Position numbers and translations under genes: made by a program. From assembly GCA_044220495.1 (NCBI GenBank), contig JBGAQY010000007.1:11112-75111 (forward strand): a DNA stretch of 64,000 nt. Reading direction: 5' to 3'. This DNA comes from Acidimicrobiales bacterium (lineage in GTDB: Bacteria > Actinomycetota > Acidimicrobiia > Acidimicrobiales > JBBSGY01). Positions 1 through 64,000 of the stretch are shown piece after piece; positions within the stretch are counted from its first letter, which is position 1; each line of letters starts with the position of its first letter. The notes beneath the pieces are model-generated. The model saw only the letters and a list, made by a program, of their open reading frames with translations. It was not told the origin of the DNA and searched no databases.

Positions 1-1
1 G

Positions 2-475
2 TCGCTCGGGTGTCATATCGAGGAAGTCACCAACAACTAGGTTGCGCGCAAAGCCGCCCGCTCTTATTACATCGGCGTTTGATTCAAGCACTTCGATGCA
101 ATCGACCTCACAGCCGTACTCGCGTAGCGCTTTCGCGATCGCTCCCTGTCCGGCCGACGGTTCGAGAACGTGCATTCCCGGCTTCAGATCGATTGCAGCA
201 ATCAGTTGTTCGACGAGGCGCGGCGGCGTTGGGAAGTATCCAAAGTCTTGCGCAGTTGTGATCTGTCCTGTGAGAAGCATCTGTTCAATCGCTTCACTGG
301 GATCGCTGGGAAAAACGTGAGCGCCTAGTCTGCGATTCCACTTTCCGCCGGCCGCCACCAACGCTTTGTTGACCTTGACGTAGACGTCGCGCTCTAACTG
401 GTCGGGCAAATAGACGTTGTTGCCTTCTATGCGGACTTTGTCTAGAACGGCGAGTGCAGTGACGTCGACTCTCAT
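2..475 (-). CDS. SAM-dependent (probably N6-adenine DNA) methyltransferase, N-terminal part; runs off the window start
   Basis: Hand translation from ATG at 475: MRVDVTALAVLDKVRIEGNNVYLPDQLERDVYVKVNKALVAAGGKWNRRLGAHVF...QDFGYFPTPPRLVEQL...MHVLEPSAGQGAIA. Contains motif X (YFPTP) and motif I (LEPSAGxG). Absent from the ORF track because its stop lies outside the window. Confidence 0.8.
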   Translation of the reverse strand, partial: MRVDVTALAVLDKVRIEGNNVYLPDQLERDVYVKVNKALVAAGGKWNRRLGAHVFPSDPSEAIEQMLLTGQITTAQDFGYFPTPPRLVEQLIAAIDLKPGMHVLEPSAGQGAIAKALREYGCEVDCIEVLESNADVIRAGGFARNLVVGDFLDMTPER

Positions 476-600
476 TTAGTAATCACTCAGCGAGTCTCAC
501 GGGCCGCGCTTTTCCGACCAAATCTTGTGAATTTCGTGCTCTGCGAGCCGCACCACTCAGGCCGGAAGACAAAGTTGGGGCATTGGGTAGAGTGCCTGAC

Positions 601-1014
601 ATGGATTTCGAAAAGATTCGCCAGACCCTCGAAAGCGAAGAACAACGCCTGACTGCGATGAAGAGCGAGCTGCGAGAGAGCAGCGAACTCGATAGCAGTG
701 AGCAGTTCGAGAGTGGTGGCGAAATCAGTACGGTCGATCAACACTCAGCTGACTCTGCGAGTGAAGAGAGCCAGCGAGCCGTCACGTTGTCGATGCTCGA
801 ACAACTCGAAGCAGAACTCAACGACGTTGAGATTGCGCTTAAGAAACTCGACGACGGCACTTACGGAATCTGCGAAGCGTCGGGCGCGAAGATCCCCGAA
901 GAGCGTTTAGAAGCAGTGCCCACTGCGCGCTACACCGTTGAAGAGCAAGCCAAGCGCGAGAACGGTAACCGTCCGCACATCGAGTCAAGCGGCAACGCAG
1001 CGACACCCCTCTAA
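601..1014 (+). CDS. TraR/DksA family transcription factor with a degenerate zinc finger
   Basis: Coiled coil with DQHSADSA tip and C-terminal LDDGTYGICEASGAKIPEERLEAVPTARYTVEEQ. Start at ATG 601 or GTG/TTG 583. Confidence 0.85.
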   Translation: MDFEKIRQTLESEEQRLTAMKSELRESSELDSSEQFESGGEISTVDQHSADSASEESQRAVTLSMLEQLEAELNDVEIALKKLDDGTYGICEASGAKIPEERLEAVPTARYTVEEQAKRENGNRPHIESSGNAATPL

Positions 1015-1018
1015 CAGC

Positions 1019-2464
1019 ATGCGAAAGTGGCTCTTTGTCGGTGGCATTGGTGCCACTGCGGCCACAGCAAGTGCCGGTGTTGCACTGCGTGACCCACAAC
1101 GACGCGTTCATGTCGAACGTTCTTTGCGCGTTTGGCGTTTAACGGCGCGTCGGGGTTGGCAATTAGCTGGCTTGAAGTTGCGCGGTCATCGCGCCGACGA
1201 AGAGCGCCGGGCCGCGCTTGAAGAACAGTTTGTGATTCGCAGTGCAGAAGATGTTGCGCAAGTTCTTGGTGGCATGAAGGGCGCCATCATGAAGGCCGGG
1301 CAGATGTTCAGCTTCATTGCTGACGGGTTGCCCCCAGAAGCGGCTGCTGCACTCGCAACTCTGCAAGCCGACGTGGCTCCGATGTCACCAAGCCTTGCGT
1401 CACAAGTTGTGCGCGAAGAACTTGGCAAAGATCCTGAGCACATTTTCCTTGAGTGGAACCCCATCCCCATTGCTGCTGCATCGGTAGGTCAGGTGCACAA
1501 AGCAGTCTTGCGTGACGGACGAATCGTTGCTGTAAAAGTTCAGTATCCCGGCGTTGACACTGCAATCACCAGCGATCTCGACAATGCGCAAATGCTCTAC
1601 GCGATGTTTTCGCAGTTTGCCTTGCCGAGTCTTGATGTCAAAGCAATGGTTGACGAAGTTCGAGCGCGCATGGCTGATGAGCTCGATTATCGAATCGAAC
1701 TGCAATCACAACAAGAGTTTGCCGAACACTACGCAGACCATCCGTTCATTCGCATTCCCAATGTTGTGCCTGAGTACAGCGCGCGTCGCGTGTTGGTGAC
1801 TGAGTGGGTCGACGGCCTTAAGTGGCAAGAGTTTCTCGACACAGCCGGTGATGATCAGAAGCAAAAAGCAGCTGAGGTGCTCATGCGTTTCGCGCAGGGT
1901 TCGGTTTATTACCAACAGATGTTCAACGGCGACCCGCACCCGGGTAACTACAAGTTTCACGCTGATGGCACCGTCACGTTTCTCGACTTCGGTCTTGTAA
2001 AGAGATGGACCCAGAGCGAGATCGACGAGCTCAACCCCGTGCTCGATGCCGTTATGCAACAAGACGCGCAATCGCTCTTCGACAACATGTTGAAGTTGCA
2101 CTGCTTGCCTCGTGACTCTGATCTCGACCCTGCGAAGGTTTTGGATTACGCAAGCACGCCTTACATTCCGTTCTTGCAAGACGAGTTTCAATACAGCCGC
2201 GACTTCATGCGTCAGGCCCTTGCCAAGGTCATCGATATGGATGGCAACTACAAAGACCTTTTGAACCAACTCAATCTGCCTACCTCTTATGTCATCCTCG
2301 ATCGGCTTGTTTGGGGCTTGGGCGCGCTGCTTGGCCACCTCAATGCAAAGAACAACTGGCGCGGCTTGTTGGAGGAGTACCGCCACGAGGGTGCGCCAGT
2401 CACTGAGCTGGGCCGACAAGAGGCTGAGTGGCGTGCGCAGCGGGCCCACAGGCTTGTCAACTAA
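1019..2464 (+). CDS. AarF/ABC1/UbiB family atypical kinase
   Basis: MKAGQ (KxGQ), ASVGQVH, VAVKVQYPG, ELDY, DPHPGN and LDFG motifs. Confidence 0.92.
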   Translation: MRKWLFVGGIGATAATASAGVALRDPQRRVHVERSLRVWRLTARRGWQLAGLKLRGHRADEERRAALEEQFVIRSAEDVAQVLGGMKGAIMKAGQMFSFIADGLPPEAAAALATLQADVAPMSPSLASQVVREELGKDPEHIFLEWNPIPIAAASVGQVHKAVLRDGRIVAVKVQYPGVDTAITSDLDNAQMLYAMFSQFALPSLDVKAMVDEVRARMADELDYRIELQSQQEFAEHYADHPFIRIPNVVPEYSARRVLVTEWVDGLKWQEFLDTAGDDQKQKAAEVLMRFAQGSVYYQQMFNGDPHPGNYKFHADGTVTFLDFGLVKRWTQSEIDELNPVLDAVMQQDAQSLFDNMLKLHCLPRDSDLDPAKVLDYASTPYIPFLQDEFQYSRDFMRQALAKVIDMDGNYKDLLNQLNLPTSYVILDRLVWGLGALLGHLNAKNNWRGLLEEYRHEGAPVTELGRQEAEWRAQRAHRLVN

Positions 2465-2473
2465 ACAGGGGCG

Positions 2474-3046
2474 ATGGTTCTCGACATCGTGCAGGCGGGC
2501 GACCCCGTGTTGCGAGAGCAAGCGGCGCTCATCGATCCTGTTCACATAGGCACGCCTGAGTTCAACGAACTCATCCAGTCGATGATTGAAACAATGCGCG
2601 ACGCGCCAGGCGTTGGTCTTGCTGCTCCGCAAGTTGGTCTCGGCATTCAGTTAGTTGTGATCGAAGATCGTGAAGAGACGATCGAGTCGATAGACGAAGA
2701 GCGCCGTGAGGCAGCAGTGCGCACAGTCGTTCCGTTGACGGTTCTGATCAACCCAACGCTGGAGCCGATCGGCGACGAACTAGCCACGTTCTACGAGGGT
2801 TGTTTGAGCGTGCGTGGCTACGCAGCTGAAGTGTCGAGATTCTTTCGTGTGCGAGTCAAAGCACTGAACGAACACGGCGAAGAAGTCACACTCGAATGGG
2901 AGGGTTGGCCGGCGCGCATCTTGCAGCACGAGATCGATCACCTCAACGGCAACCTCTACGTCGATCGCATGGATTCACGCACGTTGTTTGCAACGGCATA
3001 TGAAGAAGATGACGATGACGAAGCAGACGAAGACCCGGACGATTAG
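2474..3046 (+). CDS. def: Peptide deformylase
   Basis: GVGLAAPQVG, EGCLS and QHEIDHLNG motifs. Confidence 0.95.
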   Translation: MVLDIVQAGDPVLREQAALIDPVHIGTPEFNELIQSMIETMRDAPGVGLAAPQVGLGIQLVVIEDREETIESIDEERREAAVRTVVPLTVLINPTLEPIGDELATFYEGCLSVRGYAAEVSRFFRVRVKALNEHGEEVTLEWEGWPARILQHEIDHLNGNLYVDRMDSRTLFATAYEEDDDDEADEDPDD

Positions 3047-3585
3047 TCGAGAACTTCGGAATCTTGAGTGCGCTCGATTGCCTCGTCGACCTCTAAACCT
3101 TTGGCGATGAGAAAACCGCGGGCGCGTTCGGTCTTTGGATAACGCTCGACGACGCGCCAGAAGTCTTCACCATGCCCGTGAATGCCTAGATGCACCAGCT
3201 CGTGGATGATCACGTAATCGATCACCCAACTTGGAAACTTGGCGACATGAGACGAGATTCGAATGGTGCGTGTTTCGGGCGTGCACGAACCCCATCGACT
3301 GTTCTGATTCTCAGCCCACTTGATGCTGGCGGGAGTCTGTAGTTGGTATCGCCCGGCGAGTTCGACCGCTCGCTGTTCGAGGTCTACTGCGCTCGCGTCA
3401 CGACGATTTTCGTATCGACGCAGGAGGGTCTCGACGTATTTCTCTTCTTCGGCCTTGCTTGCTGACGCCGGGATCGAGATGCGCACGCCGTCGGCCGTTG
3501 GGCGGAGCTCGACGGTCTTCTTACGGCGGGTGCTCCGCACCACCTCAATGCGCATGCCAGAAAAATTACTGGTCGCCCGTGACAT
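3043..3585 (-). CDS. M48/YgjP-like (DUF45) zinc metallopeptidase
   Basis: SRWGSCT...YVIIHELVHL...HGEDFW pattern. Confidence 0.85.
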   Translation of the reverse strand: MSRATSNFSGMRIEVVRSTRRKKTVELRPTADGVRISIPASASKAEEEKYVETLLRRYENRRDASAVDLEQRAVELAGRYQLQTPASIKWAENQNSRWGSCTPETRTIRISSHVAKFPSWVIDYVIIHELVHLGIHGHGEDFWRVVERYPKTERARGFLIAKGLEVDEAIERTQDSEVLD

Positions 3586-3691
3586 CGTGGCGGAGGGCTG
3601 CCGCCACCAGGGCGTTTCATCCGACGATTTTGGCTCGCGAACGTGCTGGTCAACGCATTAGGTGGCGATCAGTCGTAGTGTGGCGGGCGCC

Positions 3692-4243
3692 ATGAGTAAC
3701 CCAACGCTCGAAGAGCTCACCGGTCCTGAATTTGCGAGCGCAGTCGAGTCGCTGCCGCTCGACGAGCTGCGCCGCCGCCGCACGGCCTGTCAAGACGCCG
3801 AAGAGGCCTTGTCGCTGCAACGGCGACTCGTGCAAGGTCGTCTCGACATCGTGCAAGCCGATCTGTATCGACGCAGTGGTGGATCAGACGATGAAGTTGC
3901 GAATCTTGTTGCGTCACTTCCTGACATTTTGGTTGAGCACGGTGATCGTCATCTCGGTCCAGGGCGCCTGACCTCTGTCGAGAGTGGCTCAATCGCTCTC
4001 GGTGCAGATTTCGAGAAGCTTGTAGATCGTCTCGATGAAATAGTTGACGGCGCAAAGCTTTCGAGTCTCGACAGCTACGACGAATCAGACGTACGTCGAA
4101 TAGCGGACGAACTCGACGAACTCGAACGTGGCATTTCGGTCAAGCGTCATCAACTGCACAAACATATAGATCGATTTCAAGAAGAAGTGGTTCGTCGTTA
4201 CAAGACCGGCGAGGCCTCTGTCGAGGGATTGCTCGGTTCGTAA
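3692..4243 (+). CDS. rsiG: RsiG/AmfC family c-di-GMP-binding anti-sigma factor
   Basis: LDELRRRR...EEALSLQRRLVQGRLD matches E-x3-S-x2-R-x3-Q-x3-D; a second copy ERGISVKRHQLHKHID has Q replaced by H. Confidence 0.8.
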   Translation: MSNPTLEELTGPEFASAVESLPLDELRRRRTACQDAEEALSLQRRLVQGRLDIVQADLYRRSGGSDDEVANLVASLPDILVEHGDRHLGPGRLTSVESGSIALGADFEKLVDRLDEIVDGAKLSSLDSYDESDVRRIADELDELERGISVKRHQLHKHIDRFQEEVVRRYKTGEASVEGLLGS

Positions 4244-4282
4244 CTGCACTGCAAAACAAAGTGCGCTGCGACCGAAAGAGCG

Positions 4283-4316
4283 AACAATCGTGAACTGGAT
4301 CTTTCTCGATTGTTTT
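4283..4316 (+). terminator. Possible intrinsic terminator after rsiG
   Basis: Perfect 8-bp inverted repeat aacaatcg/cgattgtt followed by a short T run; the loop is long (16 nt). Confidence 0.35.
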
Positions 4317-4354
4317 GACCTACGCCGCTTGCCCAACTAGGTTGCTCGACCAAG

Positions 4355-4428
4355 ACGGGCTTGGAAGAACAGCACGCCTCATTCGTTCGGGGAAGTGCGA
4401 ATGAGGTGCGAGCACCTTCCAGGCCCGT
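4355..4428 (+). other. Long nested intergenic stem-loop of unknown function
   Basis: acgggcttggaag pairs with cttccaggcccgt, and cgcctcattcg pairs with cgaatgaggtg; the mismatches are G-U on the + strand. Confidence 0.55.
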
Positions 4429-4588
4429 TGCTTTGTTCTTGAAAGTGTTTCTGAAGTCAATTCTTGGTGGTTTGTTACTAACCAAAAGCGTTATCTGAAT
4501 TTGCCTGCCAGCGATGCGTTTTATTGAACGCTTGCCGCGCCCAACTAGATGGGCGGCGTCGTGGCTCAACTGATCGGACAATTTCGTA

Positions 4589-5698
4589 GTGACTTTTCTT
4601 GTCAACAACAAGCGCGCACGGCTGTTTGGGTGTGTTGCGATGCTGTTGTCATCAGCATTCATGGCGGCCCCTGCGGTAGCTGCTGATCAACCCGGCCCCA
4701 AAGCATCGATCGACGAACTGAAAGCAAGCGACGCCGAGCTAACGGCTGCTCTTGCTGATCTCGATGCACAGGTTGCCAAGAAGCAGATTTCATTGCGTAG
4801 CGCGCAGCAAGCTCTTGACGCAGCCAACACCGCTCTCGCCAACAGCGACTCGGCAATGGCACAAGCGCAAGCCCGTATTGATCAGCTGCGTGGCGCTGCT
4901 GCGCAACGCGCAATCGATCAATACATGTACCCACAAGATGATCCGATTGGCCGAGTCTTGGGTTCAGACGGGTTGGCCGATGTCGGCCGACGCGCTGCTT
5001 TGCTGCAAGAAGTCAACGGACGCGATCGCGATGTCATCGACCAGTTGGGTGCGGCACGCTCTGATCTCGAACGCGAACGCAAAGCAGCGACTGCTGCACG
5101 TGCAATCGCCGACCAGCGACGCGCAACTGAGCAAGCTGCTCTTGATCAGTTGACGAAGACGCGTGATGAAAAAGCACGACTCGATAAGTCGTTGCAACAG
5201 CGCATCGAAACCTACGCAGCTGAAGATGAAGCTGGCGCAGCAAGCACCAAGACGACGACTTCTGGTCGTGCATCACGCGGTGGTGCTTCGTCGGTTGACG
5301 ATCGCATCTCGGCTGCCGGCATGCGTTGGCCTCTGCAGGGTCCGATTCGTTCGCCGTTTGGGCCTCGATGGGGTCGTATGCACACCGGTATCGACATTGG
5401 TGGCACTGAAGGTGCGCCGATCTATGCGGCCAAGGCCGGCAAAGTTATTTCCGCCAACTACGACGGCAGCGGTTACGGCAACCTCACAAAGATCGACAAC
5501 GGCGGCGATCTCGAAACTTGGTATGCGCACCAAAGTCGAATTGCAGTCTCGGCCGGCCAAACTGTCGAAGCAGGCGAGCTCATCGGATATGTCGGCCATA
5601 CCGGCCATGTCGTCCCTGCCAACGCAAGCGGCGCCCACCTGCACTTCGAGACCCGCATCGGCGGCTCGCCGCGAAACCCTCAGCAATACCTGCCGTAA
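4589..5698 (+). CDS. Secreted M23 peptidase with an N-terminal coiled coil (murein hydrolase or activator type)
   Basis: Signal peptide (..AAPAVAA), long coiled coil, HTGIDIG and HLHFE zinc motifs, TWYAH; start codon uncertain. Confidence 0.92.
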   Translation: MTFLVNNKRARLFGCVAMLLSSAFMAAPAVAADQPGPKASIDELKASDAELTAALADLDAQVAKKQISLRSAQQALDAANTALANSDSAMAQAQARIDQLRGAAAQRAIDQYMYPQDDPIGRVLGSDGLADVGRRAALLQEVNGRDRDVIDQLGAARSDLERERKAATAARAIADQRRATEQAALDQLTKTRDEKARLDKSLQQRIETYAAEDEAGAASTKTTTSGRASRGGASSVDDRISAAGMRWPLQGPIRSPFGPRWGRMHTGIDIGGTEGAPIYAAKAGKVISANYDGSGYGNLTKIDNGGDLETWYAHQSRIAVSAGQTVEAGELIGYVGHTGHVVPANASGAHLHFETRIGGSPRNPQQYLP

Positions 5699-5766
5699 CG
5701 CCTGCTGCCAACATTGCTCACCGACTCCACCGTCGGTTCGATGGATCGTTCCACTAGCGTGACGCC

Positions 5767-6549
5767 ATGCTTTGCATAATCGGCGGCGGAAAAATGGGTG
5801 AAGCGCTACTTGCTGGTCTTACGGCCCACGGTCGCGAGGTCACCGTCATCGAACGTGATCCTGCTCGTCAGGAGTATCTGAAGATGCACCCCGCTGGCTA
5901 TCAAATCTCTGAGAAGCCTGTGCCATGCGAAGGCGCAATCATTGCGGTGAAGCCCAAAGACGTTGAGCTTGCGATAAGCGACGCGGTGACTGGTGGGGCA
6001 CAGCGCATCTTGTCGATCGCCACCGGCATAACGCTGGCCAAACTGCATCAAGCTGCTGGTGGTCGCGTGCCCGTCGTGCGTGCAATGCCCAACATCGGCG
6101 CGTTGGTTGAGCGTTCAGCCACGGCGATTTGTGGCGGATCGACTGCACACGAAGAAGACCTCGTGTGGGCTGAGTCTGTGTTGTCATCAAGCGGACGTGT
6201 TGTTCGCATTGCTGAAGATCAGATGGATGCCGTTACCGGGCTGTCGGGCTCGGGGCCGGCGTACTTGTTCTTGATTGCCGAAGCGATGATCGACGGTGGT
6301 GTCGCAGCAGGGCTTTCGCACAACGCAGCAACCGAACTGACAATCGAAACGTTTGTCGGCGCTGGTGCATTGTTGGCGTCAAAGACGCGCGCTCCGGCAC
6401 AATTGCGCGCTGATGTAACAACGCCAGCTGGCACGACCGCTGCTGCATTGAGACGTCTCGAAGATCGCGGTGTTCGCGCTGCGATTGTCGATGCAGTGTT
6501 GGCAGCGACGGCGCGCAGTCACGAACTCGGCTTGCCGCAGCAGCACTGA
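5767..6549 (+). CDS. proC: Pyrroline-5-carboxylate reductase
   Basis: IGGGKMG, RAMPN, TGLSGSGPAY and VTTPAGTT motifs. Confidence 0.96.
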   Translation: MLCIIGGGKMGEALLAGLTAHGREVTVIERDPARQEYLKMHPAGYQISEKPVPCEGAIIAVKPKDVELAISDAVTGGAQRILSIATGITLAKLHQAAGGRVPVVRAMPNIGALVERSATAICGGSTAHEEDLVWAESVLSSSGRVVRIAEDQMDAVTGLSGSGPAYLFLIAEAMIDGGVAAGLSHNAATELTIETFVGAGALLASKTRAPAQLRADVTTPAGTTAAALRRLEDRGVRAAIVDAVLAATARSHELGLPQQH

Positions 6550-6559
6550 CGCGCATTCG

Positions 6560-7369
6560 ATGACGAAGCAGTACCAAACGATCTCGTTTTTGAGCGATTA
6601 CGGATTGCGCGATGAGTTTGTGGGTGTAACCAAATCAGTGATCCATTCGATCGCTCCACACACCACTGTCATTGACATCACTCATGAAGTTCCGGCTTAC
6701 GACGTTCGTTCTGGATCACTCACGCTTGTTCGCGCGGCGAACTACTTGGTGGCTGGCGTAGTGATTGCTGTTGTTGATCCGGGCGTGGGATCGGCGCGGC
6801 GCGCGATTGCTGTTGAAGTCGGTGACGGCGAAAGCGTGCTCGTGGGCCCCGACAACGGGCTTCTTGCCCCAGTTGTGTCGCTCATCGGAGGGCCAACGCG
6901 GATCGTCGAGCTTGTCAACGAGAAGTACCAACTGACGACCGACGCAGCAACGTTTGCTGGCCGCGACATTTTTGGTCCAGCTGCCGCGCACATTTGCAAC
7001 GGAGTTGATCTTGCGGAGTTTGGTCCGTCGATCGACGCCTCAGAGTTGATGCCCGCGGTTGTGCCCTTCAGTGCCGTGTCGAACGGATCACTCGAAGCCG
7101 ACGTGTTGTGGGTCGATCGTTACGGCAATGTGCAACTCAATGTCACGCCGAATCAGCTGAGCGATTACGGCGATCGCATTGTCGTGAAGATGACGAGTGG
7201 GCCCGTCACTGCAACACGCGCTCGAGCGTTTGCTGATCTTGCTTCAGGCGAAGCGGGATTACTGATTGATGCAAGCGGTCTCGCCGCGTTGGTGCTCAAT
7301 CAAGACTCGGCCGCTGCTCGTTATTCAGTTGCCGAGGGCGACAGTGTTTCGCTTCACCGCCCGCTGTAA
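6560..7369 (+). CDS. SAM hydrolase / SAM-dependent halogenase family protein (DUF62)
   Basis: FLSDYG, DITH, VVDPGVG, GPDNG, TFAGRDIF and DRYGN motifs. Confidence 0.92.
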   Translation: MTKQYQTISFLSDYGLRDEFVGVTKSVIHSIAPHTTVIDITHEVPAYDVRSGSLTLVRAANYLVAGVVIAVVDPGVGSARRAIAVEVGDGESVLVGPDNGLLAPVVSLIGGPTRIVELVNEKYQLTTDAATFAGRDIFGPAAAHICNGVDLAEFGPSIDASELMPAVVPFSAVSNGSLEADVLWVDRYGNVQLNVTPNQLSDYGDRIVVKMTSGPVTATRARAFADLASGEAGLLIDASGLAALVLNQDSAAARYSVAEGDSVSLHRPL

Positions 7370-7379
7370 CTTCCGAGAA

Positions 7380-8096
7380 CTAGCCCTGGGTTGCGATCGA
7401 ACCGACTTCAGCCAGACCTTGCACAATGCGAGCCGACGGGGTCGGAAGCACGGGGGCTGGGGCTGGAGCAGGAGCTGGGGCCGCAACGGCGGGGGCCGGA
7501 GGCGGTGCAGGCTGAACGGCCTTGGCTGAGCTCGAGACAGGCTTGGGCTTGGCTGCTGGCTTAGGGGCAGCAGTCGGCTTTGGTGCTGCAGGCTTGGCGG
7601 CGGCAGCAACCTTGGGGGCCGGGCTCGACGAAGCCGAGCCACTCGATCCGCCAGCGCCTGGGTAGGCAGCGAAGACGTGTGAGGTGTAGATGCGGTTGTC
7701 GCTGCCAACGGCAACGCCTACGCCGATGCTGTTGAACGAGCCCTCGACCATGTTGCGGTAGTGGCCTGAGCTGGCGACGAGGGCGTCAAAGATGGCGTCG
7801 ACGTCTCCGCCGGTGCCCACGTTCTCGCCGACCTTGGTCCAGTTGCCCGGAACGCTGCCGAGAGCGGGGTTGTGCGAAATCTTGTTGGCGGCGGCCATTT
7901 TCTCGGCCCACGCCTGAGCGACGCCTGACAGACGACCGTCGACGCTGAGAGCGCCGAGGCCCTTTGATGCCCGCAGGCCGTTGATCTTGGAAACAAACTC
8001 GCCTGAAGTTGCTGCTGATGCTGGTGCTGATTGAAGGATGGAAACAAATAGGGCAATGGCAAGTGCCACAAATGCGATAGAGCTTCTTTTCTTCAA
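7380..8096 (-). CDS. Secreted CAP (SCP/Tpx/Ag5) domain protein with a Pro/Ala/Lys-rich linker
   Basis: Signal peptide; INGLR, SHN, GENVG, SSGHYRNM and IGVG CAP motifs; AGGAGG Shine-Dalgarno 7 nt before the TTG start. Confidence 0.9.
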   Translation of the reverse strand: MKKRSSIAFVALAIALFVSILQSAPASAATSGEFVSKINGLRASKGLGALSVDGRLSGVAQAWAEKMAAANKISHNPALGSVPGNWTKVGENVGTGGDVDAIFDALVASSGHYRNMVEGSFNSIGVGVAVGSDNRIYTSHVFAAYPGAGGSSGSASSSPAPKVAAAAKPAAPKPTAAPKPAAKPKPVSSSAKAVQPAPPPAPAVAAPAPAPAPAPVLPTPSARIVQGLAEVGSIATQG

Positions 8097-8136
8097 ACTT
8101 CAGCCTCCTGGTGATCCCACTTGGAGGCACGAATGC

Positions 8137-8229
8137 CCCATTCGGTAGCCCGGCTGCCATGAGGGAAGATCCCTGTAAGGCCCTTGGCTTTGCGCCTCAC
8201 CGATTTCTCGGTGGTTGCCGTTTCGTGGG
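8137..8229 (-). ncRNA. Class I cyclic-di-GMP (GEMM-I) riboswitch aptamer
   Basis: Minus strand CCCACGAAACGGCAACCACCGA-GAAA-UCGGUGAGGCGCAAAGCCAAGGGCCUUACAGGGAUCUUCCCUCAUGGCAGCCGGGCUACCGAAUGGG. It shows P1 CCCACG/CG..UGGG, a GNRA-capped P2, GCAAAGCC, a tetraloop-receptor-like CCUUA..AUGG, and G20/A47/C92 equivalents. Confidence 0.85.
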
Positions 8230-8246
8230 TGTTTGTTGTGGTGGCT

Positions 8247-8273
8247 TTATCGGAGTTTCCCGAGAAGTCTTGA
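8247..8273 (-). promoter_or_regulatory. Putative sigma28/WhiG/FliA-type promoter for the riboswitch-CAP transcript
   Basis: Minus strand TCAA-N15-TCCGATAA versus consensus TAAA-N15-GCCGATAA; ends about 17 nt before the aptamer. Confidence 0.5.
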
Positions 8274-8442
8274 GGGCCGACTTCAAACCGTCACGTTCTG
8301 AACCGTTCAACAAGATCACGAATTTCTAAGAAATCCCTGGTCGACGTGCCCTCTTGATCGCTAAGCACCGAGGCCTCGTTAACATGGCCGCCGTGCCGAT
8401 TCGTAACGTGTTCTCCACAGACAGTGACGAGGGGCACCCACA

Positions 8443-9705
8443 GTGTCGGTAGTCATGGTCGGTTTGAGCCACCGAAGCGCGGGCCTCGATCTCGTTGGCA
8501 AGGCAGCAGTTGCGCCCGACCACATGCCCGAGTTCCTTAAGCGCCTATTGAAGAGCGATCACATCACCGAGGCTGCTGTGCTGTCGACGTGTATGCGCAC
8601 CGAGGTCTATGTCGACGCCGTTCGTTTTCACGGCGCAGTCGCTGACGTCCGCCTGGTTCTCGCCCAGAACGCCGACGTTCCTCTCGAAGAAATCACCGGT
8701 GAAACCATCGAGCTGTTCGATGACGCCGCCAGCCGACATCTATTTAGAGTCGCCGCCGGGCTCGAATCAGCTGTCGTTGGCGAGGCCGAGATCTTGGGTC
8801 AAGTGGCGCGAGCGTGGAGCTCCGCCCGTGAAGTCGGAGCGTCGCGTCTCGTGCTCGGGTCGTTGTTCCGTCACGCCGTGCGAGCCGGCAAGCGTGCCCG
8901 TCACGAGACGGCCATTAGTCGAGGCATCACGTCAATCGGCCAGGCCGCTGTCGTAATGGCCGAACGCGCCGTGGGGGGATTGGCCGACAAGCGCGTACTC
9001 ATCCTTGGCGCCGGAGAGATGGGCGGGGGCATGGGTGCAACTCTCAAGGTTGCTGAAGGCGTCGGCGATGTTGTCGTATGCAACCGCACACAAGGGCGTG
9101 CTGAAGAACTCGCTACTGAGATTGGTGCACGGGCGATTCCGTTTGACGAGTTGTTGAGTGAGCTTCAGTTTGTCGATGTCTTGTTGACATCCACAGCTGC
9201 CGAGCACGCTGTTCTGAGCGCTGATGACGTGCGACGGTCGATGCAAGGGCGGGCCCAACGGCCGTTGGCGATTGTCGACATGGGTTTGCCGCGAGACGTT
9301 GAAGAATCGGTTGCCGAGATCGACAACGTCACCGTGCTTGATCTGTCTGATCTCGAGTCATTTGCTGACGTTGGCCGCAGTGAAAGGTCCAACGAAGTTG
9401 CAAGTGTCGAGCAGATCGTTGATGCCGAAGCGGTTGCCTATGCGCACGACATTTCAGCGCGATCGGTCGTTCCGGTAGTGCGTGGGTTGCGTGATCGCGT
9501 CGAAGAGATTCGTCTTGCTGAGCTAGAGCGTCGTCGCACGCAGCTCGACACGCTGAGCGCCGAGCAGCGCGCCATGGTCGAAGCACTCACACAAGCAATG
9601 CTTGCCAAAGTTCTGCATGGCCCAACTGTTCGCCTCAAACATGCGGCCGGCACCCCTGAGGGCGAACGCATGGTCGAGGCCGTTCGCAACTTGTTGGATC
9701 TGTAA
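8443..9705 (+). CDS. hemA: Glutamyl-tRNA reductase
   Basis: GLSHR, STCMRTE, GLESAVVGEAEILGQ and LGAGEMG motifs. Confidence 0.95.
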   Translation: MSVVMVGLSHRSAGLDLVGKAAVAPDHMPEFLKRLLKSDHITEAAVLSTCMRTEVYVDAVRFHGAVADVRLVLAQNADVPLEEITGETIELFDDAASRHLFRVAAGLESAVVGEAEILGQVARAWSSAREVGASRLVLGSLFRHAVRAGKRARHETAISRGITSIGQAAVVMAERAVGGLADKRVLILGAGEMGGGMGATLKVAEGVGDVVVCNRTQGRAEELATEIGARAIPFDELLSELQFVDVLLTSTAAEHAVLSADDVRRSMQGRAQRPLAIVDMGLPRDVEESVAEIDNVTVLDLSDLESFADVGRSERSNEVASVEQIVDAEAVAYAHDISARSVVPVVRGLRDRVEEIRLAELERRRTQLDTLSAEQRAMVEALTQAMLAKVLHGPTVRLKHAAGTPEGERMVEAVRNLLDL

Positions 9706-9709
9706 GTCG

Positions 9710-10624
9710 GTGTCTTCTCGCAAACTTCGTGCTGCCACGCGCGGGAGCATCTTGGCTTTGTGGCAAACCAATCATGTTGCCGAGTTGTTGGGTGTAGAAG
9801 TCGAAAACGTCGTCGTACAGACCCTGGGCGACACCACGCAGAAGACCAACGCGCCTATTGAGTCAATGCGCGGCCAAGGTGTTTTTGTCAAAGAGGTACA
9901 GGCTGCAGTACTAGAAGGACGAGCCGACTTTGCGGTGCACTCCGCCAAAGATTTGCCTTCAGATACTGCCGACGGTTTGATACTCGCCGCCGTGCCCGAA
10001 CGTGGCGACCCTCGCGACGCGTTGATCGGTTGCGCACTCGAAGACCTACCGGCCGGCGCCCGTATTGGCACGGGGTCGGTGCGGCGACGCGCACAACTTG
10101 CGTTCTTGCGGCCCGACCTGACGTTTGCCAACTTGCGCGGCAATGTCGATACGCGAATTGCCAAGGCTGGCGATTTCGACGCCATCGTCATGGCCTACGC
10201 GCCGATACAACGTCTTCAACGAACCGACGTGACAGCGCACGTGTTGTCGCCGGCGACGATGTTGCCGCAAGTCGCGCAAGGTGCACTTGCCGTGGAGTGT
10301 CGCGAAGACGATGAAGAGACAATCGAGCTCTTGCAGTCGATTGAGCATGTCTACAGTCGCATTGCTGTCGACGCTGAGCGGGCCTACCTTTCACGCCTCG
10401 GTGGCGGATGTGACTTGCCCGTCGGTGCGCACGCGACCGTGAGTGCGCACGGCGAGATAGCAATGCGCGCGCTCTTGGCTTCTCTCGACGGGCGCATTGC
10501 GTTGAGAGCGCGCGGCACGGGCAATGATCCCGAACAGCTCGGACGCAAGTTGGCTGAGCAACTCTTGTTTCGTGATGGTGGCTCTGAACTGTTGTTGAGC
10601 CACAAGATGTGGCACAGCTCTTGA
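9710..10624 (+). CDS. hemC: Hydroxymethylbilane synthase
   Basis: TRGSILALWQ, GVFVKE, VHSAKD, LRGNVDTR and LGGGC motifs; GTG start at 9710. Confidence 0.96.
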   Translation: MSSRKLRAATRGSILALWQTNHVAELLGVEVENVVVQTLGDTTQKTNAPIESMRGQGVFVKEVQAAVLEGRADFAVHSAKDLPSDTADGLILAAVPERGDPRDALIGCALEDLPAGARIGTGSVRRRAQLAFLRPDLTFANLRGNVDTRIAKAGDFDAIVMAYAPIQRLQRTDVTAHVLSPATMLPQVAQGALAVECREDDEETIELLQSIEHVYSRIAVDAERAYLSRLGGGCDLPVGAHATVSAHGEIAMRALLASLDGRIALRARGTGNDPEQLGRKLAEQLLFRDGGSELLLSHKMWHSS

Positions 10625-11370
10625 AATCTCTCGACGGCGTTTCAGTAGTCGTTACGCGTGCTCGCCATCAAGCGGGCGTTCTTGCTGACCTACTAACTGC
10701 TGAGGGTGCGCGTGTCACGACCATCCCACTAATTGAGGTTCGACAACCGAGTGACAACAGCGTTGCTCTGTTCGATGCCCTTTCTCACATGGGCGACTAC
10801 GACTGGCTCGTCTTTACGTCGGTCAATGCAGTGAGCGCCTTTTTCAATGCCGTCGAGGGGTCAAGGTCGGCGCTGCTCATTTCGCCTCCTCAGTTCGCCG
10901 CCATTGGCGAAGCGACGGCAAGAGCATTGTCAGAAGGTCAGATCGAACCCGACCTTGTTGTCAAAGACTCGACGGGCGCAGAGTTTGCTGCTGCGTTTCC
11001 AGAAGGCATGGGCCGCTTGTTATTGCCGCAGTCAGAGCGGGCGGGCGATGTGGTGAGCGACGCGCTAGTGGCGAAGGGTTGGAAGGTAGAGGTGGTGCCT
11101 GCCTATCGGGTCGTCGACGTGATGCCCGGGCCCGACGAGCTACAAGACATAAGAAAGAGCGATGTCATCATTTTCACGTCGCCATCGACAGTTGAGAGTT
11201 TCGTGGCAACGGCTGCGATTGCTGATGTTCCGACGCCAAAAGTTGTGGCTGCCATCGGGCCGACCACCGCTGAACGTGCACTTTCGCTGGGCATCTCTGT
11301 AGATGTCGTGCCTGATCACTACTCCGCCGAGGGTTTGATACAGGCGCTCGTGGCTTTTTGGTCGTCATAG
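10609..11370 (+). CDS. hemD: Uroporphyrinogen-III synthase
   Basis: VVVTRA, WLVFTSVNAV, AAIGEAT, FTSPST and AAIGPTT motifs. Confidence 0.93.
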   Translation: MAQLLKSLDGVSVVVTRARHQAGVLADLLTAEGARVTTIPLIEVRQPSDNSVALFDALSHMGDYDWLVFTSVNAVSAFFNAVEGSRSALLISPPQFAAIGEATARALSEGQIEPDLVVKDSTGAEFAAAFPEGMGRLLLPQSERAGDVVSDALVAKGWKVEVVPAYRVVDVMPGPDELQDIRKSDVIIFTSPSTVESFVATAAIADVPTPKVVAAIGPTTAERALSLGISVDVVPDHYSAEGLIQALVAFWSS

Positions 11371-11439
11371 GCCAAGGCGCCATAAGGCCGGCGTCTTGGC
11401 CGTGCGTGTCCTTTTCGCGCACCCTCTAAGCTCGGGCCC

Positions 11440-12420
11440 ATGTTTCCTGAGCGTCGAATGCGACGACTGCGCCGTACGCCGGCTTTGCGCCGAATGGTGG
11501 CCGAAACCCACCTGCGTGTTGATGATCTTGTAGCCCCTCTGTTTGTTCGTGAGGGCATCGATCAGCCCAACCCGATTTCGTCGTTGCCCGGTGTCGTGCA
11601 ACACACACGCGAGACCTTGGTGAAAGAAGTGCACGAACTGGCCGAGCTTGGTGTGCCGGCCGTCATCTTGTTCGGCATTCCGAGCACTAAAGATGCAACG
11701 GGTTCGCAGGCGTGGAATCCCGACGGCATCATGCAACTTGCGCTCAAAGATCTGCGTGAGTCAGTTGGTGATCGCATCGTCATCATGGCCGACCTTTGTC
11801 TTGATGAATACACCGACCACGGGCACTGCGGTGTGCTCAACGACAATGGCGATGTCGATAACGACGCAACGCTTGAGCTCTACGGCATGACTGCAGTTGC
11901 CCAGGCTTTTGCTGGTGCCGACTTTGTTGCTCCTTCAGGAATGATGGATGGTCAAGTTGCGGTTATTCGCGGCGCACTCGACGAAGAGGGCTTCGACGAC
12001 ACGGCGATTCTTGCTTACTCGGCGAAGTACGCGTCAGCTTTGTATGGCCCATTCCGTGAAGCGGTCGACGTAACGATTGCCAACGGCGGCAACCGCAAGG
12101 GCTACCAACAAGATCCTGCCAACAAGCGTGAAGCAATTGCCGAGATTGCTCTCGACATTGCTGAGGGTGCCGACATGGTCATGGTCAAGCCAGCCCTTAC
12201 TTATCTCGACATCGTCGTTGCCGCTCGCGAGAGCGCGGAAGTGCCCGTTGCTGCGTATCAAGTGAGCGGTGAGTACGCAATGATCAAGGCCGCTGCCGAG
12301 CGTGGGTGGATTGATGGCACAGCTGTTGGTCTTGAACAACTCACGGCGATCAAGCGGGCCGGCGCTGATTTGATTCTCACTTACCTGGCCAAGGATGTGG
12401 CGACCGCTTTCAATGGCTGA
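11440..12420 (+). CDS. hemB: Porphobilinogen synthase
   Basis: RMRRLR, CLDEYTDHGHCG, SGMMDG, YGPFR and MVKP motifs. Confidence 0.97.
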   Translation: MFPERRMRRLRRTPALRRMVAETHLRVDDLVAPLFVREGIDQPNPISSLPGVVQHTRETLVKEVHELAELGVPAVILFGIPSTKDATGSQAWNPDGIMQLALKDLRESVGDRIVIMADLCLDEYTDHGHCGVLNDNGDVDNDATLELYGMTAVAQAFAGADFVAPSGMMDGQVAVIRGALDEEGFDDTAILAYSAKYASALYGPFREAVDVTIANGGNRKGYQQDPANKREAIAEIALDIAEGADMVMVKPALTYLDIVVAARESAEVPVAAYQVSGEYAMIKAAAERGWIDGTAVGLEQLTAIKRAGADLILTYLAKDVATAFNG

Positions 12421-13681
12421 CGAACGCACCAATCTCTCGTTGTTCGAGCGAGCCAAACGAGTGATACCCGGTGGTGTCAATTCGCCGGTGCGCGCCTTCA
12501 ACTCTGTCGGTGGAAATCCATATTTTGTTGAACGGGCCGAAGGTGCCTTTGTTTGGGACGTAGAAGGTCGCAAGTATCTCGACTACGTCCAATCGTGGGG
12601 TGCGTCGATCGTCGGGCACGCGCATCCGCAGATCATCGAAGCAATCACAGCGGCTGCGTTGGGTGGAACAAGCTATGGCGCGCCGACCGAACGTGAAGTG
12701 CTGTTGGCCGAGGCGATAACCCAGCGCGTGCAGGGCTGTGAAAGTTTGCGTCTCGTTTCGAGCGGAACTGAAGCAACAATGAGTGCGATTCGTGTCGCTC
12801 GTGGTTTTACTGGCCGCAGTCGAGTCATCAAGTTTGCTGGCTGCTATCACGGCCATTCCGACGCGTTGCTCGCTGGCGGTGGCAGCGGTGTTGCAACGTT
12901 GGGTCTGCCTGACTCGGCTGGTGTTCCGCAGAGCGCCGTCTCGAACACGATTGTTGTGCCTTACAACGTCGTTCCGCAGATCGGCGACGACGTTGCGTGT
13001 GTGATTGTTGAACCTGTCGCAGCAAACATGGGCCTCGTGCCACCCGTGCCTGGTTTCTTGAGTGGGCTGCGCGATGCGTGTACGGCGGCCGGCGCTTTGT
13101 TGATCTTTGACGAAGTCATAACGGGCTTTCGCATGAGCTATGGCGGTGTGCAAGACATCGTTGATGTACGCCCCGACCTTTGGTGTTTCGGAAAGGTCAT
13201 CGGCGGCGGGCTTCCCGTTGGTGCTTTCGGAGGTCGCGCTGATGTGATGCAAGTGCTGGCGCCACTTGGGCCTGTGTATCAAGCAGGCACGCTTTCGGGC
13301 AATCCGCTGGCAACGGCGGCCGGTCTTGCTGCCCTCTCGTTGCTCGACGATGCGGCTTACAAGATGTTGGTCGGGCGCGCTGAAGAGATCGCGAAATTGT
13401 TGAGTAAAGCAATGCTTGACGCCGGTGTTGCTGCGCAGGTTGTGCAATACGGGCCCTTGCTCGGCCTCTTCTTTTCGCCAACGCGTGTGCTTGATTACGA
13501 CGACGCACAGATCGCCGCAAGCAACGGACTCTACAAGCGCTTCTTTCACGAAATGCTCGACCGCAACATCGCCCTGCCGCCGAGCCCCTACGAAGTGTTC
13601 TTTCCGTCACTCGCGCATTCTTGGGATGACATAGAGCGCACGGGCGATGCCGCTGCTGCAGCGGCCGCCACGTTGTCGTGA
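12413..13681 (+). CDS. hemL: Glutamate-1-semialdehyde 2,1-aminomutase
   Basis: IPGGVNSPVRAF, SSGTEATM, FDEVITGFR and FGKVIGGG motifs. Confidence 0.97.
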   Translation: MADERTNLSLFERAKRVIPGGVNSPVRAFNSVGGNPYFVERAEGAFVWDVEGRKYLDYVQSWGASIVGHAHPQIIEAITAAALGGTSYGAPTEREVLLAEAITQRVQGCESLRLVSSGTEATMSAIRVARGFTGRSRVIKFAGCYHGHSDALLAGGGSGVATLGLPDSAGVPQSAVSNTIVVPYNVVPQIGDDVACVIVEPVAANMGLVPPVPGFLSGLRDACTAAGALLIFDEVITGFRMSYGGVQDIVDVRPDLWCFGKVIGGGLPVGAFGGRADVMQVLAPLGPVYQAGTLSGNPLATAAGLAALSLLDDAAYKMLVGRAEEIAKLLSKAMLDAGVAAQVVQYGPLLGLFFSPTRVLDYDDAQIAASNGLYKRFFHEMLDRNIALPPSPYEVFFPSLAHSWDDIERTGDAAAAAAATLS

Positions 13682-15153
13682 CAGCGCTGCTCTCGGGTAA
13701 GCGAGGCCAGATTGTCGTCTTGTTTGCAATCTTCCTGCTGGCTGCCTACTTGGGCTTTCACCACATCGGCAGCAAAAGCTTGTGGGATGACGAGGCCTTT
13801 AGCGTCGCCGCTGCGCGTTTACCGCTGTCAGACCTTTGGACGCTGAGCACCGAGAGAGATCCGCACACATTTGCGTATCACTTGTTCTTGCACGCGTGGA
13901 TAGCTGTGGGTGGCAACGGTGAGACTTGGGTACGTGCTCTTTCCGTCGTGTTTTCATTGGCTGGTGTCGCGTTCTTGTGGCTCGCTGCGCGCCGACTGTT
14001 TGGTGTCGTCGAGGCGCATCTATCAGCGTTGCTGTTGGCGATCACGGCGTTCTTCATTCAGTACCAACAAGAAGCGCGTCCCTATGCATTCGCGCTCATG
14101 CTCGTCTGTCTTTCAACATGGATGTTTGCTCGCGCTGTGCAAGCGCCGGGTAATACCAAAGCGTGGATTGCGTGGGGAATTTCGGCGGCAGCGATCGCTT
14201 ACTCACACCCATTTGCCTTGGGTGCGGTTGCCGCTCAGGCTCTAGCTGTCGTGTTCGTGCCAAAACCGCGACCGACATGGCGTCAACTGCTTGGCGCGGT
14301 CGTCGCGTTTGTGCTGGTCATCTCACCGCTAGTTGGTCTGCTTGTTGTCGGTAGCGCTGAACAACTGAATTGGGTTGCCAAGCCCGACTTTGGATCCATC
14401 GCTGGCGCGCTCTATTTAATGAGCGGACACATGGGTGCGGGCGCAACCTTGATTGTCGTGTTGACGTTGGGGTGGTTTGTTGTAGAGCTGATCCGCCGCC
14501 GTAAGCGCGAAGAGTCAGCGGCAACGTGGTCGAGTGTGTTCGTACTGTTGTGGATCGTTCTGTTGCCGGCAGTGCTAATTGCGGTTTCGTTCGTCGAACC
14601 CGTTTTGGTGCCTCGCTACCTGATCCCATGTCTGCCAGCTGTCGTGGTCGCCGTTGCAGTGACGATTTTGCGATTTCACGACCGTTTGCTCATGGGTGTC
14701 GTGCTCGTTGCGCTACTTGCTTCATCGCAGGCAGGGCGAAACGGCTATTACTCGCAAGACAAAGACGATTGGCGCACGGCCGCCAACTTTGTTGCCAAGC
14801 GAGCGCAGCCCGGCGACGGAATTTTGTTCTTGGCTGATCATCGACTGCCGTTCGAGTACTACTACTCACAGTTTCGAATAAGCAAAGACTCAGCACCCAC
14901 GCCGATCTCTCCGACGCGACCGTGGTTGTCGAAGTTGCCAGCGCATGAGCAGCGAGCCGATTTGAGTTCCACCGAAGCCGTAGAGCGCACCGCAAGTAAG
15001 TACAAACGCGTCTGGTGGGTGCTAATCGCAAATGATCCATATAACGAACCGGTAGTCGACGGGCTCGCTCAACAGTTCGGGCCGTCACGCGCCGAAGAGA
15101 TTTCACCAAACCTGGTTGTGCGCCTTTACGGAGAAACCGAGCTCAACAATTAG
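13678..15153 (+). CDS. Glycosyltransferase family 39 (PMT/ArnT-like) membrane protein
   Basis: SLWDDEAFS, HTFAYHL, QEARPYA and PRYL motifs; many TM segments and a C-terminal periplasmic-type domain. Confidence 0.85.
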   Translation: MTALLSGKRGQIVVLFAIFLLAAYLGFHHIGSKSLWDDEAFSVAAARLPLSDLWTLSTERDPHTFAYHLFLHAWIAVGGNGETWVRALSVVFSLAGVAFLWLAARRLFGVVEAHLSALLLAITAFFIQYQQEARPYAFALMLVCLSTWMFARAVQAPGNTKAWIAWGISAAAIAYSHPFALGAVAAQALAVVFVPKPRPTWRQLLGAVVAFVLVISPLVGLLVVGSAEQLNWVAKPDFGSIAGALYLMSGHMGAGATLIVVLTLGWFVVELIRRRKREESAATWSSVFVLLWIVLLPAVLIAVSFVEPVLVPRYLIPCLPAVVVAVAVTILRFHDRLLMGVVLVALLASSQAGRNGYYSQDKDDWRTAANFVAKRAQPGDGILFLADHRLPFEYYYSQFRISKDSAPTPISPTRPWLSKLPAHEQRADLSSTEAVERTASKYKRVWWVLIANDPYNEPVVDGLAQQFGPSRAEEISPNLVVRLYGETELNN

Positions 15154-15233
15154 ATGTTCGGAGTTCCCACAAGAACGTCATGGACCTCTCAGGGACATAT
15201 ATCCATGAGAAAGTCCATGAGCTCAACAACTAG
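15139..15233. repeat. 15-bp direct repeat flanking a 65-bp hairpin-containing segment
   Basis: gagctcaacaattag (15139-15153) and gagctcaacaactag (15219-15233); internal hairpin catggacctctca...tgagaaagtccatg. Confidence 0.6.
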
Positions 15234-15235
15234 AG

Positions 15236-16426
15236 CTAGGCAGAACGAGTCATGATGTCGGTGACGAATTCGTCGAGGCCAAGTTCGGCGAGGTAGTCAT
15301 GCGATGGCACGACTCCGCCTTCCCAAGAAGTGTTGTTCGCCGCGAGCACGTTGGTGACTTGTTCGGCTACGTAAACGGCGTGTGTTGGGCTGAGGGTGCG
15401 GTCGGGCAGCGACTCAGCATCATGGCTGCGCGCAACTGCCTCGACCAATGAATACGGCAAACCCCAAAGCGTGAGCAGGTACGCGCCGAGCTGCGCGTGC
15501 GGTGCACCGAGAACGTCGAGTTCGCATTCGACAACTGAGCGTCCGCTGCTTGTTACTTCCTCGCGCAGAGCAATGAACTCATTGGGCAGACATGAGAGCA
15601 CCGCCAGCAGACCGATGTCGTGCATCATTCCCGCGGCGAATGCGTCATGAACTTGATGGCGGTGAGACATCAGCGACCGGGCCATCTCGGCAACGGCCAA
15701 TGAATGTGTATGCATGCCTTCGATCGAAGTGATCAGCTCTGGTGAGGGCGGAGTAAAGGCACGAACGAGTTCAACAGCGGACAGCAGATTGCGCACGGTC
15801 GCAAGGCCTAGGTACGACACTGCGTGTTGGGCATTGCTGACGCGACGGTTGAGGCCGAAGAACGCCGAGTTCACTAATTGCAACAGCTTTGCGGTCATTG
15901 CCGTGTCGGCTTCGATCACGCGCGCAACATCGTCGAGTGAAGCGTCTGGTCGCGCCAGGATTTGATTCAACTCGAGAACACTTAATGGCGGGCTTGGCAA
16001 GGTCTCGATGTTTTGAAGCAAACCTCGCAAGGCTGGGCTGTTGAGTCGGTGTTGCAGATCGCGACTGCGAGCGATTGCTTCGTTGAGTACGCCAATCTCG
16101 AGTGGTGCGGCAAGAAACTGGTGAGCAACGGGCACCGATCGAAGCGCGAGCGGCAGGTCGCGAAAGTCTGAAGCAACAATGCGAATGCTCTCCGGAAAGC
16201 GCTCTTGCACGAGACTCAAGAAAGCAGCGCCATCGATGTTCGGCATGCGCAGGTCAGACACGACAATGTCGTACGCGCCGCGCGCCGCCATTTCGTCGAG
16301 CGCTTCTTGGGCGCCAGCGCAGAACAACATTTCCCACTCGTTGTGCTTCTCAGCGGTGAGACTTTGTAGCCGAGTGAGCGCGCGCTGGTCGTCGTCGACA
16401 AACAGAACCCGTGTTCTTGCGCTCAT
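15236..16426 (-). CDS. Response regulator with REC and HDOD domains
   Basis: VLFVDDD...VVSDLRMP receiver; LPSPP, IEADTAMTAKLLQLVNSAFFG and GMMHDIG HDOD motifs. Confidence 0.92.
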   Translation of the reverse strand: MSARTRVLFVDDDQRALTRLQSLTAEKHNEWEMLFCAGAQEALDEMAARGAYDIVVSDLRMPNIDGAAFLSLVQERFPESIRIVASDFRDLPLALRSVPVAHQFLAAPLEIGVLNEAIARSRDLQHRLNSPALRGLLQNIETLPSPPLSVLELNQILARPDASLDDVARVIEADTAMTAKLLQLVNSAFFGLNRRVSNAQHAVSYLGLATVRNLLSAVELVRAFTPPSPELITSIEGMHTHSLAVAEMARSLMSHRHQVHDAFAAGMMHDIGLLAVLSCLPNEFIALREEVTSSGRSVVECELDVLGAPHAQLGAYLLTLWGLPYSLVEAVARSHDAESLPDRTLSPTHAVYVAEQVTNVLAANNTSWEGGVVPSHDYLAELGLDEFVTDIMTRSA

Positions 16427-16600
16427 GGCCTCACCCCCCACTTCTGATGAACTCAACCGTCTGGGCACTGTCCGATTTGCGCCGTGACCTGGGAGTTCGC
16501 CTCGTCTTTATCGGTTTGGAGTGGGACATCTAAAGCTGACCGGGCTCAAGTTCGGTCAAGGTGCTCGTTAGGGCCAGCGATAACGACCAGAATGAGGCCA

Positions 16601-17674
16601 ATGACTGACTCGCCGCACACCCCGCCAGTACCTCGAGCCCTCGACCTAGCTGCTGCATGGGCCTGGCGCCTGGTAGTCGTGGCCTTCGGCGTCGTGACAA
16701 TCGCCGTCGTCCTCTATGAGTTGCGGATCGTGATGGTGCCCGTCTTCGTGGCGTTGCTCGTATCGACCCTGTTCATCCCACCGGTGCGCTACTTGCAATC
16801 GCGCGGGTTGGGGGCGGCTCCAGCAACTGCGCTCGTTTACCTGACCGTTGCGGCTTGCGCCGCCATCGGCATCTACCTCTTGGCATCGCCGGTTGCCTCA
16901 CAGTTCAACGACCTTGGCCCACAGCTGCAAGGCGGTATCGACAAGATGCAGAACTGGCTCACAACGGGGCCACTCGAGCTGTCGCAGGCCGACCTCGATA
17001 AATACATTCAACAAGCGCGCGAATCGGTTCAAGCCAATTCGAGCGGGCTGCAATCGGGCCTCATCACGAGCGCAACTTTGGTGGGCGAAGTGATCACGGG
17101 CATCTTGCTGACGCTCATCTTGAGTTTCTTCTTTGTCAAAGACGGCGACCACCTTGCGGCGGCGGTGATCAATCGTTTTCCACTTCGCCACCGTTCGGTA
17201 GCGAACCGCTCAGCGCAACGCGCGTTCCACATTCTCGGCGGCTACCTGCGTGGTGTGGCGATGACGGGCGTCGTTGATGCAGTACTTATCGGCATCGCGC
17301 TGGTTGTCATCGGCGTGCCGCTTGTATTGCCGCTCGTGATCCTTACGTTCTTCGGCGCGTTCTTTCCCGTCGTTGGTGCAACCGTTGCCGGCGTGTTGGC
17401 TGCCCTTGTTGCTCTCGTGAACGGTGGACCTGTCGACGCATTGTTTGTTCTCATCGCAGTTATCGTTGTGCAACAAGTTGAAGGTCACTTGTTGCAACCA
17501 CTGCTCGTTGGCCGTGCTGTTCGTTTGCATCCGGTCGTGATCTTGGTGTCGCTCGTGTCGGGCACGATCGTTGCCGGTCTGCTTGGTGCATTTCTCGCAG
17601 TGCCGATTGTCGCAGTGATAACCGGAGTAACGCGTGAGATCGAGGGCGAACGTCCGGCTGAAGTGTCGGTCTGA
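16601..17674 (+). CDS. AI-2E family transporter
   Basis: FFFVKDG, FFPVVGA, VQQVEGHLLQP and LHP motifs; multi-TM. Confidence 0.93.
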   Translation: MTDSPHTPPVPRALDLAAAWAWRLVVVAFGVVTIAVVLYELRIVMVPVFVALLVSTLFIPPVRYLQSRGLGAAPATALVYLTVAACAAIGIYLLASPVASQFNDLGPQLQGGIDKMQNWLTTGPLELSQADLDKYIQQARESVQANSSGLQSGLITSATLVGEVITGILLTLILSFFFVKDGDHLAAAVINRFPLRHRSVANRSAQRAFHILGGYLRGVAMTGVVDAVLIGIALVVIGVPLVLPLVILTFFGAFFPVVGATVAGVLAALVALVNGGPVDALFVLIAVIVVQQVEGHLLQPLLVGRAVRLHPVVILVSLVSGTIVAGLLGAFLAVPIVAVITGVTREIEGERPAEVSV

Positions 17675-17683
17675 AGCGAACGG

Positions 17684-18931
17684 CTAGCGCCCAGGCGCTA
17701 AACGCACCACAGTGGCTACTGCTTTGTATGCAGCTTCAGCAGGGCCTAACTCATCGGGGCGCAGCATGTTCGACATGATGCGCAATATCCAATCCATCAG
17801 AGTGCGGCTGTGCATGCCCGTGTTCACGAGCGTGCGCATGATCTCGGGGCGACCGATAACGCGCACAAACAAACGAGCGACTTTGTAATAAAGGCCGTAG
17901 GTTGCATCGAGCTGCGTTCGGTAGTTGGCAAGCGCGAGACCGTCGTTTGCCTTTAGCGCGTCGCTCACGCACTGTGCACCTAGTCGCCCGGTTTCGTATG
18001 CATACGCGATGCCTTCGCCGTTGAACGGATTAATGGCACCCGACGCGTCGCCGATCACGAGGAATGTTGGGCCAACGCTCGGGCCAACCGAGAAGGCCAT
18101 CGGCAATCGACCACCAGTTGCCGGCGCGCAAGCCGTTTCGGGGGAGATACCCCACGACTTTGGTGCGGTATCGACGAATGCTTCCATCAGATGGGTTGTG
18201 TTGACTGACTTCCACTGGTTGAAAGTTGACAACAAACCAACACCCACGTTGATGCGACCATCACCGACGGGGAAGATCCACCCGTAACCAGGCAGTACGT
18301 TGCCGTCGCGGTCGCGCAGGTCGAGATGGCTCTCGATCATGTCTTCGTTTGAGCGATCAGACTCGAAGTATCCACGAATCGCCATGCCGAGCGGGTAGCT
18401 CTTGTCGCGACTAGTACCGAGAGCGCGACCGAAACGACTGTTGGCACCGTCGGCAACGACCACGTACTTGCCTCGAACGTCGACGGTTTCGTTGAGCGCC
18501 TTTCGCTTTACGGTCGCGCCGACGACGAGCCCGTTATCGAGAACAGGTTCGAGCGCTTCGGTCTCTTGCCAGACGATCGCTCCGGCCTTCTCGGCCCGCT
18601 GGGCAACAAGGTGATCGAGATCGTGTCGTGTGACGACATAGCCGTAGTTGGGAAAGTCAGGATGCGACGGCCACTTGAGTTCGAGTGTCTTGCCAAATGC
18701 AATCGAACGCAATCCATCGAATCGGTGGTGACCTGACAGCGCGTCAGCCAAACCCATGTCGTTCAGTTGCTTCACTGATCGCGGGGTAAGGCCGTCGCCG
18801 CACGTCTTCTCGCGTGGAAACTTCTTTTTCTCGATCAACAGGACGTCATGCCCCGCTTCAGCCAGCCAGTAAGCGCAGGCTGAACCGGAAGGTCCACCAC
18901 CAATTACGACAACGTCGTGTTGCTCAGTCAC
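17684..18931 (-). CDS. Geranylgeranyl reductase family protein (MenJ-like menaquinone reductase)
   Basis: VIGGGPSG, REKTCGDGLTP, GYGWIFP and GDASGAINPFNGEGI motifs; lies near nuoA as in other actinobacteria. Confidence 0.9.
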   Translation of the reverse strand: MTEQHDVVVIGGGPSGSACAYWLAEAGHDVLLIEKKKFPREKTCGDGLTPRSVKQLNDMGLADALSGHHRFDGLRSIAFGKTLELKWPSHPDFPNYGYVVTRHDLDHLVAQRAEKAGAIVWQETEALEPVLDNGLVVGATVKRKALNETVDVRGKYVVVADGANSRFGRALGTSRDKSYPLGMAIRGYFESDRSNEDMIESHLDLRDRDGNVLPGYGWIFPVGDGRINVGVGLLSTFNQWKSVNTTHLMEAFVDTAPKSWGISPETACAPATGGRLPMAFSVGPSVGPTFLVIGDASGAINPFNGEGIAYAYETGRLGAQCVSDALKANDGLALANYRTQLDATYGLYYKVARLFVRVIGRPEIMRTLVNTGMHSRTLMDWILRIMSNMLRPDELGPAEAAYKAVATVVRLAPGR

Positions 18932-19006
18932 GTGGTAATCGTAGGCGAGCTCTGGGGCTTCCAAAGTGGTCGCACCGCTCGCCCTCTTGACCGTTACGCT
19001 GGAGCG

Positions 19007-19495
19007 ATGGAGTCGGAGTTTGACCACGAACTCAACGTCGTCATGGGCGAAGAAGAAGCCAAGGTTGCCATTGGCGACGACGCTTATCGCTCGGCGCCCT
19101 ACGCCACTTGGGTAGAGCTGCTCAAGACCTTCGTCGCTGAGAAGCGTTGCGACGACTGCGGCTCTCGCTTCGACACCGACAATCCCAATGAAGAAATTTG
19201 GGGATGGTTCGTTTACAACAGCGACAGCGAATCACCCTCAGAGTTCGACGTGCAGGCGCAAGACATAGAAGAGATCGAAGTCGTTGAGTTTTCGTGCCTT
19301 GCCTGTCTCGACTTGCCTGCCGACGAGCGCGACACGAGTCACCCTCGAACTTGGGGCTCGCTCACTTTCAGGCGACCGCCTACGGGCACCTTCCCGCTTG
19401 AATCAGACGACGAAGATGAGGATGCGGTCGACGGTTTTGGCGACCAGACACACCAGACTGACCAGCCCGACCAGACTGACCGCGACTCGTCGTGA
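19007..19495 (+). CDS. Hypothetical acidic protein with CxxC...CxxC (possible zinc ribbon)
   Basis: RCDDCG and SCLACL; GGAG before the ATG; 4-nt overlap with the next gene. Confidence 0.7.
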   Translation: MESEFDHELNVVMGEEEAKVAIGDDAYRSAPYATWVELLKTFVAEKRCDDCGSRFDTDNPNEEIWGWFVYNSDSESPSEFDVQAQDIEEIEVVEFSCLACLDLPADERDTSHPRTWGSLTFRRPPTGTFPLESDDEDEDAVDGFGDQTHQTDQPDQTDRDSS

Positions 19496-19950
19496 ACGAC
19501 GACCTCCAGAACGAACACGAACCACGTTTTGCAATCGATGTATTTCGCATTGGCGTTGTGGTTGCTGGCGTTGTTGCTGCTGTTCTGCTGACGTTCGTTG
19601 GCGCCAGTGTTCGCGTCGATGGGGCTTCTGTCAATTGCGGAACGTTTTGGTCGAGCACTGAGTCACTGGCGGTGACGATGCAAAAGCCTTGCGATTCGGC
19701 CAAGGCAGTGCGCGTTGGTCATGTTTTCAGTGTGTTGGGTCCTGCAATCGCTTTTGGGGCCATGGCGTTGATTGACGCTCGGCTGGCGCGAGCGATCATC
19801 ATCGCCTGCGTCGGGTTGATCATCATGAACACCGTTCACTTTTTCGGCGAGTCGGGTGAATTGCTCGACATGCTCGTAACCCTCGCACCGCTATCTCTGG
19901 CTATCGTTTTGGCCAAGCAAAAAGCGCAGATCACGTTCCGACGGGAGTGA
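19492..19950 (+). CDS. Hypothetical membrane protein (about 4 TM, with a CG...C loop)
   Basis: Hydrophobic segments; start and stop coupled to both neighbours. Confidence 0.7.
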   Translation: MNDDLQNEHEPRFAIDVFRIGVVVAGVVAAVLLTFVGASVRVDGASVNCGTFWSSTESLAVTMQKPCDSAKAVRVGHVFSVLGPAIAFGAMALIDARLARAIIIACVGLIIMNTVHFFGESGELLDMLVTLAPLSLAIVLAKQKAQITFRRE

Positions 19951-19951
19951 C

Positions 19952-20602
19952 ATGGCCACCTATTTGTCAATGCGCAACCAGCCCCCGCAGTGGGCCGACG
20001 AACTGCAGGCGATCCTCAAAGAGTTGACCGGCCTGACGGTCGCAACTTCAAGCGATAAGCCGGTCTCGATTGAGCTGACCGACGAGCAACGTGAATTGGT
20101 CACGGCGTGGACAGAACGCCACGGCGATCCCTTCGACGCAGTTTTTCGTCGCGACGATATTTTGCCGCCCAAGGTCAAGCCCATTGGTGTGACGCTAAAA
20201 GCCGGTGAGAAAGGTTCATTTCGGGCGCCGGGTGTTGCCGAAGAACTGCGCGATTCACTCATTGCGTTCGATAGCGTCAAACAGGTCGACGGTTCCACGG
20301 TCATTGAAGGGTTGGTGCAGCGACTCGTTCCCGACTCAGGTGTCATGGGTCGCATGGGTCGTTATCGTTTTCATTTGGCGATCGGCGCGTCTGATGGTTT
20401 CGAGGTTGTCGATCCGAAAGGTCTCGGCCTCTTGGTGCCTGCACTTGCGCACTACGACCCCACGTGTCGACAGTTCTATATGGGGCACCCAGCGTTCGGT
20501 TCACTGACTGTGACGACCGATGCGTCCGACTACGACATCACATTGGATGAACTGCCAACACAGGTTCGGCGTTGGCGTCGCTGGGCACCGCAACTCGCGT
20601 AA
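19952..20602 (+). CDS. Hypothetical soluble protein
   Basis: 216-aa ORF starting 1 nt after the previous stop; no family recognised. Confidence 0.7.
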   Translation: MATYLSMRNQPPQWADELQAILKELTGLTVATSSDKPVSIELTDEQRELVTAWTERHGDPFDAVFRRDDILPPKVKPIGVTLKAGEKGSFRAPGVAEELRDSLIAFDSVKQVDGSTVIEGLVQRLVPDSGVMGRMGRYRFHLAIGASDGFEVVDPKGLGLLVPALAHYDPTCRQFYMGHPAFGSLTVTTDASDYDITLDELPTQVRRWRRWAPQLA

Positions 20603-20763
20603 GACGCTTTTGCGACGCGCTCGGTGAAAGTCTCGGGCTCAGATCGCATACGCAACCCATCCGAGGCGATTAACGTGCACTTCGCCGGAGGCAAGGAGCC
20701 AGATAGCCGGCGCAACGGCTGCGACCCAGGCGAGGTGGGGGCGTAAAGCGGAGGTGAAAACAA

Positions 20764-21246
20764 TTGGTCGAATATCTGCCGCTGTTAGTGCTCGCCGTAC
20801 TTGCTCTTGTGTTCGCCGCAGCGTCCTTCATCGCGTCTGGCCTGCTTGGTCCAAAGTCGCCTAACTCTGCAAAAGAGGCTCCATACGAGTGCGGCATCGT
20901 TCCGCGACGCGAGATGGCTGAGCGCTTTCCTGTTCGCTTCTACTTGATCGCAATGATCTTCATCATCTTCGACATTGAAGTCATCTTTTTGTATCCATGG
21001 GCCGTGCGTTACGAAGCACTCGGTCTGTTTGGTCTCAGCGAAATGATTGTGTTCGGTATCGCTGTGTTCGTTTCGTTTGCGTATCTCATCAGTAACGGTG
21101 CACTCGACTGGGGGCCGCGCAAGCGCCTCGAGCAGCCGCAATCAGGTTCGTTGTTTGCATCGATCAGTCATGTGCCCAACCGTCCGACATCGCGCGGCGA
21201 GCACGCTGACGAGTCAGTCTCAACAAGACAGGTCGCCGAAGTTTGA
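20764..21246 (+). CDS. nuoA: NADH-quinone oxidoreductase subunit A
   Basis: PYECG and FIIFDIEVIFLYPWA motifs. Confidence 0.97.
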   Translation: MVEYLPLLVLAVLALVFAAASFIASGLLGPKSPNSAKEAPYECGIVPRREMAERFPVRFYLIAMIFIIFDIEVIFLYPWAVRYEALGLFGLSEMIVFGIAVFVSFAYLISNGALDWGPRKRLEQPQSGSLFASISHVPNRPTSRGEHADESVSTRQVAEV

Positions 21247-21261
21247 GAAAGAAGCACTTCG

Positions 21262-21822
21262 ATGGGAATTGAACAGCTCAACCACAACTTCCTCACGGGC
21301 AACCTCGAGTACCTCGTCAAGTGGGGCCGCCGCAACAGTGTGTGGCCGGCATCGTTCGGTCTTGCGTGTTGTGCCATCGAGATGATGAGCGCCGGTGCGG
21401 CCGATTACGACTTGTCGCGCTTCGGCATGGAAGTCTTCCGCCCTTCGCCTCGTCAGGCTGACTTGATGATTGTCGCCGGACGAGTGAGCCAAAAGATGGC
21501 TCCCGTTTTGCGCAACGTCTACGACCAGATGATGGAACCCAAGTGGGTCATCTCAATGGGCGTGTGTGCCAGCACGGGTGGCATGTTCAACAATTACGCA
21601 ATTGTGCAAGGGGTTGATCAGATCGTTCCGGTCGACGTCTACGCGCCGGGCTGTCCGCCCGGGCCCGAAACCCTCATCGAGTCGATCCTTACGCTGCACG
21701 AACTCATCCGTAACGGCGAGGTCATGAAGCGTCGTCAAGAGAGTGGCGCAGGTGCCGGCATTGTCGTCAAGCCACACCCGGGCATCAAGCCCGTTGAGCT
21801 GCGCGTAGGTGCAAAGTCATGA
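21262..21822 (+). CDS. nuoB: NADH-quinone oxidoreductase subunit B
   Basis: [15 protein letters not shown] and PGCPP motifs. Confidence 0.98.
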
Positions 21823-22367
21823 GCGAAACTGCCGAAAAGCATTTCACTGGCGCACCCGCGACGTTGTCGCACGGGCAAGAGGTTTTGCACGTCGAACGCA
21901 ACGACTATGTGCGCGTAATCACGGCGCTGAAACATGCTGGCTACAACGTTTGCGTTGATGTCACTTCGGTTGACTACCTAGACGCTCCCGAACGTGCCGA
22001 AGCACCGGGCGTTGTGCTGCAGCGTTTTGAAGTGATCGCGAATTTGTTGTCGCATTCGATGCACAAGCGCGTGCGAGTTCGCGTGCAGATCCCTGAAAAC
22101 GACACCACGTTGCCTAGCCTCTATGACCTTTACCCAGGGGTAGAGGCAATGGAGCGCGAGGTCTATGACCTCATGGGCATCGTGTTCAGTGGGCACCCCG
22201 ACCTCACTCGCATTTTGATGCCCGAAGATTGGGAGGGCCACCCTCTGCGCAAAGACTATGCAATGGGCAACATCCCCGTGCAGTTCAAATACCCCGAGGG
22301 CGTTTACGACGAAGCATCGACGCAACGCGGTTCGTTGAAGCCACCATCGAAAGCCGAGAAGCACTGA
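21819..22367 (+). CDS. nuoC: NADH-quinone oxidoreductase subunit C
   Basis: [36 protein letters not shown]. Confidence 0.97.
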
Positions 22368-23701
22368 TGACCACGCGCGAATCGTGGACGACCAAAGAGA
22401 CGTCTGAGGGCGGGCAAGAAATGCAGCTGCGCGCCGAAGAAAACGCGCTGCAGCTCCTTCGTGAAGAGGGCGGCGTACTCCGTCTTCCAGAAGGCGTGAG
22501 CCTCGACTCCAACGACACCAACGTTGAGTACACCACTGATCAAACGATGATCATCAACATGGGCCCGCAGCACCCGTCGACTCACGGCGTGTTGCGTCTC
22601 ATGATGGAACTCGACGGAGAAACTGTTATTCGTACCAAGCCCGTCATTGGTTACTTGCACACCGGCATGGAAAAGACCGGTGAAGACCTGACCTATGTGC
22701 AGGGCTCAACCAACGTGACACGCATGGATTACGCGTCACCGTTGGCCAACGAAACTGTCTTTTCGCTTGCCACCGAGCGATTGCTAGACGTCGAACTTCC
22801 TGAGCGCGCTACATGGATTCGCATGTTGATGCTCGAGCTCAACCGCATCTCGTCTCACCTGTTGTTCTTGGCAACAAACGGTATGGATGTAGGTGCGACT
22901 TCAATGATGATCTACGGGTTGCGCGAACGCGAGCAGATCCTGCGTTTCTTCGAGTCGGTGACCGGTTTGCGCATGAACCACAACTACATTCGCCCCGGTG
23001 GTGTAGCTGCCGACTTGCACGACGGTTGGAGGGCGCAAGCGCTTGCCATTTGCGACACGCTTGATCGTCGCACGGTTGAATACGACAACTTCTTCTCTGG
23101 TCAGCCGATCTTCCAAGAACGAACCAAGGGTGTTGGCGTCATCTCGGCCGAACAGGCGATCGGTCTTTCGGCGACGGGCCCTATCTTGCGTTCAACCGGC
23201 GTCGATTGGGATCTGCGCAAAGACATGCCCTACATGTTCTACGACCAGGTCGATTTCAATGTCGTTGTTGGTTCCGAGGGCGATGTGTTCGACCGCTACG
23301 CCATTCGTCTAAACGAGATTCGCGAGTCGGTCAAGATCGTTCGACAGGTCATCGATCGCATGCCCAAGGGTGATTACCGAGTGCAAGACAAGAAGATCAC
23401 GCCGCCTCCGCGCGGTCGTATCGACGAGTCGATGGAAGCACTCATTCATCACTTCAAGTTGTTTACCGAAGGCTTCAAGGTTCCGGTCGGCGAGGCTTAC
23501 GCAAGTGTTGAGTCGCCTCGTGGTGAGCTTGGTTGCTACATGGTTTCTGATGGCGGCGCCAAGCCATATCGCATGCACATTCGTGGTCCGAGTTTCGTCA
23601 ACTTGCAGACGCTTCCCACGATGATCAAAGACAGTTTGGTTGCCGACGCCGTTGTGATCATTTCTGGTGTCGACCCGATCATGGGCGAGGTCGATCGCTA
23701 A
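22367..23701 (+). CDS. nuoD: NADH-quinone oxidoreductase subunit D
   Basis: NMGPQHPSTHGVLR, RMDY, ESPRGE and DPIMGEVDR motifs. Confidence 0.98.
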   Translation: MTTRESWTTKETSEGGQEMQLRAEENALQLLREEGGVLRLPEGVSLDSNDTNVEYTTDQTMIINMGPQHPSTHGVLRLMMELDGETVIRTKPVIGYLHTGMEKTGEDLTYVQGSTNVTRMDYASPLANETVFSLATERLLDVELPERATWIRMLMLELNRISSHLLFLATNGMDVGATSMMIYGLREREQILRFFESVTGLRMNHNYIRPGGVAADLHDGWRAQALAICDTLDRRTVEYDNFFSGQPIFQERTKGVGVISAEQAIGLSATGPILRSTGVDWDLRKDMPYMFYDQVDFNVVVGSEGDVFDRYAIRLNEIRESVKIVRQVIDRMPKGDYRVQDKKITPPPRGRIDESMEALIHHFKLFTEGFKVPVGEAYASVESPRGELGCYMVSDGGAKPYRMHIRGPSFVNLQTLPTMIKDSLVADAVVIISGVDPIMGEVDR

Positions 23702-23747
23702 TGCTCGCCCCGATGCACGCTCAAGTTTCACGAGAGGTCTGCCGCTG

Positions 23748-24371
23748 ATGGCTCGATTCACCGCCGACAATCTCAAGATCGCGCACGAAACCATTGCGCG
23801 TTACCCGCGCAAGCGCTCGGCCACAATCCCTCTGTGTCACCTTGCCCAAGAGCAAGACGGTTGGCTTACCGACGATGCAATGGAACACATCGCCGAACTT
23901 GTTGGCTGCAAGCCCGCTGAAGTGCGCGGCGTTGCAAGTTTCTATGAGATGTTCAAGCTGCACCCGGTGGGTAAATACGTTGTCGGTGTCTGCACCAACA
24001 TCAGTTGCATGTTGCTCGGTGGCGAAGAGCTGCTTGAGCACTGCAGTTCAAAACTTGGTGTGAAGCCGGGCAGCACTACTAATGACGGCTTGTTTACGCT
24101 GGAAGAAACCGAATGTTTGGCGGCGTGTACTGAAGCGCCGATGTTGCAGGTCAACTACCGCTTCTTTCACAAGATCAGCCATGAGGGTTTCGACGCACTG
24201 GTCGACGACCTTGCAGCCGGCAAGAAAGGCGACGAGATCCCTCCGCACGGCACCTTGTCGCGCGTTCGTCAAGAGATCCCTACTGATCGAGCCTTCGGTG
24301 TGTTGTCAGTTGAAGACGCACGGGGCGCCGAGCGTCCTGCGCGTGCTGGCGAACCGGAGCCCGCAAAGTGA
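23748..24371 (+). CDS. nuoE: NADH-quinone oxidoreductase subunit E
   Basis: CTNISC...CLAAC [2Fe-2S] motif. Confidence 0.96.
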   Translation: MARFTADNLKIAHETIARYPRKRSATIPLCHLAQEQDGWLTDDAMEHIAELVGCKPAEVRGVASFYEMFKLHPVGKYVVGVCTNISCMLLGGEELLEHCSSKLGVKPGSTTNDGLFTLEETECLAACTEAPMLQVNYRFFHKISHEGFDALVDDLAAGKKGDEIPPHGTLSRVRQEIPTDRAFGVLSVEDARGAERPARAGEPEPAK

Positions 24372-25846
24372 ACGCCGACGACAAGACTCCCGATGAAGAA
24401 CCAAAACCAAAAAAGCGCGCGCCTCGAAAGGTCGCCGACAAGGTTGCCGCAAAAGTCGAAGCGTCCATTGACGCCGTCGAACACGCGGTCGAGAAAGTGA
24501 CCGGCAAAGGCAGCGCCACGAAGATTGTTTCGGCGCGTTGGGAAGTCAAGAACTCACACACGCTTGAGGTTTACAAGAAGACCGGCGGATACAAAGGCCT
24601 CGAAAAGGCTCTCGCGTCGACTCCCGAAGAAATGACTGCGCAAGTCAATGCCGCAATCATTCAAGGTCGAGGCGGCGCTGGTTTCCCCGCTGGTGCGAAA
24701 TGGGGCCTAATTGCTCCGAACAACTATCCCCGCTACCTAGTCATCAACGGCGACGAGAGCGAGCCCGGTACATACAAAGATCGTGTGCTGCTTGAGCGCG
24801 ACCCGCACCTTGTTCTCGAAGGCGTGCTCATTACGGCGTATGCCATCCGCGCTGAGCAAGCATTTATCTACATCCGCGGTGAAATGCCCTTTGCTCACGA
24901 GCGCATGATCAGCGCAGTCAACGAGGCTTACAAAGCCGGCTACGTCGGCAAGAACATCCTTGGCACGCAGTGGGGCATTGACGTTGTTGTCCACTGGGGT
25001 GCAGGTGCTTACATCGTCGGAGAAGAAACAGCGCTCATCGAAAGCCTCGAGGGCAATCGCGGTATGCCGCGTCTCAAGCCTCCCTACTTCCCGGCGGTCA
25101 AGGGCCTTTATATGCAGCCCACCGTCGTCAACAACGTCGAGACGATGGCCAACATGCCGTTCATTGCCGAGAAAGGTGGCGCTGCGTTCGCTGCCCTTGG
25201 CACTGAGAACTCTAAAGGCACGCGCTTGTTCGCGCTGTCGGGTCACGTCAACAAGCCAGGCGTTTACGAAGTCGAACTTGGTGTCACATCGTTTCGCGAT
25301 CTCATCGAGAAGCCCGAGTATGGCAACGGGATGCGTGACGGCAACGCGCTAAAGGCGTTTATTCCTGGTGGCGCATCAGCTCCGTGGTTTTACGAAGAAC
25401 ACCTTGATTTGCCACTGTCTGCGAAAGAGGTTGCTGACGCAGGTTCAATGCTTGGCTCTGGCGCCGTGATGGTGATGGATGAAACGACAGACGCTGTGCG
25501 TGCAGCGTGGCGAATCGTCATGTTCTTCGCGAAGGAAAGTTGTGGCAAATGTACGCCATGTCGCGAAGGCACAACGTGGTTGCGTCGCATCTACGAGCGC
25601 ATTCTTTCCGGCGCTGGTCGTCAGTCTGATCTCGACTTGTTGCTTGACGTGTGCGACAACATCACACCGGGGCTCGCGTGGCCGCCGAAGCAGACAACCA
25701 TTTGTCCGCTTGGCCCGTCGGCTGCATCACCAATTCTCAGTTCGATTCGCCGATTCCAGGGTGAATACGAGGCGTATATCAACGGCGCGACGCGCTCAGT
25801 AGACGAGCTCGCCCTTGCCGGCGTGCCTAGAGTGGCTGACGCATGA
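24368..25846 (+). CDS. nuoF: NADH-quinone oxidoreductase subunit F
   Basis: GRGGAGFP, DESEPGT, GAGAYIVGEETAL and ESCGKCTPCREG motifs. Confidence 0.98.
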   Translation: MNADDKTPDEEPKPKKRAPRKVADKVAAKVEASIDAVEHAVEKVTGKGSATKIVSARWEVKNSHTLEVYKKTGGYKGLEKALASTPEEMTAQVNAAIIQGRGGAGFPAGAKWGLIAPNNYPRYLVINGDESEPGTYKDRVLLERDPHLVLEGVLITAYAIRAEQAFIYIRGEMPFAHERMISAVNEAYKAGYVGKNILGTQWGIDVVVHWGAGAYIVGEETALIESLEGNRGMPRLKPPYFPAVKGLYMQPTVVNNVETMANMPFIAEKGGAAFAALGTENSKGTRLFALSGHVNKPGVYEVELGVTSFRDLIEKPEYGNGMRDGNALKAFIPGGASAPWFYEEHLDLPLSAKEVADAGSMLGSGAVMVMDETTDAVRAAWRIVMFFAKESCGKCTPCREGTTWLRRIYERILSGAGRQSDLDLLLDVCDNITPGLAWPPKQTTICPLGPSAASPILSSIRRFQGEYEAYINGATRSVDELALAGVPRVADA

Positions 25847-28386
25847 GCGCCTCACCCGAGCCCACGGCAACGAAAGAAACCGTCACGATCAACCTCGACG
25901 GCAAAGACATCGAGGCAAAGCCAGGTGAGCTTGTAATTGCTGCCGCTGAGCGCGCTGGCACTTACATTCCGCGCTTTTGCTACCACTCGCGGATGGAGCC
26001 CGTCGGCATGTGCCGCATGTGTCTCGTCAACGTTGAGGGCCCGCGCGGCACTTCGATGCAAGTTTCGTGCATGCTCGCCGCGTCCGAAGGCATGAAGATC
26101 GACACCAAAGCGCCCGAAGTGAAAAAGGCGCAAGACGGTGTGCTCGAGTTCTTGTTGGTCAACCATCCTCTTGACTGCCCCGTTTGCGACAAGGGCGGCG
26201 AGTGTCCGCTGCAAGATCAGACGTTGGCGTTCGGTCCCGGTGAAACGCGTTTCATAGAAGAGAAGCGTCACTTCGAGAAGCCGATCGACATCAGTCCGCT
26301 TGTGGCACTCGATCGCGAACGTTGTGTGTTGTGCGATCGCTGCACGCGCTTCTCAAAAGAAGTTGCTGGCGACCCGCTGATTCACTTCCAATCACGTGGC
26401 AATCAGACCCAAGTCAACGTGTTTCCCGATCACCCCTTCTCGTCGTACTTCTCGGGCAACACGGTGCAGATCTGTCCGGTTGGCGCTCTCACCGCAAACC
26501 CTTACCGGTTCAAGGCTCGCCCGTGGGATCTTGAGCAGGTCGAAAGCACGTGCACCTCTTGTTCAGTCGGTTGTCGCGTCGCTGTTCAGTCGTCGGGTGA
26601 CGAACTCACTCGCTATCTGGGCCTCGACGCTGAACCCACAAACCACGGTTGGATGTGCGACAAGGGCCGCTTCGACTTCGAGGCGTTCAACTCACCGCTT
26701 CGCCTTGATGCGCCGAAGATGCGCAAGGGTGCCGGCGACAACGATGAACAGGTCGAAGTCAGTTGGGGCGAAGCCCTCGCTGCCGCTGGCAAGGCAATCA
26801 AAGCAGCTGACCCAAACCGTATTGCCGTTGTCGGTGGTTCGCGTTTGCCCAACGAAGATCAGTACGCATGGGCCAAGCTCGCAAAGTCGATCATCGGCAC
26901 TGATCATGTCGACGCGCAGCTAGGTGATGGTTTGCCGGCGCCGGCACTTCTCGGTGTCCCGCGCGCAACAATCGACGAAGCATGCGCGGCCAAAGCAGTC
27001 GTGCTTCTTGCTCCCGACCTAAAAGAAGAGTTGCCCGTCCTTTATCTGCGCCTTCGCGAAGCGGTGCTGAAAAAGGGCCTAAAGGTCGTCGAGATCACGC
27101 CACAAGCGACTTCCTTCACGCCACTTGCTGCGCACACGTTGATGTACCGCACGGGCGATGCAGCTCTTGTCGTCAGCGCGTTGCTTGGTAAGACGGCAGT
27201 TGGTCCGACCGGCGAGATCGGTGGCGTTGTCGGTCAGCAGATCGAGGCGGCGGGCGCAATCTTGAAGTCAGCTGGCGACGTTGTTGTCATTGCTGGTCGT
27301 CAGTCAGTCGCCGAATCTGGCCAAGGCGTGGCCGATTCAATTGGGCTTTTCGCCGAGTACAGCAATGCGCGGGTGCTTCCTGCGTTGCGTCGAAGCAATG
27401 TGATGGGCGCACTCGACATGGGCCTTGCTCCCGGCGTTCTGCCTGGTCGCGTTTCGCTCAAAGAGGGTTCCGGTTGGTTTGCTCAGCATTGGGGAAGCGT
27501 GCCCAAGAAGGCGGGGCTCGACACCAACGGCATCATGCGCGCGGCAGCCGGCGGCGAGATCGACGTTCTGATTTTGTTGGGTGCCGACCCGATTCTCGAC
27601 TTCCCTGATCGCGAGTTGGCGCGCGAAGCGCTCGCAAATGCGGGCACGGTTATAAGCGTCGACATTCTTCCAAACGAGTCGGTTCGTTCGGCTGACATCG
27701 TTTTGCCCGCTGCCAGTTACGCCGAGCGTCCAGGCACAACGACAAATATCGAGGGTCGTATCACAACGCTTGGTCAAAAGGTGACGGCACCTGGCGTCGC
27801 ATGGGCTGATTGGATGATCGCTAGTGAACTGGCGCAGTCGCTTTCGGCAGATCTAAAGCTCGAGTCACTCGAAGACATCTGGCACGAGATCGAGTCGCTT
27901 GCACCTTCGCATTCAGGCATCACGCGTGACGTGCTGTTGCATCGCAACAACCGTGATGGAGTCGTTGCACCGCTGGCTAACGCTGCGGTTCTCGCGGGCG
28001 GCAAGTCGGGCCCGCCGCCGATGCTCAGTTATCGAGTAAGCGAACCAAGCCCAACTGTTCCGGTCGACAACTACGTCGTTCGTCTTGTGACCGGGCGCAA
28101 ACTCTATGACCGGGGAACTCTGACGCAAACGTCACCGAGCCTTGCTGGTCTTGCTGGGCAACAAGATTTGCGCGTCAATCCCGCATTGCTCGCTCCGCTC
28201 GGCATCAAGAGTGGTGGCGATGTGCGCATGCGCAACAACAAAGCGAATGTTGTCGTAAAGGTCATTGCTGATGACAACGTGCCGCGCGGCGTTGCCGTGG
28301 TTCCGTTCAACCTCGCAGGCACCGACATAGCGACCTTCCTTGATGGCAACAGCGCGGTGAACAATGTCTGGATTGAAACGCCATGA
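25843..28386 (+). CDS. nuoG: NADH-quinone oxidoreductase subunit G
   Basis: CRMC, HPLDCPVCDKGGECPLQ, CVLCDRC and CTSCSVGC Fe-S motifs. Confidence 0.97.
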   Translation: MSASPEPTATKETVTINLDGKDIEAKPGELVIAAAERAGTYIPRFCYHSRMEPVGMCRMCLVNVEGPRGTSMQVSCMLAASEGMKIDTKAPEVKKAQDGVLEFLLVNHPLDCPVCDKGGECPLQDQTLAFGPGETRFIEEKRHFEKPIDISPLVALDRERCVLCDRCTRFSKEVAGDPLIHFQSRGNQTQVNVFPDHPFSSYFSGNTVQICPVGALTANPYRFKARPWDLEQVESTCTSCSVGCRVAVQSSGDELTRYLGLDAEPTNHGWMCDKGRFDFEAFNSPLRLDAPKMRKGAGDNDEQVEVSWGEALAAAGKAIKAADPNRIAVVGGSRLPNEDQYAWAKLAKSIIGTDHVDAQLGDGLPAPALLGVPRATIDEACAAKAVVLLAPDLKEELPVLYLRLREAVLKKGLKVVEITPQATSFTPLAAHTLMYRTGDAALVVSALLGKTAVGPTGEIGGVVGQQIEAAGAILKSAGDVVVIAGRQSVAESGQGVADSIGLFAEYSNARVLPALRRSNVMGALDMGLAPGVLPGRVSLKEGSGWFAQHWGSVPKKAGLDTNGIMRAAAGGEIDVLILLGADPILDFPDRELAREALANAGTVISVDILPNESVRSADIVLPAASYAERPGTTTNIEGRITTLGQKVTAPGVAWADWMIASELAQSLSADLKLESLEDIWHEIESLAPSHSGITRDVLLHRNNRDGVVAPLANAAVLAGGKSGPPPMLSYRVSEPSPTVPVDNYVVRLVTGRKLYDRGTLTQTSPSLAGLAGQQDLRVNPALLAPLGIKSGGDVRMRNNKANVVVKVIADDNVPRGVAVVPFNLAGTDIATFLDGNSAVNNVWIETP

Positions 28387-29654
28387 CCAACTTGTTTGCC
28401 GCTGCGACCGGAGCCACGCAAGCAACGGGCGACCCGCTGTTTGCCGACGGCGTTGACCTTGCGGTCGTTTTGATCGTCGGTCTAAAGGTACTGGTCACCT
28501 TTGTTGCACTGATGGTCGCCGTTCTCTTCATGGTGTGGTTCGAACGCAAAGTCATTTCTGACATGCAAAACCGAATTGGCCCCGACCGCGCCGGTGGCAA
28601 GTTCGGAACGTTGCAGTCATTAGCCGACGGCATAAAGCTTTTCTTCAAAGAAGACCTTTTGCCCGAGCGCGCTGACAAACGAACATTTCGACTCGCGCCA
28701 TATCTCGCGCTCGTGCCGGCATTTTTGGCATTTGCCATTGTGCCGATTGGCGGCACTGTCACGATCTTTGGGCATGAGACTCGCTTGCAACTCGCTGATC
28801 CTCCAGCGGGCATCTTGTGGCTGCTTGTCATGTCGTCAATTTCGGTTTACGGCGTAATGCTTGCCGGATGGTCGTCGGGCTCGAAGTATCCACTTCTCGG
28901 TTCGGTGCGGGCGTCAGCACAGATGGTCAGCTACGAAGCCGCGCTTGGGTTGTCAGTCGCTGCTGTCGTGCTTGCCAGTGGCGCGCTTGAAACAAGTCAG
29001 ATCGTCGCCAGCCAAGCGGGTCCTTTGCATGCAGGTTGGTGGAGCTGGCTGCACAACTGGCACATCGTCGGTCTTGCTCTCGTGCCGTTCTGCGTGTTCG
29101 TGATTGCCGGCACGGCAGAGCTCAACCGTCCACCGTTCGACCTTGTCGAGGCAGAGTCTGAGCTCGTGGGTGGTTTCCATACCGAATACTCCGGAATTCG
29201 ATTCGCCATGTTCTTTCTCGCTGAATTCATGAACACGGTGACGATGTCAGCCATCATCGTCACGTTGTTCCTCGGTGGTGGCGACGGGCCCACGTGGAGC
29301 TTCTTGCCCGCCTGGTTGTGGCCAATCATCTGGTTCATCGCCAAGCTCGGCGTATTTCTCTACGCATATGTGTGGATTCGCGGCACCCTGCCTCGCCTGC
29401 GTTACGACCAACTGATGGATCTTGGTTGGAAGATCCTGATTCCGCTCAGCCTCGCTTGGATATTGATCCTTGCCGCATGGCGGCTCGAACCTCGCTACGG
29501 CCTGTTCACTATTGCGGGCATGGTGTTTGCTGCCATCGTTCTTTACACGTCGATGGAAGTTGGTCGCCAGCGTCGCGAACTCGACCAACGCGACGCGTTT
29601 GGCACACCAACAGGAGCCCCCGCGCCCGCCACTAACGAAGCGAGTGTCTCATGA
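28383..29654 (+). CDS. nuoH: NADH-quinone oxidoreductase subunit H
   Basis: MQNRIGP, DGIKLFFKE, RPPFDLVEAESEL and RLRYDQL motifs. Confidence 0.98.
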   Translation: MTNLFAAATGATQATGDPLFADGVDLAVVLIVGLKVLVTFVALMVAVLFMVWFERKVISDMQNRIGPDRAGGKFGTLQSLADGIKLFFKEDLLPERADKRTFRLAPYLALVPAFLAFAIVPIGGTVTIFGHETRLQLADPPAGILWLLVMSSISVYGVMLAGWSSGSKYPLLGSVRASAQMVSYEAALGLSVAAVVLASGALETSQIVASQAGPLHAGWWSWLHNWHIVGLALVPFCVFVIAGTAELNRPPFDLVEAESELVGGFHTEYSGIRFAMFFLAEFMNTVTMSAIIVTLFLGGGDGPTWSFLPAWLWPIIWFIAKLGVFLYAYVWIRGTLPRLRYDQLMDLGWKILIPLSLAWILILAAWRLEPRYGLFTIAGMVFAAIVLYTSMEVGRQRRELDQRDAFGTPTGAPAPATNEASVS

Positions 29655-30280
29655 AGGTCGCCAACTTCTTCCGAGGCTTTGGCATCGTTCTTCGCCAGAC
29701 CTGGAAAAAGAAGATCACCATCAAGTACCCCGACCACAAGCGCCCCAAGCCGGCGCGCTTTCACGGTCGACATGTTCTCAACCGTTACGAAGACGGCATG
29801 GAGAAGTGCATCGGGTGCGAATTGTGCGCGGGTGTGTGTCCTGCCCGCTGCATTTACGTTCGTGGCAAAGACAACCCAATCGACTCACCGGTTTCGCCGG
29901 GTGAGCGTTTCGGGTTCGTCTACGAGATCAACTACCTGCGCTGCATTCACTGCGACATGTGTGTCGAAGCGTGCCCGACCGAGGCGATCACCGAGTCAAA
30001 ACTGTTCGAGTTCTCCTTTACGAATCGTGACGACGCGATCTATACGCAAGACCAATTGATTGTCGACGACGACGGCAACCCACAGCAGATGCCGTGGGAG
30101 CGTTGGTACGAAACTGAGATCACGCCCACCTCGGCATGGATGCGAGCAACTGCTCCATCGGGTTCGTCACAGCACGTGGGCACTTCACTTTGGTCGTCTG
30201 AGCTCGGTTATGGCAACCGTGCGGCCGAAGACGGGCAGAACTCCGATACTGACGAAACAACTAAGAAGGCGTCGAACTAG
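29651..30280 (+). CDS. nuoI: NADH-quinone oxidoreductase subunit I
   Basis: CIGCELC...CP and CIHCDMCVEACP motifs. Confidence 0.97.
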   Translation: MKVANFFRGFGIVLRQTWKKKITIKYPDHKRPKPARFHGRHVLNRYEDGMEKCIGCELCAGVCPARCIYVRGKDNPIDSPVSPGERFGFVYEINYLRCIHCDMCVEACPTEAITESKLFEFSFTNRDDAIYTQDQLIVDDDGNPQQMPWERWYETEITPTSAWMRATAPSGSSQHVGTSLWSSELGYGNRAAEDGQNSDTDETTKKASN

Positions 30281-30933
30281 TGGCCATGGTCCTCAGTGCA
30301 GCGCACGCTCCTGACATTGCAGTGTTCGCCGTTGCGGCAACGATCATCTTGTTTGGTGCGCTTGGCGTGGTGTTGGCTCGCAACCCCGTGCACAACGCGC
30401 TCAGTCTCGTCCTGACGTTGTTTGGTGTCGCTGTGTTGTTCGTTGAGCAGGGCGCTCATTTTCTCGCTGCCGTTCAGGTCATCGTTTACGCCGGCGCGAT
30501 CGTCGTGTTGTTCTTGTTCGTCATCATGCTGTTGGGTGTTGATCGAACAGACTCTGTGAACGAAGGCTCGCTAAAGAGTCAGCGAGTCTTCGCAATTCTC
30601 TTTAGCGTCGCTACCTTCGCCGTCCTTGTTGCTATCGGTCGCGATTCTTGGGATGCAACCGGTGCAATGTCACAAGGTGGCTCGGCTTCGGGTGACGGGT
30701 CAAACGTTGCCAAGCTCGCCGACTCGTTGTTCACCGATTACTTGTTCCCGTTCGAAGCGACATCGGTTTTGCTCGTCATTGCTGTTGTGGGCGCCGTGTT
30801 CTTGTCGCGTCGTTTCGGCGCCGCATCAGCGTCAGCTCCGCTTATCACCGAGGGCGAACAGTCCGTTGACGAGTCTGATGTTGACGAGTCTGATGCCACC
30901 ACCGTTGAGTCATCAGAGGGTTCGCCGTCATGA
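30280..30933 (+). CDS. nuoJ: NADH-quinone oxidoreductase subunit J
   Basis: [20 protein letters not shown] and PFEATSVLL motifs. Confidence 0.96.
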
Positions 30934-31235
30934 GTTTGTCAATTGCGCCTTATTTGCTGTTATCAGCCGCACTGTTTTCGATCGGAGCCATTGGCCTCTT
31001 AGTGCGCCGCAATGTTCTGGTGATGTTCATGTGTGTTGAGTTGATGCTCAACGCAGTGAACCTCACGTTCGTGTCGTTCGCCCGACGACTCGACGACATC
31101 GCTGGTCAGTCGCTGGTTTTCTTCGTCATGGTTGTGGCTGCCGCCGAGGTAGTAGTCGGTTTGGGCATCATCGTTTCAATATTCCGTCACCGTTCGGGCA
31201 CCACCGCGGACGATCTAAACAACCTTCGAGGCTGA
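30930..31235 (+). CDS. nuoK: NADH-quinone oxidoreductase subunit K
   Basis: [11 protein letters not shown] and VAAAEVVVG motifs. Confidence 0.97.
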
Positions 31236-31238
31236 CGC

Positions 31239-33176
31239 GTGATCGAGCTCGCTTTTCTCATCCCTACATTTCCGCTGGTCGGGTTCTTGATTCTCGCCTT
31301 CTTCGGTAAGCGCATTGGCGACCCCAAGGCCGGTTATGTGGGTACAGCAGCGGTAACGCTGTCGTTTCTTGCCACTCTCATTGTTTGGCTTGGTGTTCTC
31401 ACGCACAACGGATTGCTGCGACAACACACGCAAGTTCTCTTCGATTGGATCACCGTCGGCGAACTTCACGTTCGTGCTGCGTTGTTGATCGACCAGCTGT
31501 CGGTGACGATGGCATTGTTCGTCACTGGCGTGAGTGCACTCATCCACCTCTATTCGGTGGGTTACATGAAGAAAGACCCTCGCTACCACCAGTTCTTCGT
31601 TTACTTGAACCTGTTTGTGTTCTCGATGCTGATCTTGGTGCTGGGCGACAACTTCTTGATGCTGTTCCTCGGTTGGGAAGGCGTCGGAGCGTCGTCCTAT
31701 CTGCTGATCGGTTTCTGGTTTGAACGCTCGTCGGCAGCCACTGCGGCCAAGAAGGCGTTCGTGATGAACCGCATCGGTGACGCCGGTTTGTTGCTCGGCA
31801 TGTTCCTTATCTTCCACGAGCTTGGTACGTGGGATTTTTACGGTGAGGGTGGCACTGGCGTGCTCGACCGATTGAACGAGATCCCCGGCGGCACGATTAC
31901 TGCGATCGCTCTGCTCTTGTTCGTTGGTGCCGTAGGCAAGTCAGCGCAGCTGCCCCTGTACACATGGTTGCCCGACGCAATGGAAGGCCCGACGCCAGTG
32001 TCGGCGTTGATCCACGCGGCGACGATGGTTACGGCAGGCGTCTACTTGATGGCCCGCATTGCGCCGATGCTCGAACTTTCTGATGTTGCTGCCAACACGG
32101 TTGCGATAGTTGGTGCGTCAACGGCGCTGTTCGCGGCCACCATTGCCTGCGCTCAAAACGACATCAAGCGTGTGCTCGCGTATTCGACGATGTCGCAACT
32201 CGGCTACATGTTCTTGGCGGTTGGTTCAGGCGCTTACGCTTTCGGCCTCTTCCACATGGTTACGCACGCGTTCTTCAAGGCCCTGCTCTTCTTGAGCGCT
32301 GGTTCTGTCATTCATGCCCTTGCTGACGAGCAAGATCTGAAGAAGATGGGCAACCTGCGCAAGTACTTACCGTGGACAGCACTTTGTTTCGGCGTTGGCT
32401 GGCTTGCTCTTGCTGGCATTTTTCCGTTCGCAGGATTCTGGTCGAAAGACGAAATCTTGCTCGCTGCCTACGAGAAAAACATTTGGTTGTGGGGCGTTGG
32501 CGCCGTCACGGTCTTGCTAACTGCGTATTACATGAGCCGCTTGTTCTTCCTGGCATTTTTCGGCAACGAGCACTGGCGCAAGGCGAACTCATCAAAGAAA
32601 GAAGCTGCAGCGCACTCGCACGAGTTGCACGGTGAGCCGCACGAAGCTCCATGGTCAATGCGTGCGCCGCTTGTCATCTTGGCGGTCGCCAGCGCCATAG
32701 CTGGTTTTCTAAACGTGTCGTTCGGGCCCTTCCGCGAAGTGTTCTCTAATTTCCTTGCACCCGTTGATGGGCTTGGCATTGAGCACGAACACATCGAGAC
32801 AGCCACCAAGGTCAATCTTGCTGGCATCAGTTTGGGTCTAGCCCTGCTTGGCATCTTGATTGCGTTTTTGGTCTTCAAGCGCTCACCGCTTTGGCCTGAG
32901 GCGCTTGAACCGAAGGTTCTCGTTCGTTGCTGGTTTGTCGACCCGCTCTATTCGCTGCTGTTTGAAAAGCCAGGTTTGCTCCTAGCGCGCTTCTCTTCAG
33001 CGATCGTCGACAAACAAGTCATCGATGGGGCAGTGAACGGCACTGCTAAAGGCACGGCCCTTGTCGGTGCCGGTCTTCGCAAGGTTCAAACCGGCTACGT
33101 GCGCAACTACGCACTCAGCATCGCAATTGGCACCTCGCTAGTGCTCGCATGGGCGCTTGTTCGGAGCGGCTCATGA
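31239..33176 (+). CDS. nuoL: NADH-quinone oxidoreductase subunit L
   Basis: GWEGVG and GKSAQLPLYTWLPDAMEGPTPVSALIHAATMV motifs. Confidence 0.98.
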   Translation: MIELAFLIPTFPLVGFLILAFFGKRIGDPKAGYVGTAAVTLSFLATLIVWLGVLTHNGLLRQHTQVLFDWITVGELHVRAALLIDQLSVTMALFVTGVSALIHLYSVGYMKKDPRYHQFFVYLNLFVFSMLILVLGDNFLMLFLGWEGVGASSYLLIGFWFERSSAATAAKKAFVMNRIGDAGLLLGMFLIFHELGTWDFYGEGGTGVLDRLNEIPGGTITAIALLLFVGAVGKSAQLPLYTWLPDAMEGPTPVSALIHAATMVTAGVYLMARIAPMLELSDVAANTVAIVGASTALFAATIACAQNDIKRVLAYSTMSQLGYMFLAVGSGAYAFGLFHMVTHAFFKALLFLSAGSVIHALADEQDLKKMGNLRKYLPWTALCFGVGWLALAGIFPFAGFWSKDEILLAAYEKNIWLWGVGAVTVLLTAYYMSRLFFLAFFGNEHWRKANSSKKEAAAHSHELHGEPHEAPWSMRAPLVILAVASAIAGFLNVSFGPFREVFSNFLAPVDGLGIEHEHIETATKVNLAGISLGLALLGILIAFLVFKRSPLWPEALEPKVLVRCWFVDPLYSLLFEKPGLLLARFSSAIVDKQVIDGAVNGTAKGTALVGAGLRKVQTGYVRNYALSIAIGTSLVLAWALVRSGS

Positions 33177-34828
33177 CAGCGCTACTTGGTGCCAGCACCT
33201 TCAACGACATGGCCGGCGGCTTTCCGCTTCTCACGCTTATCGTTCTCGTTCCCGTTGCCGGTGCCCTGCTGATTGCATTTGGGTCAACGATTGATTTCAC
33301 TCCACAGGGCAGTCGCACGATTGCGATCGTCACTGCTGGTATCGAGTTGCTGCTCAGCGCTCTGCTTGTCGTTGGCTTCGACAAGACCAACAGCGGCATG
33401 CAGTTCGTCAGCAAGCACGCGTGGCTGCCTAGCTTCGGCGTCAATTGGCAACTTGGTGTCGATGGAATCTCGCTATTCCTCGTCGCCCTTTCGTCGCTGA
33501 TGTTCCTGCTGATTATCTGCAGCATCAAAGGCAGAGAACGCGTGTCATCAATGTTCGCTTGGATGTTGCTGTTGCAAGCCGGCTGCGTTGGCGCCTTCTT
33601 GTCGCTTGATCTGTTCCTCTTCTTCGTGTTCTTCGAACTCGTGCTCGCGCCGATGTACTTCATGATTGTCGGCTGGGGATCTGAACGACGTCGTTACGCA
33701 GCGCTCAAGTTCTTCATCTACACGTTGAGCGGTTCGGCGTTCTTGCTGGTCGGCATCATGGCGCTTGTTTTCATCACGTCGTCGAAGAGCGGTCAGCCGG
33801 TAACTTTCGACTTGCTTGCCTTGCAGCAAGCCAAGGCCTTCTCGGTTACCGAAGGCCGTTGGCTTTTCGTTGCCTTTGCGATCGCCTTTGCAGTGAAGGT
33901 GCCGATCTTTCCCCTCCACACCTGGCTTGCCGATACTTACGAAGAGTCGCCTATTGCTGGTGTCGTTGCTTCTACCAGTGTCATGGTCAAGCTCGGCACT
34001 TACGGGTTTGTGCGCTTCTGTGTCGCGCTCTTTCCTGACGCAGCGCATTACTTTGCGCCAACGCTGTTGACTCTCGCCGTTATCGGCATGATTTACGGGG
34101 CCATCGTTGCTGCGATCCAAAAGGGGTTGAAGCGACTGCTTGCATACGCTTCGCTCTCGCACCTTGGTTTCATCGTTTTGGGTACTTTTGCTGGCACCGA
34201 ACAAGGCCTCACTGGTGCAGTCATTCAAATGGTCAACCATGGCCTCACGTCAGGTGGCCTCTTCTTGTTGCTGGGCATGATCTATCTGCGACGCGGCACA
34301 ACCGAGATCGATCGTCTACGTGGACTTCAAAAGTCAGCGCCCTTCCTTGCTGGAGTGTTCACGCTTGTGACGCTGGCATCGATCGGTGTTCCAGGCTTGA
34401 ACGGTTTCGTTGGTGAGCTGTTGATCTTGTTGGGCACGTTCGAGTCACACCGATGGTGGGCTGTCGTTGGTACCGGTGCCGTTGTCCTTGCCTCGGTTTA
34501 CATGCTGTGGGCCTATCAGCGCGTCTTCCACAACGACCCCGACGAAGACAACGTGATCAAAGAGATGACGCATGGCGAGCGCTGGTTGATGGCGCCGATT
34601 GTCGTTCTCGTTGTGTTCCTTGGTGTGTACCCACAACCTGTTCTCGATCGCATTCAGCCGGCTGCGCAGGTGATCATCTATCCCAATGCGCCAAGGGTCA
34701 TCAACCCGCATGAGCAAGCGCAAAGCGAGACTCAGCCCGCTACTCAATCAACGACGACAGAGACATCAGTGCCGAGCGAACCTGAACCATCGACAACGCC
34801 TCCCACGAGCAACGAGGTGCAGCAATGA
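33173..34828 (+). CDS. nuoM: NADH-quinone oxidoreductase subunit M
   Basis: GVDGIS, FFELVL, VKVPIFPLHTW and PGLNGFVGE motifs. Confidence 0.97.
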   Translation: MTALLGASTFNDMAGGFPLLTLIVLVPVAGALLIAFGSTIDFTPQGSRTIAIVTAGIELLLSALLVVGFDKTNSGMQFVSKHAWLPSFGVNWQLGVDGISLFLVALSSLMFLLIICSIKGRERVSSMFAWMLLLQAGCVGAFLSLDLFLFFVFFELVLAPMYFMIVGWGSERRRYAALKFFIYTLSGSAFLLVGIMALVFITSSKSGQPVTFDLLALQQAKAFSVTEGRWLFVAFAIAFAVKVPIFPLHTWLADTYEESPIAGVVASTSVMVKLGTYGFVRFCVALFPDAAHYFAPTLLTLAVIGMIYGAIVAAIQKGLKRLLAYASLSHLGFIVLGTFAGTEQGLTGAVIQMVNHGLTSGGLFLLLGMIYLRRGTTEIDRLRGLQKSAPFLAGVFTLVTLASIGVPGLNGFVGELLILLGTFESHRWWAVVGTGAVVLASVYMLWAYQRVFHNDPDEDNVIKEMTHGERWLMAPIVVLVVFLGVYPQPVLDRIQPAAQVIIYPNAPRVINPHEQAQSETQPATQSTTTETSVPSEPEPSTTPPTSNEVQQ

Positions 34829-36486
34829 CATCGATCGTCTCGCTTTTTGGTGCCACTGCGGCTGATGGTTCTGAGCTGGTGTTTCCTGACATTGCCTATT
34901 CGGCTGTCATTCCGCAACTGATTCTCATCGGCGGCGCACTCGTATTGCTGCTGCTCTCGTCGCTGTTCCGAGACAATGCCGACTCACGGGCTTACGCGTC
35001 TTACACAGCGCTCGTCGGTTTTGCCGCCATGGTCAGCGCGGTCTTTGTTTGGAAAGACGCCACAGACGTTGGTCCAACGAGTGCGTTTCAGGGCTCGATT
35101 GCTCGAGATCACTTCAGCCTTTTCTTCGTCATCACGATCAGCGTTGCGTTGATACTCAGCGCCGTTTTGGCTGAACGTTGGCTTAGAAAACACGACGAGT
35201 CTGGCCCCGAGTTCTACGTACTGTCGATGCTCTCGGCCGCTGGCGGAATGATGATGGCCGCCGCCAATGACTTGATTGTCGTCTTCCTCGGTCTCGAGAT
35301 TTTGTCGCTGGCGCTCTATGTGCTTGCTGCTTTCAACCGATCGAGTGAACGATCACGCGAGGCAGCGCTCAAGTACTTCGTGCTTGGCGCGTTTTCTTCG
35401 GCGATCTTCCTCTATGGAATTGCGCTGGTCTACGGCGCGACCGGCAGCACCAACCTCACAAAAATCGCAGCGTTCCTTTCTCAGAACACGCTGTTTGAAG
35501 ACGGCCTACTTGTTTCTGGTCTTGTGCTTCTTATCGTCGGTCTTGCTTTCAAAGTTGCCGCCGCTCCGTTCCACCAATGGACACCCGATGTGTACCAAGG
35601 CTCACCCACGCCGGTCGTTGCTTTCATGGCAGCAGTTGCAAAGGCAGCAGGGTTTGCGGCCTTTGCCAGGATCTTCATCGGTGCGCTCTATACGGCAAAA
35701 CTCGATTGGCAGCCCGTGCTGTTGGTGCTTGCGATACTGACGCTTTTCGTCGGCTCAATCGCTGCGTGCATGCAGCGTGACGTCAAGCGCATGCTCGCTT
35801 ACTCATCGATCAGCCACGCGGGTTACATCTTGCTTGGTCTTCAAACAGGCTCGATCGATGGTCTGAGTGGAGCTCTTTACTACGTGTTCGCATACACGTT
35901 TATGGCGATCGGTACCTTCGCCATCGTCAATTTTGTGGCGGGCGACGAAGATCGCATGCACGACATCGACGACTACAAAGGCGTTGCCGCTCGACACCCG
36001 ATTGCTGCCCTCTGTCTGGCGGTATTGCTGTTGGCCCAAGCTGGTCTACCGCCAACATCGGGTTTCCTTGCCAAGTTCTACGTGATCTCGGCGCAAGTCA
36101 AAGAAGGCGAATACGCAGTTGCCGTTATTGCAATGTTGGCTGCTGCAATCGCTGCTTACTTCTACCTGCGCATCGCATTCAAGATGTACGCCCCGGCCGA
36201 CGGTGTCGACGTCGACGCTCCAGCAGTCGAGCCGACGCCGGCTGCCGAGGCCATCACCTCAGAACCACATGCCGAGACTTCAGGTGGTGTTGCCACTGAC
36301 GTGTTGCCGTCACTCGAAGCGACAACGGCGAAGCCTGTGTTCATCGAATACGGCGCAACTTGGGTTGTGGTCGCCATCTGCGTTGGTCTCACTGTCGCCT
36401 TCGGCGTCTTCCCTCAAGACTGGCTCAACGCGATCGAGTTCGCGCGCAAAGCGGCCGAAGACATCTTCCCGACTGTGTCGAACTGA
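34825..36486 (+). CDS. nuoN: NADH-quinone oxidoreductase subunit N
   Basis: EAALKYF, FKVAAAPFHQWTPDVYQGSP and KRMLAYSSISH motifs. Confidence 0.97.
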   Translation: MTSIVSLFGATAADGSELVFPDIAYSAVIPQLILIGGALVLLLLSSLFRDNADSRAYASYTALVGFAAMVSAVFVWKDATDVGPTSAFQGSIARDHFSLFFVITISVALILSAVLAERWLRKHDESGPEFYVLSMLSAAGGMMMAAANDLIVVFLGLEILSLALYVLAAFNRSSERSREAALKYFVLGAFSSAIFLYGIALVYGATGSTNLTKIAAFLSQNTLFEDGLLVSGLVLLIVGLAFKVAAAPFHQWTPDVYQGSPTPVVAFMAAVAKAAGFAAFARIFIGALYTAKLDWQPVLLVLAILTLFVGSIAACMQRDVKRMLAYSSISHAGYILLGLQTGSIDGLSGALYYVFAYTFMAIGTFAIVNFVAGDEDRMHDIDDYKGVAARHPIAALCLAVLLLAQAGLPPTSGFLAKFYVISAQVKEGEYAVAVIAMLAAAIAAYFYLRIAFKMYAPADGVDVDAPAVEPTPAAEAITSEPHAETSGGVATDVLPSLEATTAKPVFIEYGATWVVVAICVGLTVAFGVFPQDWLNAIEFARKAAEDIFPTVSN

Positions 36487-36549
36487 CCCGAATCGATTTC
36501 GCTGGCAACTTCCCGAGCAAATCGGCGCTGCTTTGACTAAAAATGTGCA

Positions 36550-37770
36550 ATGGCAGAGGACGCGCCCAGGCCAATGCACACGTTGCCGTTGCCCGAAGCG
36601 GCCCGGTGGCTCAAGCTCGATGAAGGCGCCGTTCGTTCGCTGATCGAGGGCGGGTACTTCAAGAGCACTGGTGACAACATCGCGCTTCTCGACGTAAAAG
36701 CGTTTCTCGCCCGCAATGCTGATGGTGGCGTTGGCTCGGCCATTGGCGTCGCGGCAGCGGCTACCGACCCTCAAGCCCTGCTCGATGCGCTCGACGCACG
36801 CACCGATGAGTTGGCGACACAGGCTTACGACCGTTTCACACACGAGATTCCAGAAGCGATGAATTGGTCGCCTCGCCAGCGCGACACGTTCCTTCAGCAA
36901 GCCAAAGGTCGCTTCGGCGCCATCTTGGCAGTGATGGGCCAGGGATCCGAGGTTGATGCGGCCCTGCAACGCGATCTCGAAGAAGTTGGTGCCAACGCGG
37001 CTTGGGCGGGCAGTTCGTTGCCGCATCTGCTCATAGTTCTTCGCATCAGTCGCGATCTGCTGCTGCAAACAGCTATGCGGTTGTCTGACGAACGTGAGGG
37101 GCGGCTTAATGCCTCGCTTGCCGCCTTTGCTGCGCGCATGTTACCGGCAATCGATCGTCTGACCGATGCACTTGCCAACGGCTACTGGAACGCAATGGTT
37201 GAAAAGCACACCGAGCAACTCGATCGTCTCACCGGGCTACTTGAGCGCACGCCATACGGCGTCTACGAAGCCGATATGGACGGTGTGGTGCAATACGCAA
37301 ACCCCGCGCTGGCAACGTTGCTTGGCAAGACAGGCGAAGACCTCGAAGGCCAAGCTCTAACGCAGGTGTTCCAAACCAGCGACGGCGGCGCTTCGGTCGG
37401 TGCGTTGATTGCTGAACCTGCGAACGACATTGGCCAAGTGCGATTGAAAGTCTCCACTGGGCTCGGCGATGTGCCGCTCGACATCGACACAGTCGTACGT
37501 CGTGATCGCGAAGCGATTGTTGGCTTCGCTGGTGTTGTGCGCGCCGTTCCGCTCACCGAGAAACCAATTGGTGCCGAGTCGATGGTGCGTCACATCTACG
37601 AGTTGCGGCGATCGCTCGAAATTCTCACTGAGGCGGGCTCAGTGCTCGAACGACATTCCGACAAGATCGGGCCGGCGCAAGTTAAACAAGCCGGTGTGTC
37701 AGTGCGTCAGCAGGGCGACCGTCTGATGACGATTGTCGACGAGCTCGATAACGATCGTCGCAGCGACTAA
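36550..37770 (+). CDS. Hypothetical signalling protein: HTH-like, helical (RsbRD-N-like), PAS and degenerate DHp domains
   Basis: LPEAARWLKLDEGAVRSLIEGG resembles an excisionase/MerR HTH; LLERTPYGVYEADMDGVVQYANPALATLLG is a PAS start; HIYELRRSL...QGDRLMTIVDEL resembles HisKA. Confidence 0.75.
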   Translation: MAEDAPRPMHTLPLPEAARWLKLDEGAVRSLIEGGYFKSTGDNIALLDVKAFLARNADGGVGSAIGVAAAATDPQALLDALDARTDELATQAYDRFTHEIPEAMNWSPRQRDTFLQQAKGRFGAILAVMGQGSEVDAALQRDLEEVGANAAWAGSSLPHLLIVLRISRDLLLQTAMRLSDEREGRLNASLAAFAARMLPAIDRLTDALANGYWNAMVEKHTEQLDRLTGLLERTPYGVYEADMDGVVQYANPALATLLGKTGEDLEGQALTQVFQTSDGGASVGALIAEPANDIGQVRLKVSTGLGDVPLDIDTVVRRDREAIVGFAGVVRAVPLTEKPIGAESMVRHIYELRRSLEILTEAGSVLERHSDKIGPAQVKQAGVSVRQQGDRLMTIVDELDNDRRSD

Positions 37771-37773
37771 TTG

Positions 37774-39033
37774 CTAAGCGGGTGGTCGAGTGTCGAGGGC
37801 GGCCTCAGCTGCCTGCAGTAACCGAGAAGTACATCCGCTCATCTCGATCAACGGCACGACGCTCGTAACTATGTTTTCGGCCAGTTCGGCAAACGCCCTG
37901 GCCACTGGGCCTTCGGGTTCTCCGATCGCTACCGGAACTCCCGCATCACCACCGGCAGAAACCGATGGGTCAAGAGGGATTTGAGCGACGAGAGGCACGC
38001 CTGTGTTGCGGGCGAGGCGTTCTCCACCGCCAGCACCGAAAAGCTTGTAGGTCTCTCCGTGCGTGCACTCGAACGTGCTCATGTTCTCAACGATTCCAGC
38101 GACGCGCAGATAACCGCGGCGTGCCATGTCGACTGCGCGCGCAGCGACTTGTTGTGCAGCAAGCGCAGGTGTTGTGACGACCAACAGGTCAGCGCGCGGC
38201 ATCATGCGCGCAAGACCCATCTGCACATCGCCGGTGCCGGGCGGCATGTCGATGAGCAAGTAGTCCATCTCGCCCCATTGAACGTCTTCGAGAAAGTGTT
38301 GCAGCGCGCGATTGAGCATCAGGCCGCGCAGCATGATGGCTTCGTCGGCACCGGAGCCTTCAATCAAGCCCATCGACACGAGCTTTAGCGCGCCGGCGCC
38401 AATCGGCTTGATGACCGGATTGATCTTGCCTTTGTCGGCAATGAGTCGTTCGTCGACGCCAAGCAGATGGGGGATTGAGAAGCCCGCGATGTCCGCGTCG
38501 AGCAGACCCACTGTTAACCCGCGGGCTGCTAACGCAACGGCGAGGTTGGCCGTAACCGAACTCTTGCCTACGCCACCTTTACCCGACGCGATCGCGATCA
38601 CGCGCGTGTTTGGCGGAACCTGTGTCACGGGTGCTGATTCGCGCGCCTTCCAACGAGCGCGCGCCATCAACGCCGACCGTTCGTCGGGGCTCATTGAACC
38701 CATCTCGATCTTCACTTCCGTGACGCCTGACAATGATCCGACGCGGGTCGTGATGTCGTTGCGAAGCTGTGTGCGCAACGGGCAGCCAGCAATAGTGAGG
38801 GCAAACGTGATCTCGACAAGTCCGTCACTGCTGAGGGTGATGCCTCGCACCATCCCAAGGTCGACAACGTTGTCGCCGAGCTCGGGGTCGATAACCCCGC
38901 GCAGGGCCGACCGAATGCCCTCGATGTCGAGTGGAATACCTGCAGAAGCCACGATTGTTGAATCGTAATGGCGCCTGGCTTGTTCCCGACAGGGGGCCAT
39001 TTCGACGGGCTCTCGCATATCGAGTGTCGCCAA
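37774..39033 (-). CDS. mrp: Mrp/NBP35 (ApbC) Fe-S carrier ATPase with an N-terminal DUF59 domain
   Basis: VIDPELGDNVVDLGMV, GCPL, SGKGGVGKS, DMPPGTGD and ENMS motifs; the true start may be about 100 nt downstream. Confidence 0.93.
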   Translation of the reverse strand: MATLDMREPVEMAPCREQARRHYDSTIVASAGIPLDIEGIRSALRGVIDPELGDNVVDLGMVRGITLSSDGLVEITFALTIAGCPLRTQLRNDITTRVGSLSGVTEVKIEMGSMSPDERSALMARARWKARESAPVTQVPPNTRVIAIASGKGGVGKSSVTANLAVALAARGLTVGLLDADIAGFSIPHLLGVDERLIADKGKINPVIKPIGAGALKLVSMGLIEGSGADEAIMLRGLMLNRALQHFLEDVQWGEMDYLLIDMPPGTGDVQMGLARMMPRADLLVVTTPALAAQQVAARAVDMARRGYLRVAGIVENMSTFECTHGETYKLFGAGGGERLARNTGVPLVAQIPLDPSVSAGGDAGVPVAIGEPEGPVARAFAELAENIVTSVVPLIEMSGCTSRLLQAAEAALDTRPPA

Positions 39034-39078
39034 GTAAACTGATTTTCGTTCCTAGAGCCTTACGGAGGGCCAAAAGTC

Positions 39079-39429
39079 GTGAGCACCACCGAGACAACCC
39101 GCATCATCACCGTCACTGACTCGGCTGCGGCCAAGGTCGCTGAGCTGATCAGCCAAGAGAGCGATGCCGAGGGTTTGGCGCTGAGAGTTGCTGTTCGCCC
39201 CGGTGGTTGCTCGGGCTTCAGCTACGACATGTTCTTCGATTCAGAGATCGCTGACGACGACTCGCTCGACCAAGTAAACGAATCGGTCAAAGTGGTCGTC
39301 GACGCAGCAAGCGCCCAAATGCTTACGGGCGCAACGCTTGACTACAACGACGGTCTTCAGTCAACGGGCTTTCACATCAACAACCCCAACGCGAGCCGTA
39401 GCTGCGGCTGTGGCAACTCGTTCAGCTAA
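39079..39429 (+). CDS. erpA: A-type Fe-S cluster carrier (ErpA/IscA, HesB family)
   Basis: GGCSGFSY...NPNASRSCGCGNSF. Confidence 0.93.
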   Translation: MSTTETTRIITVTDSAAAKVAELISQESDAEGLALRVAVRPGGCSGFSYDMFFDSEIADDDSLDQVNESVKVVVDAASAQMLTGATLDYNDGLQSTGFHINNPNASRSCGCGNSFS

Positions 39430-39454
39430 CTGAGCGAGATCGCCTCTAGGGCGA

Positions 39455-39697
39455 TCAGCGCAGCGCCTGAGAGGCGCTTACGTAAGCAGACACCATCGAT
39501 ATGAGACCAATGGCGGCGACGGCGACGAGGTTCATTCCTCTAATCGGCTTGCCACTGATTGCCACATTGATGATGCTCACCGACGTTGCTACGAAGAGCC
39601 CCCAAGTGATTCCCCACAGCTTGGGTCGCTCGATGAATTTTTGAATTAGTTCGCCCAGCGCCGATAGTCGCGGTTCTGGACGCTCGATGACACTCAT
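39455..39697 (-). CDS. Small hypothetical membrane protein (2 TM)
   Basis: 80 aa with two hydrophobic helices; GGGGGAG upstream; fills an otherwise empty gap. Confidence 0.65.
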   Translation of the reverse strand: MSVIERPEPRLSALGELIQKFIERPKLWGITWGLFVATSVSIINVAISGKPIRGMNLVAVAAIGLISMVSAYVSASQALR

Positions 39698-39880
39698 TTG
39701 GTGATCGCTCCCCCAACCTATTGATCGCTAATAACTGTCTTCACCCCACGTATTAGCGATTAAAGGAAGCGGCAGGCTACCCGAGTTCAGCCGGCTATGC
39801 ATGGTAATTCGTGGCGATCGATTTTTGCGTCGACGAGTGTGTCGTTACCTGTGTTGTGGGCTGACGTAATCTCTGCGTCC

Positions 39881-40225
39881 ATGGCAGCACCCATTGGCCC
39901 TTACACCCCGGCTTATCGTGCCGGCGATTTTCTTTTTTGCTCCGGACAGATTGGTTTGAGTGGCGACGACCTCGTCGACGGGTTTGATGCGCAGGTCAAA
40001 CAGGCGCTCATCAACCTTGAAACGTTGCTCCGAGAAAACGATGCAACGATGAGCGATGTCGTTAAGGCGACGGTTTTTCTGACTGACATCGAGCATTTTG
40101 CGCCGATGAACGATCTTTACTGCGCAGCTTTTGGTGATCACCGGCCAGCGCGCTCAACGGTTGTGGTCGTTGCTCTACCGAAAGGTGCGCTGTTCGAGGT
40201 CGAGGCGATTGCTCATGTCTCGTAA
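39881..40225 (+). CDS. RidA/YjgF family enamine-imine deaminase
   Basis: IGPYTPA, SGQIG, MNDLY, PARSTV and EVEAIA motifs. Confidence 0.93.
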   Translation: MAAPIGPYTPAYRAGDFLFCSGQIGLSGDDLVDGFDAQVKQALINLETLLRENDATMSDVVKATVFLTDIEHFAPMNDLYCAAFGDHRPARSTVVVVALPKGALFEVEAIAHVS

Positions 40226-40673
40226 GCCCCCCGTTGAGTCTGCACCGCCCAGCGAGGCTGAGGTCGACGAAACAGACGTCGGCTTTCTTGCTGACGTTGG
40301 CGCTGACCTCAAACAGTTGGTGGGTGCCGCTCCATCAGGTGCGGTTGTCTTCATGGCCGGCCTGATCTTTGCGTTCTGGTCGAACTTCCGGATTGCTGAC
40401 TTTGCCGGCGCAGCATCAACTCGAGACGCAGAACTCATCCTCGAAGCGTTGCGAATCGTGTCGGTTGTTTTGTGGATCTGCGTCGCCCTGTGGGGTCGCC
40501 AAATCATGGTTGTTGCCCGCAACCGCGAAGAGACACAACGTCGACTCGAATACCAAGGCACCATCATGGAGACCATCGAAGAAAGTCTGCGTTCGCGACT
40601 GGTCATCAAAGACGAAGAAGTTGTGAAGGCACGCAACTTTTGGGATCGTCTCCGCAACGATCCGAAGCTCTAG
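40215..40673 (+). CDS. Hypothetical membrane protein (2 TM plus a C-terminal coiled coil)
   Basis: Overlaps the RidA stop; two hydrophobic segments. Confidence 0.65.
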   Translation: MSRKPPVESAPPSEAEVDETDVGFLADVGADLKQLVGAAPSGAVVFMAGLIFAFWSNFRIADFAGAASTRDAELILEALRIVSVVLWICVALWGRQIMVVARNREETQRRLEYQGTIMETIEESLRSRLVIKDEEVVKARNFWDRLRNDPKL

Positions 40674-40683
40674 ACCTCTGCCG

Positions 40684-41370
40684 TTAGCTTTCGTCGCTGG
40701 AGTGCCAGCGTGGTCTGCCGAAGATGTAACCGACAGAGCGCACGGTTTGAATCAACTGGGCATGCTCTTCTCCAAGCTTTGCTCGCAACCGACGCACGTG
40801 AACATCAACAGTGCGCGCTCCGCCGTAGTACTCGTAACCCCACACCTGGCGCAGTAGTTCTTCACGACTAAACGTGCGACCAGGGTTGGTCGCAAAATGT
40901 TTGAGCAGTTCGTACTCCATGTACGTCATGTCGAGCGGACGATCAGCAACCGCAGCTTGATAAGTCGCGAGGTTGAGCACCAGAGTTCCGTACTCGACGA
41001 GTTCGGGGCGACTTCCGCCGGTTGCGCGCCACATCATCTGCTTCACTCGAGCCTCAAACTCGTACGCGCGCATCGGCGAGATAACAAAGTCGTCGTAAAC
41101 ATCACGCATGACTTCGAGACTTGCTGCCTTCTCGGTCGGCACGACAAGCAGCAATGGTGTTTGTCGATCGCGTTCACGCATCGCGCGGCAGTACTCGATT
41201 GCGCTTTCAAAGTCGGGGCCGATGACGATGGCGGCTGTCCACCCGGCCTCGGGTGCGAGTCGGTCGCTTGTTTCGAGCGACGCAGCAGCCTTCCAATTGA
41301 CCCCCACCGACGACAGTGCGTCGACGACTTCAGTGGGAACCGATTCGGCAAAGACGACTACCTGTGCCAT
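40684..41370 (-). CDS. glnR: GlnR-like OmpR-family regulator with an atypical receiver
   Basis: VWGYEYYGGARTVDVHVRRLRAKLGEEHAQLIQTVRSVGY matches the GlnR winged helix; lies next to two glnA genes. Confidence 0.8.
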   Translation of the reverse strand: MAQVVVFAESVPTEVVDALSSVGVNWKAAASLETSDRLAPEAGWTAAIVIGPDFESAIEYCRAMRERDRQTPLLLVVPTEKAASLEVMRDVYDDFVISPMRAYEFEARVKQMMWRATGGSRPELVEYGTLVLNLATYQAAVADRPLDMTYMEYELLKHFATNPGRTFSREELLRQVWGYEYYGGARTVDVHVRRLRAKLGEEHAQLIQTVRSVGYIFGRPRWHSSDES

Positions 41371-41379
41371 GTGAAGTCC

Positions 41380-42708
41380 TTAAAGCCTTGGTAGGTAACG
41401 GTTGATTTCGAACTGACTGACTTCCGCTTCGTAGGCTCGCCATTCAGCGCGCTTGTTGCGGATGAACCACTCGAAAACGTGCTCGCCGAGAACTTCAGAC
41501 ATGAGCTTCGAGTTTTCGATCTCATCGATCGCTGTCGCCAATGACCCCGGCAACGTCGTGATGCCTTTTGCAAGCAAATCTTGTGTGGTGAAGTCGTAAA
41601 GGTTCTCAGTTGTCTCGGCCGAGATCTCGTAACCCTGCTCGATGCCGTCAAGACCTGCCGACAAGATCGCTGCAAACGCAAGATAGGGGTTAGTTGCGGG
41701 ATCAGGCGCGCGGTATTCGATGCGTGTCGACTCTGCACTCTTTGCGTGCGGCACATTGACGATCGCCGAGCCATTGTTGCGTGCCCACGCAACGTAAATC
41801 GGCGCCTCATATCCGACGACAAGTCGCTTATACGAATTGACCCACTGATTGGTAACAGCAGACATTTCGCGAGCATGACGAAGAATGCCGGCAATAAATT
41901 GCTTTGCAACGGTTGACAATCCGTTTGGATCGTTGGCGTCGTAGAACGCATTCGTTTCGCCTCTGTAGAGCGAAAAGTGCGTGTGCATTCCCGAACCCTG
42001 CACTCCCGAAAGCGGCTTCGGCATGAACGTTGCGTGCACGCCTGCTTCGTTGGCGAATTCTTTGACGACTAGCCGCATCGTCATCAAAGTGTCGGCCATC
42101 GTTAGTGCGTCAGTGTGCCGCAGATCGATTTCGTGCTGACTGGGCGAGTCTTCGTGTTGGTTGTACTCAACGGGGATGCCCATGTCTTCCAGAGCAAGCA
42201 CTGTTCGTTTGCGAATTGCGCCGCCCTTGCCTGACACCTCGAGATCAAAGTACGACCCCTGATCGAGCGTTTGGGGTGCGCCGGTCGGTTGGTTGTCGGC
42301 GAAATAGAAGAACTCAACTTCAGGTGCAGCAAAGAACGAATATCCGCTGTCTTGCGCGCGCTGCAATGCACGGCGAAGCACGTAGCGGGGGTCGCCTTCA
42401 AACGGTGTGCCGTCGAGGCGTGTGATGTCGCAGAACATGCGGGCGACGGGCTTGTCGACTTCTTTCCATGGCAGAATCTGAAAAGTTTCAGGGTCGGGTT
42501 TGGCGAGCATGTCGCTTTCTTGAATGCGACTAAAACCCTCAATGGCCGAGCCGTCAAAGCTCATGCCTTCCTCGAGAGCGTTCTCGAGTTCTGCAGCAGT
42601 AATGCTGAAAGCCTTCGATGTACCCAACACATCTGTAAACCAGAGTTGGATGAATCGAACACCTCGCTCTTCGACCGTTCTAAGTACGTAGTCCTGGGGG
42701 CGCTCCAT
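41380..42708 (-). CDS. glnA2: Glutamine synthetase family protein, actinobacterial GlnA2 type
   Basis: DYVLRTVEERGVRFIQLWFTDVLG, FDGSAIEGF and MPKP...GSGMHTH motifs. Confidence 0.88.
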   Translation of the reverse strand: MERPQDYVLRTVEERGVRFIQLWFTDVLGTSKAFSITAAELENALEEGMSFDGSAIEGFSRIQESDMLAKPDPETFQILPWKEVDKPVARMFCDITRLDGTPFEGDPRYVLRRALQRAQDSGYSFFAAPEVEFFYFADNQPTGAPQTLDQGSYFDLEVSGKGGAIRKRTVLALEDMGIPVEYNQHEDSPSQHEIDLRHTDALTMADTLMTMRLVVKEFANEAGVHATFMPKPLSGVQGSGMHTHFSLYRGETNAFYDANDPNGLSTVAKQFIAGILRHAREMSAVTNQWVNSYKRLVVGYEAPIYVAWARNNGSAIVNVPHAKSAESTRIEYRAPDPATNPYLAFAAILSAGLDGIEQGYEISAETTENLYDFTTQDLLAKGITTLPGSLATAIDEIENSKLMSEVLGEHVFEWFIRNKRAEWRAYEAEVSQFEINRYLPRL

Positions 42709-42861
42709 GGAAAAAGGTTAGTTGCGGTTTTCAATATTTATTGATCGGCCCTCCTCTTGGCCTGCCCTTTTACCTAGAGTTAATAAAACGAGTTGGCTAT
42801 GGCGTCCTGCGCGAGAGTGTGCGGGTCGACTCTGTGAGCCGGCAAAGCCTTAGGAGGGTTA

Positions 42862-44286
42862 GTGGACGAGTACAGCGCTGAGGGAGTTCTCAGCATGGTG
42901 TCCGGCGAGGGCGCTGTGATGGTCGATCTTCGTTTTTGCGACTTACCGGGAGTCATGCAGCACTTCTCGGTGCCAGCCCACCAATTGACCGAAGAGTCAT
43001 TCACTCTCGGTTTCGGTTTCGACGGATCTTCAATTCGTGGATATCAAGACATTCACGAATCTGATCTCATCTTGGTTCCAGACCCAAAGACAGCAGTGAT
43101 GGATCCATTCCGTGAGCACGCCACCTTGAGCATGCACTGTTGGGTGAAAGATCCGACAACGGGTGAGCTTTACAGTCGTGATCCGCGCAACGTTGCGAAG
43201 AAGGCCGAAGAATATGTGCGCAGTACGGGTTTGGCTGACACTGCCTATTTTGGTCCCGAGGTTGAGTTCTTCATCTTCGACGACGTTCGCTTCGGCCAGA
43301 ACAATCATTCGGCTTCTTACTACCTCGACTCGGTAGAGGGCACGTGGAACAGCGACAAAGAAGAAGGGCCGAATCTCGGCCACAAACCGCGTGATCGCGA
43401 AGGCTATTTTCCGCTGCCGCCGATGGATATGTTTCAAGACCTCCGTACTGAGATGGTCATCAAGCTCGAAGAGTTAGGCATCGATGTAGAGCTGCAGCGC
43501 CATGAAGTCGCGACGGCTGGTCAAGCTGAGATCGACATGCGTTACGACACGCTGCTGCGTATGGCCGACAAGGTCATGCTCTACAAGTACGTAATCAAGA
43601 ACGTTGCTTTTCAGGCGGGCAAGACCGCCACGTTCATGCCAAAGCCGTTGTTTGAAGACAATGGTTCAGGCATGCACGTGCATCAATCGCTGTGGAGCGG
43701 AGATGAGCCGCTGTTCCACGGCGAGACTGGTTACGCCAACCTTTCTGACACGGGCCGTTGGTACATCGGTGGGCTCATCAAGCACGGCCGTTCGTTGATG
43801 GCTTTCTGCGCGCCGAGCACAAACTCCTACAAGCGTTTGGTTCCCGGTTATGAGACGCCCGTAAACCTCGTTTACTCGCAACGCAACCGGTCAGCGGCCG
43901 TGCGTGTCCCACCGGACGTCGAAGGTGCTTCGGGTAAACGCATCGAATTTCGTTCTCCTGACGCGTCCTCAAATCCATACCTGGCCTTTGCAGCTTTGGT
44001 GATGGCCGGGCTCGACGGTGTTGCCAACCGCATCGAGCCGCCCGCTCCCGTTGACGATGACATCTTCAAGATGAGTGCCGCTGATCAAGCAAAAATTTCT
44101 CAGGTGCCGAGTTCGCTCGAAGAAGCTCTCTGGCATCTCGAGCAAGACAACGCATACCTCAAGGCGGGCGGGGTTTTCACTGACGACTTGATCGAAAAGT
44201 GGATCGAAATGAAGCGGAAGAACGACGTGGATCCGCTTCGACAGCGTCCGCACCCCTGGGAGTTCATGCTTTACTACGACATCTAG
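42862..44286 (+). CDS. glnA: Type I glutamine synthetase (GSI-beta)
   Basis: FDGSSIRG, HESD, GYFP, DNGSGMH, SYKRLVPGYE, NRSA and RPHPWEF motifs. Confidence 0.95.
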   Translation: MDEYSAEGVLSMVSGEGAVMVDLRFCDLPGVMQHFSVPAHQLTEESFTLGFGFDGSSIRGYQDIHESDLILVPDPKTAVMDPFREHATLSMHCWVKDPTTGELYSRDPRNVAKKAEEYVRSTGLADTAYFGPEVEFFIFDDVRFGQNNHSASYYLDSVEGTWNSDKEEGPNLGHKPRDREGYFPLPPMDMFQDLRTEMVIKLEELGIDVELQRHEVATAGQAEIDMRYDTLLRMADKVMLYKYVIKNVAFQAGKTATFMPKPLFEDNGSGMHVHQSLWSGDEPLFHGETGYANLSDTGRWYIGGLIKHGRSLMAFCAPSTNSYKRLVPGYETPVNLVYSQRNRSAAVRVPPDVEGASGKRIEFRSPDASSNPYLAFAALVMAGLDGVANRIEPPAPVDDDIFKMSAADQAKISQVPSSLEEALWHLEQDNAYLKAGGVFTDDLIEKWIEMKRKNDVDPLRQRPHPWEFMLYYDI

Positions 44287-44347
44287 AAAACGCGAGTTTG
44301 AGTTTTACTCCTGCTGCTTTCAATCGTTCTGGCGGGGGTGCCCGACC

Positions 44348-44380
44348 AAAAGCGAGGCTCTTTGTGAGCCTCGCTTTTTT
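44348..44380. terminator. Bidirectional intrinsic terminator
   Basis: aaaagcgaggctc-tttgt-gagcctcgctttttt between the convergent glnA and EEP genes. Confidence 0.85.
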
Positions 44381-44382
44381 CG

Positions 44383-45375
44383 TTACTGAGTGTCGACGAT
44401 CGCGAGGTCGACAAGCACCGCTCGGTGATCGCTTCCTGCTGCCTTACCTTCGCTGATGCTGGTTGGTTGCAGATCTCGAGTGACAACCACGTGGTCGAGT
44501 CGTATGTATCCGCCGAAACGTTCTCCGCCAAAGAACCCGACCGGCCATGTGCGCGCGTAACCGCGTCCGCGGTCGACGTGAGCATCTTTGAATCCTGCGT
44601 CCAGTAGGTCTCGGTAGGGCTTATGTGATGAGGTTGCGTTGAAGTCTCCTGCAGCAACTGCTGTCGACCCCGCTCGCTTCAGTTCGTCTTTGATCAAGGC
44701 AATGTCGCCTTGCCATTGCCATGGTTCTCCGGCGACGGGAGCCTGTGTATGCACGTTGATGAGAGTGACGCGTTGCCCGTCTTTCGTTACTACCGCTCGC
44801 ATCAACGGAAAGCCCGGGCTCGACAGAAGACTTTTGTTGCTCAGTGGATACTTCGAGAAGATGCCGAGACCCTTGACGCCGTTTGGCTCGACGTACTGAT
44901 CGGTGTACGAGTCAAGAGCTCCGCTCTCACGAAGTGGAACGAGTACCTGCCACGAGAGCTCCTGCAAGAACACGACGTCGGCATCGGCGACAGAGATGCT
45001 CTGAGCGAGGGCCGTGATCTCGCGATTGTCGAACATCACGTTGTGCGTGAGAAGTGTCAAGTGCGGCGCGCTCTTCACTTCAGACGGCAGGGCAGAAGCA
45101 GACCGCCAATCGGGTACTACCCAAGCCAAGTGACACACGATCAAAAGTGCGCTGACGATTGCCAAAGCCCGCGATCGCCACGCGATCGCTACGGCAAACC
45201 CCAGATACGAGATGAGTAACAGAAATGGAAAGATCGTCTCGAACGAAATTACGAGTCGGTAATTCTCGAAGCCCGCAAGCCGTGCAATTGCGAGCAGGCC
45301 AACGGGAAGGGTGCAGATCAGAAGGCCATTGATCACAGCGGTTCGCATCACCGAGGCAAAGGTCTTGGTGGTCAC
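44383..45375 (-). CDS. Membrane-anchored endonuclease/exonuclease/phosphatase family protein
   Basis: N-terminal TM helices; HNV, LQE, GDFNA, LDH and SDH motifs. Confidence 0.92.
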   Translation of the reverse strand: MTTKTFASVMRTAVINGLLICTLPVGLLAIARLAGFENYRLVISFETIFPFLLLISYLGFAVAIAWRSRALAIVSALLIVCHLAWVVPDWRSASALPSEVKSAPHLTLLTHNVMFDNREITALAQSISVADADVVFLQELSWQVLVPLRESGALDSYTDQYVEPNGVKGLGIFSKYPLSNKSLLSSPGFPLMRAVVTKDGQRVTLINVHTQAPVAGEPWQWQGDIALIKDELKRAGSTAVAAGDFNATSSHKPYRDLLDAGFKDAHVDRGRGYARTWPVGFFGGERFGGYIRLDHVVVTRDLQPTSISEGKAAGSDHRAVLVDLAIVDTQ

Positions 45376-45457
45376 GTCGCCCAGCGTGGCAGATTTCGCG
45401 CCTCACAATGAAGGGACGACCGACGCGGGCGCTTCGCAGTAGGCATACGCTGAAGCA

Positions 45458-47203
45458 ATGCCGTCGATCAGGGTTGCGCTCTGTCAGCTCAACACAGTTG
45501 TTGGTGACATGCAGGGCAACGTGAGCCGAATACTCGAAGCTTTGTCGCGTGCCGCCGAGTCGGGTAGCGACATCGCTGTGTTTCCCGAGTTGGCGATCAC
45601 GGGATATCCCCCTGAAGATCTCCTGCTAAAGCCGCACTTCGTGCAAGACAACCTCGACGCAATGATGCAGGTTGCGCACGCGACGACCGACTGCGTTGCA
45701 ATTTTCGGTTTTGTTGATCGCCAGCAAGACCTTTACAACGCGGCTGCAATTTGCCATCGCGGCGAGGTCGTCAGTCGTCATCACAAAAGAGTGTTGCCAA
45801 ATTACGGCGTCTTTGACGAAGCGCGTTACTTCGCTCCGGGCGAGCGGGCGTCGAAGCTTTATGGAATTTCTGGCGTCAAAGTTGGCGTATCGATCTGCGA
45901 AGACGCGTGGCACCCAGACGGTCCCATCGCCGAGCAAGCTGCCGGTGGTGCCGAGATCATGATCAATCTCAATGCGTCGCCTTATTACGCAGGCAAGCTC
46001 GCAATCAGAACGCATCTCTTGGGCACGCGCGCTGCTGACGCATCGATCCCGATCGTTTACGTCAACCAAGTTGGTGGTCAAGACGAATTGGTGTTCGACG
46101 GCGCCTCGTTCGTGTTTGATGCCGACGGACGCGTCGTCGCTGCTGCCGGCCAGTTCACCGAGTCTGTAACGATCGTCGATGTCGATGTACGTCCGAGCTT
46201 TCGTAAGCGATTGCTCGATCCTCGGGGGCGCAGCAAGGCCGACATGCTGCCAATCGTTGCCGTGAAAGGTGACGTGTCGCCGTTGCGCGACGAAGTGAAA
46301 TCCGCATCGCCTCGCGTTGCACCGCTGCATCCAACCGCCGAGATCTACAACGCGCTTGTGCTTGGTACCGCCGACTATGTGCGTAAAAACGGATTCACCG
46401 ATGTTGTGCTTGGGCTTTCTGGTGGCATCGACTCTTCGCTCGTTGCTTGTGTCGCTGTCGACGCGCTCGGCGCCGATCACGTTCACGGTGTCGCACTTCC
46501 GTCGCGATACTCGTCGGCTGCTTCAGAGGTCGACGCGCAGATGTTGGCTGAGAATCTCGGCATCGACTTCCGCATCATTCCCATCGAGCCGGGTCATGTT
46601 GCCTTTCACCACATGCTCAAAGAGTCGTGCGATGGTGATGTCACTGGCCTGACCGACGAGAACCTTCAGAGTCGTTTGCGCGGCGTGACGTTGATGGCGT
46701 TGTCAAACGAGTTCGGTTGGCTGCTCCTCACTACTGGCAACAAGAGTGAGGTTGCCGTTGGTTACTCCACCCTTTATGGAGACTCGGCTGGTGGCTTTGC
46801 TGTCATCAAAGACGTTCTCAAGACTCGCGTATATGAGCTCTGCCGTTGGCGTAATCGCGAAGCTATTGCGAACGGGCTCGACTCGATCATTCCTGAGAGC
46901 GTTTTGATGAAGGTGCCGTCTGCCGAGTTGCGTCCTGATCAGCGCGACGACCAGAGCTTGCCGCCTTATGAAGTTCTCGATCCGATCCTCCAGGCGTACA
47001 TCGAAGACGATCGCAGCATCGACGAGATAGTGACTCTTGGGTTCGAACCCGAAGTCGTTCAGTCGGTTGTACGCCTCGTTGATCTCGCTGAGTACAAACG
47101 GCGACAGACGCCCATCGGCGTGAATGTCACTCCAAAAGCGTTTGGAAAAGACCGTCGCATGCCCATAACTAATGGATACGTAGAGATCTACAAAGAGTCG
47201 TGA
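45458..47203 (+). CDS. nadE: Glutamine-dependent NAD+ synthetase
   Basis: Nitrilase domain (FPEL, ICED) plus GLSGGIDS, ENLQSRLRG and GNKSE motifs. Confidence 0.96.
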   Translation: MPSIRVALCQLNTVVGDMQGNVSRILEALSRAAESGSDIAVFPELAITGYPPEDLLLKPHFVQDNLDAMMQVAHATTDCVAIFGFVDRQQDLYNAAAICHRGEVVSRHHKRVLPNYGVFDEARYFAPGERASKLYGISGVKVGVSICEDAWHPDGPIAEQAAGGAEIMINLNASPYYAGKLAIRTHLLGTRAADASIPIVYVNQVGGQDELVFDGASFVFDADGRVVAAAGQFTESVTIVDVDVRPSFRKRLLDPRGRSKADMLPIVAVKGDVSPLRDEVKSASPRVAPLHPTAEIYNALVLGTADYVRKNGFTDVVLGLSGGIDSSLVACVAVDALGADHVHGVALPSRYSSAASEVDAQMLAENLGIDFRIIPIEPGHVAFHHMLKESCDGDVTGLTDENLQSRLRGVTLMALSNEFGWLLLTTGNKSEVAVGYSTLYGDSAGGFAVIKDVLKTRVYELCRWRNREAIANGLDSIIPESVLMKVPSAELRPDQRDDQSLPPYEVLDPILQAYIEDDRSIDEIVTLGFEPEVVQSVVRLVDLAEYKRRQTPIGVNVTPKAFGKDRRMPITNGYVEIYKES

Positions 47204-47485
47204 GCTTGGGTCGTTCAGCGTTAATTCAGCAACGGCGACGTCGTCATGCAGAAAAAGTGCTGGTCGCGGAAGAATTGCAAACTTGCCGGTGTTGAAACAA
47301 CCAGTTCAACGGTGAACCCTAAACGTGGTCGCGTGAGTATAATTTCTCACTCCGGTCTAGCCGGGGCTCCCCTGACCGGTACAATAGGGACTTCGTCGCT
47401 TCGGTTTCCAGCTTTTTCGGCAGATTTTGTGCCGTGTGTTTTTGGGAACGAGAAGAGAGCGTCGCACTAGAAGGGCTTTACTGAT

Positions 47486-48427
47486 TTGGCCAAAGAGCGT
47501 ATAGAGCGAGATGAAGAAGACCTTGTCCGTCTCTACCTCACCGACATTGGGCAGTACCCACTGCTCACCAAGGACGACGAGGTTCGCCTCGCCCAAGCCA
47601 TCGAAGCCGGCAACGAAGCTCGTGTCGCGTTCGAAGCGACGGCCAAGGCTGACCTAACTGCCGCCAAAAAGCGTGAGCTGCGCAAGCTCATGCAAGCCGG
47701 TGCCGATGCTCAGCGCACATTCGTTCAGTCGAACCTTCGACTTGTTGTTTCGATTGCGAAGAAGTACCAGGCTTCTGGTCTTCCGCTTCTTGATCTGATT
47801 CAAGAGGGCAACCTCGGTCTTATGCACGCCGTCGAAAAGTTCGATTGGCGTAAGGGCTTCAAGTTTTCGACCTACGCAACTTGGTGGATTCGCCAAGCAA
47901 TTACTCGCGGTATCGCCAACACTGGCCGCACTATTCGTCTGCCAGTACACGCCGGCGACACGCTTGCTCGGTTGCAGAAAGCGCGTGCGCGTCTTGAGCT
48001 CAAACTCGGTCGTCCAGCAACGCTTACCGAGCTTGCTGCCGAAGTCGAGATGGAAGAGTCAAAGGTCACCGAAGCTCTGCGTTTCGCAGCTGAACCGCTT
48101 TCACTTTCCGAACCACTGCGTGAAGATGGCGATGCCGAACTGGGCGACGTCGTTGAAGATCGTTCCGCCGAGTCTCCATTCGAAGTCGCAGCGACTTCAC
48201 TCTTGCCCGAAGAGATCACGCGCCTGTTGGCGCCTCTCGACGAGCGCGAGCGTGAGATCCTGCGTCTGCGTTTCGGTCTCGACCGCGGCGAACCCCGCAC
48301 TCTCGAAGAGGTTGGCGAATACTTCAACCTCACTCGTGAGCGCATCCGTCAGATCGAAGCCCGCGCGATGTCGAAGTTGCGTCACCCGAGCTCCGATACT
48401 GGCGCCCGCGACCTCCTCACCGTCTAA
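47486..48427 (+). CDS. Sigma-70 family factor, group-2-like (no region 1.1)
   Basis: VRLYLTDIG, NLRLVVSIAKKY, DLIQEGNLGL, KFSTYATWWIRQ and TLEEVGEYFNLTRERIRQIE motifs. Confidence 0.93.
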   Translation: MAKERIERDEEDLVRLYLTDIGQYPLLTKDDEVRLAQAIEAGNEARVAFEATAKADLTAAKKRELRKLMQAGADAQRTFVQSNLRLVVSIAKKYQASGLPLLDLIQEGNLGLMHAVEKFDWRKGFKFSTYATWWIRQAITRGIANTGRTIRLPVHAGDTLARLQKARARLELKLGRPATLTELAAEVEMEESKVTEALRFAAEPLSLSEPLREDGDAELGDVVEDRSAESPFEVAATSLLPEEITRLLAPLDEREREILRLRFGLDRGEPRTLEEVGEYFNLTRERIRQIEARAMSKLRHPSSDTGARDLLTV

Positions 48428-48530
48428 CTCTCGGGCTGAATTCGCCTGTCGCGGCGTTCTCGGCTCGTCGCTGGCCGTTGCCAGCGTCCTCGCCTGCGGC
48501 CTTGCGACAGACGAATTCAGCTCCGAGAGT
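48427..48530. repeat. About 104-nt imperfect palindrome (REP-like), starting at the sigma gene stop codon
   Basis: actctcgg-gctgaattcg-c-ctgtcgc ... gcgacag-a-cgaattcagc-t-ccgagagt, with an inner gctggc-cgtt-gccagc hairpin. Confidence 0.8.
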
Positions 48531-48581
48531 CCTCGCCCACCACGCGGCTGGCGCACGTCGAGGTCGTGCAGTCGGCTTGAG

Positions 48582-48970
48582 TCGGTGGTTCCTCGGACGG
48601 GTCGTTCTGGCTTCGCCAGTCACTCCCGTCCTACGCGCCCGGCTGCGCGCACGTTGCAGTTGTCCCTGGCGCGAGTCGGGCGGTTTGCGCGCTGACTTAC
48701 ATCGGTGGTTCCTCGGACGGGTCGTTCTGGCTTCGCCAGTCACTTCCGTCCTGCGACCGAGGCTGGCGCACGCCGGGGTTGCTCAGTGCGGCGCCTCGCC
48801 CGCACTTGCTTTCAACTACGCGAAAAGGTCAAAAAAGGCCTAGGTCCGGGCTGTTTCTGGTCATTTCGCGTGGTTGAAACGGGGTTGCTCAGTGCGCACC
48901 TCGGTGGTTCCTCGGACGGGTCGTTCTGGCTTCGCCAGTCACTCCGTCCTGCGACCCAGGCTGGAGCACG
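48582..48970. repeat. Three direct copies of a ~70-nt structured repeat in a mosaic (REP/BIME-like)
   Basis: tcggtggttcctcggacgggtcgttctggcttcgccagtcact(c/t)ccgtcct at 48582, 48702 and 48901, each followed by a ggctggcgcacg-like tail; cggggttgctcagtgcg also occurs twice. Confidence 0.9.
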
Positions 48971-48981
48971 CTGACAGCGCG

Positions 48982-49329
48982 CTAATCGTCTTTCTGCAGC
49001 AGTTCGTGAATCAGCGCCAGGATTTCCTCAGCGGCTTCGACGCTTAGGTCGGGGTCGGCTGCTAGGTGCGATTCGATGATTGCCGCGGCGCCCTCGTTTT
49101 GCAGTTCTTTTGAATGCACGAAGCGGTCTGCGGTTATGCCAAGCCAATCGATGATGCGCTCAAAGTCGGCTGCCCTTGGGAGCTCGCCGGCTTCGACGTG
49201 CGCGAGCGTTTCCATCGAAACGTCGCATTGATGTGCGGCGGAGCGCAACGTCAGATTGTTGTCGGTGCGGTGTTTGCGCACCAGCGACGGAAGTTGGTGA
49301 AGGCTCAGTGGAGCGTCGGGGCTGGTCAC
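48982..49329 (-). CDS. XRE-family helix-turn-helix regulator
   Basis: LTLRSAAHQCDVSMETLAHVEAGELP...IIDWLG. Confidence 0.8.
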   Translation of the reverse strand: MTSPDAPLSLHQLPSLVRKHRTDNNLTLRSAAHQCDVSMETLAHVEAGELPRAADFERIIDWLGITADRFVHSKELQNEGAAAIIESHLAADPDLSVEAAEEILALIHELLQKDD

Positions 49330-49338
49330 AACAAACGC

Positions 49339-50160
49339 CTACGAAATGTGCGATCGCAGGCGTTCGGCGAATGACTTCGATCGCCGGTTGAGGCGCCAGT
49401 AGGCAATGCCGAGACCAACGGCGGCGATACCTGACGTTGCCATCATCGCTGTCGCGATACGCATGCGCGTCTTGACACTTGCATCGCGCAACGGCATTGG
49501 ATGCGTGAATTGCACGATTGGCCACTTGTGCGCACGGGCCTCTCGTAATAATTCCTTGTCGGGGTTCACGGCCACCGGATGCCCGACGGCGTCGAGCATT
49601 GGAACGTCAGTGTGTGAGTCGCTGTACGCAAAGGATTTAGCGAGGTCGATGTCATTTGCTTTGGCCATCGCGCGGATCGCGTCGGCCTTCGCGTCTGCAT
49701 ATGCGTAGAACTCGACTTCGCCTGTATAACGGCCGTGCGCGTCGACGCATGCGCGTGACCCGATTGCCTCGTCTGCACCGAGAAACTCAGCGAGCGGTTG
49801 CACGATCTCTTCAGGCGATGATGAAAGGATCACGACTTTGCGTCCCGCCGCTTGATGTTCTTCGATCAGCTCGAGCGCTTCTTGGTAGATGATCGGCTCG
49901 ATCACTTGCGTGAGCGCTTCACGCACTATCCGTTCGACGCGCTCTTTCTCCCACCCACGGGTGATCGTAAGCAGTGATCGCCTGACCTTTTCCAACCGAT
50001 TGTGATCAGCCCCGAGCTGCAAGAAGATGAGGTGGCCAACAGCTACCCGAATCAGGAGTCGGCGAGAGATGAGGCCTTCGTCGTACAGGGTGCGGCCAAA
50101 TGCGGCGACTGACGCCTTGGCGATGACCGTCTTGTCGAGATCGAAAAACGCTGCTTCCAC
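49339..50160 (-). CDS. HAD-IB family hydrolase (Rv3661/CicA-like)
   Basis: AAFFDLDKTVI, K in ADAKA, YSDSHTDVPML and VNPD motifs. Confidence 0.92.
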   Translation of the reverse strand: MEAAFFDLDKTVIAKASVAAFGRTLYDEGLISRRLLIRVAVGHLIFLQLGADHNRLEKVRRSLLTITRGWEKERVERIVREALTQVIEPIIYQEALELIEEHQAAGRKVVILSSSPEEIVQPLAEFLGADEAIGSRACVDAHGRYTGEVEFYAYADAKADAIRAMAKANDIDLAKSFAYSDSHTDVPMLDAVGHPVAVNPDKELLREARAHKWPIVQFTHPMPLRDASVKTRMRIATAMMATSGIAAVGLGIAYWRLNRRSKSFAERLRSHIS

Positions 50161-50287
50161 GTCGTCACCTTAAGAGAAGCGATCGTGCCTGCGGGGCTGA
50201 ATTGGGAGTTGAATATCGTTATGTGTACTTTCATCCCATTTCATGGCTCAGATGGAGCCCCGACGGACGAAAGAGAAGGCCTGAGAC

Positions 50288-50956
50288 ATGATTGCCCTGT
50301 GGTCAGTAAAAGGGGGTAGCGGGACGTCTGTCTTCGCAGCTCAGTTGGCAGTAGCGCTGTCTCGATGGCAGCCCACCACCTTGGTAGACCTGGGCGGTGA
50401 CCAGCCGGCAATCCTTGGCGTCGACGATGCCGAGCTTGGCGTGCGCCAGTGGCTTCGCTCTGACCCTTCGGTTTCGCCTGATGCCCTCGATCGACTTTCG
50501 GTTTCGCTGAGCGACTCGTTCAATCTCTTTCCATCTGGTCCTCCGACGTCAGAGCCCGTCGATGCGACGCTTGCCAGCAAAAGGCTCGAAGCGGCCCTTC
50601 CTGCGCACGCAGTTGTAGACGTTGGCATCGTGCGCAGTCTCGACGAGTTGAGCGCGCAGATTGTTATGGCGGCGTCGACATCGCTGATGGTGTTGCGCCC
50701 GTGTTTCCTTTCGGTGCGACGGGCGTCGCTGTTGGCGCTCGATCCGGATGGCTTGGTGGTTGTTGACGAGCCTGGCCGATCACTTGACGCAAACGATCTT
50801 GCCGAAGTCATCGGTGTGCCCACGGTTGCGGTATCACCCATCGATAGCTCGGTTGCTCGCGCTGTCGATGCCGGACGATTGCTGGGCAAGCGTGCGCCGC
50901 GAGCGCGAGCGATCGACGACCTTGCTCGCACGCTGCTCGATGGTGCAGGCGCGTAA
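50288..50956 (+). CDS. Ssd/CpaE/TadZ-like ParA-MinD superfamily protein
   Basis: WSVKGGSGTS deviant Walker A and LVDL; directly upstream of tadA. Confidence 0.78.
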   Translation: MIALWSVKGGSGTSVFAAQLAVALSRWQPTTLVDLGGDQPAILGVDDAELGVRQWLRSDPSVSPDALDRLSVSLSDSFNLFPSGPPTSEPVDATLASKRLEAALPAHAVVDVGIVRSLDELSAQIVMAASTSLMVLRPCFLSVRRASLLALDPDGLVVVDEPGRSLDANDLAEVIGVPTVAVSPIDSSVARAVDAGRLLGKRAPRARAIDDLARTLLDGAGA

Positions 50957-51061
50957 ATTTTTTGATGCTCGATTTGGAAACCAACAAACGGCCTCACTAC
51001 GTTTCAATGCATCTCATACCAACCCACCCCTGACGAACCAGATCTCGATCACGTCGCAGGC

Positions 51062-52180
51062 TTGCGTCGACAGATTCACGCCTCGTTGCTAGACCCTTCC
51101 GTCGACTCATCGAATGTCGACGAAAGCTTCGTACGTCGCCTCGTGAACAACAGCGCACCACTGCTTGGTGCAGCGCAGGTTGATCGTCTCGTTGCCGAGA
51201 TCTTGTCGGACGTTCATGGTCTGGGCGCGCTTGATGAGTTCCTCGCCGACGACAGTGTCACCGATGTGATGGCGGTCGGGGGTCGTGGATTGTGGATCGA
51301 ACGCAACGGCAAGCTCACTGACACTCGCATCGCGGTGCAGGAGTCAGAGATCGAGCGTTTGATTGAACGGATTGTCGCTCCACTTGGTTTGCGGGTTGAT
51401 CGTTCGTCGCCGATGGTCGACGCTCGTTTGCCTGATGGGTCTCGCGTCAACGCTGTTGTTGCGCCGCTCGCTGTAGATGGTCCGTGCCTCACCATCAGGA
51501 AGTTCGGTGCGCGTGCGATCGGTATGAGCGAGATCGTTGACGACAGCGTTGGAGAGCTGCTGGCAACAGCGGTGCGCACGCGACGCAACATCTTGATTAG
51601 CGGAGGAACTGGTGCCGGCAAGACAACGCTGCTCAACGCCCTTGCATCAGTGATTGACACAAACGAACGCATCGTGACTGTTGAAGATGCTGCTGAACTT
51701 CGCCTTCCCTTGCGTCATGTAGTGAGGCTTGAGAGTCGTCCGGCAAATAGCGAAGGCATGGGTCAAGTCACGTTGCGCGATCTCGTTAGAAACGCTCTAC
51801 GAATGCGTCCGGATCGAATCATTGTCGGCGAAGTGCGTGGTGGCGAAGCGATTGACATGTTGCAAGCGATGAACACTGGCCATGAAGGATCAATGTCGAC
51901 GTGTCATGCAAACAGCCCGCTTGACGCGTTGCGGCGAATCGAAACCATGGTGCTGATGAGTGGAGTGAATCTACCGCTCGAGGCGGTGCGCCAGCAGGTT
52001 GTTGCTGCCATCGATCTTGTTATTCAGATTGCGCGCTTGTCGAACGGACAGCGTCGAGTTGTTGAAGTGGCCGAGGTCATCAACACCCACGAAGGTCCGT
52101 CTACCAGGGTGATTGCGACGAGCGAAGGCGTCGTTGCCGACCTACAACGTTTAGCTAGACGAGGTGAAGAGTCGAAATGA
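51062..52180 (+). CDS. tadA: TadA/CpaF pilus assembly ATPase
   Basis: [43 protein letters not shown] and [12 protein letters not shown] motifs. Confidence 0.95.
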
Positions 52181-53073
52181 CAGCAACGTCGATTGGCGTG
52201 CTTGCGGCAGTGGTTGTCGTACTAGTGGCAGTGGTTGTGCAGACGGCTGGGCCAGCGCGTGCTGCCCAAGCAACGCGTTCGCGTCTTATGCACAACAGAC
52301 CACACGAGAATGTGCAGTCGCCGCTGCGGAGGGTCTTACGCCGTTTGAGCAAACGTCTGTCGCCGGTTGACGACGAACGCATTCTTACGCTGACACTTCC
52401 GATTCTTGGTGCACTGCTAGTAGGGCCAATCATGATGGTGGCGTTCGTCGGTGCAGTGCCGGCGTTTGTTTTGGTACTTGTCGAGATCATCGCTGTGCCG
52501 GCGACGTACAAATACTTGCGTCAACGCGAGCGAGATCTCTACGAAGCCAGCGTTCCCCTTGCTCTCGATGCCATGGCTGCGAGCCTGCGTTCAGGAGCCG
52601 GCTTAGTGGTCGCAATGCACGACGTATCGTCGTCTCAGGTTGGCATGTCGGGCCGTGACTTTGCGCTCATGTGTCGTGAGATCGACAAAGGCCGTCGCGT
52701 TGTTGAAGCGCTCGACGCGTGGGCAACTAGGCGTCCGCTGCGATGTGTGCGACTCACTGCTGCGGCGATGGCGCTTGCGGTCGAAACTGGTGGCGCACAA
52801 GCAAAGGCGCTCGACGGGGTTGCTGCAACGGTTAGGCAGAGACTCGACGCTCGCACACGCGCGAAGACTGCTGCGACTGAGTCAAAGGCTTCGGCGTTTG
52901 CGCTGACGATTCTGCCCGCCGTCATTAGCGGACCAGTGCTCGTGCTTAGCGCTGACGCTCGCTACTTCATGTTTCACACGTCAGTGGGTGCGACGACTTT
53001 CGTCGTCGGTGTCTTGCTCGACGTTATTGGTGCGTTCGTCATGGCGCAGATGATTAGAAGGTCGTTCTCATGA
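52177..53073 (+). CDS. tadB: TadB-like T2SS-F platform protein
   Basis: ALDAMAASLRSG...ETGG...LDGVA T2SSF pattern. Confidence 0.88.
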   Translation: MTATSIGVLAAVVVVLVAVVVQTAGPARAAQATRSRLMHNRPHENVQSPLRRVLRRLSKRLSPVDDERILTLTLPILGALLVGPIMMVAFVGAVPAFVLVLVEIIAVPATYKYLRQRERDLYEASVPLALDAMAASLRSGAGLVVAMHDVSSSQVGMSGRDFALMCREIDKGRRVVEALDAWATRRPLRCVRLTAAAMALAVETGGAQAKALDGVAATVRQRLDARTRAKTAATESKASAFALTILPAVISGPVLVLSADARYFMFHTSVGATTFVVGVLLDVIGAFVMAQMIRRSFS

Positions 53074-53885
53074 ACACGGGTCTCAGTATTTCGCTCGGTG
53101 TCGGTGCGTATGGCCTTGCGATCTGGGGAGCACTAACGAGTCCGCAGGTAGCGCGTGTGCGAGCGTTGCGACGCTCGCCTGACCGTCCAAAGATCGTTTA
53201 CAAGCGCACTCCCGATCGCATTATCGGCAAGCACGTGAACCGATTGCTGCACTTGATTCCCGTCCTGAAGCATCACTCTTTTGCCGACGAGTCGATTGAG
53301 TTCATGGGGCGTGCTGTTTGTGTTTTGGTGTCGGTTGGTTACTTCTTTCCAAAGCTCTTGTGGTTGGCCATTGTCTGGCTTGCGTTCCAACCTTGGCTCA
53401 CTCATCGACGTCGACAGCGAGAGCGCATTCGTGACATCGAACGCGAATTGCCAATGGCGATCGACCTTTACGGCGTTTGCGTGTCGAGCGGTCTCAACGT
53501 GACGATGGCAACCCGAGCGGTGGCGCACCGAAGCATTGGCCCGCTGGCAGACGAGCTGAAGACAGCCTTGTCGCAAGTCGATCGAGGTCAACGCATGGCT
53601 GATGCGCTCGATGAGGTGGTTGCGCGTACGTGCGAGTCGGTACGGCCGCTCGTTGCCGGCCTCGCTGCGTGCGAGCGCTATGGTTCGTCGCTGTCGGCGA
53701 CTCTTGAGCGGTTAGCTCACGAGTCGAGACTTTCGCAAGAGTGGCAAGCGGAAAGAGCTGCGAAGCAACTTTCCATAAAGCTTCTCTTCCCGGTCGCGGG
53801 CTTGATATTGCCCGCCTTCGCGCTACTGACGGTAGCGCCACTGATAGCCAGCTCTTATGGGTCGCTGGCCTCTTCGCTTTTCTGA
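53070..53885 (+). CDS. tadC: TadC-like T2SS-F platform protein
   Basis: LPMAIDL...SSG...ERYG...KLLFP...LPAF pattern. Confidence 0.88.
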   Translation: MNTGLSISLGVGAYGLAIWGALTSPQVARVRALRRSPDRPKIVYKRTPDRIIGKHVNRLLHLIPVLKHHSFADESIEFMGRAVCVLVSVGYFFPKLLWLAIVWLAFQPWLTHRRRQRERIRDIERELPMAIDLYGVCVSSGLNVTMATRAVAHRSIGPLADELKTALSQVDRGQRMADALDEVVARTCESVRPLVAGLAACERYGSSLSATLERLAHESRLSQEWQAERAAKQLSIKLLFPVAGLILPAFALLTVAPLIASSYGSLASSLF

Positions 53886-53902
53886 AGTTTGGAGTTCCAT
53901 CA

Positions 53903-54148
53903 ATGTCAACGACTGTTATCTCAACCATTGCCGACGCGCCCACAAAGACGTGGGTGTCGATCAACAACCGTATTGCCAGCCGAACCGAACGAGGTTCGCA
54001 GACAGCCGAGTACGGCGTGACTGTCCTTGTGGCGGTTGCCCTTGCGCTTTGCGTTTTCGGATTGATTACCGGTGGTTTGCTCGACAAGGGCATCGGCGAC
54101 TTACTGCACGCTGTGCTTGCGCACGCAACAGCGCTCAGCGACCGCTAG
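53903..54148 (+). CDS. Flp/type IVb pilin-like protein (DUF4244-like)
   Basis: ERG|SQTAEYG: Gly(-1), Glu+5/Tyr+6, followed by a hydrophobic helix. Confidence 0.82.
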   Translation: MSTTVISTIADAPTKTWVSINNRIASRTERGSQTAEYGVTVLVAVALALCVFGLITGGLLDKGIGDLLHAVLAHATALSDR

Positions 54149-54150
54149 TC

Positions 54151-54558
54151 ATGCGAAAGAGTCAAGCGGGCTCGGCCACTGTCGAGCTCGCTCTCGCGCT
54201 TCCGATCCTCACCATCTTCTTGCTGTTGATCGTGCAAGTTGGTGTGGTGATGCTCGATCAACTTGCGGTTACACAAGCCGCGCGAGAAGGAGCACGGGCT
54301 GCCGCCGTCGACCCCAAAAACGGGGTCGGGGCGGCAGCGGCTCGGCGTGCGACAGGCCTTCCGTCTGAGCGCCTAGCGGTCGTCGTTTCGAAACCGTCGG
54401 GGTCACCAAAAATGGTCACTGTACGCACGTCATTTACGTCTCGTGTGGTGTTCCCGTTCACCCAGCGTGTGTTGCTCGAACCCAAGGTCGAAGGTCGGGC
54501 ATCGATGCTGGTCGAAGCTGAAATCGACCCAAGCACACCGTTCACGGCGAGCAAATAG
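54151..54558 (+). CDS. tadE: TadE family pseudopilin
   Basis: G|SATVELALALP...QAAREGARAA. Confidence 0.88.
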   Translation: MRKSQAGSATVELALALPILTIFLLLIVQVGVVMLDQLAVTQAAREGARAAAVDPKNGVGAAAARRATGLPSERLAVVVSKPSGSPKMVTVRTSFTSRVVFPFTQRVLLEPKVEGRASMLVEAEIDPSTPFTASK

Positions 54559-54576
54559 CAGCTACGGTGAGGAGCT

Positions 54577-54915
54577 ATGGACCTGGGTCTTGAAGTAACT
54601 GAGAAGAACGGGTACAGCATCCTCACCGTTCGCGGCGAAGTCGATGTGTACACCGCACCACGTTTACGCGAAAAGCTCGTTGAGCTTGCCGGCGAGGGTC
54701 ACTATCAGATCGTTGTTGATCTTGAAGGTGTCGATTTCTTGGATTCAACCGGTCTTGGTGTTTTGGTGGGTGGCCTCAAGCGACTGCGCAGTCACGAAGG
54801 TGATTTGCAGCTCGTGTGCACGCAACACCGCATCTTGAAAGTTTTTGAAATCACGGGCTTGACGAAAGTGTTTTCGATCTTCGACTCCGTCGATGCAGCT
54901 GTCGGCAGTCAATAG
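54577..54915 (+). CDS. bldG: Anti-sigma factor antagonist (STAS), BldG/RsbV type
   Basis: [30 protein letters not shown] and FEITGL motifs; syntenic with tad and topA. Confidence 0.85.
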
Positions 54916-54923
54916 GCATCGTC

Positions 54924-55361
54924 ATGCGTCTGGCCGAACTCGAGTTGCCTGCCACACCTGAGTTCGTCTCACTTGCGCGACTCGTTGTCTCTTCAATTGC
55001 TGACGATCGCTATGAGATAACCGACACCCAGCTCGACGACTTGAAGCTTGCGTTATCCGAAGCGTGCATTGTTGCGATGGCTACGCAAGATTCGTCGAGT
55101 CAAGGCAAGGTCACCATTGCTTGTGAGGGCACCAACGATTCACTTGCTGTTGTCGTCGATGGCAAAGGCAAGCACTTCGAACGGGCAACCTCGGGCCCAG
55201 CATTGGCAGACGGTTTGTTGACCGAAGCTCAGCAAAGCCAAGCAAGCCGGTTGGGTCTTCCCCTTATTGACACCCTTGTTGATCAAATCGCGATCGAAGA
55301 AGTGCCAACCGGAACCCGCTTGCGCATGACGATCTTTTGCGAGCGTGCCGAAGAGCTGTAG
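54924..55361 (+). CDS. RsbW/ApgA-like anti-sigma factor with a degenerate HATPase domain
   Basis: LPATPEFVSLARLVV, DDLKLALSEAC and LGLPLIDTLVD motifs; follows the STAS gene. Confidence 0.82.
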   Translation: MRLAELELPATPEFVSLARLVVSSIADDRYEITDTQLDDLKLALSEACIVAMATQDSSSQGKVTIACEGTNDSLAVVVDGKGKHFERATSGPALADGLLTEAQQSQASRLGLPLIDTLVDQIAIEEVPTGTRLRMTIFCERAEEL

Positions 55362-55378
55362 CGCTCTAGATAAACGAG

Positions 55379-56041
55379 CTAGTTAACGAGCTCTTCGAGC
55401 TCTGACTCAGACGGCGGCGGCGTTGTGGTTGCCTGCTTGGGTGTGCGTCGCGAACGTGCGTATTCGATGCCGACTGGGATCAACGACAGAACGATGATCA
55501 CCGCAACGAGCGGCAACAAATATTTGTCGACATTGAAGTCGTCGGGCAGCGACTGACCCAGCCCCCATCCCGCCATCGTGACGCCGCCACCCCAGAGGAT
55601 TGCGCCGATCACGTTGTAGGTGAGGAACTTGCGGTACTCCATGTGTCCGGCGCCAGCAACGATGCATGCAAAGGTGCGAACAACGGGGATGAAACGTGCG
55701 AGAACGATTGTCTTTGGTCCGTACTTTGCGAAGTAGTGCTCGGCCTTTTCGAGGTATTCCTGCTTGAAGAAGCGCGAGTCGGGGCGCTTGAAGAGTGCCG
55801 GGCCCGCCTTGCGGCCGAAGACATAACCGACCTGGTTGCCGGCAATGGCGGCGAGGGTAGCGCCGACCGCAATGACCCAAATGTTCAGTTTGCCCTGCGA
55901 GGCAAGCAGACCGGCGGTAAATAGGAGAGAGTCTCCGGGCAAGAAGAAGGCGAAGCAAGACTCAGAAAAGATGATGAGAATGGTCCCAATGGATCCGAAT
56001 GTCTCGATCAAGTGGCTGGGTTCGAGGAAATGCACGTTCAC
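55379..56041 (-). CDS. DedA/VTT family membrane protein
   Basis: FSES..FFLPGDSLLF, GNQVGY and LARFIPVVRTF motifs; start approximate. Confidence 0.92.
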   Translation of the reverse strand: MNVHFLEPSHLIETFGSIGTILIIFSESCFAFFLPGDSLLFTAGLLASQGKLNIWVIAVGATLAAIAGNQVGYVFGRKAGPALFKRPDSRFFKQEYLEKAEHYFAKYGPKTIVLARFIPVVRTFACIVAGAGHMEYRKFLTYNVIGAILWGGGVTMAGWGLGQSLPDDFNVDKYLLPLVAVIIVLSLIPVGIEYARSRRTPKQATTTPPPSESELEELVN

Positions 56042-56081
56042 AGGGTAGTTCGCCGAGGCGGGCATTCTTCTATGCAAGGGT

Positions 56082-58895
56082 ATGGCCAACGTGTCTAAGC
56101 CTCTTGTAATTGTCGAATCCCCAGCCAAAGCCAAGACGATCTCCCGTTTCTTGGGCTCCGACTTCATCGTCGAGTCGTCGATTGGCCATGTCCGTGACCT
56201 TCCGAGCGACGCCTCTGATATCCCCGCTGCCTACAAGGCAGAGCCGTGGAGCAGACTTGGTGTCGACGTTGAACACGACTTCAAACCGCTATACGTCGTG
56301 TCCAAAGAAAAGAAGCAACAGGTCACCAAGCTCAAAGCGCTTCTAAAAGACGCCGACGAGCTCTATCTCGCAACCGATGAAGACCGAGAAGGAGAAGCCA
56401 TTGCGTGGCACCTGCTCGAGGTGCTCAACCCTAAGATTCCCGTCAAACGGATGGTGTTCCACGAGATCACCAAATCTGCGATCGACAACGCCGTTTCAAA
56501 CTGGCGAGAACTCAACCGTCATCTCGTTGACGCGCAAGAAGGTCGGCGCATCCTCGATCGTCTGGTCGGTTACGAGGTTTCCCCGATCTTGTGGCGCAAG
56601 GTCAAACAGGGTTTGTCGGCGGGGCGCGTTCAGTCGGTTGCGACGCGCATTTTGGTCGAGCGTGAGCGCGCTCGCATCCGCTTTCGCAGCGCGGAGTTTT
56701 GGGATCTTTCGGCGACATTTGACGAGGTGCAAAGCCAACCGGCCACCCCGTTTTCCGCTCGCCTCGTAAGCCTCGGCGGACAAAAGCTCGCAACCGGCAA
56801 AGACTTTGGCGAAGACGGAGAACTTACGAAGCCCGGCGCTCTAGTACTCAACGGCGACCAAGCCGAGTCGCTCGTCGCTCAACTGCGCGATGCCACCTTC
56901 GCCGTTACGTCGGTTGACGAAAAGCCCTACACGCGCAAGCCATACGCGCCTTTCATTACCTCGACATTGCAGCAAGAGGCGGGGCGTAAGTTGCGCTTCA
57001 CTTCGCGTCGCGCAATGCAGGCAGCGCAACGCCTTTATGAGGGCGGATACATCACCTATATGCGTACTGACTCGACAACTTTGTCAGAGCAGGCGCTCAC
57101 TGCGGCGCGTGAGCAAGCGCGCTCAATGTACGGCCCTGAGTACGTGCCTGATGCTCCGCGTCGATACGAAAAGAAGGTCAAGAACGCGCAAGAGGCGCAC
57201 GAGGCAATCCGTCCGGCTGGCGATTCGTTCCGGTCGCCCGACGCTGTTGCCAAAGAGGTCGGGCCGGCAAGCGACGAGGCCAAGGTTTATGACCTGATCT
57301 GGAAGCGCACGATTGCGTCACAGATGGCTGACGCAAAGGGCCAGAGCCTCGCCGTTCGCATTGTTGGTTCACCCAAAGACGGTGAAGACGCTGAGTTCTC
57401 TGCGTCGGGTCGCACCATCACGTTCCCCGGGTTCATGCGTGCGTATGTCGAAGGTGCCGACGATCCCGATGCAGCGCTAGAAGATCGCGAAGTCGTGCTT
57501 CCTGAGATGGCGGTTGGTAACTCGCTTGGCCTCGCCGATGTTGATCTCGAAGGCAACGCAGGTCTTGCGGCCAAGAGTCACGTCACTTCGCCGCCAGCGC
57601 GCTTTACCGAAGCATCGCTCGTTAAGACGCTCGAAGAAATGGGCGTTGGTCGTCCGTCTACGTACGCGTCGATCATGAGCACGATTCAAAACCGCGGTTA
57701 TGCATGGAAGAAGGGCAGCGCGCTCGTCCCGAGTTTCGTGGCGTTCTCGGTTGTGCGATTGCTCGAAGAGCATTTTTCGACACTCATTGACTATGGCTTC
57801 ACTGCGCATATGGAAGACGAGCTCGACGAGATTGCCAACGGACAAGAAGACACCGTGCCGTGGCTGACCAAGTTCTACTTTGGCAACGGAAAACCCGGTC
57901 TCAAGTCGCTTGTGTCGAACGATCGCATCCAAGAGATCGATCCGCGCGAGCTCAACACGATTCCGCTCGGCGATGATCTAAAGGGTGAGCCAATAGTCAT
58001 TCGGGTTCGTTGGGGCGGCGCTGTTGTTGCTCGTGGCGACGAGATCGCAGCTGTACCCGAGGGCCTTGCTCCCGATGAGATCACTGTCGAAAAAGCCGAA
58101 GAGTTGTTCGAGCTTTCGAAAGAGCGCAACTTGGGTCCTGATCCTGAAACTGGTCTTGCGATCTATGTGCGCGCCGGTCGTTTTGGACCCTACGTTCAGG
58201 TCGGCGAGCTCGATCCTGATCCGAAGGCAAAAGAGAAGCCGCGCACGGCGTCGCTTCTGAAGTCAATGCGCCCCGAGACACTCACTCTTGAAGACGCTTT
58301 GAGTTTGTTGTCATTGCCGAGAGTGATCGGTGTTGATCCCACTGATAACGAAGAGATCACTGCGCTCAACGGCCGCTACGGGCCCTACATCAAGAAGGGT
58401 GCTGACAGTCGCAGTCTCGAGTCAGAAGAGCTGCTTTTCACGCTCACGCTTGAACAAGCGCAGGCGATCTTCGCCCAGCCCAAGACTCGTCGTGGGCAGA
58501 CGGCAGCAGCGCCGCTCAAAGAATTGGGGATGGATCCCAACAGCGAGCGTCCGATCGTCATCAAAGAGGGCCGGTTTGGGCCGTACTGCACCGACGGTGA
58601 GACGAATGCTTCGGTGCCACGAGCCGAGAGTGTTGAGTCGATGACGCTCGAGCGCGCCATCGAGTTGTTGGCTGACCGCCGGGCGGCTGGTCCCAAGAAA
58701 AAGAAGACAGCGGCAAAGAAGGCGACTGCCAAGAAGGCCACTGCCAAGAAATCGACCGCGAAAAAGCCAGCCAAGAAGACTGCGGCCAAGAAAACCGCAG
58801 CTAAAAAGGCTGGAACGAAGAAATCATCCGCAAAGAAGACGACGGCTAGCAGCGAAACCGATGCTGATGTCGAGTCTGAAGTCAGTGCCGACTGA
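56082..58895 (+). CDS. topA: Type I DNA topoisomerase with a Lys/Ala-rich C-terminal tail
   Basis: IVESPAKAK, ATDEDREGEAI, SAGRVQS, ITYMRTD and GRPSTY motifs; C-terminal repeats and a KKxAxK tail. Confidence 0.98.
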   Translation: MANVSKPLVIVESPAKAKTISRFLGSDFIVESSIGHVRDLPSDASDIPAAYKAEPWSRLGVDVEHDFKPLYVVSKEKKQQVTKLKALLKDADELYLATDEDREGEAIAWHLLEVLNPKIPVKRMVFHEITKSAIDNAVSNWRELNRHLVDAQEGRRILDRLVGYEVSPILWRKVKQGLSAGRVQSVATRILVERERARIRFRSAEFWDLSATFDEVQSQPATPFSARLVSLGGQKLATGKDFGEDGELTKPGALVLNGDQAESLVAQLRDATFAVTSVDEKPYTRKPYAPFITSTLQQEAGRKLRFTSRRAMQAAQRLYEGGYITYMRTDSTTLSEQALTAAREQARSMYGPEYVPDAPRRYEKKVKNAQEAHEAIRPAGDSFRSPDAVAKEVGPASDEAKVYDLIWKRTIASQMADAKGQSLAVRIVGSPKDGEDAEFSASGRTITFPGFMRAYVEGADDPDAALEDREVVLPEMAVGNSLGLADVDLEGNAGLAAKSHVTSPPARFTEASLVKTLEEMGVGRPSTYASIMSTIQNRGYAWKKGSALVPSFVAFSVVRLLEEHFSTLIDYGFTAHMEDELDEIANGQEDTVPWLTKFYFGNGKPGLKSLVSNDRIQEIDPRELNTIPLGDDLKGEPIVIRVRWGGAVVARGDEIAAVPEGLAPDEITVEKAEELFELSKERNLGPDPETGLAIYVRAGRFGPYVQVGELDPDPKAKEKPRTASLLKSMRPETLTLEDALSLLSLPRVIGVDPTDNEEITALNGRYGPYIKKGADSRSLESEELLFTLTLEQAQAIFAQPKTRRGQTAAAPLKELGMDPNSERPIVIKEGRFGPYCTDGETNASVPRAESVESMTLERAIELLADRRAAGPKKKKTAAKKATAKKATAKKSTAKKPAKKTAAKKTAAKKAGTKKSSAKKTTASSETDADVESEVSAD

Positions 58896-58975
58896 CCCAA
58901 TGAGGTTTCGGTAAGACCCTGAAATATTCAGCGAGGGTTCCCGCCGGTTTGGTTGCGGTTGCGTAGCCTTGGGAC

Positions 58976-60481
58976 GTGCCCACTCGACCCCAGACTCGCA
59001 AAGCAGTACACGCGTTTCGTGGGCCGCCGGCGGGGAACGAAGCTGTTGTTGACCTCAGAGATGGCAGCGCTCGTTCGGCTCGGAAGTCAAGAAGTCGAGG
59101 TTCGCGAGAGGGCGCCGGGAAGGAACAGTTGCGCGACATAAAGGTCTTTGGTTCTCCTGCGTTTCGCCGCTTGTGGTTCTCGCAGTTGGCGTCGTCGCTT
59201 GGCGACTGGATCGGCCTTGTCGCGATCACCGCAATCGCTAACCGCATAGGTGGTGGCGGTGTTGCCGGTCTTGGTGGTGTGAGTCTTGTTCTCGCCGCGC
59301 GTTTGGTACCCGGCTTCTTCTTCTCACCGATTGCTGGGGTTCTTGCTGATCGCTTCAACCGCAAGACGATCATGGTCTTGTGTGACTTTGGTCGCGCGAT
59401 TGTGCTGTGCTCGCTTGCGTTTGTAGACAACCTCATCAGTCTCTTCATCGCGTCGCTTGTGCTCGAGTTGTTGACACTCATGTGGTCGACGGCGAAAGAG
59501 GCGTCGGTTCCCAATTTGGTCAAGCCAGAGTTTCTCGCTTCGGCAAATTCACTTTCGATCGCTGCGGCATATGGCCCTCTGTTGATTGCACCAGGTTTGT
59601 TTGCGTTGCTTGCCAAGGTTCCTGAGTGGACAGGCAACTCGACTTGGTTTCATTCGCTCAATCTCAACAACGAGTCGGTTGCGCTTTACTTCGACGGTCT
59701 CACCTACCTGATTTCTGCGGCCGTGATTGCCACGCTTGCCATTCCTTCCTCAAAGCGTGTGCGTACAACTGAAGCTGGCACGATCAAAGGCGCGGGTGCT
59801 GGCTTTGCCCAAGCGCGCGAGGGGCTGCGTTATGTAAAGACGAATGCGCGTGTTCGTTCAGTGATGATTGGTTTGGCAACCGGCCTTATTGGTGGTGCCA
59901 TGGTTGTGCCCTTGGGCCCGAGCTTCTCTGACGTTGCTCTTGATGCCGGCAGTGCTGGCTATGGCTTGTTGCTGACGGGCCTCGGCACCGGTGTGGCGAT
60001 CGGTGTCATGGCGATCACACTCGTGCAAAAGCGTCTGAATGTTGACCGCATGTTCCTAGCTGCCATTTTTGGCTCGGGCGCTTCGCTGCTCATTGCGGCA
60101 AGCATGACTGGCCTTACTGCTGCAGTGATTTGTACAGGAATTCTCGGACTGTTTGGCGGTGGCGTTTACGTGCTTGGTTACACGAGCGTTCAGGTGAACA
60201 CCATCGACGAAATGCGCGGCCGAGTGTTTGCAACTCTCTACACCGTGACGCGCTCGTGCATCTTGCTCGCGCTCGTTGCGGCGCCGCTTCTTGCTGTTGC
60301 TTTTGGATCACTTGCCGACAGGTTGTGGGGCGGCGCCTTTGATCTCGGCGACATTCACATTGAAACGCAAGGCGTACGGCTCACATTCTGGTTTGGTGGT
60401 CTGATTTTGTTGTTGGCCGGATTGTTGGCGACTCGTTCGTTGGGTCGGGGCCTGAGAGAAAGCGCCGAGACCGAGGCTTGA
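58976..60481 (+). CDS. MFS transporter
   Basis: FRRLWFSQLASSLGDW, GVLADRFNRKTIM and EMRGRVF motifs; about 12 TM; start uncertain. Confidence 0.9.
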   Translation: MPTRPQTRKAVHAFRGPPAGNEAVVDLRDGSARSARKSRSRGSREGAGKEQLRDIKVFGSPAFRRLWFSQLASSLGDWIGLVAITAIANRIGGGGVAGLGGVSLVLAARLVPGFFFSPIAGVLADRFNRKTIMVLCDFGRAIVLCSLAFVDNLISLFIASLVLELLTLMWSTAKEASVPNLVKPEFLASANSLSIAAAYGPLLIAPGLFALLAKVPEWTGNSTWFHSLNLNNESVALYFDGLTYLISAAVIATLAIPSSKRVRTTEAGTIKGAGAGFAQAREGLRYVKTNARVRSVMIGLATGLIGGAMVVPLGPSFSDVALDAGSAGYGLLLTGLGTGVAIGVMAITLVQKRLNVDRMFLAAIFGSGASLLIAASMTGLTAAVICTGILGLFGGGVYVLGYTSVQVNTIDEMRGRVFATLYTVTRSCILLALVAAPLLAVAFGSLADRLWGGAFDLGDIHIETQGVRLTFWFGGLILLLAGLLATRSLGRGLRESAETEA

Positions 60482-61095
60482 CGACACGGGGCAAACTCAT
60501 TGCCTTCGAGGGCGGCGACGGCAACGGCAAATCCACACAATCGCGTTTGTTGGCAGAACGTATCGACGCAGTGCTTACCCGTCAGGCGGGCGGCACTCCG
60601 CTCGGTAAACAGATCCGCCAACTCACCCTTGACCCGTCGATAGAGCATGTCTCTGATCGCGCTGAGGCCTTGCTTTACATGGCCGATCGCGCTGAGCACA
60701 TAGACGAGGTAATCGAGCCAGCCCTTGCTTCTGGGCGTCACGTTGTCACTGATCGCTATGCGTATTCGAGCTTCGCCTACCAAGGTTACGGACGCGGCCT
60801 CGACGTTGAAGAGCTCCACCACATCGCTGATTGGGCAATGCGGTCGGTTTGGCCTGACGTGATCTTGCTGATCGAGGTTCCTTTTGAAGAGAGTGCAGCG
60901 CGTCTCAAACTTCGTGCCGAAGACATGGATCACTACGAGGCGTCGGGTGTTGCCCTGCAAGACAAGGTGCTGCGTGGTTACCGGGCGATGGCCGAGGCCG
61001 ATCCGAAACGCTGGCGAGTCATCGACGGCAGCGGACGGATCGAGGTTGTGTCTGAGCGTGTGTGGGCAGCTGTCGAGCCGTTCCTGAATAGCTAG
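60478..61095 (+). CDS. tmk: Thymidylate kinase
   Basis: FEGGDGNGKSTQ, LLYMADRAEH and TDRY..SSFAYQG motifs. Confidence 0.96.
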   Translation: MTTRGKLIAFEGGDGNGKSTQSRLLAERIDAVLTRQAGGTPLGKQIRQLTLDPSIEHVSDRAEALLYMADRAEHIDEVIEPALASGRHVVTDRYAYSSFAYQGYGRGLDVEELHHIADWAMRSVWPDVILLIEVPFEESAARLKLRAEDMDHYEASGVALQDKVLRGYRAMAEADPKRWRVIDGSGRIEVVSERVWAAVEPFLNS

Positions 61096-61145
61096 CCCCC
61101 CTTCTGTCGACTTTGTTTGTCGCTGTGCTGGGGCAAGATGGGGCC

Positions 61146-62177
61146 GTGCAAGATCCTTTTACGTCAGTTGTTGGTCAAGAGCGGGCTGTTGAGCACCTGC
61201 GAGCAGCTGCGGGTCGGCCGGTGCACGCGTATCTGTTCATAGGTCCGGCTGGTTCGGGCAAGCGCGTCGCTGCGAATGCGTTCGCAGCTGCGCTCCTGCA
61301 AGATGAGCGCGCGCTGCATGGCGTACACCCTGATGTTGTGACGGTTGAACGTGAAGGTGCGTCGATCAATGTTGCTCAGGCGCGCGAGATTGCTCGTCTT
61401 GCCGCGCGCAGTCCGATTGAGGGGCAACGCAAGGTTCTCGTGCTCACCGAGTTTCATCTGGTCGACGAGGCTGCTCCGGCTCTGTTGAAGACAATCGAAG
61501 AAGCATCGCCGTCAACGATCTTTGTCATCCTCGCCGACTCATTGACCAAAGAGTTGACGACGATTGCTAGTCGTTGCGTAAAGGTTGAGTTCGCTGCCCT
61601 TCCAGCTGAGTTGATCGAGCGAACCCTGCTGGCTGAAGGTTTTCCGGCTGAGCGTTCTGCCCTTGCTGCTGAGTCAGCCTTCGGCAATCTCGAGCGCGCT
61701 CGGTTGCTGGCGGCTGACGATGCGGTGGCGGCGCGTCACGAGCTGTGGGTAAACATTCCTTCGCGTCTCGACGGTACGGGTGCAACCGTTGCTCGCATAG
61801 CTGACGAAATTGCTGCGGCACTCGATCACGCGTCAGAACCTCTCGTCGCTCGGCAAGTAGTCGAGCAGACAGAGATCAAGGCAAAGTCGAAAGAGATGAA
61901 ACTGGGTGCCGGTGCCGCAAAAGATCTCGAGACGCGTCACAAACGTGAACAGCGCCGATTGCGCGCCGATGAGCTGCGCGCTGGGTTCGCCACTTTGGCT
62001 CAAGAGGTTCGTCGGCGCTTTGTCGATGCTGTCGACGCCCGTGCAGCTACGCGACTTGAAGGCGCATTGGCCGCGGTGACGACAGCTAATGAATCGTTGT
62101 TGTTCAATCCCGCCGAGTTGTTGTTGCTGCAGCGCATGTTGGTCGACATCTCGCTCTCGTTAGACGGTTCGAACTAG
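61146..62177 (+). CDS. holB: DNA polymerase III subunit delta-prime
   Basis: HAYLFIGPAGSGK, HPDV, ALLKTIEE and TIASRC motifs; follows tmk. Confidence 0.88.
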   Translation: MQDPFTSVVGQERAVEHLRAAAGRPVHAYLFIGPAGSGKRVAANAFAAALLQDERALHGVHPDVVTVEREGASINVAQAREIARLAARSPIEGQRKVLVLTEFHLVDEAAPALLKTIEEASPSTIFVILADSLTKELTTIASRCVKVEFAALPAELIERTLLAEGFPAERSALAAESAFGNLERARLLAADDAVAARHELWVNIPSRLDGTGATVARIADEIAAALDHASEPLVARQVVEQTEIKAKSKEMKLGAGAAKDLETRHKREQRRLRADELRAGFATLAQEVRRRFVDAVDARAATRLEGALAAVTTANESLLFNPAELLLLQRMLVDISLSLDGSN

Positions 62178-62184
62178 GTCTGCT

Positions 62185-63999
62185 GTGCAGCTCATCGATG
62201 GATCTCTCGTACTGAGTCCGACTGATCTGGCTGAGTCGGTTTTGTGCGACCACCTTGTTGCCGTTGAGCGTCAAGTGGCTTTCGGTGAAGTCCAGCGCGA
62301 TGGCGAACCAGACCCTGCACTAGAAGTTTTGTTGAGGCGCAGTGCTGAACACGAAGCTGAGTATTTGAAGTCGTTAAGTGCGTCTGGTCGTTCCGTTGTC
62401 GAGATAAAGACGCGCAGTGCTGGTCGCGCAGCTCTCGAGCAAGCCGAGCGGCAAACGCTTGATGCAATGCGAAGTGGTGTCGATGTCATTTACCACGCCA
62501 CGTTCTTTGACGGACGGTGGCGCGGACAGGCTGACTTTCTCGAACGTGTCGATAAGCCAAGTGATCTTGGTTCGTTCTCGTATGAAGTAAGCGATGCCAA
62601 GCTTGCGCGTCACGCGAAAGTCGAAGCGTTGTTGCAGATTGCCAACTATTCAGAGCACGTTGCTCGTCTGCAAGGGCGAATGCCGGCAGAGATGCATTTG
62701 ATACTCGGCACTGCCGAGCGCGTGACTTTCGACACGCTTGACTTTGACTCGTATTACCGATCGATCAAGCGCGATTTCGAGCAACGAGTTGAACAGCAGA
62801 CCGCCACCTACCCCGACCCCGTTGCGCATTGCGCCATCTGTCGCTGGGCTGACAATTGCGATGCGCAACGCGTCGCCGACGATCACTTGTCGCTAGTTGC
62901 CGACATGGGTCGACACCAAACACTCAAACTCAATGAGAGTGGGGTGTTCACGCTTGCCCAGCTCGCTTCTCTTGACGCGCCGTTTGTGCGCGGCATCAGC
63001 GAGAGCACGTTGGCCAAGTTGCATTCGCAAGCGCGTCTGCAAGCCGCTCAACGCGAAAGCGGAGTCGTTGCCTACGAATTGATCGAGCCCGGTGCGGGTG
63101 ATCGTGGATTTGCGACATTGCCTCCGCCGTCAAAGGGCGATCTGTTCTTTGACATGGAGGGCGATCCCTACGTCGGTGAGCGCGGTATTGAGTACCTGTT
63201 TGGCGTGACCGAACAATTCGATGATGGTCTTCGCTATCACTCGTGGTGGGCGCACGACACGGCGAGCGAGAAGCGCGCTTTTGAAGCCTTTATCGACTTC
63301 GTTGTCGAGAGACGTGCGCAGCATCCCGATCTGCATATTTACCATTACGCCCCTTATGAGCTGTCGGCCATACAACGACTGTCAGCGCGCCACGGCACGC
63401 GTGAAGTCGAGGTCGACGCGTTGCAACGCGAGAACGTGCTTGTCGACCTATATCGAATCGTTCGTCAAACCGTGCGTGTGTCGCAAGACTCCTACTCAAT
63501 CAAGAAGTTAGAGCCGCTTTACATGGGCAGTCGCGGCACCGAGGTTGTGGGTGGCGGCGAGAGCATCGTTGCGTATGAGACGTGGTTGGAAGTTGGCGAT
63601 CAGAAGATCCTCGACGACATCGAGCAATACAACCGCGACGATTGCGAATCAACGTTTGGTCTGCGCAACTGGCTAGAAGAGCGACGAGCCGAAGCGCAGC
63701 AGCAGTTCGGTGAACTTCCTTTTATTGACGAGGCGACAACGGCTTCAGCCGCAGTGTCGAAGCTTGACGAGCAGATAGACGAGCTCGACAAGCTGCTGTG
63801 TGCAGAGTTGCCTGAATCGGGCGGCTCCCATGAACAGCAGACAACTCGGCTGCTGGCGCGCTTGCTCGAGTGGCATCGGCGCGAAGCAAAGTCAGAGTGG
63901 TGGAATCACTTCAGGTTGCTTGACTTGAGCGACGCCGAGCTATTCGATGACCGAGATGCTTTGAGTGGTCTCGAATACGAGGGTGTTGTCGGACAGGTC
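62185..63999 (+). CDS. TM0106 family RecB-like nuclease with an RNase-H-like domain (normally followed by a helicase); runs off the window end
   Basis: Hand translation from GTG 62185: VQLIDGSLVLSPTDL...GQADFL...YEVSDAKL...LQIANY...LFFDMEGDP..EYLFG...HIYHYAPYE...YSIKKLEPLY...YNRDDCEST; absent from the ORF track. Confidence 0.88.
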   Translation, partial: MQLIDGSLVLSPTDLAESVLCDHLVAVERQVAFGEVQRDGEPDPALEVLLRRSAEHEAEYLKSLSASGRSVVEIKTRSAGRAALEQAERQTLDAMRSGVDVIYHATFFDGRWRGQADFLERVDKPSDLGSFSYEVSDAKLARHAKVEALLQIANYSEHVARLQGRMPAEMHLILGTAERVTFDTLDFDSYYRSIKRDFEQRVEQQTATYPDPVAHCAICRWADNCDAQRVADDHLSLVADMGRHQTLKLNESGVFTLAQLASLDAPFVRGISESTLAKLHSQARLQAAQRESGVVAYELIEPGAGDRGFATLPPPSKGDLFFDMEGDPYVGERGIEYLFGVTEQFDDGLRYHSWWAHDTASEKRAFEAFIDFVVERRAQHPDLHIYHYAPYELSAIQRLSARHGTREVEVDALQRENVLVDLYRIVRQTVRVSQDSYSIKKLEPLYMGSRGTEVVGGGESIVAYETWLEVGDQKILDDIEQYNRDDCESTFGLRNWLEERRAEAQQQFGELPFIDEATTASAAVSKLDEQIDELDKLLCAELPESGGSHEQQTTRLLARLLEWHRREAKSEWWNHFRLLDLSDAELFDDRDALSGLEYEGVVGQV

Positions 64000-64000
64000 A

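What the first reader, a model, noticed from the sequence alone, without database searches (positions are those of the whole stretch)
3692..8273. Candidate doubly c-di-GMP-gated circuit: RsiG-sigma28 promoter control plus a riboswitch on the same transcript
Directly upstream of the aptamer is TCAA-N15-TCCGATAA (8247-8273, minus), close to the FliA/WhiG consensus and correctly spaced from the aptamer 5' end. High c-di-GMP would make RsiG (3692-4243) sequester the sigma28, switching the promoter off, and would also close the riboswitch, switching translation off. That is a coherent two-layer OFF logic on one secreted protein. I know of no described system combining a sigma/c-di-GMP/anti-sigma switch with a c-di-GMP riboswitch. 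The linkage is inference.
Basis: inference. Interest (0 to 1): 0.85.

Follow-up and report, generated by a model that had tools for sequence, protein, structure and literature searches.

The report
WhiG-type promoter feeding c-di-GMP riboswitch
In this uncultured Acidimicrobiales bacterium a secreted CAP-domain protein gene sits behind a flagellar/WhiG-type promoter and a c-di-GMP "off" riboswitch, and the same promoter-plus-riboswitch pairing recurs across the order and phylum, so one messenger may gate these genes at both transcription and translation.

Summary
A c-di-GMP-I aptamer lies at 8141-8229(-) (62 bits). TCAA-N15-TCCGATAA lies at 8247-8273(-), 17 nt upstream. A twin-motif RsiG is at 3692-4243(+). 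The downstream gene encodes a secreted CAP-domain protein.

The promoter reading is much stronger than one motif match. In 251 genomes of the order, 84 of 118 c-di-GMP-I riboswitches have a WhiG-type motif within 70 nt upstream, against about 2.5% of control windows. In a phylum sample 22 of 30 do. A matrix trained only on other genomes ranks this site 9th in the 3-Mb genome. The same motif precedes flagellar, Tad-pilus and leaderless genes.

Comparison of 53 CAP-gene leaders supports an OFF switch: P1 formation frees an anti-SD, or P1 itself holds the SD.

One caveat remains. The genome encodes two sigma-28 paralogues, an RsiG-partnered WhiG2 orthologue and a flagellar-cluster WhiG1. Published work says both read such promoters and only WhiG2 binds RsiG. 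RsiG gating of this promoter is therefore plausible (about 55%) but not shown.

I found no paper describing the pairing. It is a new arrangement of known parts.

The parts
3692..4243 (+). rsiG, a twin-motif c-di-GMP-dependent anti-sigma factor. The ORF is open from GTG 3662 and the likely ATG start is at 3692.
   Evidence: PF22802 at 76.6 bits with 2 stretches. Best PDB hit is S. venezuelae RsiG 6PFJ/6PFV, E 6e-14, full length. Motif 1, EEALSLQRRLVQGRLD, fits E-x3-S-x2-R-x3-Q-x3-D exactly. Motif 2, ERGISVKRHQLHKHID, has His in place of Gln.
8269..8275 (-). -35 element. The core TCAA is at 8270-8273 and the extended form is CCTCAAG.
   Evidence: Sequence. TCAA is invariant in 10 orthologous upstream regions. 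It matches the order-wide consensus CCTCAAG.
8247..8254 (-). -10 element TCCGATAA, 15 nt after TCAA.
   Evidence: CCGA is invariant in orthologues. The published WhiG -10 is GCCGA with a variable first two bases.
8238..8240 (-). Predicted transcription start (inferred, not mapped).
   Evidence: In this genome 23 motif-bearing genes have their start codon 7-9 nt after the -10, against 2.9 expected. This leaderless geometry calibrates the TSS distance. A metatranscriptome contig covers 8020-8221 and nothing upstream. That evidence is weak.
8141..8229 (-). c-di-GMP-I (GEMM-I) aptamer.
   Evidence: RF01051 at 62.1 bits, E 1e-9, covering the full model 1-87. It is the only copy in the genome.
8224..8229 (-). 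P1 5' strand CCCACG. It can pair with CG(AA)UGGG at 8137-8144 (P1), or as CCCAC with GUGGG at 8116-8120 (anti-P1).
   Evidence: Pairing is inferred by analogy with the Vc2 P1 helix (my own knowledge) and from covariation seen (CCCA/UGGG, CCCG/CGGG, CCG/CGG).
8124..8139 (-). Hairpin H1, GGGGCA-UUCG-UGCCUC. Its 3' strand carries the anti-SD GCCUCC (8123-8128) and its 5' strand overlaps the P1 3' strand.
   Evidence: The hairpin is conserved, with a covarying inner stem, in at least 31 of 53 CAP-class leaders.
8116..8120 (-). GUGGG, a candidate anti-P1 element complementary to the 5' CCCAC.
   Evidence: An exact 5-nt complement is present in 18 of 31 H1-type leaders. The pairing is found by the constrained MFE fold with the SD held open.
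8103..8108 (-). Shine-Dalgarno GGAGGC, 7 nt before the TTG start at 8094-8096.
   Evidence: It pairs with GCCUCC in the MFE fold, with probability unpaired at or below 0.01.
7380..8096 (-). Secreted CAP/SCP-domain protein of 238 aa. It has a signal peptide and a Pro/Ala-rich C-terminal tail.
   Evidence: PF00188 at 63.1 bits. Translation. Forty-six of 112 riboswitch-controlled genes in the order carry a CAP domain.

Best explanation
The secreted CAP-domain protein gene is transcribed from a sigma-28/WhiG-type promoter (CCTCAAG-N14-TCCGATAA), starting near 8239. Its 5' leader is a c-di-GMP-I riboswitch that shuts off translation.

Without ligand, the 5' CCCAC pairs with GUGGG. Hairpin H1 (GGGGCA/UGCCUC) then holds the anti-SD, so the SD is free.

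With c-di-GMP bound, P1 (CCCACG with CG-AA-UGGG) forms and takes the 5' strand of H1. This releases GCCUCC to pair with the SD GGAGGC.

The promoter is read by the genome's sigma-28-family factors. One of them, the WhiG2 orthologue, is expected to be sequestered by RsiG-(c-di-GMP)2. Rising c-di-GMP therefore lowers transcription initiation and also silences mRNA already made. Both layers act in the same direction (OFF).

Shown here: the parts, their positions and their conservation.
Inferred: the TSS, the OFF logic, and which sigma reads the promoter.
For: Promoter:
- In the order, 84/118 riboswitches carry the WhiG-type motif within 70 nt upstream. Controls give 2.4-2.5% (other windows, shuffles) and 4/118 (reverse strand). 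The strict form is at 48% against 0.3-0.5%.
- In the phylum sample, 22/30 carry the motif within 70 nt, and about 6 more have it further upstream.
- The motif is present ahead of different gene classes: CAP 42/52, pilin 14/23, other 28/43.
- Only TCAA and CCGA are invariant in aligned orthologues.
- The own site ranks 9th genome-wide with a matrix trained on other genomes. Eighteen of the top 26 hits are intergenic in a genome that is about 86% coding.
- The same motif lies 7-9 nt before 23 start codons, giving leaderless transcripts. It also lies in the flagellar and Tad clusters.
- No sigma-70-type promoter or terminator is found in 7300-8500.

Sigma and anti-sigma:
- WhiG2 scores 281 bits to TIGR02479 and 325 bits to S. 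venezuelae WhiG 6PFJ. It lies in dprA-whiG-M23-GNAT-rpsB-tsf-frr synteny.
- RsiG.
- In 12 genomes with one strong sigma-28 hit (WhiG2-like) plus RsiG, 16/24 riboswitches keep the motif.
- Riboswitch-bearing genomes are enriched for RsiG, 45/49 against 126/202 (p 3e-5, not corrected for phylogeny).

OFF logic:
- The H1/anti-SD/SD design is conserved.
- In 16 short leaders the SD sits directly in the P1 3' strand.
- Vc2 is a published OFF switch with an anti-RBS element.
Against: - The genome also has a WhiG1-type sigma inside the flagellar cluster. Published data say WhiG1 reads the same promoters and is not bound by RsiG.
- Three related genomes without RsiG or a WhiG2-like sigma still keep the motif plus the riboswitch. 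The pairing therefore does not need RsiG.
- The spacing here is N15, the 'flagellar' spacing. Most sites in the order and the Streptomyces WhiG targets have N16.
- The nearest-neighbour energy model favours the SD-sequestered conformer by 3.4 kcal/mol even without ligand. Switching would have to be kinetic.
- No TSS, ligand binding or expression data exist for this organism. The one RNA contig is sparse.
- RsiG motif 2 has His for Gln.
Confidence: 0.55

Rival explanations
1. Single c-di-GMP gate. The promoter is served mainly by the flagellar-cluster sigma (WhiG1), under flagellar checkpoint control and not RsiG. The CAP protein then belongs to the motility regulon and only the riboswitch senses c-di-GMP.
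For: - WhiG1 lies in the flagellar cluster beside flgK, flgL and two fliC genes.
- Flagellar-cluster genes carry the same motif class (ranks 10 and 18).
- The N15 spacing is that of true flagellar promoters.
- Genomes of family f3 lack RsiG and a WhiG2-like sigma but keep CTCAAG-N15-GCCGACAC ahead of the CAP riboswitch.
- WhiG1 is not bound by RsiG (PMC13595943).
Against: - Genomes with only a WhiG2-like sigma plus RsiG also keep the motif ahead of CAP-class riboswitches.
- The two paralogues are reported to read similar promoters, so excluding WhiG2 would need a discriminator that I could not find.
- rsiG lies 4-12 kb from a riboswitch in 7 genomes of 6 families.
Confidence: 0.28
2. Incoherent logic. 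The riboswitch is an ON switch, in which ligand binding frees the SD. WhiG2/RsiG (off at high c-di-GMP) and the riboswitch (on at high c-di-GMP) would then give expression only in an intermediate band, or as a pulse.
For: - GEMM-I riboswitches of both signs exist: Vc1 is ON and Vc2 is OFF.
- The CCCAC/GUGGG pairing could in principle be a long-range P1 that encloses H1 and leaves the SD free.
- The energy model alone does not decide.
Against: - The 3' strand immediately after ACCGAA (UGGGG) occupies the position of the Vc2 P1 3' strand (my own knowledge of Vc2) and overlaps H1.
- In 16 CAP-class leaders the SD itself occupies that P1 3' strand, which can only give OFF.
- P1 covaries with UGGG/CGGG/CGG.
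Confidence: 0.1
3. The motif is not a working promoter here. Transcription would come from a housekeeping or other promoter elsewhere in the 347-nt intergenic region, or the conserved blocks are part of the RNA.
For: - No TSS has been mapped.
- The window holds 8 near-consensus matches, so single matches are cheap.
- A few relatives (G140, G188) have a sigma-70-like TTGACC...TAGGTT ahead of the same riboswitch.
Against: - About 30-fold to 100-fold enrichment ahead of 118 riboswitches.
- Two fixed blocks with a non-conserved spacer of fixed length, at a variable distance (9-38 nt) from the aptamer.
- The same motif occurs ahead of non-riboswitch genes with leaderless geometry.
- No sigma-70-type match in 7300-8500.
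- The RNA contig stops at 8221.
Confidence: 0.05

Closest known systems
RsiG-(c-di-GMP)2-WhiG switch of Streptomyces venezuelae (Gallagher 2020, PMC7005675; PDB 6PFJ/6PFV)
   Same: A twin-motif RsiG and a WhiG orthologue (325 bits to 6PFJ chain A) are both present. The promoter has the same -35/-10 type as whiH, whiI and vnz15005.
   Different: The targets here are a secreted CAP protein, plus pilins, flagellar genes and surface proteins elsewhere in the genome, not sporulation regulators. The transcript carries a c-di-GMP riboswitch, which that paper mentions only as background. Spacing here is N15 rather than N16. A second, flagellar paralogue coexists.
(RsiG)2-(c-di-GMP)2-WhiG of Rubrobacter radiotolerans controlling type IV pili (Schumacher 2021, PMC8325347), and the WhiG1/WhiG2 regulon survey (Denis 2026, PMC13595943)
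   Same: These are unicellular actinobacteria in which WhiG-type promoters drive pilus, motility and c-di-GMP genes. The site here passes both papers' promoter search criteria. Twin-motif RsiG is reported in Acidimicrobiales.
   Different: Neither paper contains the word riboswitch. Here 71% of the order's c-di-GMP-I riboswitches sit between such a promoter and its gene.
Vibrio cholerae Vc2 riboswitch on tfoY, with VpsR-dependent promoters (bioRxiv 10.1101/617340 and work cited there)
   Same: A GEMM-I OFF switch with an anti-RBS element downstream of the aptamer. One gene is controlled by c-di-GMP at both transcription and translation.
   Different: In V. cholerae the c-di-GMP-responsive promoters (P3, P4) lie inside or after the aptamer. 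They bypass the riboswitch and are induced by c-di-GMP through an activator. Here one promoter feeds the riboswitch. The transcriptional sensor would be a sigma/anti-sigma pair acting in the same (OFF) direction.
Clostridioides difficile Cd1 c-di-GMP-I riboswitch on the flgB operon, which contains sigD (my own knowledge; titles)
   Same: It links a c-di-GMP-I riboswitch with a sigma-28-family factor and motility.
   Different: The order is reversed. In C. difficile the riboswitch controls synthesis of the sigma factor from a SigA promoter. Here the sigma-28-type promoter drives the riboswitch-bearing transcript.
Bdellovibrio bacteriovorus merRNA (PMC3627812)
   Same: A c-di-GMP riboswitch RNA expressed in the FliA-dominated attack phase.
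   Different: merRNA is a non-coding RNA and is not marked as having a FliA promoter in that paper's Table 2. No anti-sigma is linked to c-di-GMP.

Membership tests
c-di-GMP-I (GEMM-I) riboswitch, RF01051 | Covariance-model score above Rfam's gathering threshold over the full model. | tested here: met
   62.1 bits against 35, model positions 1-87 of 87, E 1e-9.
c-di-GMP-I (GEMM-I) riboswitch, RF01051 | Ligand-contact nucleotides for c-di-GMP rather than cGAMP: G at the Vc2 G20 position and C at the C92 position. | tested here: inconclusive
   The unpaired G before the G-C/C-G junction pairs (AAAC-G-GC) and the 3' ACCGAA tail are present in the alignment. The mapping to Vc2 numbering rests on my own memory of the structure. 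No binding assay exists.
c-di-GMP-I (GEMM-I) riboswitch, RF01051 | An expression platform that couples P1 formation to gene expression. | tested here: met
   The H1/anti-SD/SD architecture is conserved in at least 31 of 53 orthologous leaders, and the SD lies inside the P1 3' strand in 16. The direction (OFF) is inferred.
RsiG anti-sigma (PF22802) | Pfam match above cut-off and homology to structurally characterised RsiG. | tested here: met
   76.6 bits against 27. 6PFJ/6PFV E 6e-14 over residues 18-181.
RsiG anti-sigma (PF22802) | Two E-x3-S-x2-R-x3-Q-x3-D c-di-GMP-binding motifs. | tested here: inconclusive
   Motif 1 is exact. Motif 2 is E-x3-S-x2-R-x3-H-x3-D, with Gln replaced by His. Nine of ten contact residues are kept. 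Binding is untested.
RsiG anti-sigma (PF22802) | c-di-GMP-dependent binding to its cognate WhiG. | not testable with these tools
   It needs a pull-down, bacterial two-hybrid or ITC experiment with the WhiG2 encoded at G000:C67:140953-141741.
WhiG/FliA sigma-28 family (TIGR02479), WhiG2 clade | A sigma-28-family protein above the model cut-off, orthologous to Streptomyces WhiG. | tested here: met
   281.5 bits against 189.6. 325 bits to S. venezuelae WhiG 6PFJ_A, against 159 bits to FliA. Synteny is whiG-M23-GNAT-rpsB-tsf-frr-cdsA. Assignment to the WhiG2 clade is by these proxies, not by the authors' tree.
WhiG/sigma-28-dependent promoter | A match to the published consensus in an intergenic region within 200 bp of a start codon. 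| tested here: met
   Two mismatches to TAAA-N15-GCCGATAA. It has -35 TCA and -10 TCCGA, and the -10 ends 151 nt before the TTG start.
WhiG/sigma-28-dependent promoter | Conservation of the two boxes in orthologous regions. | tested here: met
WhiG/sigma-28-dependent promoter | A TSS 6-9 nt downstream of the -10, with dependence on the sigma factor. | not testable with these tools
   There is only indirect support: the leaderless geometry of sister promoters, and one RNA contig ending at 8221.
CAP/SCP superfamily (PF00188) | A Pfam CAP domain together with a secretion signal. | tested here: met
   63.1 bits against 21.1 over residues 36-136. The N-terminus KKRSSIAFVALAIALFVSILQSAPASA looks like a signal peptide (by eye).

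The most novel reading that the evidence does not exclude
Across Actinomycetota, c-di-GMP-I riboswitches are as a rule wired behind WhiG/sigma-28-type promoters. The surface and secreted proteins they control (CAP proteins, type IV pilins, glycosidases) would then be gated twice by the same messenger. RsiG-(c-di-GMP)2 sequesters WhiG2 at initiation, and the riboswitch acts on the finished mRNA. This would be a phylum-wide two-tier c-di-GMP circuit that has not been described.
Probability: 0.5. Interest if true: 0.85.

Novelty: new variant of a known kind. Interest (0 to 1): 0.72.

Why it matters
c-di-GMP signalling in actinobacteria is currently explained through BldD and the RsiG-WhiG switch. 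Riboswitches have not been part of that picture.

The systematic placement of c-di-GMP-I aptamers directly behind WhiG-type promoters would connect the two sensor types on single transcripts. I measured it at 71% in one order, and in most loci of a phylum sample.

It makes three predictions:
- A fast post-transcriptional shut-off on top of slow sigma sequestration.
- A way to tell apart output from the RsiG-controlled and flagellar sigma paralogues.
- A defined regulon (CAP proteins, pilins) for low-c-di-GMP states.

It also gives regulon predictors a caveat. Genes called as WhiG targets by promoter search may carry a second c-di-GMP input in their leader.

Tried and rejected
- The search for related loci with RsiG in genome contigs found no relative. 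WhiG2 gave only taxonomy; the closest relatives are Acidimicrobiales MAGs at up to 86% identity.
- I tried to tell WhiG1 from WhiG2 promoters by the -10 variant (CCGAAGA in the flagellar cluster, CCGATA elsewhere). Genomes with a single paralogue show all variants, so this gives no discrimination.
- Public RNA data are too thin. One metatranscriptome holds a 202-nt contig over 8020-8221, and coverage is too sparse to map a TSS.
- Thermodynamic folding alone does not show a switch. The SD-sequestered conformer is favoured with or without P1.
- Bdellovibrio merRNA was checked as a precedent and rejected, because it has no FliA promoter flag.
- A WhiG-type promoter ahead of rsiG itself, as noted in another genome by an earlier report, is not present here under the loose criteria.
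- The loose published motif is too permissive to define a regulon on its own: it gives 4192 matches genome-wide and 202 within 200 nt upstream of a gene start.

Full report
**What is at the locus**

Rfam finds one c-di-GMP-I aptamer in the window, at 8141-8229 on the minus strand. It scores 62.1 bits against a gathering score of 35 and covers the full model. It is the only one in the 3.0-Mb assembly.

Downstream lie a GGAGG Shine-Dalgarno (8104-8108) and a TTG start (8094-8096). They open a 238-aa ORF (7380-8096) with a signal-peptide-like N-terminus, a CAP/SCP domain (PF00188, 63 bits) and a Pro/Ala-rich tail.

The ORF at 3692-4243(+) is RsiG. It matches PF22802 at 76.6 bits in two stretches, and its best solved relative is S. 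venezuelae RsiG (6PFJ/6PFV, E 6e-14, full length). Its first c-di-GMP motif is exact and its second has His in place of Gln.

No sigma-70-type promoter and no intrinsic terminator are detected between 7300 and 8500. WhiG-gene relatives place the organism among uncultured Acidimicrobiales. The DNA runs that hold the window come from a bioreactor metagenome.

**Is the motif more than chance?**

Taken alone, hardly. The window has 8 matches to TAAA-N15-GCCGATAA at up to 2 mismatches, against 1.7 expected. Four lines of evidence make it a promoter.

- **Order-wide census.** I located 119 c-di-GMP-I aptamers in 49 of 251 genomes of the same order and fetched them all.
  - Using the published WhiG criterion (-35 T[C/A]A, -10 GCCGA with one mismatch in its first two bases; PMC13595943), 84 of 118 aptamers with enough upstream sequence have a match within 70 nt upstream.
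  - Controls give 2.5% for other 70-nt windows of the same loci, 2.4% for shuffles, and 4 of 118 on the reverse strand.
  - A stricter form is found in 48% against 0.3-0.5%.
  - The strict match ends 9-21 nt before the aptamer start in most cases.
  - The motif is present ahead of CAP genes (42/52), pilin genes (14/23) and other genes (28/43).
- **Phylogenetic footprint.** In an alignment of ten orthologous upstream regions from different families, the only invariant columns before the aptamer are TCAA and CCGA. The spacer and flanks are free to vary.
- **Independent matrix.** A two-block weight matrix trained on 56 sites from other genomes only ranks the window's site 9th among all positions of both strands of its own genome (20.4 bits). 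Eighteen of the top 26 hits are intergenic, in a genome that is about 86% coding by my crude gene calls.
- **Leaderless geometry.** In this genome the motif class sits 7-9 nt before the start codon of 23 genes, against 2.9 expected. This is the geometry of leaderless transcripts. It shows the motif behaves as a promoter and calibrates the TSS distance, which places the TSS here at 8238-8240.

Other sites of this class precede flagellin and other flagellar-cluster genes, TadE/TadG-like pilus genes, and a family of secreted proteins.

A phylum-level sample of 30 further aptamers shows the same thing. Twenty-two have the motif within 70 nt, and about six more have it 45-60 nt upstream.

**Sigma factors**

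The refuting condition "the genome lacks a WhiG/FliA sigma" fails. In fact there are two.

- **WhiG2-like, G000:C67:140953-141741.**
  - It scores 281 bits to TIGR02479.
  - It scores 325 bits to S. venezuelae WhiG, against 159 bits to FliA.
  - It lies in the dprA-whiG-M23-GNAT-rpsB-tsf-frr-cdsA neighbourhood.
- **WhiG1-like, G000:C86:23266-24207.**
  - It scores 206 bits to TIGR02479.
  - It is equally distant from WhiG and FliA.
  - It is 38% identical to the first sigma.
  - It lies among flgK, flgL and two flagellin genes.

This matches the WhiG2/WhiG1 split published in 2026 (PMC13595943). In that work WhiG2 is RsiG-controlled and WhiG1 is flagellar and not bound by RsiG. Both complement a Streptomyces whiG mutant, so they read similar promoters. 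Which paralogue reads the CAP promoter therefore cannot be settled from sequence.

Comparative data cut both ways.
- Twelve riboswitch-bearing genomes with a single strong (WhiG2-like) hit plus RsiG keep the motif at 16 of 24 riboswitches.
- Three genomes of one family that lack both RsiG and a WhiG2-like sigma also keep it, at 3 of 3.
- Riboswitch-bearing genomes are enriched for RsiG: 45/49 against 126/202, Fisher p 3e-5, not corrected for phylogeny.
- rsiG lies 4-12 kb from a riboswitch in seven genomes of six families (coordinates). This could be functional linkage or plain synteny.

**Direction of the riboswitch**

The 53 CAP-class leaders share one design.

Immediately after the aptamer's ACCGAA comes UGGGG(G)C, the 5' strand of a hairpin H1. 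The inner stem of H1 covaries, and its 3' strand is GCC(C)UCC, an anti-SD. Then usually comes GUGGG, which is complementary to the 5' CCCAC of the aptamer. Then come the GGAGG SD and the start codon.

By analogy with the Vc2 P1 helix (my own knowledge), CCCACG pairs with CG-AA-UGGG when ligand is bound. That removes the 5' strand of H1 and frees the anti-SD to pair with the SD. P1 covaries across the set (CCCA/UGGG, CCCG/CGGG, CCG/CGG).

In 16 leaders there is no H1, and the SD itself (UGGAGG, CGGAGG) occupies the P1 3' strand. That design can only mean ligand-dependent occlusion. Vc2 is a published OFF switch with a downstream anti-RBS element.

For the window's RNA, the P1 + sequestor conformer evaluates at -46.1 kcal/mol. 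The anti-P1 + H1 conformer with the SD open evaluates at -42.7 kcal/mol. The model does not produce a switch at equilibrium, so control would have to be kinetic (co-transcriptional). I put OFF at about 75-80%.

**Expression data**

One biofilm metatranscriptome holds a near-identical strain at very low coverage. Its deepest contig on the first 20 kb of the window covers 8020-8221, from inside the aptamer to 76 nt into the CDS. Nothing lies upstream of 8221. This is compatible with a TSS just ahead of the aptamer but proves little.

**What the riboswitches control**

Of 112 downstream ORFs in the order, 46 carry a CAP domain and 24 carry the type IV pilin N-terminal methylation motif. The rest are glycoside hydrolases, a GGDEF protein, a TadE-like protein and others. 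This fits the known link between WhiG and pili in Rubrobacter.

**Comparison with the literature**

- The three core RsiG/WhiG papers either do not contain the word riboswitch or mention it only as background.
- Searches combining WhiG, FliA, SigD or sigma-28 with c-di-GMP riboswitch returned reviews, C. difficile work (where the riboswitch is upstream of the operon encoding SigD) and Bdellovibrio merRNA (not marked as FliA-dependent).
- V. cholerae tfoY is a precedent for c-di-GMP acting on one gene at two levels. There the responsive promoters bypass the riboswitch and act in the opposite direction.
- Earlier AI notes of this scan reported the same pairing in other genomes. I treated them as leads and tested the claim independently here.

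**Verdict**

- Promoter plus OFF riboswitch on one transcript: likely.
- RsiG gating of that promoter: plausible but unproven, because a second, RsiG-independent sigma-28 paralogue is present.

It is a new arrangement of known parts.

Noticed in passing
G000 genome-wide, for example C8:4380(-), C30:4296(-), C103:15315(+), C83:9928(+), C47:103012(+): Twenty-three genes have a WhiG-type motif ending 7-9 nt before their start codon, which implies leaderless mRNAs. Several encode 520-560-aa secreted proteins that share a C-terminal domain (...TFTV.GR...CNGQ...NAANGF.VY.R...YTAVP.F).
   Followed up: partly
G000:C86:7118, 13558, 15631, 18392 (all minus strand): Flagellar-cluster promoters of this genome carry CTCAAGG-N15-(G/A)CCGAAGA or GCCGAAAT rather than CCGATA. 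I could not show that this separates WhiG1 targets from WhiG2 targets.
   Followed up: partly
window 3692-8229; also G002:C31, G077:C6, G081:C131, G135:C2, G047:C2, G120:C145: rsiG lies 4-12 kb from a c-di-GMP-I riboswitch on the same contig in seven genomes of six families. They are usually convergent. This is either a conserved neighbourhood or a functional link.
   Followed up: partly
window 4121-4168 (RsiG motif 2): The second c-di-GMP-binding motif reads E-x3-S-x2-R-x3-H-x3-D, with His where Streptomyces RsiG has Gln.
   Followed up: no
G000:C67:141796(-), 55 nt upstream of whiG2: A weak WhiG-like motif (CTCATA...N...GCCGATGT) lies ahead of whiG2 itself. This hints at the autoregulation reported for some species in PMC13595943.
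   Followed up: no
window 1139, 18031, 21812, 38087, 42531, 53221, 61946: There are seven further matches to TAAA-N15-GCCGATAA at 2 mismatches, making 8 in the window against 1.7 expected. I did not check their gene context.
   Followed up: no
L117 (G188) and L118 (G140): Two CAP-class riboswitches in one family have a sigma-70-like TTGACC-N17-TAGGTT upstream instead of the WhiG-type motif. This looks like promoter replacement at an otherwise orthologous locus.
   Followed up: no
L016, L032, L038, L050, L056, L084, L095, L100, L113 and others: Pilin-class riboswitches share a conserved leader (...TGCGAGCAGGTGC) between the WhiG-type -10 and an aptamer that begins tcttgacaaagg. I did not work out their expression platform or direction.
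   Followed up: no
window 8020-8221: In the one metatranscriptome that holds this strain, the leader plus 5' CDS contig has the highest depth (6.2) of 14 small contigs on the first 20 kb. The rest of the CAP gene is not covered. This may reflect a stable leader fragment or just sparse data.
   Followed up: partly

What the first reader, a model, noticed from the sequence alone, without database searches (positions are those of the whole stretch)
8097..8229. c-di-GMP-I riboswitch with a legible translational OFF platform controlling a secreted CAP protein
The aptamer matches the GEMM-I architecture with a G20 equivalent, which predicts c-di-GMP rather than cGAMP. Downstream the RNA reads ...CCGAAUGGGGCAUUCGUGCCUCCAAGUGGGAUCACCAGGAGGCUGAAGU-UUG. 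Unbound, GGGGCA-UUCG-UGCCUC can form and keep the anti-SD away, leaving AGGAGG free. Bound, P1 consumes AUGGG, so GCCUCC-aa-GUG-ggau-CAC-ca-GGAGGC buries the SD. To my knowledge GEMM-I switches are described mostly in Firmicutes and Proteobacteria; an actinobacterial one on a CAP gene seems little studied.
Basis: partly seen in the sequence, partly recalled or inferred. Interest (0 to 1): 0.85.

Follow-up and report, generated by a model that had tools for sequence, protein, structure and literature searches.

The report
c-di-GMP riboswitch before secreted CAP gene
The leader of a secreted CAP-domain protein gene in this uncultured actinobacterium (probably order Acidimicrobiales) holds a genuine class-I c-di-GMP riboswitch that most likely blocks translation when c-di-GMP is high; the RNA class and mechanism are known, but the link to CAP genes and to a flagellar/WhiG-type promoter is widespread and I found no report of it.

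Summary
Rfam's c-di-GMP-I model matches window 8229-8141 (minus strand) end to end at 62.1 bits (cut-off 35). It is the only copy in the 3.0-Mb genome. A 238-aa signal-peptide plus CAP-domain protein starts 45 nt downstream, at TTG 8096. I compared 51 distinct CAP-linked leaders from sister genera, order-level relatives and metagenomes. In all of them the P1 3' strand overlaps an SD-like GGGG(G)C that pairs with the anti-SD, and the same anti-SD can pair with the real SD. Both helices co-vary (swap tests: 7 and 13 of 20,000 permutations). Four other CAP leaders put the real SD at the P1 strand itself, which gives the same logic. Three corrections apply. The SD-sequestered fold is the predicted ground state even without ligand (about 4 kcal/mol), so control is probably kinetic. 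The inner GUG/CAC stem is not conserved, whereas GUGG is, and it complements the P1 5' strand. GEMM-I is common in Actinomycetota (174 of 401 genomes). A conserved WhiG/sigma-28-type promoter precedes the aptamer, and rsiG lies 4 kb away, which suggests two layers of c-di-GMP control. Verdict: a new member of a known kind. Ligand binding and switching remain untested.

The parts
8247..8273 (-). WhiG/FliA (sigma-28)-type promoter: -35 TCAA (8273-8270), 15-nt spacer, -10 TCCGATAA (8254-8247). The transcription start is inferred at about 8241-8238.
   Evidence: Read from the sequence. CTCAAG-N15-17-(G/T/C)CCGAnA is conserved before nearly all 15 CAP-linked aptamers of related genomes and in 35 of 45 metagenome leaders by a strict pattern. 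It matches the published WhiG2 consensus T(A/C)AA-N16-GCCGATAA. The start site is an inference and was not mapped.
8141..8229 (-). c-di-GMP-I (GEMM-I) aptamer. It has a GAAA tetraloop hairpin, the AAA linker with the A47 equivalent (8191), the G20 equivalent (8219) and the C92 equivalent (8145).
   Evidence: RF01051, 62.1 bits, E 9.8e-10, full model. It is the only copy in the genome.
8224..8229 (-). P1 5' strand: CCCA (8229-8226) plus inner CG (8225-8224).
   Evidence: It pairs with UGGG 8140-8137 and with C93/G94 8144-8143, as for P1a of Vc2 (G14, G94, U96). One compensatory change was seen (CCGA/CCGG in G012_L036) and one A-U to G-U change in G001.
8137..8144 (-). P1 3' strand: CG (8144-8143), AA bulge, UGGG (8140-8137). 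It overlaps hairpin A by three G.
8124..8139 (-). Hairpin A (anti-anti-SD): SD-like GGGGCA (8139-8134), UUCG (8133-8130), UGCCUC (8129-8124). It holds the anti-SD when P1 is open.
   Evidence: -6.9 kcal/mol alone. Present in all 51 leaders. It is the RNAalifold consensus of 9 diverse platforms. Swap test: 7 of 20,000 permutations.
8123..8133 (-). Anti-SD strand: GCCUCC (8128-8123), extended by UUCG (8133-8130).
   Evidence: It pairs with GGAGGC 8108-8103 and UGAA 8102-8099 (-15.2 kcal/mol as a duplex; -13.6 kcal/mol for the core hairpin).
8116..8120 (-). Conserved GUGGG, complementary to CCCAC (8229-8225). Proposed long-range helix of the SD-free (ON) fold.
   Evidence: GUGG sits directly after hairpin A in 45 of 51 leaders against 7.4% in shuffles. 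When hairpin A is enforced, the best fold contains this helix here and in 37 of 51 leaders. There is no covariation, because both strands are nearly invariant.
8103..8109 (-). Shine-Dalgarno AGGAGG(C), 7 nt before the start codon.
7380..8096 (-). Monocistronic gene for a secreted CAP-domain protein of 238 aa with a TTG start. It has a signal-peptide-like N-terminus, a CAP domain at residues 36-136, and a Pro/Ala-rich tail.
   Evidence: The TTG start is kept in G001, G002 and L071. The gene is convergent with a SAM_HAT gene and divergent from hemA.
3692..4243 (+). rsiG-like gene (c-di-GMP-dependent anti-sigma of WhiG). It is context for the promoter and not part of the riboswitch.
   Evidence: PF22802 RsiG, E 1e-21, two matched stretches. 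It is syntenic with the CAP orthologue in at least 13 genomes of the order.

Best explanation
This is a class-I c-di-GMP riboswitch that acts as a translational OFF switch on a monocistronic mRNA for a secreted CAP-domain protein. The RNA probably starts near 8240 from a WhiG/sigma-28-type promoter. When c-di-GMP is bound, the closing helix P1 forms (CCCA-CG with CG-aa-UGGG) and takes three G of the SD-like GGGGCA. Hairpin A then cannot hold the anti-SD, and UUCG-U-GCCUCC pairs with GGAGGC-UGAA, which buries the Shine-Dalgarno sequence 7 nt before the weak TTG start. Without ligand, hairpin A (GGGGCA/UGCCUC) forms first during transcription. The freed 5' strand CCCAC pairs with the conserved GUGGG, and the SD emerges unpaired. 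The sequestered fold is the predicted ground state, so the decision is probably made co-transcriptionally. What is shown: family membership, contact bases, gene identity, and conservation and co-variation of both alternative helices. What is inferred: ligand binding, the direction and kinetics of switching, the transcription start, and the role of GUGGG.
For: Aptamer: RF01051 at 62.1 bits, full length, with G20, A47 and C92 equivalents present. All three genomes of the family carry one copy, each before the orthologous CAP gene with a TTG start. In 61 order-level genomes, 15 of 38 RF01051 hits lie directly upstream of a CAP-domain gene. Of 94 metagenome matches to a pattern taken from this aptamer, 54 have a CAP gene directly downstream, giving 47 distinct leaders. 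All 51 analysed leaders have hairpin A (-6.7 to -15 kcal/mol) and a duplex between its loop plus 3' strand and the SD region (-8 to -21 kcal/mol). Partners are matched. Cognate against swapped partners gives -13.64 against -11.04 kcal/mol for the sequestor (13 of 20,000 permutations) and -9.45 against -7.71 for hairpin A (7 of 20,000) on 11 de-replicated leaders. Paired variants seen are GCCUCC/GGAGGC, CCCUCC/GGAGGG, CCUCCC/GGGAGG and CCUCU/AGAGG, and A-U, G-U and U-A at the pair flanking CAGCCC/GGGCUG. Four other CAP leaders place the true GGAGG at the position of the P1 3' strand, which gives the same OFF logic by a simpler route. There is no terminator-like site. ON and OFF folds are near iso-energetic across the family (median difference +1.9 kcal/mol). 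In Vc2, ligand-bound P1 formation represses translation (PMC11705072). The genome encodes 9 GGDEF domains. A metatranscriptome contig covers 8020-8221.
Against: In this copy the SD is predicted about 99% paired with P1 enforced, forbidden or free. The SD-free fold is 4.1-4.3 kcal/mol less stable. By equilibrium energies alone the gene would be off regardless of ligand. The outer P1 is only 4 bp and shows little covariation. The CCCAC/GUGGG helix rests on conservation only. No ligand-binding, structure-probing, start-site or reporter data exist. The single RNA contig is sparse sampling and could contain DNA. Helix extraction for the swap test used energy-optimised pairings, although the controls were optimised in the same way.
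Confidence: 0.75

Rival explanations
1. The aptamer binds c-di-GMP, but the main output is mRNA abundance. Blocked translation would expose the leader and early ORF to Rho-dependent termination or to RNase, rather than translation initiation being the regulated step as such.
For: No intrinsic terminator is present, so any transcriptional effect would have to be factor-dependent. The only RNA contig found covers just the leader and the first 76 nt of the ORF (8020-8221). General knowledge: translational riboswitches often have secondary Rho or decay effects.
Against: The conserved, co-varying elements are exactly those of SD sequestration. The short RNA contig matches the sparse 170-290-nt contigs seen over the rest of the organism in that run. 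This reading adds to the best explanation and does not replace it.
Confidence: 0.12
2. In this particular copy the platform is locked. The SD is sequestered whatever the ligand state, the gene is constitutively weakly translated, and the aptamer is a conserved but here ineffective relic. Alternatively it needs another factor to open the SD.
For: SD unpaired probability is about 0.01 in all three ensembles, and the ON fold is 4.1-4.3 kcal/mol higher.
Against: Every element is intact and matches close relatives (G002, L071), whose ON-OFF gaps are only 1.3-1.4 kcal/mol. +4 kcal/mol lies inside the family range of -5.5 to +12.3. Nearest-neighbour multiloop energies are uncertain by a similar amount, and co-transcriptional folding favours hairpin A forming first.
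Confidence: 0.08
3. The aptamer senses another cyclic dinucleotide (3',3'-cGAMP), or it acts as an ON switch.
For: GEMM-I contains cGAMP-selective members (GEMM-Ib), and many GEMM-I members are ON switches.
Against: Position 20 is G here and in all 15 aligned leaders. Wild-type G20 discriminates against cGAMP, and A20 is the cGAMP-type base (PMC6140456). The P1 3' strand overlaps the SD mimic, not the anti-SD, so stabilising P1 can only free the anti-SD.
Confidence: 0.05

Closest known systems
Vc2, the c-di-GMP-I riboswitch in the tfoY leader of Vibrio cholerae (Rfam RF01051)
   Same: Same aptamer family, with G20, A47 and C92 contacts and a closing P1 helix formed by the flanks. Ligand-bound P1 formation represses translation, making it an OFF switch (PMC11705072).
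   Different: Here the platform is short (45 nt). It is built from an SD-like decoy overlapping the P1 3' strand, an anti-SD and the SD, plus a conserved GUGGG complementary to the P1 5' strand. The host is an actinobacterium, the start codon is TTG, and the regulated gene encodes a secreted CAP protein.
GEMM-I elements that act through intrinsic terminators (78 of 322 in Weinberg et al. 2007; for example Bc1 of the Bacillus cereus group)
   Same: Same aptamer class in the leader of genes for surface, motility or secreted functions.
   Different: Those act through rho-independent terminators. No terminator-like site is present here, and control is by SD occlusion.
GEMM-Ib 3',3'-cGAMP riboswitches of Geobacter
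   Same: Same fold and Rfam clan.
   Different: They carry A at position 20. This RNA and all aligned relatives carry G.
RsiG-(c-di-GMP)-WhiG switch and WhiG-dependent promoters of Actinomycetota
   Same: The promoter upstream of the aptamer fits T(A/C)AA-N15/16-GCCGATAA. The genome encodes two FliA/WhiG-family sigma factors and a twin-stretch RsiG. Twin-motif RsiG has been reported in Acidimicrobiales (PMC8325347).
   Different: Published WhiG regulons cover sporulation genes, type IV pili, flagella and DGC/PDE genes. They were not reported with a c-di-GMP riboswitch in the same leader or with CAP genes in the papers I could search.
Bacterial CAP/SCP (PF00188) proteins of the YkwD type
   Same: Signal peptide plus a single CAP domain. 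There is a weak match to the YkwD subfamily model (48 bits).
   Different: The match is far below the YkwD curated cut-off of 171 bits. There is no sequence-detectable solved structure. The protein has a long Pro/Ala-rich C-terminal tail, and its function is unknown.

Membership tests
c-di-GMP-I riboswitch (Rfam RF01051, GEMM-I) | Covariance-model score above the curated gathering score over the full model | tested here: met
   62.1 bits against 35, E 9.8e-10, model 1-87 of 87, not truncated.
c-di-GMP-I riboswitch (Rfam RF01051, GEMM-I) | First hairpin (2-bp and 6-bp stems around a 3-nt internal loop) capped by a GNRA tetraloop, and an AAA linker to the second hairpin | tested here: met
   GC...GC plus CCACCG-AGAAAU-CGGUG with a GAAA loop, and GCAAAGCC with AAA at 8191-8189. 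The feature is as described.
c-di-GMP-I riboswitch (Rfam RF01051, GEMM-I) | Tetraloop-receptor-like motif in the second hairpin when the loop is GAAA | tested here: inconclusive
   CCUUAC / CAUGG stand at the positions of the consensus CUAAG / uAuG. This is a near match, not the canonical 11-nt receptor.
c-di-GMP-I riboswitch (Rfam RF01051, GEMM-I) | Ligand-contact bases G20 and C92, with the intercalating A47 | tested here: met
   G8219, C8145 and A8191 from the cmscan alignment. G8219 is invariant in 15 leaders.
c-di-GMP-I riboswitch (Rfam RF01051, GEMM-I) | Selective, high-affinity binding of c-di-GMP | not testable with these tools
   Needs in-line probing, ITC or a similar assay.
Translational OFF riboswitch by SD sequestration (Vc2-like logic) | Mutually exclusive helices that link the P1 3' strand to SD accessibility and are conserved in relatives | tested here: met
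   Hairpin A and the sequestor are present in 51 of 51 leaders and co-vary.
Translational OFF riboswitch by SD sequestration (Vc2-like logic) | Predicted SD accessibility differs between P1-formed and P1-open ensembles | tested here: not met
   SD unpaired 0.00-0.01 in all ensembles for this copy. The difference appears only if hairpin A is enforced, which points to kinetic control.
WhiG/FliA (sigma-28)-dependent promoter | -35 T(A/C)AA, a 15-16-nt spacer and -10 GCCGATAA with the central CGA | tested here: met
   TCAA-N15-TCCGATAA at 8273-8247. Conserved in relatives. Consensus.
WhiG/FliA (sigma-28)-dependent promoter | Cognate sigma factor, and for c-di-GMP control RsiG, encoded in the genome | tested here: met
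   TIGR02479 hits of 281.5 and 206.2 bits, both above the cut-off. RsiG PF22802, E 1e-21.
WhiG/FliA (sigma-28)-dependent promoter | Transcription start mapped at the right distance, and dependence on the sigma factor | not testable with these tools
   The only data point is a metatranscriptome contig ending at 8221. It is compatible but not informative.
CAP / SCP superfamily (PF00188) | Pfam model above its gathering score | tested here: met
   63.1 bits against 21.1, residues 36-136.
YkwD subfamily (TIGR02909) | Score above the curated cut-off | tested here: not met
   48 bits against 171. I file it as a CAP-domain protein, not as YkwD.

The most novel reading that the evidence does not exclude
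In Acidimicrobiales, and probably in other soil Actinomycetota, c-di-GMP gates a set of surface and secreted functions twice in series on the same transcript. These functions include CAP proteins, type IV pilins, GH5-like enzymes and TasA/camelysin-like proteins. The first gate is at initiation, through RsiG-(c-di-GMP) sequestration of a WhiG-type sigma factor. The second is at translation, through a class-I riboswitch inserted between an ancestral WhiG promoter and the ORF. Both layers switch off at high c-di-GMP, which would give a coherent, sharpened low-c-di-GMP response. The CAP protein would then be a conserved member of the motile or dispersal-state secretome, encoded next to rsiG.
Probability: 0.45. 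Interest if true: 0.65.

Novelty: new member of a known kind. Interest (0 to 1): 0.45.

Why it matters
The RNA class and the SD-sequestration mechanism are textbook, so the riboswitch itself is not a surprise. Three things go beyond the textbook. First, there is a recurrent, order-wide link between c-di-GMP-I riboswitches and secreted CAP-domain proteins (15 of 38 genome hits and 54 of 94 metagenome hits). CAP proteins have no known function in bacteria, and this link gives a concrete physiological handle: expression at low c-di-GMP, together with pilins. Second, the compact platform has many natural variants, with an SD decoy overlapping P1 and a conserved GUGGG. That makes it a good model for kinetic against thermodynamic translational switching in high-GC bacteria. 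Third, it is coupled to a WhiG-type promoter with rsiG nearby. This would be a two-layer, single-messenger control circuit, testable with existing Streptomyces RsiG/WhiG reagents. I found no report of this coupling.

Tried and rejected
(1) A sigma-70 promoter and intrinsic-terminator scan of 7200-8600 found nothing. A transcription-termination platform was therefore rejected.

(2) Equilibrium two-state folding of the window RNA showed no P1-dependent change in SD accessibility.

(4) A MAFFT column alignment of the platforms was too poorly registered for column-wise covariation. It was replaced by per-sequence helix extraction with a cognate-against-swapped test.

(5) My first automatic hairpin-A extraction merged downstream hairpins and was redone.

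(6) A scan of genome contigs with the CAP protein found only 3 distant relatives, none with a riboswitch.

(7) A loose WhiG-motif scan of the whole genome was noisy (124 hits against 72 in the reversed control). It was used only qualitatively.

(8) RNA evidence was sparse. One metatranscriptome run has a single 202-nt contig on the leader, which is too thin to define ends or regulation.

(9) A PDB sequence search with the CAP protein gave no hit.

(10) Literature searches for c-di-GMP riboswitch plus CAP domain, and for RsiG/WhiG plus riboswitch, found no relevant report. Two papers I wanted (PMC3689584 and PMC5304454) are not held.

Full report
**Observation**

- **Rfam hit.** A scan of the whole 64-kb window against Rfam 15 returns a single family above its gathering score. 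It is RF01051 (c-di-GMP-I) at 8229..8141 (-), 62.1 bits against a cut-off of 35, E 9.8e-10, covering model positions 1-87 of 87.
- **Copy number.** It is the only copy in the 3.0-Mb, 109-contig genome.
- **Contact bases.** From the alignment, the G20 equivalent is G8219, the A47 equivalent is A8191 and the C92 equivalent is C8145.
- **c-di-GMP synthesis.** The genome encodes nine GGDEF-domain matches, so c-di-GMP is presumably made.

**The regulated gene**

- ORF 8096..7380 (-) begins with TTG, 7 nt after AGGAGG.
- The 238-aa product has a signal-peptide-like N-terminus (LKKRSSIAFVALAIALFVSILQSAPASA), a PF00188 CAP domain (E 5.6e-17) and a Pro/Ala-rich tail.
- It falls far below the YkwD subfamily cut-off (48 against 171 bits) and has no sequence-detectable solved relative.
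- The gene is monocistronic. It converges on a SAM hydroxide adenosyltransferase gene (6470-7369, +) and diverges from hemA (8443-9705, +) and hemC.
- No terminator-like site lies in 7200-8600.

**Relatives**

The best outside CAP relative is from an Iamiaceae MAG. I infer from this that the organism belongs to Acidimicrobiales.

- **Same family.** All three genomes of its family have one RF01051 copy. In G001 and G002 it precedes the orthologous CAP gene (60-72% identity), again with a TTG start.
- **Same order.** Among 61 order-level genomes, 14 carry 38 RF01051 hits. Cross-referencing with a CAP-domain search places 15 of the 38 directly upstream of a CAP-domain gene on the same strand.
- **Metagenomes.** A scan with a pattern taken from this aptamer gave 94 stretches. 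Of these, 54 have a CAP gene starting about 40-60 nt downstream, giving 47 distinct leaders. The closest, L071, shares 67.5% protein identity and the TTG start.
- **Other targets in the order.** These are type IV pilins, GH5-like enzymes, a camelysin/TasA-like protein, an SdrD_B/FlgD_ig protein and a GGDEF protein. All are surface, secreted or signalling functions, as is classic for GEMM.
- **CAP in the literature.** CAP/SCP is not in the original GEMM gene list. I found no paper linking the two.

**Expression platform**

By analogy with Vc2, where P1a includes G11, G14, G94 and U96 and the ligand pairs with C92, P1 here has three parts:
- CCCA (8229-8226) pairs with UGGG (8140-8137).
- An AA bulge separates the two segments.
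- CG (8225-8224) pairs with C93/G94 (8144-8143).

One relative shows a compensatory change in the outer helix (CCGA/CCGG) and another an A-U to G-U change.

Eleven of the 15 genome leaders, and all the metagenome CAP leaders analysed, share this order of elements:
1. The P1 3' strand YGGG.
2. An overlapping SD-like GGGG(G)C.
3. A 3-7-nt loop.
4. The anti-SD GCCUCC or a variant.
5. Usually GUGG(G/A).
6. The SD.
7. The start codon.

The other four genome leaders place the true GGAGG exactly where the P1 3' strand or decoy sits, 6-11 nt before the start. That is the same OFF logic in its simplest form.

In all 51 distinct leaders analysed, two structures exist:
- Hairpin A, the decoy paired with the anti-SD (-6.7 to -15 kcal/mol).
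- A sequestor duplex between the loop plus 3' strand of hairpin A and the SD region (-8 to -21 kcal/mol).

Evidence that the partners are matched within each leader:
- On 11 de-replicated leaders, cognate sequestor duplexes average -13.64 against -11.04 kcal/mol for swapped partners (13 of 20,000 permutations reach this).
- Cognate hairpins A average -9.45 against -7.71 kcal/mol (7 of 20,000).
- Explicit paired variants include GCCUCC/GGAGGC, CCCUCC/GGAGGG, CCUCCC/GGGAGG and CCUCU/AGAGG.
- In the largest subfamily, the pair flanking CAGCCC/GGGCUG is A-U 11 times, G-U 4 times and U-A 4 times.
- RNAalifold on an unguided alignment of nine diverse platforms returns hairpin A as the consensus.

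**Energetics and the kinetic caveat**

- For the window RNA the minimum-free-energy fold already has the SD sequestered.
- The SD is about 1% unpaired whether P1 is free, enforced or forbidden.
- Hairpin A alone is -6.9 kcal/mol, and the core sequestor is -13.6 kcal/mol.
- Enforcing hairpin A gives a fold at -50.7 against -55.0 kcal/mol. That fold spontaneously includes a long-range helix between CCCAC (8229-8225) and GUGGG (8120-8116).
- Across 51 leaders the ON-minus-OFF difference has a median of +1.9 kcal/mol (range -5.5 to +12.3; the window is +4.1). The ON fold includes the long-range helix in 37 leaders.
- GUGG occurs directly after hairpin A in 45 of 51 leaders, against 7.4% of shuffles.

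I therefore read the device as an OFF switch whose ligand-free, SD-open fold is a co-transcriptionally formed state: hairpin A first, then CCCAC/GUGGG. Ligand capture of P1 pre-empts that fold. This is inference. It is consistent with the published Vc2 behaviour but untested here.

**Ligand**

G at position 20 is invariant in the 15 aligned leaders. Wild-type G20 discriminates against cGAMP, and A20 is the cGAMP-type base. c-di-GMP is therefore the expected ligand.

**Upstream promoter and circuit context**

Another first-stage note (e1-5250459) pointed to TCAA-N15-TCCGATAA at 8273-8247. I tested it.

- **Conservation.** The motif CTCAAG-N15-17-(G/T/C)CCGAnA is conserved about 15-27 nt before the aptamer in nearly all 15 genome leaders. 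It is present in 35 of 45 metagenome leaders by a strict pattern, with near matches in most of the rest.
- **Consensus.** It fits the published WhiG2 consensus T(A/C)AA-N16-GCCGATAA.
- **Sigma factors.** The genome encodes two FliA/WhiG-family sigma factors above the curated cut-off.
- **RsiG.** Window 3692-4243 encodes an RsiG-like protein with two matched stretches. Twin-motif RsiG was reported in Acidimicrobiales.
- **Order-wide presence.** WhiG-family sigma factors are found in 53 of 61 genomes and RsiG in 46 of 61.
- **Synteny.** rsiG and the CAP orthologue share a contig, 3-10 kb apart, in at least 13 genomes.
- **Riboswitch-less orthologues.** In orthologues at this locus that lack the riboswitch (G055, G042, G057, and near matches in G031 and G027), the same promoter type sits directly before the CAP start. 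This suggests the promoter is ancestral and the riboswitch is an added layer.
- **Combined logic.** If RsiG-c-di-GMP sequesters WhiG as in Streptomyces, both layers turn the gene off at high c-di-GMP.
- **Rest of the genome.** Clean sites of this type precede large secreted proteins and TadE/TadG-like and FlgB-like ORFs. The loose genome-wide scan is noisy, however (124 against 72 in the control).

**Transcription evidence**

One biofilm metatranscriptome run holds a 202-nt contig covering 8020-8221 with one mismatch. Coverage of the organism in that run is otherwise sparse, with small contigs at depth 2-6. This shows only that the leader is probably transcribed. It is compatible with a 5' end near the aptamer.

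**Novelty**

- GEMM-I is common in Actinomycetota by sequence: 174 of 401 genomes and 127 of 249 genera.
- The class, the contact bases and the OFF-by-SD-occlusion logic are known.
- I could not find three things described: the recurrent CAP association, the decoy/anti-SD/GUGGG platform family, and the placement behind a WhiG-type promoter next to rsiG.
- Earlier notes of this scan on other genomes reached similar readings. They are not independent evidence, but my own data reproduce them.

**Verdict**

This is a new member of a known kind. The two-layer reading is plausible, moderately interesting and unproven.

Noticed in passing
window 3692-4243 (+): RsiG-like anti-sigma gene (PF22802, E 1e-21, two matched stretches), about 4 kb from the riboswitch-CAP unit. 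rsiG and the CAP orthologue are on the same contig, 3-10 kb apart, in at least 13 genomes of the order.
   Followed up: partly
L134-L144 (G031, G055, G042, G057, G027 and others), upstream of CAP orthologues: CAP orthologues at the rsiG-linked locus that lack a riboswitch still have a TCAAG-N16-(G/C)CCGA-type promoter directly before the start codon, some nearly leaderless. The riboswitch looks like an insertion behind an ancestral WhiG-type promoter.
   Followed up: partly
L024, L009, L019, L021, L027, L020 (order-level genomes): c-di-GMP-I riboswitches behind the same promoter type precede type IV pilin genes (N_methyl motif). Their P1 flanks differ (UCCGG...CCUGG), and in L024 the SD GGAGGA directly follows the aptamer.
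   Followed up: partly
L016, L018 (G021, G054): GH5-like secreted glycoside hydrolase genes carry the same decoy/anti-SD/GUGGG platform as the CAP leaders (for example UGGGGGCUCCUUGCCUCCCGUGGGACC). The platform module is therefore not CAP-specific.
   Followed up: no
genome contigs C8, C11, C26, C30, C54, C103 (own genome): TCAAG-N16-GCCGATA-type sites lie only 7-8 nt before the start codons of large (350-580 aa) signal-peptide proteins. This suggests leaderless WhiG-dependent mRNAs. Similar sites precede TadE/TadG-like and FlgB-like ORFs.
   Followed up: no
window 8094-8096 and orthologues in L011, L013, L071: The weak TTG start codon of the CAP gene is conserved in four diverged relatives, while most other CAP leaders use ATG or GTG.
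   Followed up: no
L012 (G047:C2:10532-10625, -): Here an RF01051 hit lies downstream of a CAP gene rather than upstream of one. My ORF call after it was not convincing, so its target is unresolved.
   Followed up: no
window 4589-5698 (+): An M23 peptidase gene lies between rsiG and proC. The neighbours are proC (5767-6549), a SAM hydroxide adenosyltransferase (6470-7369), hemA (8443-9705) and hemC (9602-10624).
   Followed up: no

What the first reader, a model, noticed from the sequence alone, without database searches (positions are those of the whole stretch)
44041..44085. GSI-beta has Phe at the adenylylation-site Tyr, and no glnE is in the cluster
CCC GTT GAC GAT GAC ATC TTC AAG ATG encodes PVDDDIFKM where GSI-beta enzymes have PVDKDLYEL or NLYDL, whose Tyr is adenylylated by GlnE. 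The glnA-glnA2-nadE neighbourhood of other actinobacteria usually includes glnE, which is not seen here. Either this GS escapes covalent control or it is a specialised paralogue; RHEVA also replaces the usual HHEV.
Basis: partly seen in the sequence, partly recalled or inferred. Interest (0 to 1): 0.55.

Follow-up and report, generated by a model that had tools for sequence, protein, structure and literature searches.

The report
Glutamine synthetase that lost adenylylation control
This Acidimicrobiales genome keeps an intact type I-beta glutamine synthetase but has deleted the enzyme that switches it off (GlnE), and the tyrosine that GlnE modifies has become phenylalanine, a known kind of regulatory loss (Helicobacter pylori) that turns out to recur in Actinomycetota.

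Summary
Window 42862-44286(+) encodes a 474-aa GSI-beta with the beta-specific insertion and intact catalytic motifs. Its adenylylation loop reads PVDDDIFKM; Phe402 (TTC, 44065-44067) aligns with M. tuberculosis Tyr406.

glnE is absent from the cluster and from the 96.8%-complete genome. In relatives glnE lies next to nadE; here that slot is an 82-nt gap on an unbroken contig. PII, GlnD and GOGAT were also not found. The genome has three AmtB, a GDH, a near-universal GSI-alpha-like GlnA2, a GlnII and a GlnR-like regulator.

Across Acidimicrobiales, all 123 GSI-beta sequences read from glnE-positive genomes have Tyr in a near-invariant DLYDLPPEE motif. In glnE-negative genomes, 10 of 25 have Phe and nearly all the rest have a degraded motif. 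A phylum sample agrees: 29/29 Tyr with glnE, 4/11 Phe without.

The window's enzyme is also the fastest-evolving of 147 in the tree. It has 14 private changes at conserved sites, including the unique H213R.

Best reading: an active GS that cannot be adenylylated, controlled by transcription and feedback inhibition. The main rival is a redundant or retuned paralogue. H. pylori GS is the precedent, so this is a new member of a known kind, of moderate interest.

The parts
42862..44286 (+). glnA, GSI-beta type glutamine synthetase (474 aa, GTG start, AGGAGG 5 nt upstream)
   Evidence: TIGR00653 641 bits. Gln-synt_N and Gln-synt_C domains. 26-aa beta-specific insertion relative to P0002. Best PDB matches are Synechocystis GS 3NG0 (E 1e-184) and mycobacterial GlnA1.
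44047..44088 (+). Relic of the adenylylation loop, PVDDDIFKMSAADQ. Phe402 (TTC, 44065-44067) stands where GlnE-modified Tyr stands in relatives.
   Evidence: Order consensus is PVDKDLYDLPPEEL.
43498..43500 (+). Arg213 codon in 'QRHEV', two residues before the metal-ligand Glu. It is His in every other sequence examined.
41380..42708 (-). glnA2-like GSI-alpha-type glutamine synthetase (442 aa), divergent from glnA. It is the GS found in nearly all genomes of the order.
   Evidence: TIGR00653 474 bits. It lacks the beta insertion. Orthologues found in 56/61 relatives, adjacent to GSI-beta or GlnII.
40684..41370 (-). GlnR-like orphan OmpR-family regulator (228 aa) immediately downstream of glnA2. 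Candidate transcriptional controller of the GS genes.
   Evidence: Trans_reg_C 91.8 bits and a weak GlnR_1st hit of 19.9 bits. Best PDB match is 8HIH chain O, E 1.2e-37 over residues 6-220. 8HIH is the M. tuberculosis GlnR transcription activation complex (PMC10235972).
44383..45375 (-). Exo_endo_phos family protein (330 aa) between glnA and nadE. Its homologue flanks glnE in G002.
   Evidence: PF03372 89.8 bits. 37% identical to L156 9268-10410.
45376..45457 (.). 82-nt intergenic gap at the position where relatives carry glnE (between the Exo_endo_phos gene and nadE). This is the deletion junction.
   Evidence: G002 order is Exo_endo_phos(-)/glnE(-, 901 aa)/nadE(+). G071 order is nadE/glnE/x/glnA. 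ORF coordinates.
45458..47203 (+). nadE, glutamine-dependent NAD+ synthase (581 aa). A glutamine consumer and the conserved neighbour of glnE in relatives.
   Evidence: NF010588 720 bits. 64% and 63% identical to G002 and G071 nadE.

Best explanation
The gene encodes a complete and probably active GSI-beta glutamine synthetase that can no longer be switched off by adenylylation. The lineage deleted glnE from its conserved position beside nadE. With no adenylyltransferase, selection on the acceptor hydroxyl and on the loop that flanks it (YDLPPEE; presumably read by GlnE, which is inferred) lapsed. The Tyr became Phe, so the aromatic ring is kept but the hydroxyl is lost, and the flanking residues drifted.

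The genome also lacks PII, GlnD and GOGAT. Ammonium is therefore most likely taken up by three AmtB transporters without GlnK gating and fixed into glutamate by GDH. Glutamine would be made by three isoenzymes: this GSI-beta, the order-wide GlnA2-type enzyme, and a GlnII.

Control of this GS must then be transcriptional and by classical cumulative feedback inhibition. A GlnR-like regulator sits next to glnA2.

Shown here: the gene, the Phe, the clean absence of glnE, PII, GlnD and GOGAT from the assembly, and the Phe/glnE association. Inferred: catalytic activity, the mode of regulation, and the order of events.
For: - Intact ORF with conserved catalytic motifs: PEVEF, EGYFP, HEV, NGSGMHVH, NSYKRLVPGYE, NRSAAVRVP, KRIEFRSPD.
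- The beta-specific insertion is present.
- No GlnE, PII or GlnD domains in a 96.8%-complete genome. tblastn with G002 GlnE finds nothing.
- Synteny shows glnE missing from an 82-nt gap on a continuous contig.
- Order survey: Tyr in 123/123 GSI-beta sequences from glnE-positive genomes (122/122 without the unpublished G043). In glnE-negative genomes, 10/25 have Phe and 14 of the 15 Tyr sequences have a degraded motif.
- Phylum sample: 29/29 Tyr with glnE. Without glnE, 4/11 have Phe, covering all three members of family f88 and the one f140 member.
- Only Tyr or Phe ever occupies the site.
- Precedent: H. pylori GS has NLF407KLT in place of NLYDLP and is described as not regulated by adenylation (PMC6076278).
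- A GlnR-like regulator lies adjacent.
Against: - No biochemical data exist; activity is inferred from conserved motifs only.
- The enzyme evolves about four times faster than its sister (end branch 0.46 against 0.11). It carries 14 private substitutions at columns at least 97% conserved, several next to catalytic residues: K179R, H213R, T319S, A332T, P356A, A358G. This could mean relaxed or altered function.
- Two other GS genes make it potentially dispensable. The same-family genome G001 has no GSI-beta at all.
- The genome is a 109-contig draft, so absence of glnE, PII and GOGAT is 'not found in the assembly'.
- No GlnR box or promoter could be identified upstream.
Confidence: 0.75

Rival explanations
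1. It is a redundant or specialised paralogue. With GlnA2-type GS and GlnII also present and GOGAT gone, this GSI-beta would be under relaxed constraint and on the way to loss, as in G001. Alternatively it has been retuned in kinetics, effector sensitivity or substrate, and the Phe is one of many changes.
For: - Three GS genes in the genome.
- GlnA2-type is near-universal in the order: 56/61 genomes.
- The acceleration is gene-specific. GS identity to outgroup G071 is 71.5% for G000 against 82.8% for G002, while nadE is 62.6% for both.
- 14 private substitutions at conserved columns, against at most 5 in any other sequence and a median of 0.
- The nearest protein among 5.8 billion is only 73% identical.
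- G001, in the same family, lacks GSI-beta.
- GSI-beta from glnE-negative genomes has longer paths in general: median 0.38-0.45 against 0.22.
Against: - The frame is open and every catalytic motif is intact.
- 12 of the 14 private changes are conservative (F/Y, M/L, K/R, L/I, A/G, T/S and similar).
- The RBS and start codon are intact.
- At the 90% conservation threshold it is no more deviant than other deep clades: 23 against 22.
- Other glnE-negative Phe lineages keep GOGAT and have no GlnII, so redundancy is not needed to explain the Phe.
Confidence: 0.2
2. glnE exists but lies in an unassembled part of the genome, and the enzyme is still covalently regulated at another residue or by another AMPylase.
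For: The assembly has 109 contigs and 96.8% completeness. Seven glnE-negative phylum genomes with canonical Tyr motifs are probably such assembly misses.
Against: - The conserved glnE slot is contiguous and empty.
- No fragment is detectable by HMM or tblastn.
- The flanking YDLPPEE motif, presumably the GlnE-recognition element, is degraded, unlike in the probable assembly misses.
- PII and GlnD are also missing.
Confidence: 0.03
3. The TTC codon is a sequencing or assembly error for TAC.
For: Tyr and Phe codons differ by one base.
Against: - Eight of the twelve loop residues after the shared 'PV' (DDDIFKMSAADQ) differ from the consensus, not only the Tyr.
- The same Tyr-to-Phe state recurs in many independent assemblies from glnE-negative genomes.
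Confidence: 0.01

Closest known systems
Helicobacter pylori GlnA (PDB 5ZLP; Garner 1998; Joo 2018, PMC6076278)
   Same: It is a GSI-beta with the beta insertion, and the adenylylation Tyr is replaced by Phe. The local sequence is even similar: NLF-K-L-T against DIF-K-M-S. PMC10349072 states that H. pylori GS lacks adenylylation. Absence of glnE, PII and GOGAT in H. pylori is from my memory and was not verified here.
   Different: It belongs to a different phylum, and only about 420 bits separate the two (5zli). H. pylori has a single essential GS; this genome has three. Joo et al. call the substitution 'unique among GS I-beta'. The survey here shows it is recurrent in Actinomycetota.
Mycobacterium / Streptomyces / Corynebacterium GlnA1 with GlnE
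   Same: Same subfamily, 606 bits to mycobacterial GS. Same glnA / glnA2 / (glnE) neighbourhood logic (PMC2667176). A GlnR-type regulator is present.
   Different: Those enzymes have Tyr406 and an adenylyltransferase, and glnE is essential in M. tuberculosis (cited in PMC2667176). Here both the Tyr and GlnE are gone.
Synechocystis PCC 6803 GS (PDB 3NG0)
   Same: It is the best PDB match (617 bits). It is a GSI-beta that is not adenylylated (PMC13312541). Its loop, DVDIYDLSPEEL, resembles the degraded Tyr-type loops of glnE-negative Acidimicrobiales.
   Different: It keeps the Tyr and is controlled by the inactivating factors GifA and GifB (PMC13312541). No such factors were looked for here.
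Plasmodium GS I (PMC10349072)
   Same: A type I GS lacking the acceptor Tyr, with no adenylylation, in an organism without glnE, glnD and PII.
   Different: It is a eukaryotic parasite enzyme with large inserts and is not classifiable as alpha or beta.

Membership tests
GSI-beta glutamine synthetase | Gln-synt_N plus Gln-synt_C architecture, scoring above the type I GlnA equivalog cut-off | tested here: met
   TIGR00653 641 bits against 429. PF03951 and PF00120 present.
GSI-beta glutamine synthetase | An insertion of about 25 aa that is absent from GSI-alpha | tested here: met
   26-residue gap in P0002 opposite P0001 residues about 143-168. The feature is defined in PMC10349072.
GSI-beta glutamine synthetase | Conserved Tyr in the adenylylation loop (NLYDLPPEE) | tested here: not met
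   Phe402. The loop reads DDDIFKMSAADQ.
GSI-beta glutamine synthetase | Partner adenylyltransferase GlnE encoded in the genome | tested here: not met
   PF03710 gives no hit. tblastn of G002 GlnE gives no hit. The conserved slot is empty. Caveat: draft genome, 96.8% complete.
GSI-beta glutamine synthetase | Metal-ligand and substrate-binding residues (E-x-E, E of HEV, H-x-H, R of SYKR, flap E, NRS, R-x-E-x-R) | tested here: met
   All lie in columns at least 97% conserved and are unchanged in P0001.
GSI-beta glutamine synthetase | Dodecameric enzyme with glutamine synthetase activity | not testable with these tools
   Requires expression and assay.
Non-adenylylatable GSI-beta (H. pylori type) | Tyr replaced by Phe in the loop, together with no glnE in the genome | tested here: met
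   Precedent in PMC6076278.
Non-adenylylatable GSI-beta (H. pylori type) | Demonstrated absence of AMP modification in vivo | not testable with these tools
   Needs an anti-AMP-Tyr blot or mass spectrometry.
GSI-alpha glutamine synthetase | No beta insertion | tested here: not met
   P0001 has the insertion. The neighbouring P0002 is the alpha-like enzyme.

The most novel reading that the evidence does not exclude
Loss of GlnE may set off a repeatable trajectory in GSI-beta. First the YDLPPEE loop decays. Then Tyr becomes Phe, in up to three or more lineages in Acidimicrobiales, in at least two further actinobacterial families, and in H. pylori. Then the whole enzyme speeds up, and finally it is replaced by GlnII or lost.

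In this genome, which has also lost GOGAT and PII, the unique substitutions next to the active site (H213R, A332T, K179R, P356A/A358G) would be compensatory changes. They would damp or re-gate catalysis in place of covalent control, which would explain how a lineage tolerates loss of a gene that is essential in M. tuberculosis.
Probability: 0.15. Interest if true: 0.6.

Novelty: new member of a known kind. Interest (0 to 1): 0.4.

Why it matters
Adenylylation by GlnE is the textbook defining feature of GSI-beta, and glnE is essential in M. tuberculosis. This survey shows that Actinomycetota have lost glnE repeatedly while keeping GSI-beta, and that the acceptor Tyr then turns to Phe. Phe was never seen in 152 sequences from glnE-positive genomes and was seen in 14 of 36 from glnE-negative ones.

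This corrects the view that the H. pylori Phe is unique. It gives a sequence rule for annotation: Phe or a degraded YDLPPEE motif predicts no covalent control. It points to YDLPPEE as the element under GlnE-dependent selection.

The window's genome is the extreme case, with no GlnE, PII, GlnD or GOGAT, three GS isoenzymes, and the fastest-evolving GSI-beta. That makes it a good subject for asking how nitrogen assimilation is kept safe without the classical cascade.

Tried and rejected
- **Sequencing error.** Rejected, because the whole loop differs, not one base.
- **glnE pseudogene remnant.** None found by HMM or tblastn, and only 82 nt lie at the slot.
- **Independent origins of Phe.** The best GS tree needs three Tyr/Phe changes, and starred branches force three. 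The AU test, however, does not reject a tree with all ten Phe sequences as one clade (p = 0.27). From the sequences alone the number of origins inside the order is therefore 1 to 3. The independent-pairs sign test has too few pairs (5) to reach significance.
- **Does GOGAT loss explain glnE loss in general?** No. 24 other glnE-negative genomes with GSI-beta keep GOGAT; only G000 and G001 lack it.
- **Does GlnII presence explain glnE loss?** No. The other glnE-negative GSI-beta genomes among the 60 relatives (G009, G020, G037, G049, G051) lack GlnII.
- **RNA elements.** The Rfam scan of 41000-47500 found none, so no glnA RNA or riboswitch.
- **Promoter and GlnR box.** The promoter scan found nothing, and by eye I could not find a convincing GlnR box in 42709-42861.
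- **Earlier notes.** The search of earlier findings returned nothing for this genome.
- **Literature gaps.** Garner 1998 (PMC108133) is not held, so absence of GOGAT, PII and glnE in H. pylori is from memory only.
- **dN/dS.** Not attempted, because synonymous sites are expected to be saturated at about 70% amino-acid identity.
- **Structure prediction.** Not run, because a monomer model would not show the inter-subunit active site.

Full report
**1. What is there**

The finding lies in an ORF at 42862-44286(+) that encodes 474 aa. It scores 641 bits on the type I GlnA equivalog TIGR00653 (cut-off 429) and has the Gln-synt_N and Gln-synt_C domains. Aligned with the neighbouring GS (P0002), it carries a 26-residue insertion that P0002 lacks. 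That is the GSI-beta hallmark (definition in PMC10349072).

Phe is residue 402 (TTC, 44065-44067). In the HMMER alignment with mycobacterial GS the offset after the insertion is +4, so Phe402 aligns with Tyr406 of 'DKDLYELPPEE'. That Tyr is the adenylylation site of M. tuberculosis GlnA1 (the site identity is established knowledge).

The 'RHEVA' remark is also correct. Arg213 replaces a His that is present in all 147 other Acidimicrobiales sequences and in all 119 database homologues examined.

All catalytic motifs sit in columns at least 97% conserved and are unchanged: PEVEF, EGYFP, HEV, NGSGMHVH, NSYKRLVPGYE, NRSAAVRVP, KRIEFRSPD.

**2. glnE is truly missing, and its slot is empty**

The Pfam GlnE domain has no hit in the window's genome (3.01 Mb, 109 contigs, 96.8% complete), although the control genomes ring. 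tblastn with the 901-aa GlnE of G002, a genome of the same family, finds nothing better than E=3.4.

Synteny shows where glnE should be:
- G002 has Exo_endo_phos(-) / glnE(-) / nadE(+).
- G071 has nadE / glnE / x / glnA.
- The window has the Exo_endo_phos gene (44383-45375, -) directly abutting nadE (45458, +), with 82 nt between them on a continuous contig.

In 14 of 17 relatives where glnA and glnE share a contig, they lie within 20 kb of each other. So this is a clean deletion, not an assembly gap.

**3. The wider nitrogen network**

Not found in the genome:
- PII (PF00543) and the GlnD/GlnE regulatory domain PF08335. PII is missing in all three genomes of the family.
- The GOGAT large subunit, by HMM or by tblastn with GltB of G071 and G002. 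It is present in 49 of 51 order genomes checked and is missing only in G000 and its relative G001.

Present in the genome:
- Three AmtB transporters and one GDH.
- A GlnA2-type GSI-alpha-like enzyme at 41380-42708(-). Its orthologue is found in 56/61 relatives, next to GSI-beta or GlnII.
- A GlnII on contig C34 (635 bits on NF041605).
- A 228-aa OmpR-family regulator at 40684-41370(-). Its best solved relative is GlnR of the M. tuberculosis GlnR transcription complex 8HIH (E 1.2e-37), far ahead of MtrA or PhoB.

**4. Comparative test of Tyr/Phe against glnE**

Database names place the protein in Acidimicrobiales. I searched 301 genomes of the order (at least 85% complete) for GlnE and for the GSI-beta orthologue. 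I rechecked the apparent glnE-negatives at a lax threshold; three were reclassified as positive. I then read 148 GSI-beta sequences.

| Genome class | Sequences read | Tyr | Phe | Motif |
|---|---|---|---|---|
| glnE-positive (order) | 123 | 123 | 0 | D(K/R)DLYDLPPEEL, near-invariant |
| glnE-negative (order) | 25 | 15 | 10 | degraded in 14 of the 15 Tyr cases |
| glnE-positive (phylum sample) | 29 | 29 | 0 | canonical |
| glnE-negative (phylum sample) | 11 | 7 | 4 | canonical in the 7 Tyr cases |

- The ten Phe sequences in the order come from families f1, f8, f19, f36, f60 and f74.
- Examples of degraded Tyr motifs are LYGLRPEE, IYALSSEE and LYALPAEE.
- No residue other than Tyr or Phe occurs at the site.
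- The phylum sample covered 251 Actinomycetota genomes. Its four Phe cases are all three members of small-genome family f88 (DIFEM...) and one f140 genome.
- Its seven Tyr cases without glnE keep the canonical motif. They are fragmented assemblies from families that normally have glnE, so they are probably assembly misses (inference).
- Among the 120 best database homologues, 50 carry Phe. Phe-type GSI-beta is therefore common in environmental Acidimicrobiales.

**5. How many origins**

I built a maximum-likelihood tree of 147 sequences with the loop columns removed. It places the window's enzyme as sister of G002, which is glnE-positive and has Tyr (SH-aLRT 98). The tree needs three Tyr/Phe changes and five glnE changes.

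The AU test does not reject a single Phe clade (p = 0.27). The count of origins inside the order is therefore 1 to 3 from these sequences alone.

Several other lines argue that the window's Phe arose on its own:
- taxonomy, since it shares a family with a Tyr/glnE-positive genome;
- the Exo_endo_phos/nadE synteny shared with G002;
- its three nearest database homologues (72-73% identity) being Tyr-type.

The f88 and f140 cases and H. pylori are clearly separate events.

**6. An unusually fast enzyme**

- The window's sequence has the longest terminal branch: 0.46, against a median of 0.051 and 0.11 for its sister.
- The acceleration is gene-specific. Against the outgroup G071, GS identity is 71.5% for G000 and 82.8% for G002, whereas nadE is 62.6% for both.
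- It has 14 private substitutions at columns at least 97% conserved; the next highest count is 5 and the median is 0. Twelve are conservative. Several flank catalytic residues: K179R, H213R, T319S, A332T, P356A, A358G, C365S.
- GSI-beta from glnE-negative genomes is faster in general. Path lengths from the MRCA of the 55-sequence clade have these medians: 0.22 for glnE-positive, 0.38 for glnE-negative with Tyr, 0.45 for glnE-negative with Phe. These lineages are not independent samples.
- The nearest protein in 5.8 billion is 73% identical.

**7. Interpretation**

The most economical reading is a regulatory loss. glnE was deleted, the acceptor hydroxyl and the flanking motif (presumably the GlnE-recognition element) became neutral, and the site settled on Phe because an aromatic ring is still needed there. 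The enzyme is intact and very likely active. Control must come from transcription (GlnR-like regulator) and feedback inhibition.

The extra acceleration and the unique active-site-adjacent changes leave room for a second reading, either relaxed constraint or retuning. That reading draws on the presence of two more GS isoenzymes, the loss of GOGAT, and the complete loss of GSI-beta in the related G001.

**8. Comparison with what is known**

[quoted passage not shown] Plasmodium GS I and cyanobacterial GS are other non-adenylylated type I enzymes.

No paper in the searchable library links Acidimicrobiia GS with adenylylation. The window's gene is thus a new member of a known kind. The order- and phylum-wide association, and the finding that the H. 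pylori state is recurrent, are the new elements.

**9. Use of unpublished genomes**

- The presence/absence tallies include unpublished genomes G043, G067, G137, G162, G204 and G240.
- The tallies include G307, G324, G353, G372, G392, G422, G471, G513 and G524.
- Only G043's GS sequence was read. It has Tyr and the genome is glnE-positive. Without it the count is 122/122, and it was left out of the tree.
- No conclusion depends on these genomes.

Noticed in passing
whole genome G000 (window = C5:11112-75111); amtB at C34:1016-2218, C5:89454-90647, C7:52234-53490: There are three AmtB ammonium transporters but no PII (GlnB/GlnK) and no GlnD anywhere in the 96.8%-complete genome. PII is also not found in the other two genomes of the family, nor in 6 other families among the 60 relatives.
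   Followed up: partly
whole genome G000; GDH at C15:67167-67865: No glutamate synthase (GOGAT) was found by HMM or tblastn, although 49 of 51 order genomes have it. Only G000 and same-family G001 lack it. A GDH is present, so glutamate is probably made by GDH and there is no GS-GOGAT cycle.
   Followed up: partly
G000:C34:26697-27692 (-), locus L003:1186-2226: A third glutamine synthetase, GlnII (GSII type), scores 635 bits on NF041605. Across 60 relatives GlnII and GSI-beta are largely complementary. Both can occupy the slot divergent from glnA2; a few genomes have glnA2-glnII-glnA in a row (G059, G004).
   Followed up: partly
window 40684-41370 (-): A GlnR-like orphan OmpR-family regulator lies directly downstream of glnA2. 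It has no ordinary receiver-domain hit. Its best PDB relative is M. tuberculosis GlnR (8HIH).
   Followed up: partly
window 43498-43500: Arg213 stands in place of an otherwise invariant His, two residues before the metal-ligand Glu (QRHEV against QHHEV). It is unique among 267 GSI-beta sequences compared. The GlnA2-type neighbour has Gln at the same position.
   Followed up: partly
genomes G308, G339, G354 (family f88) and G534 (f140); loci L162-L164, L172: Other Actinomycetota families without glnE also have Phe at the site (LEHDIFEMT..., SRDMFEKD...). The f88 genomes are small, 1.3-1.8 Mb.
   Followed up: partly
genomes G016, G165, G177, G261, G262, G281: glnE was found but no GSI-beta orthologue at E<=1e-100. 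These are either assembly gaps or GlnE without its usual substrate.
   Followed up: no
window 37774-39033 (-), 39797-40225 (+), 47486-48427 (+): Neighbouring genes are an Mrp/NUBPL-type Fe-S P-loop NTPase, a RidA/L-PSP family protein and a group-1/2-like sigma-70 factor. They look ordinary.
   Followed up: no
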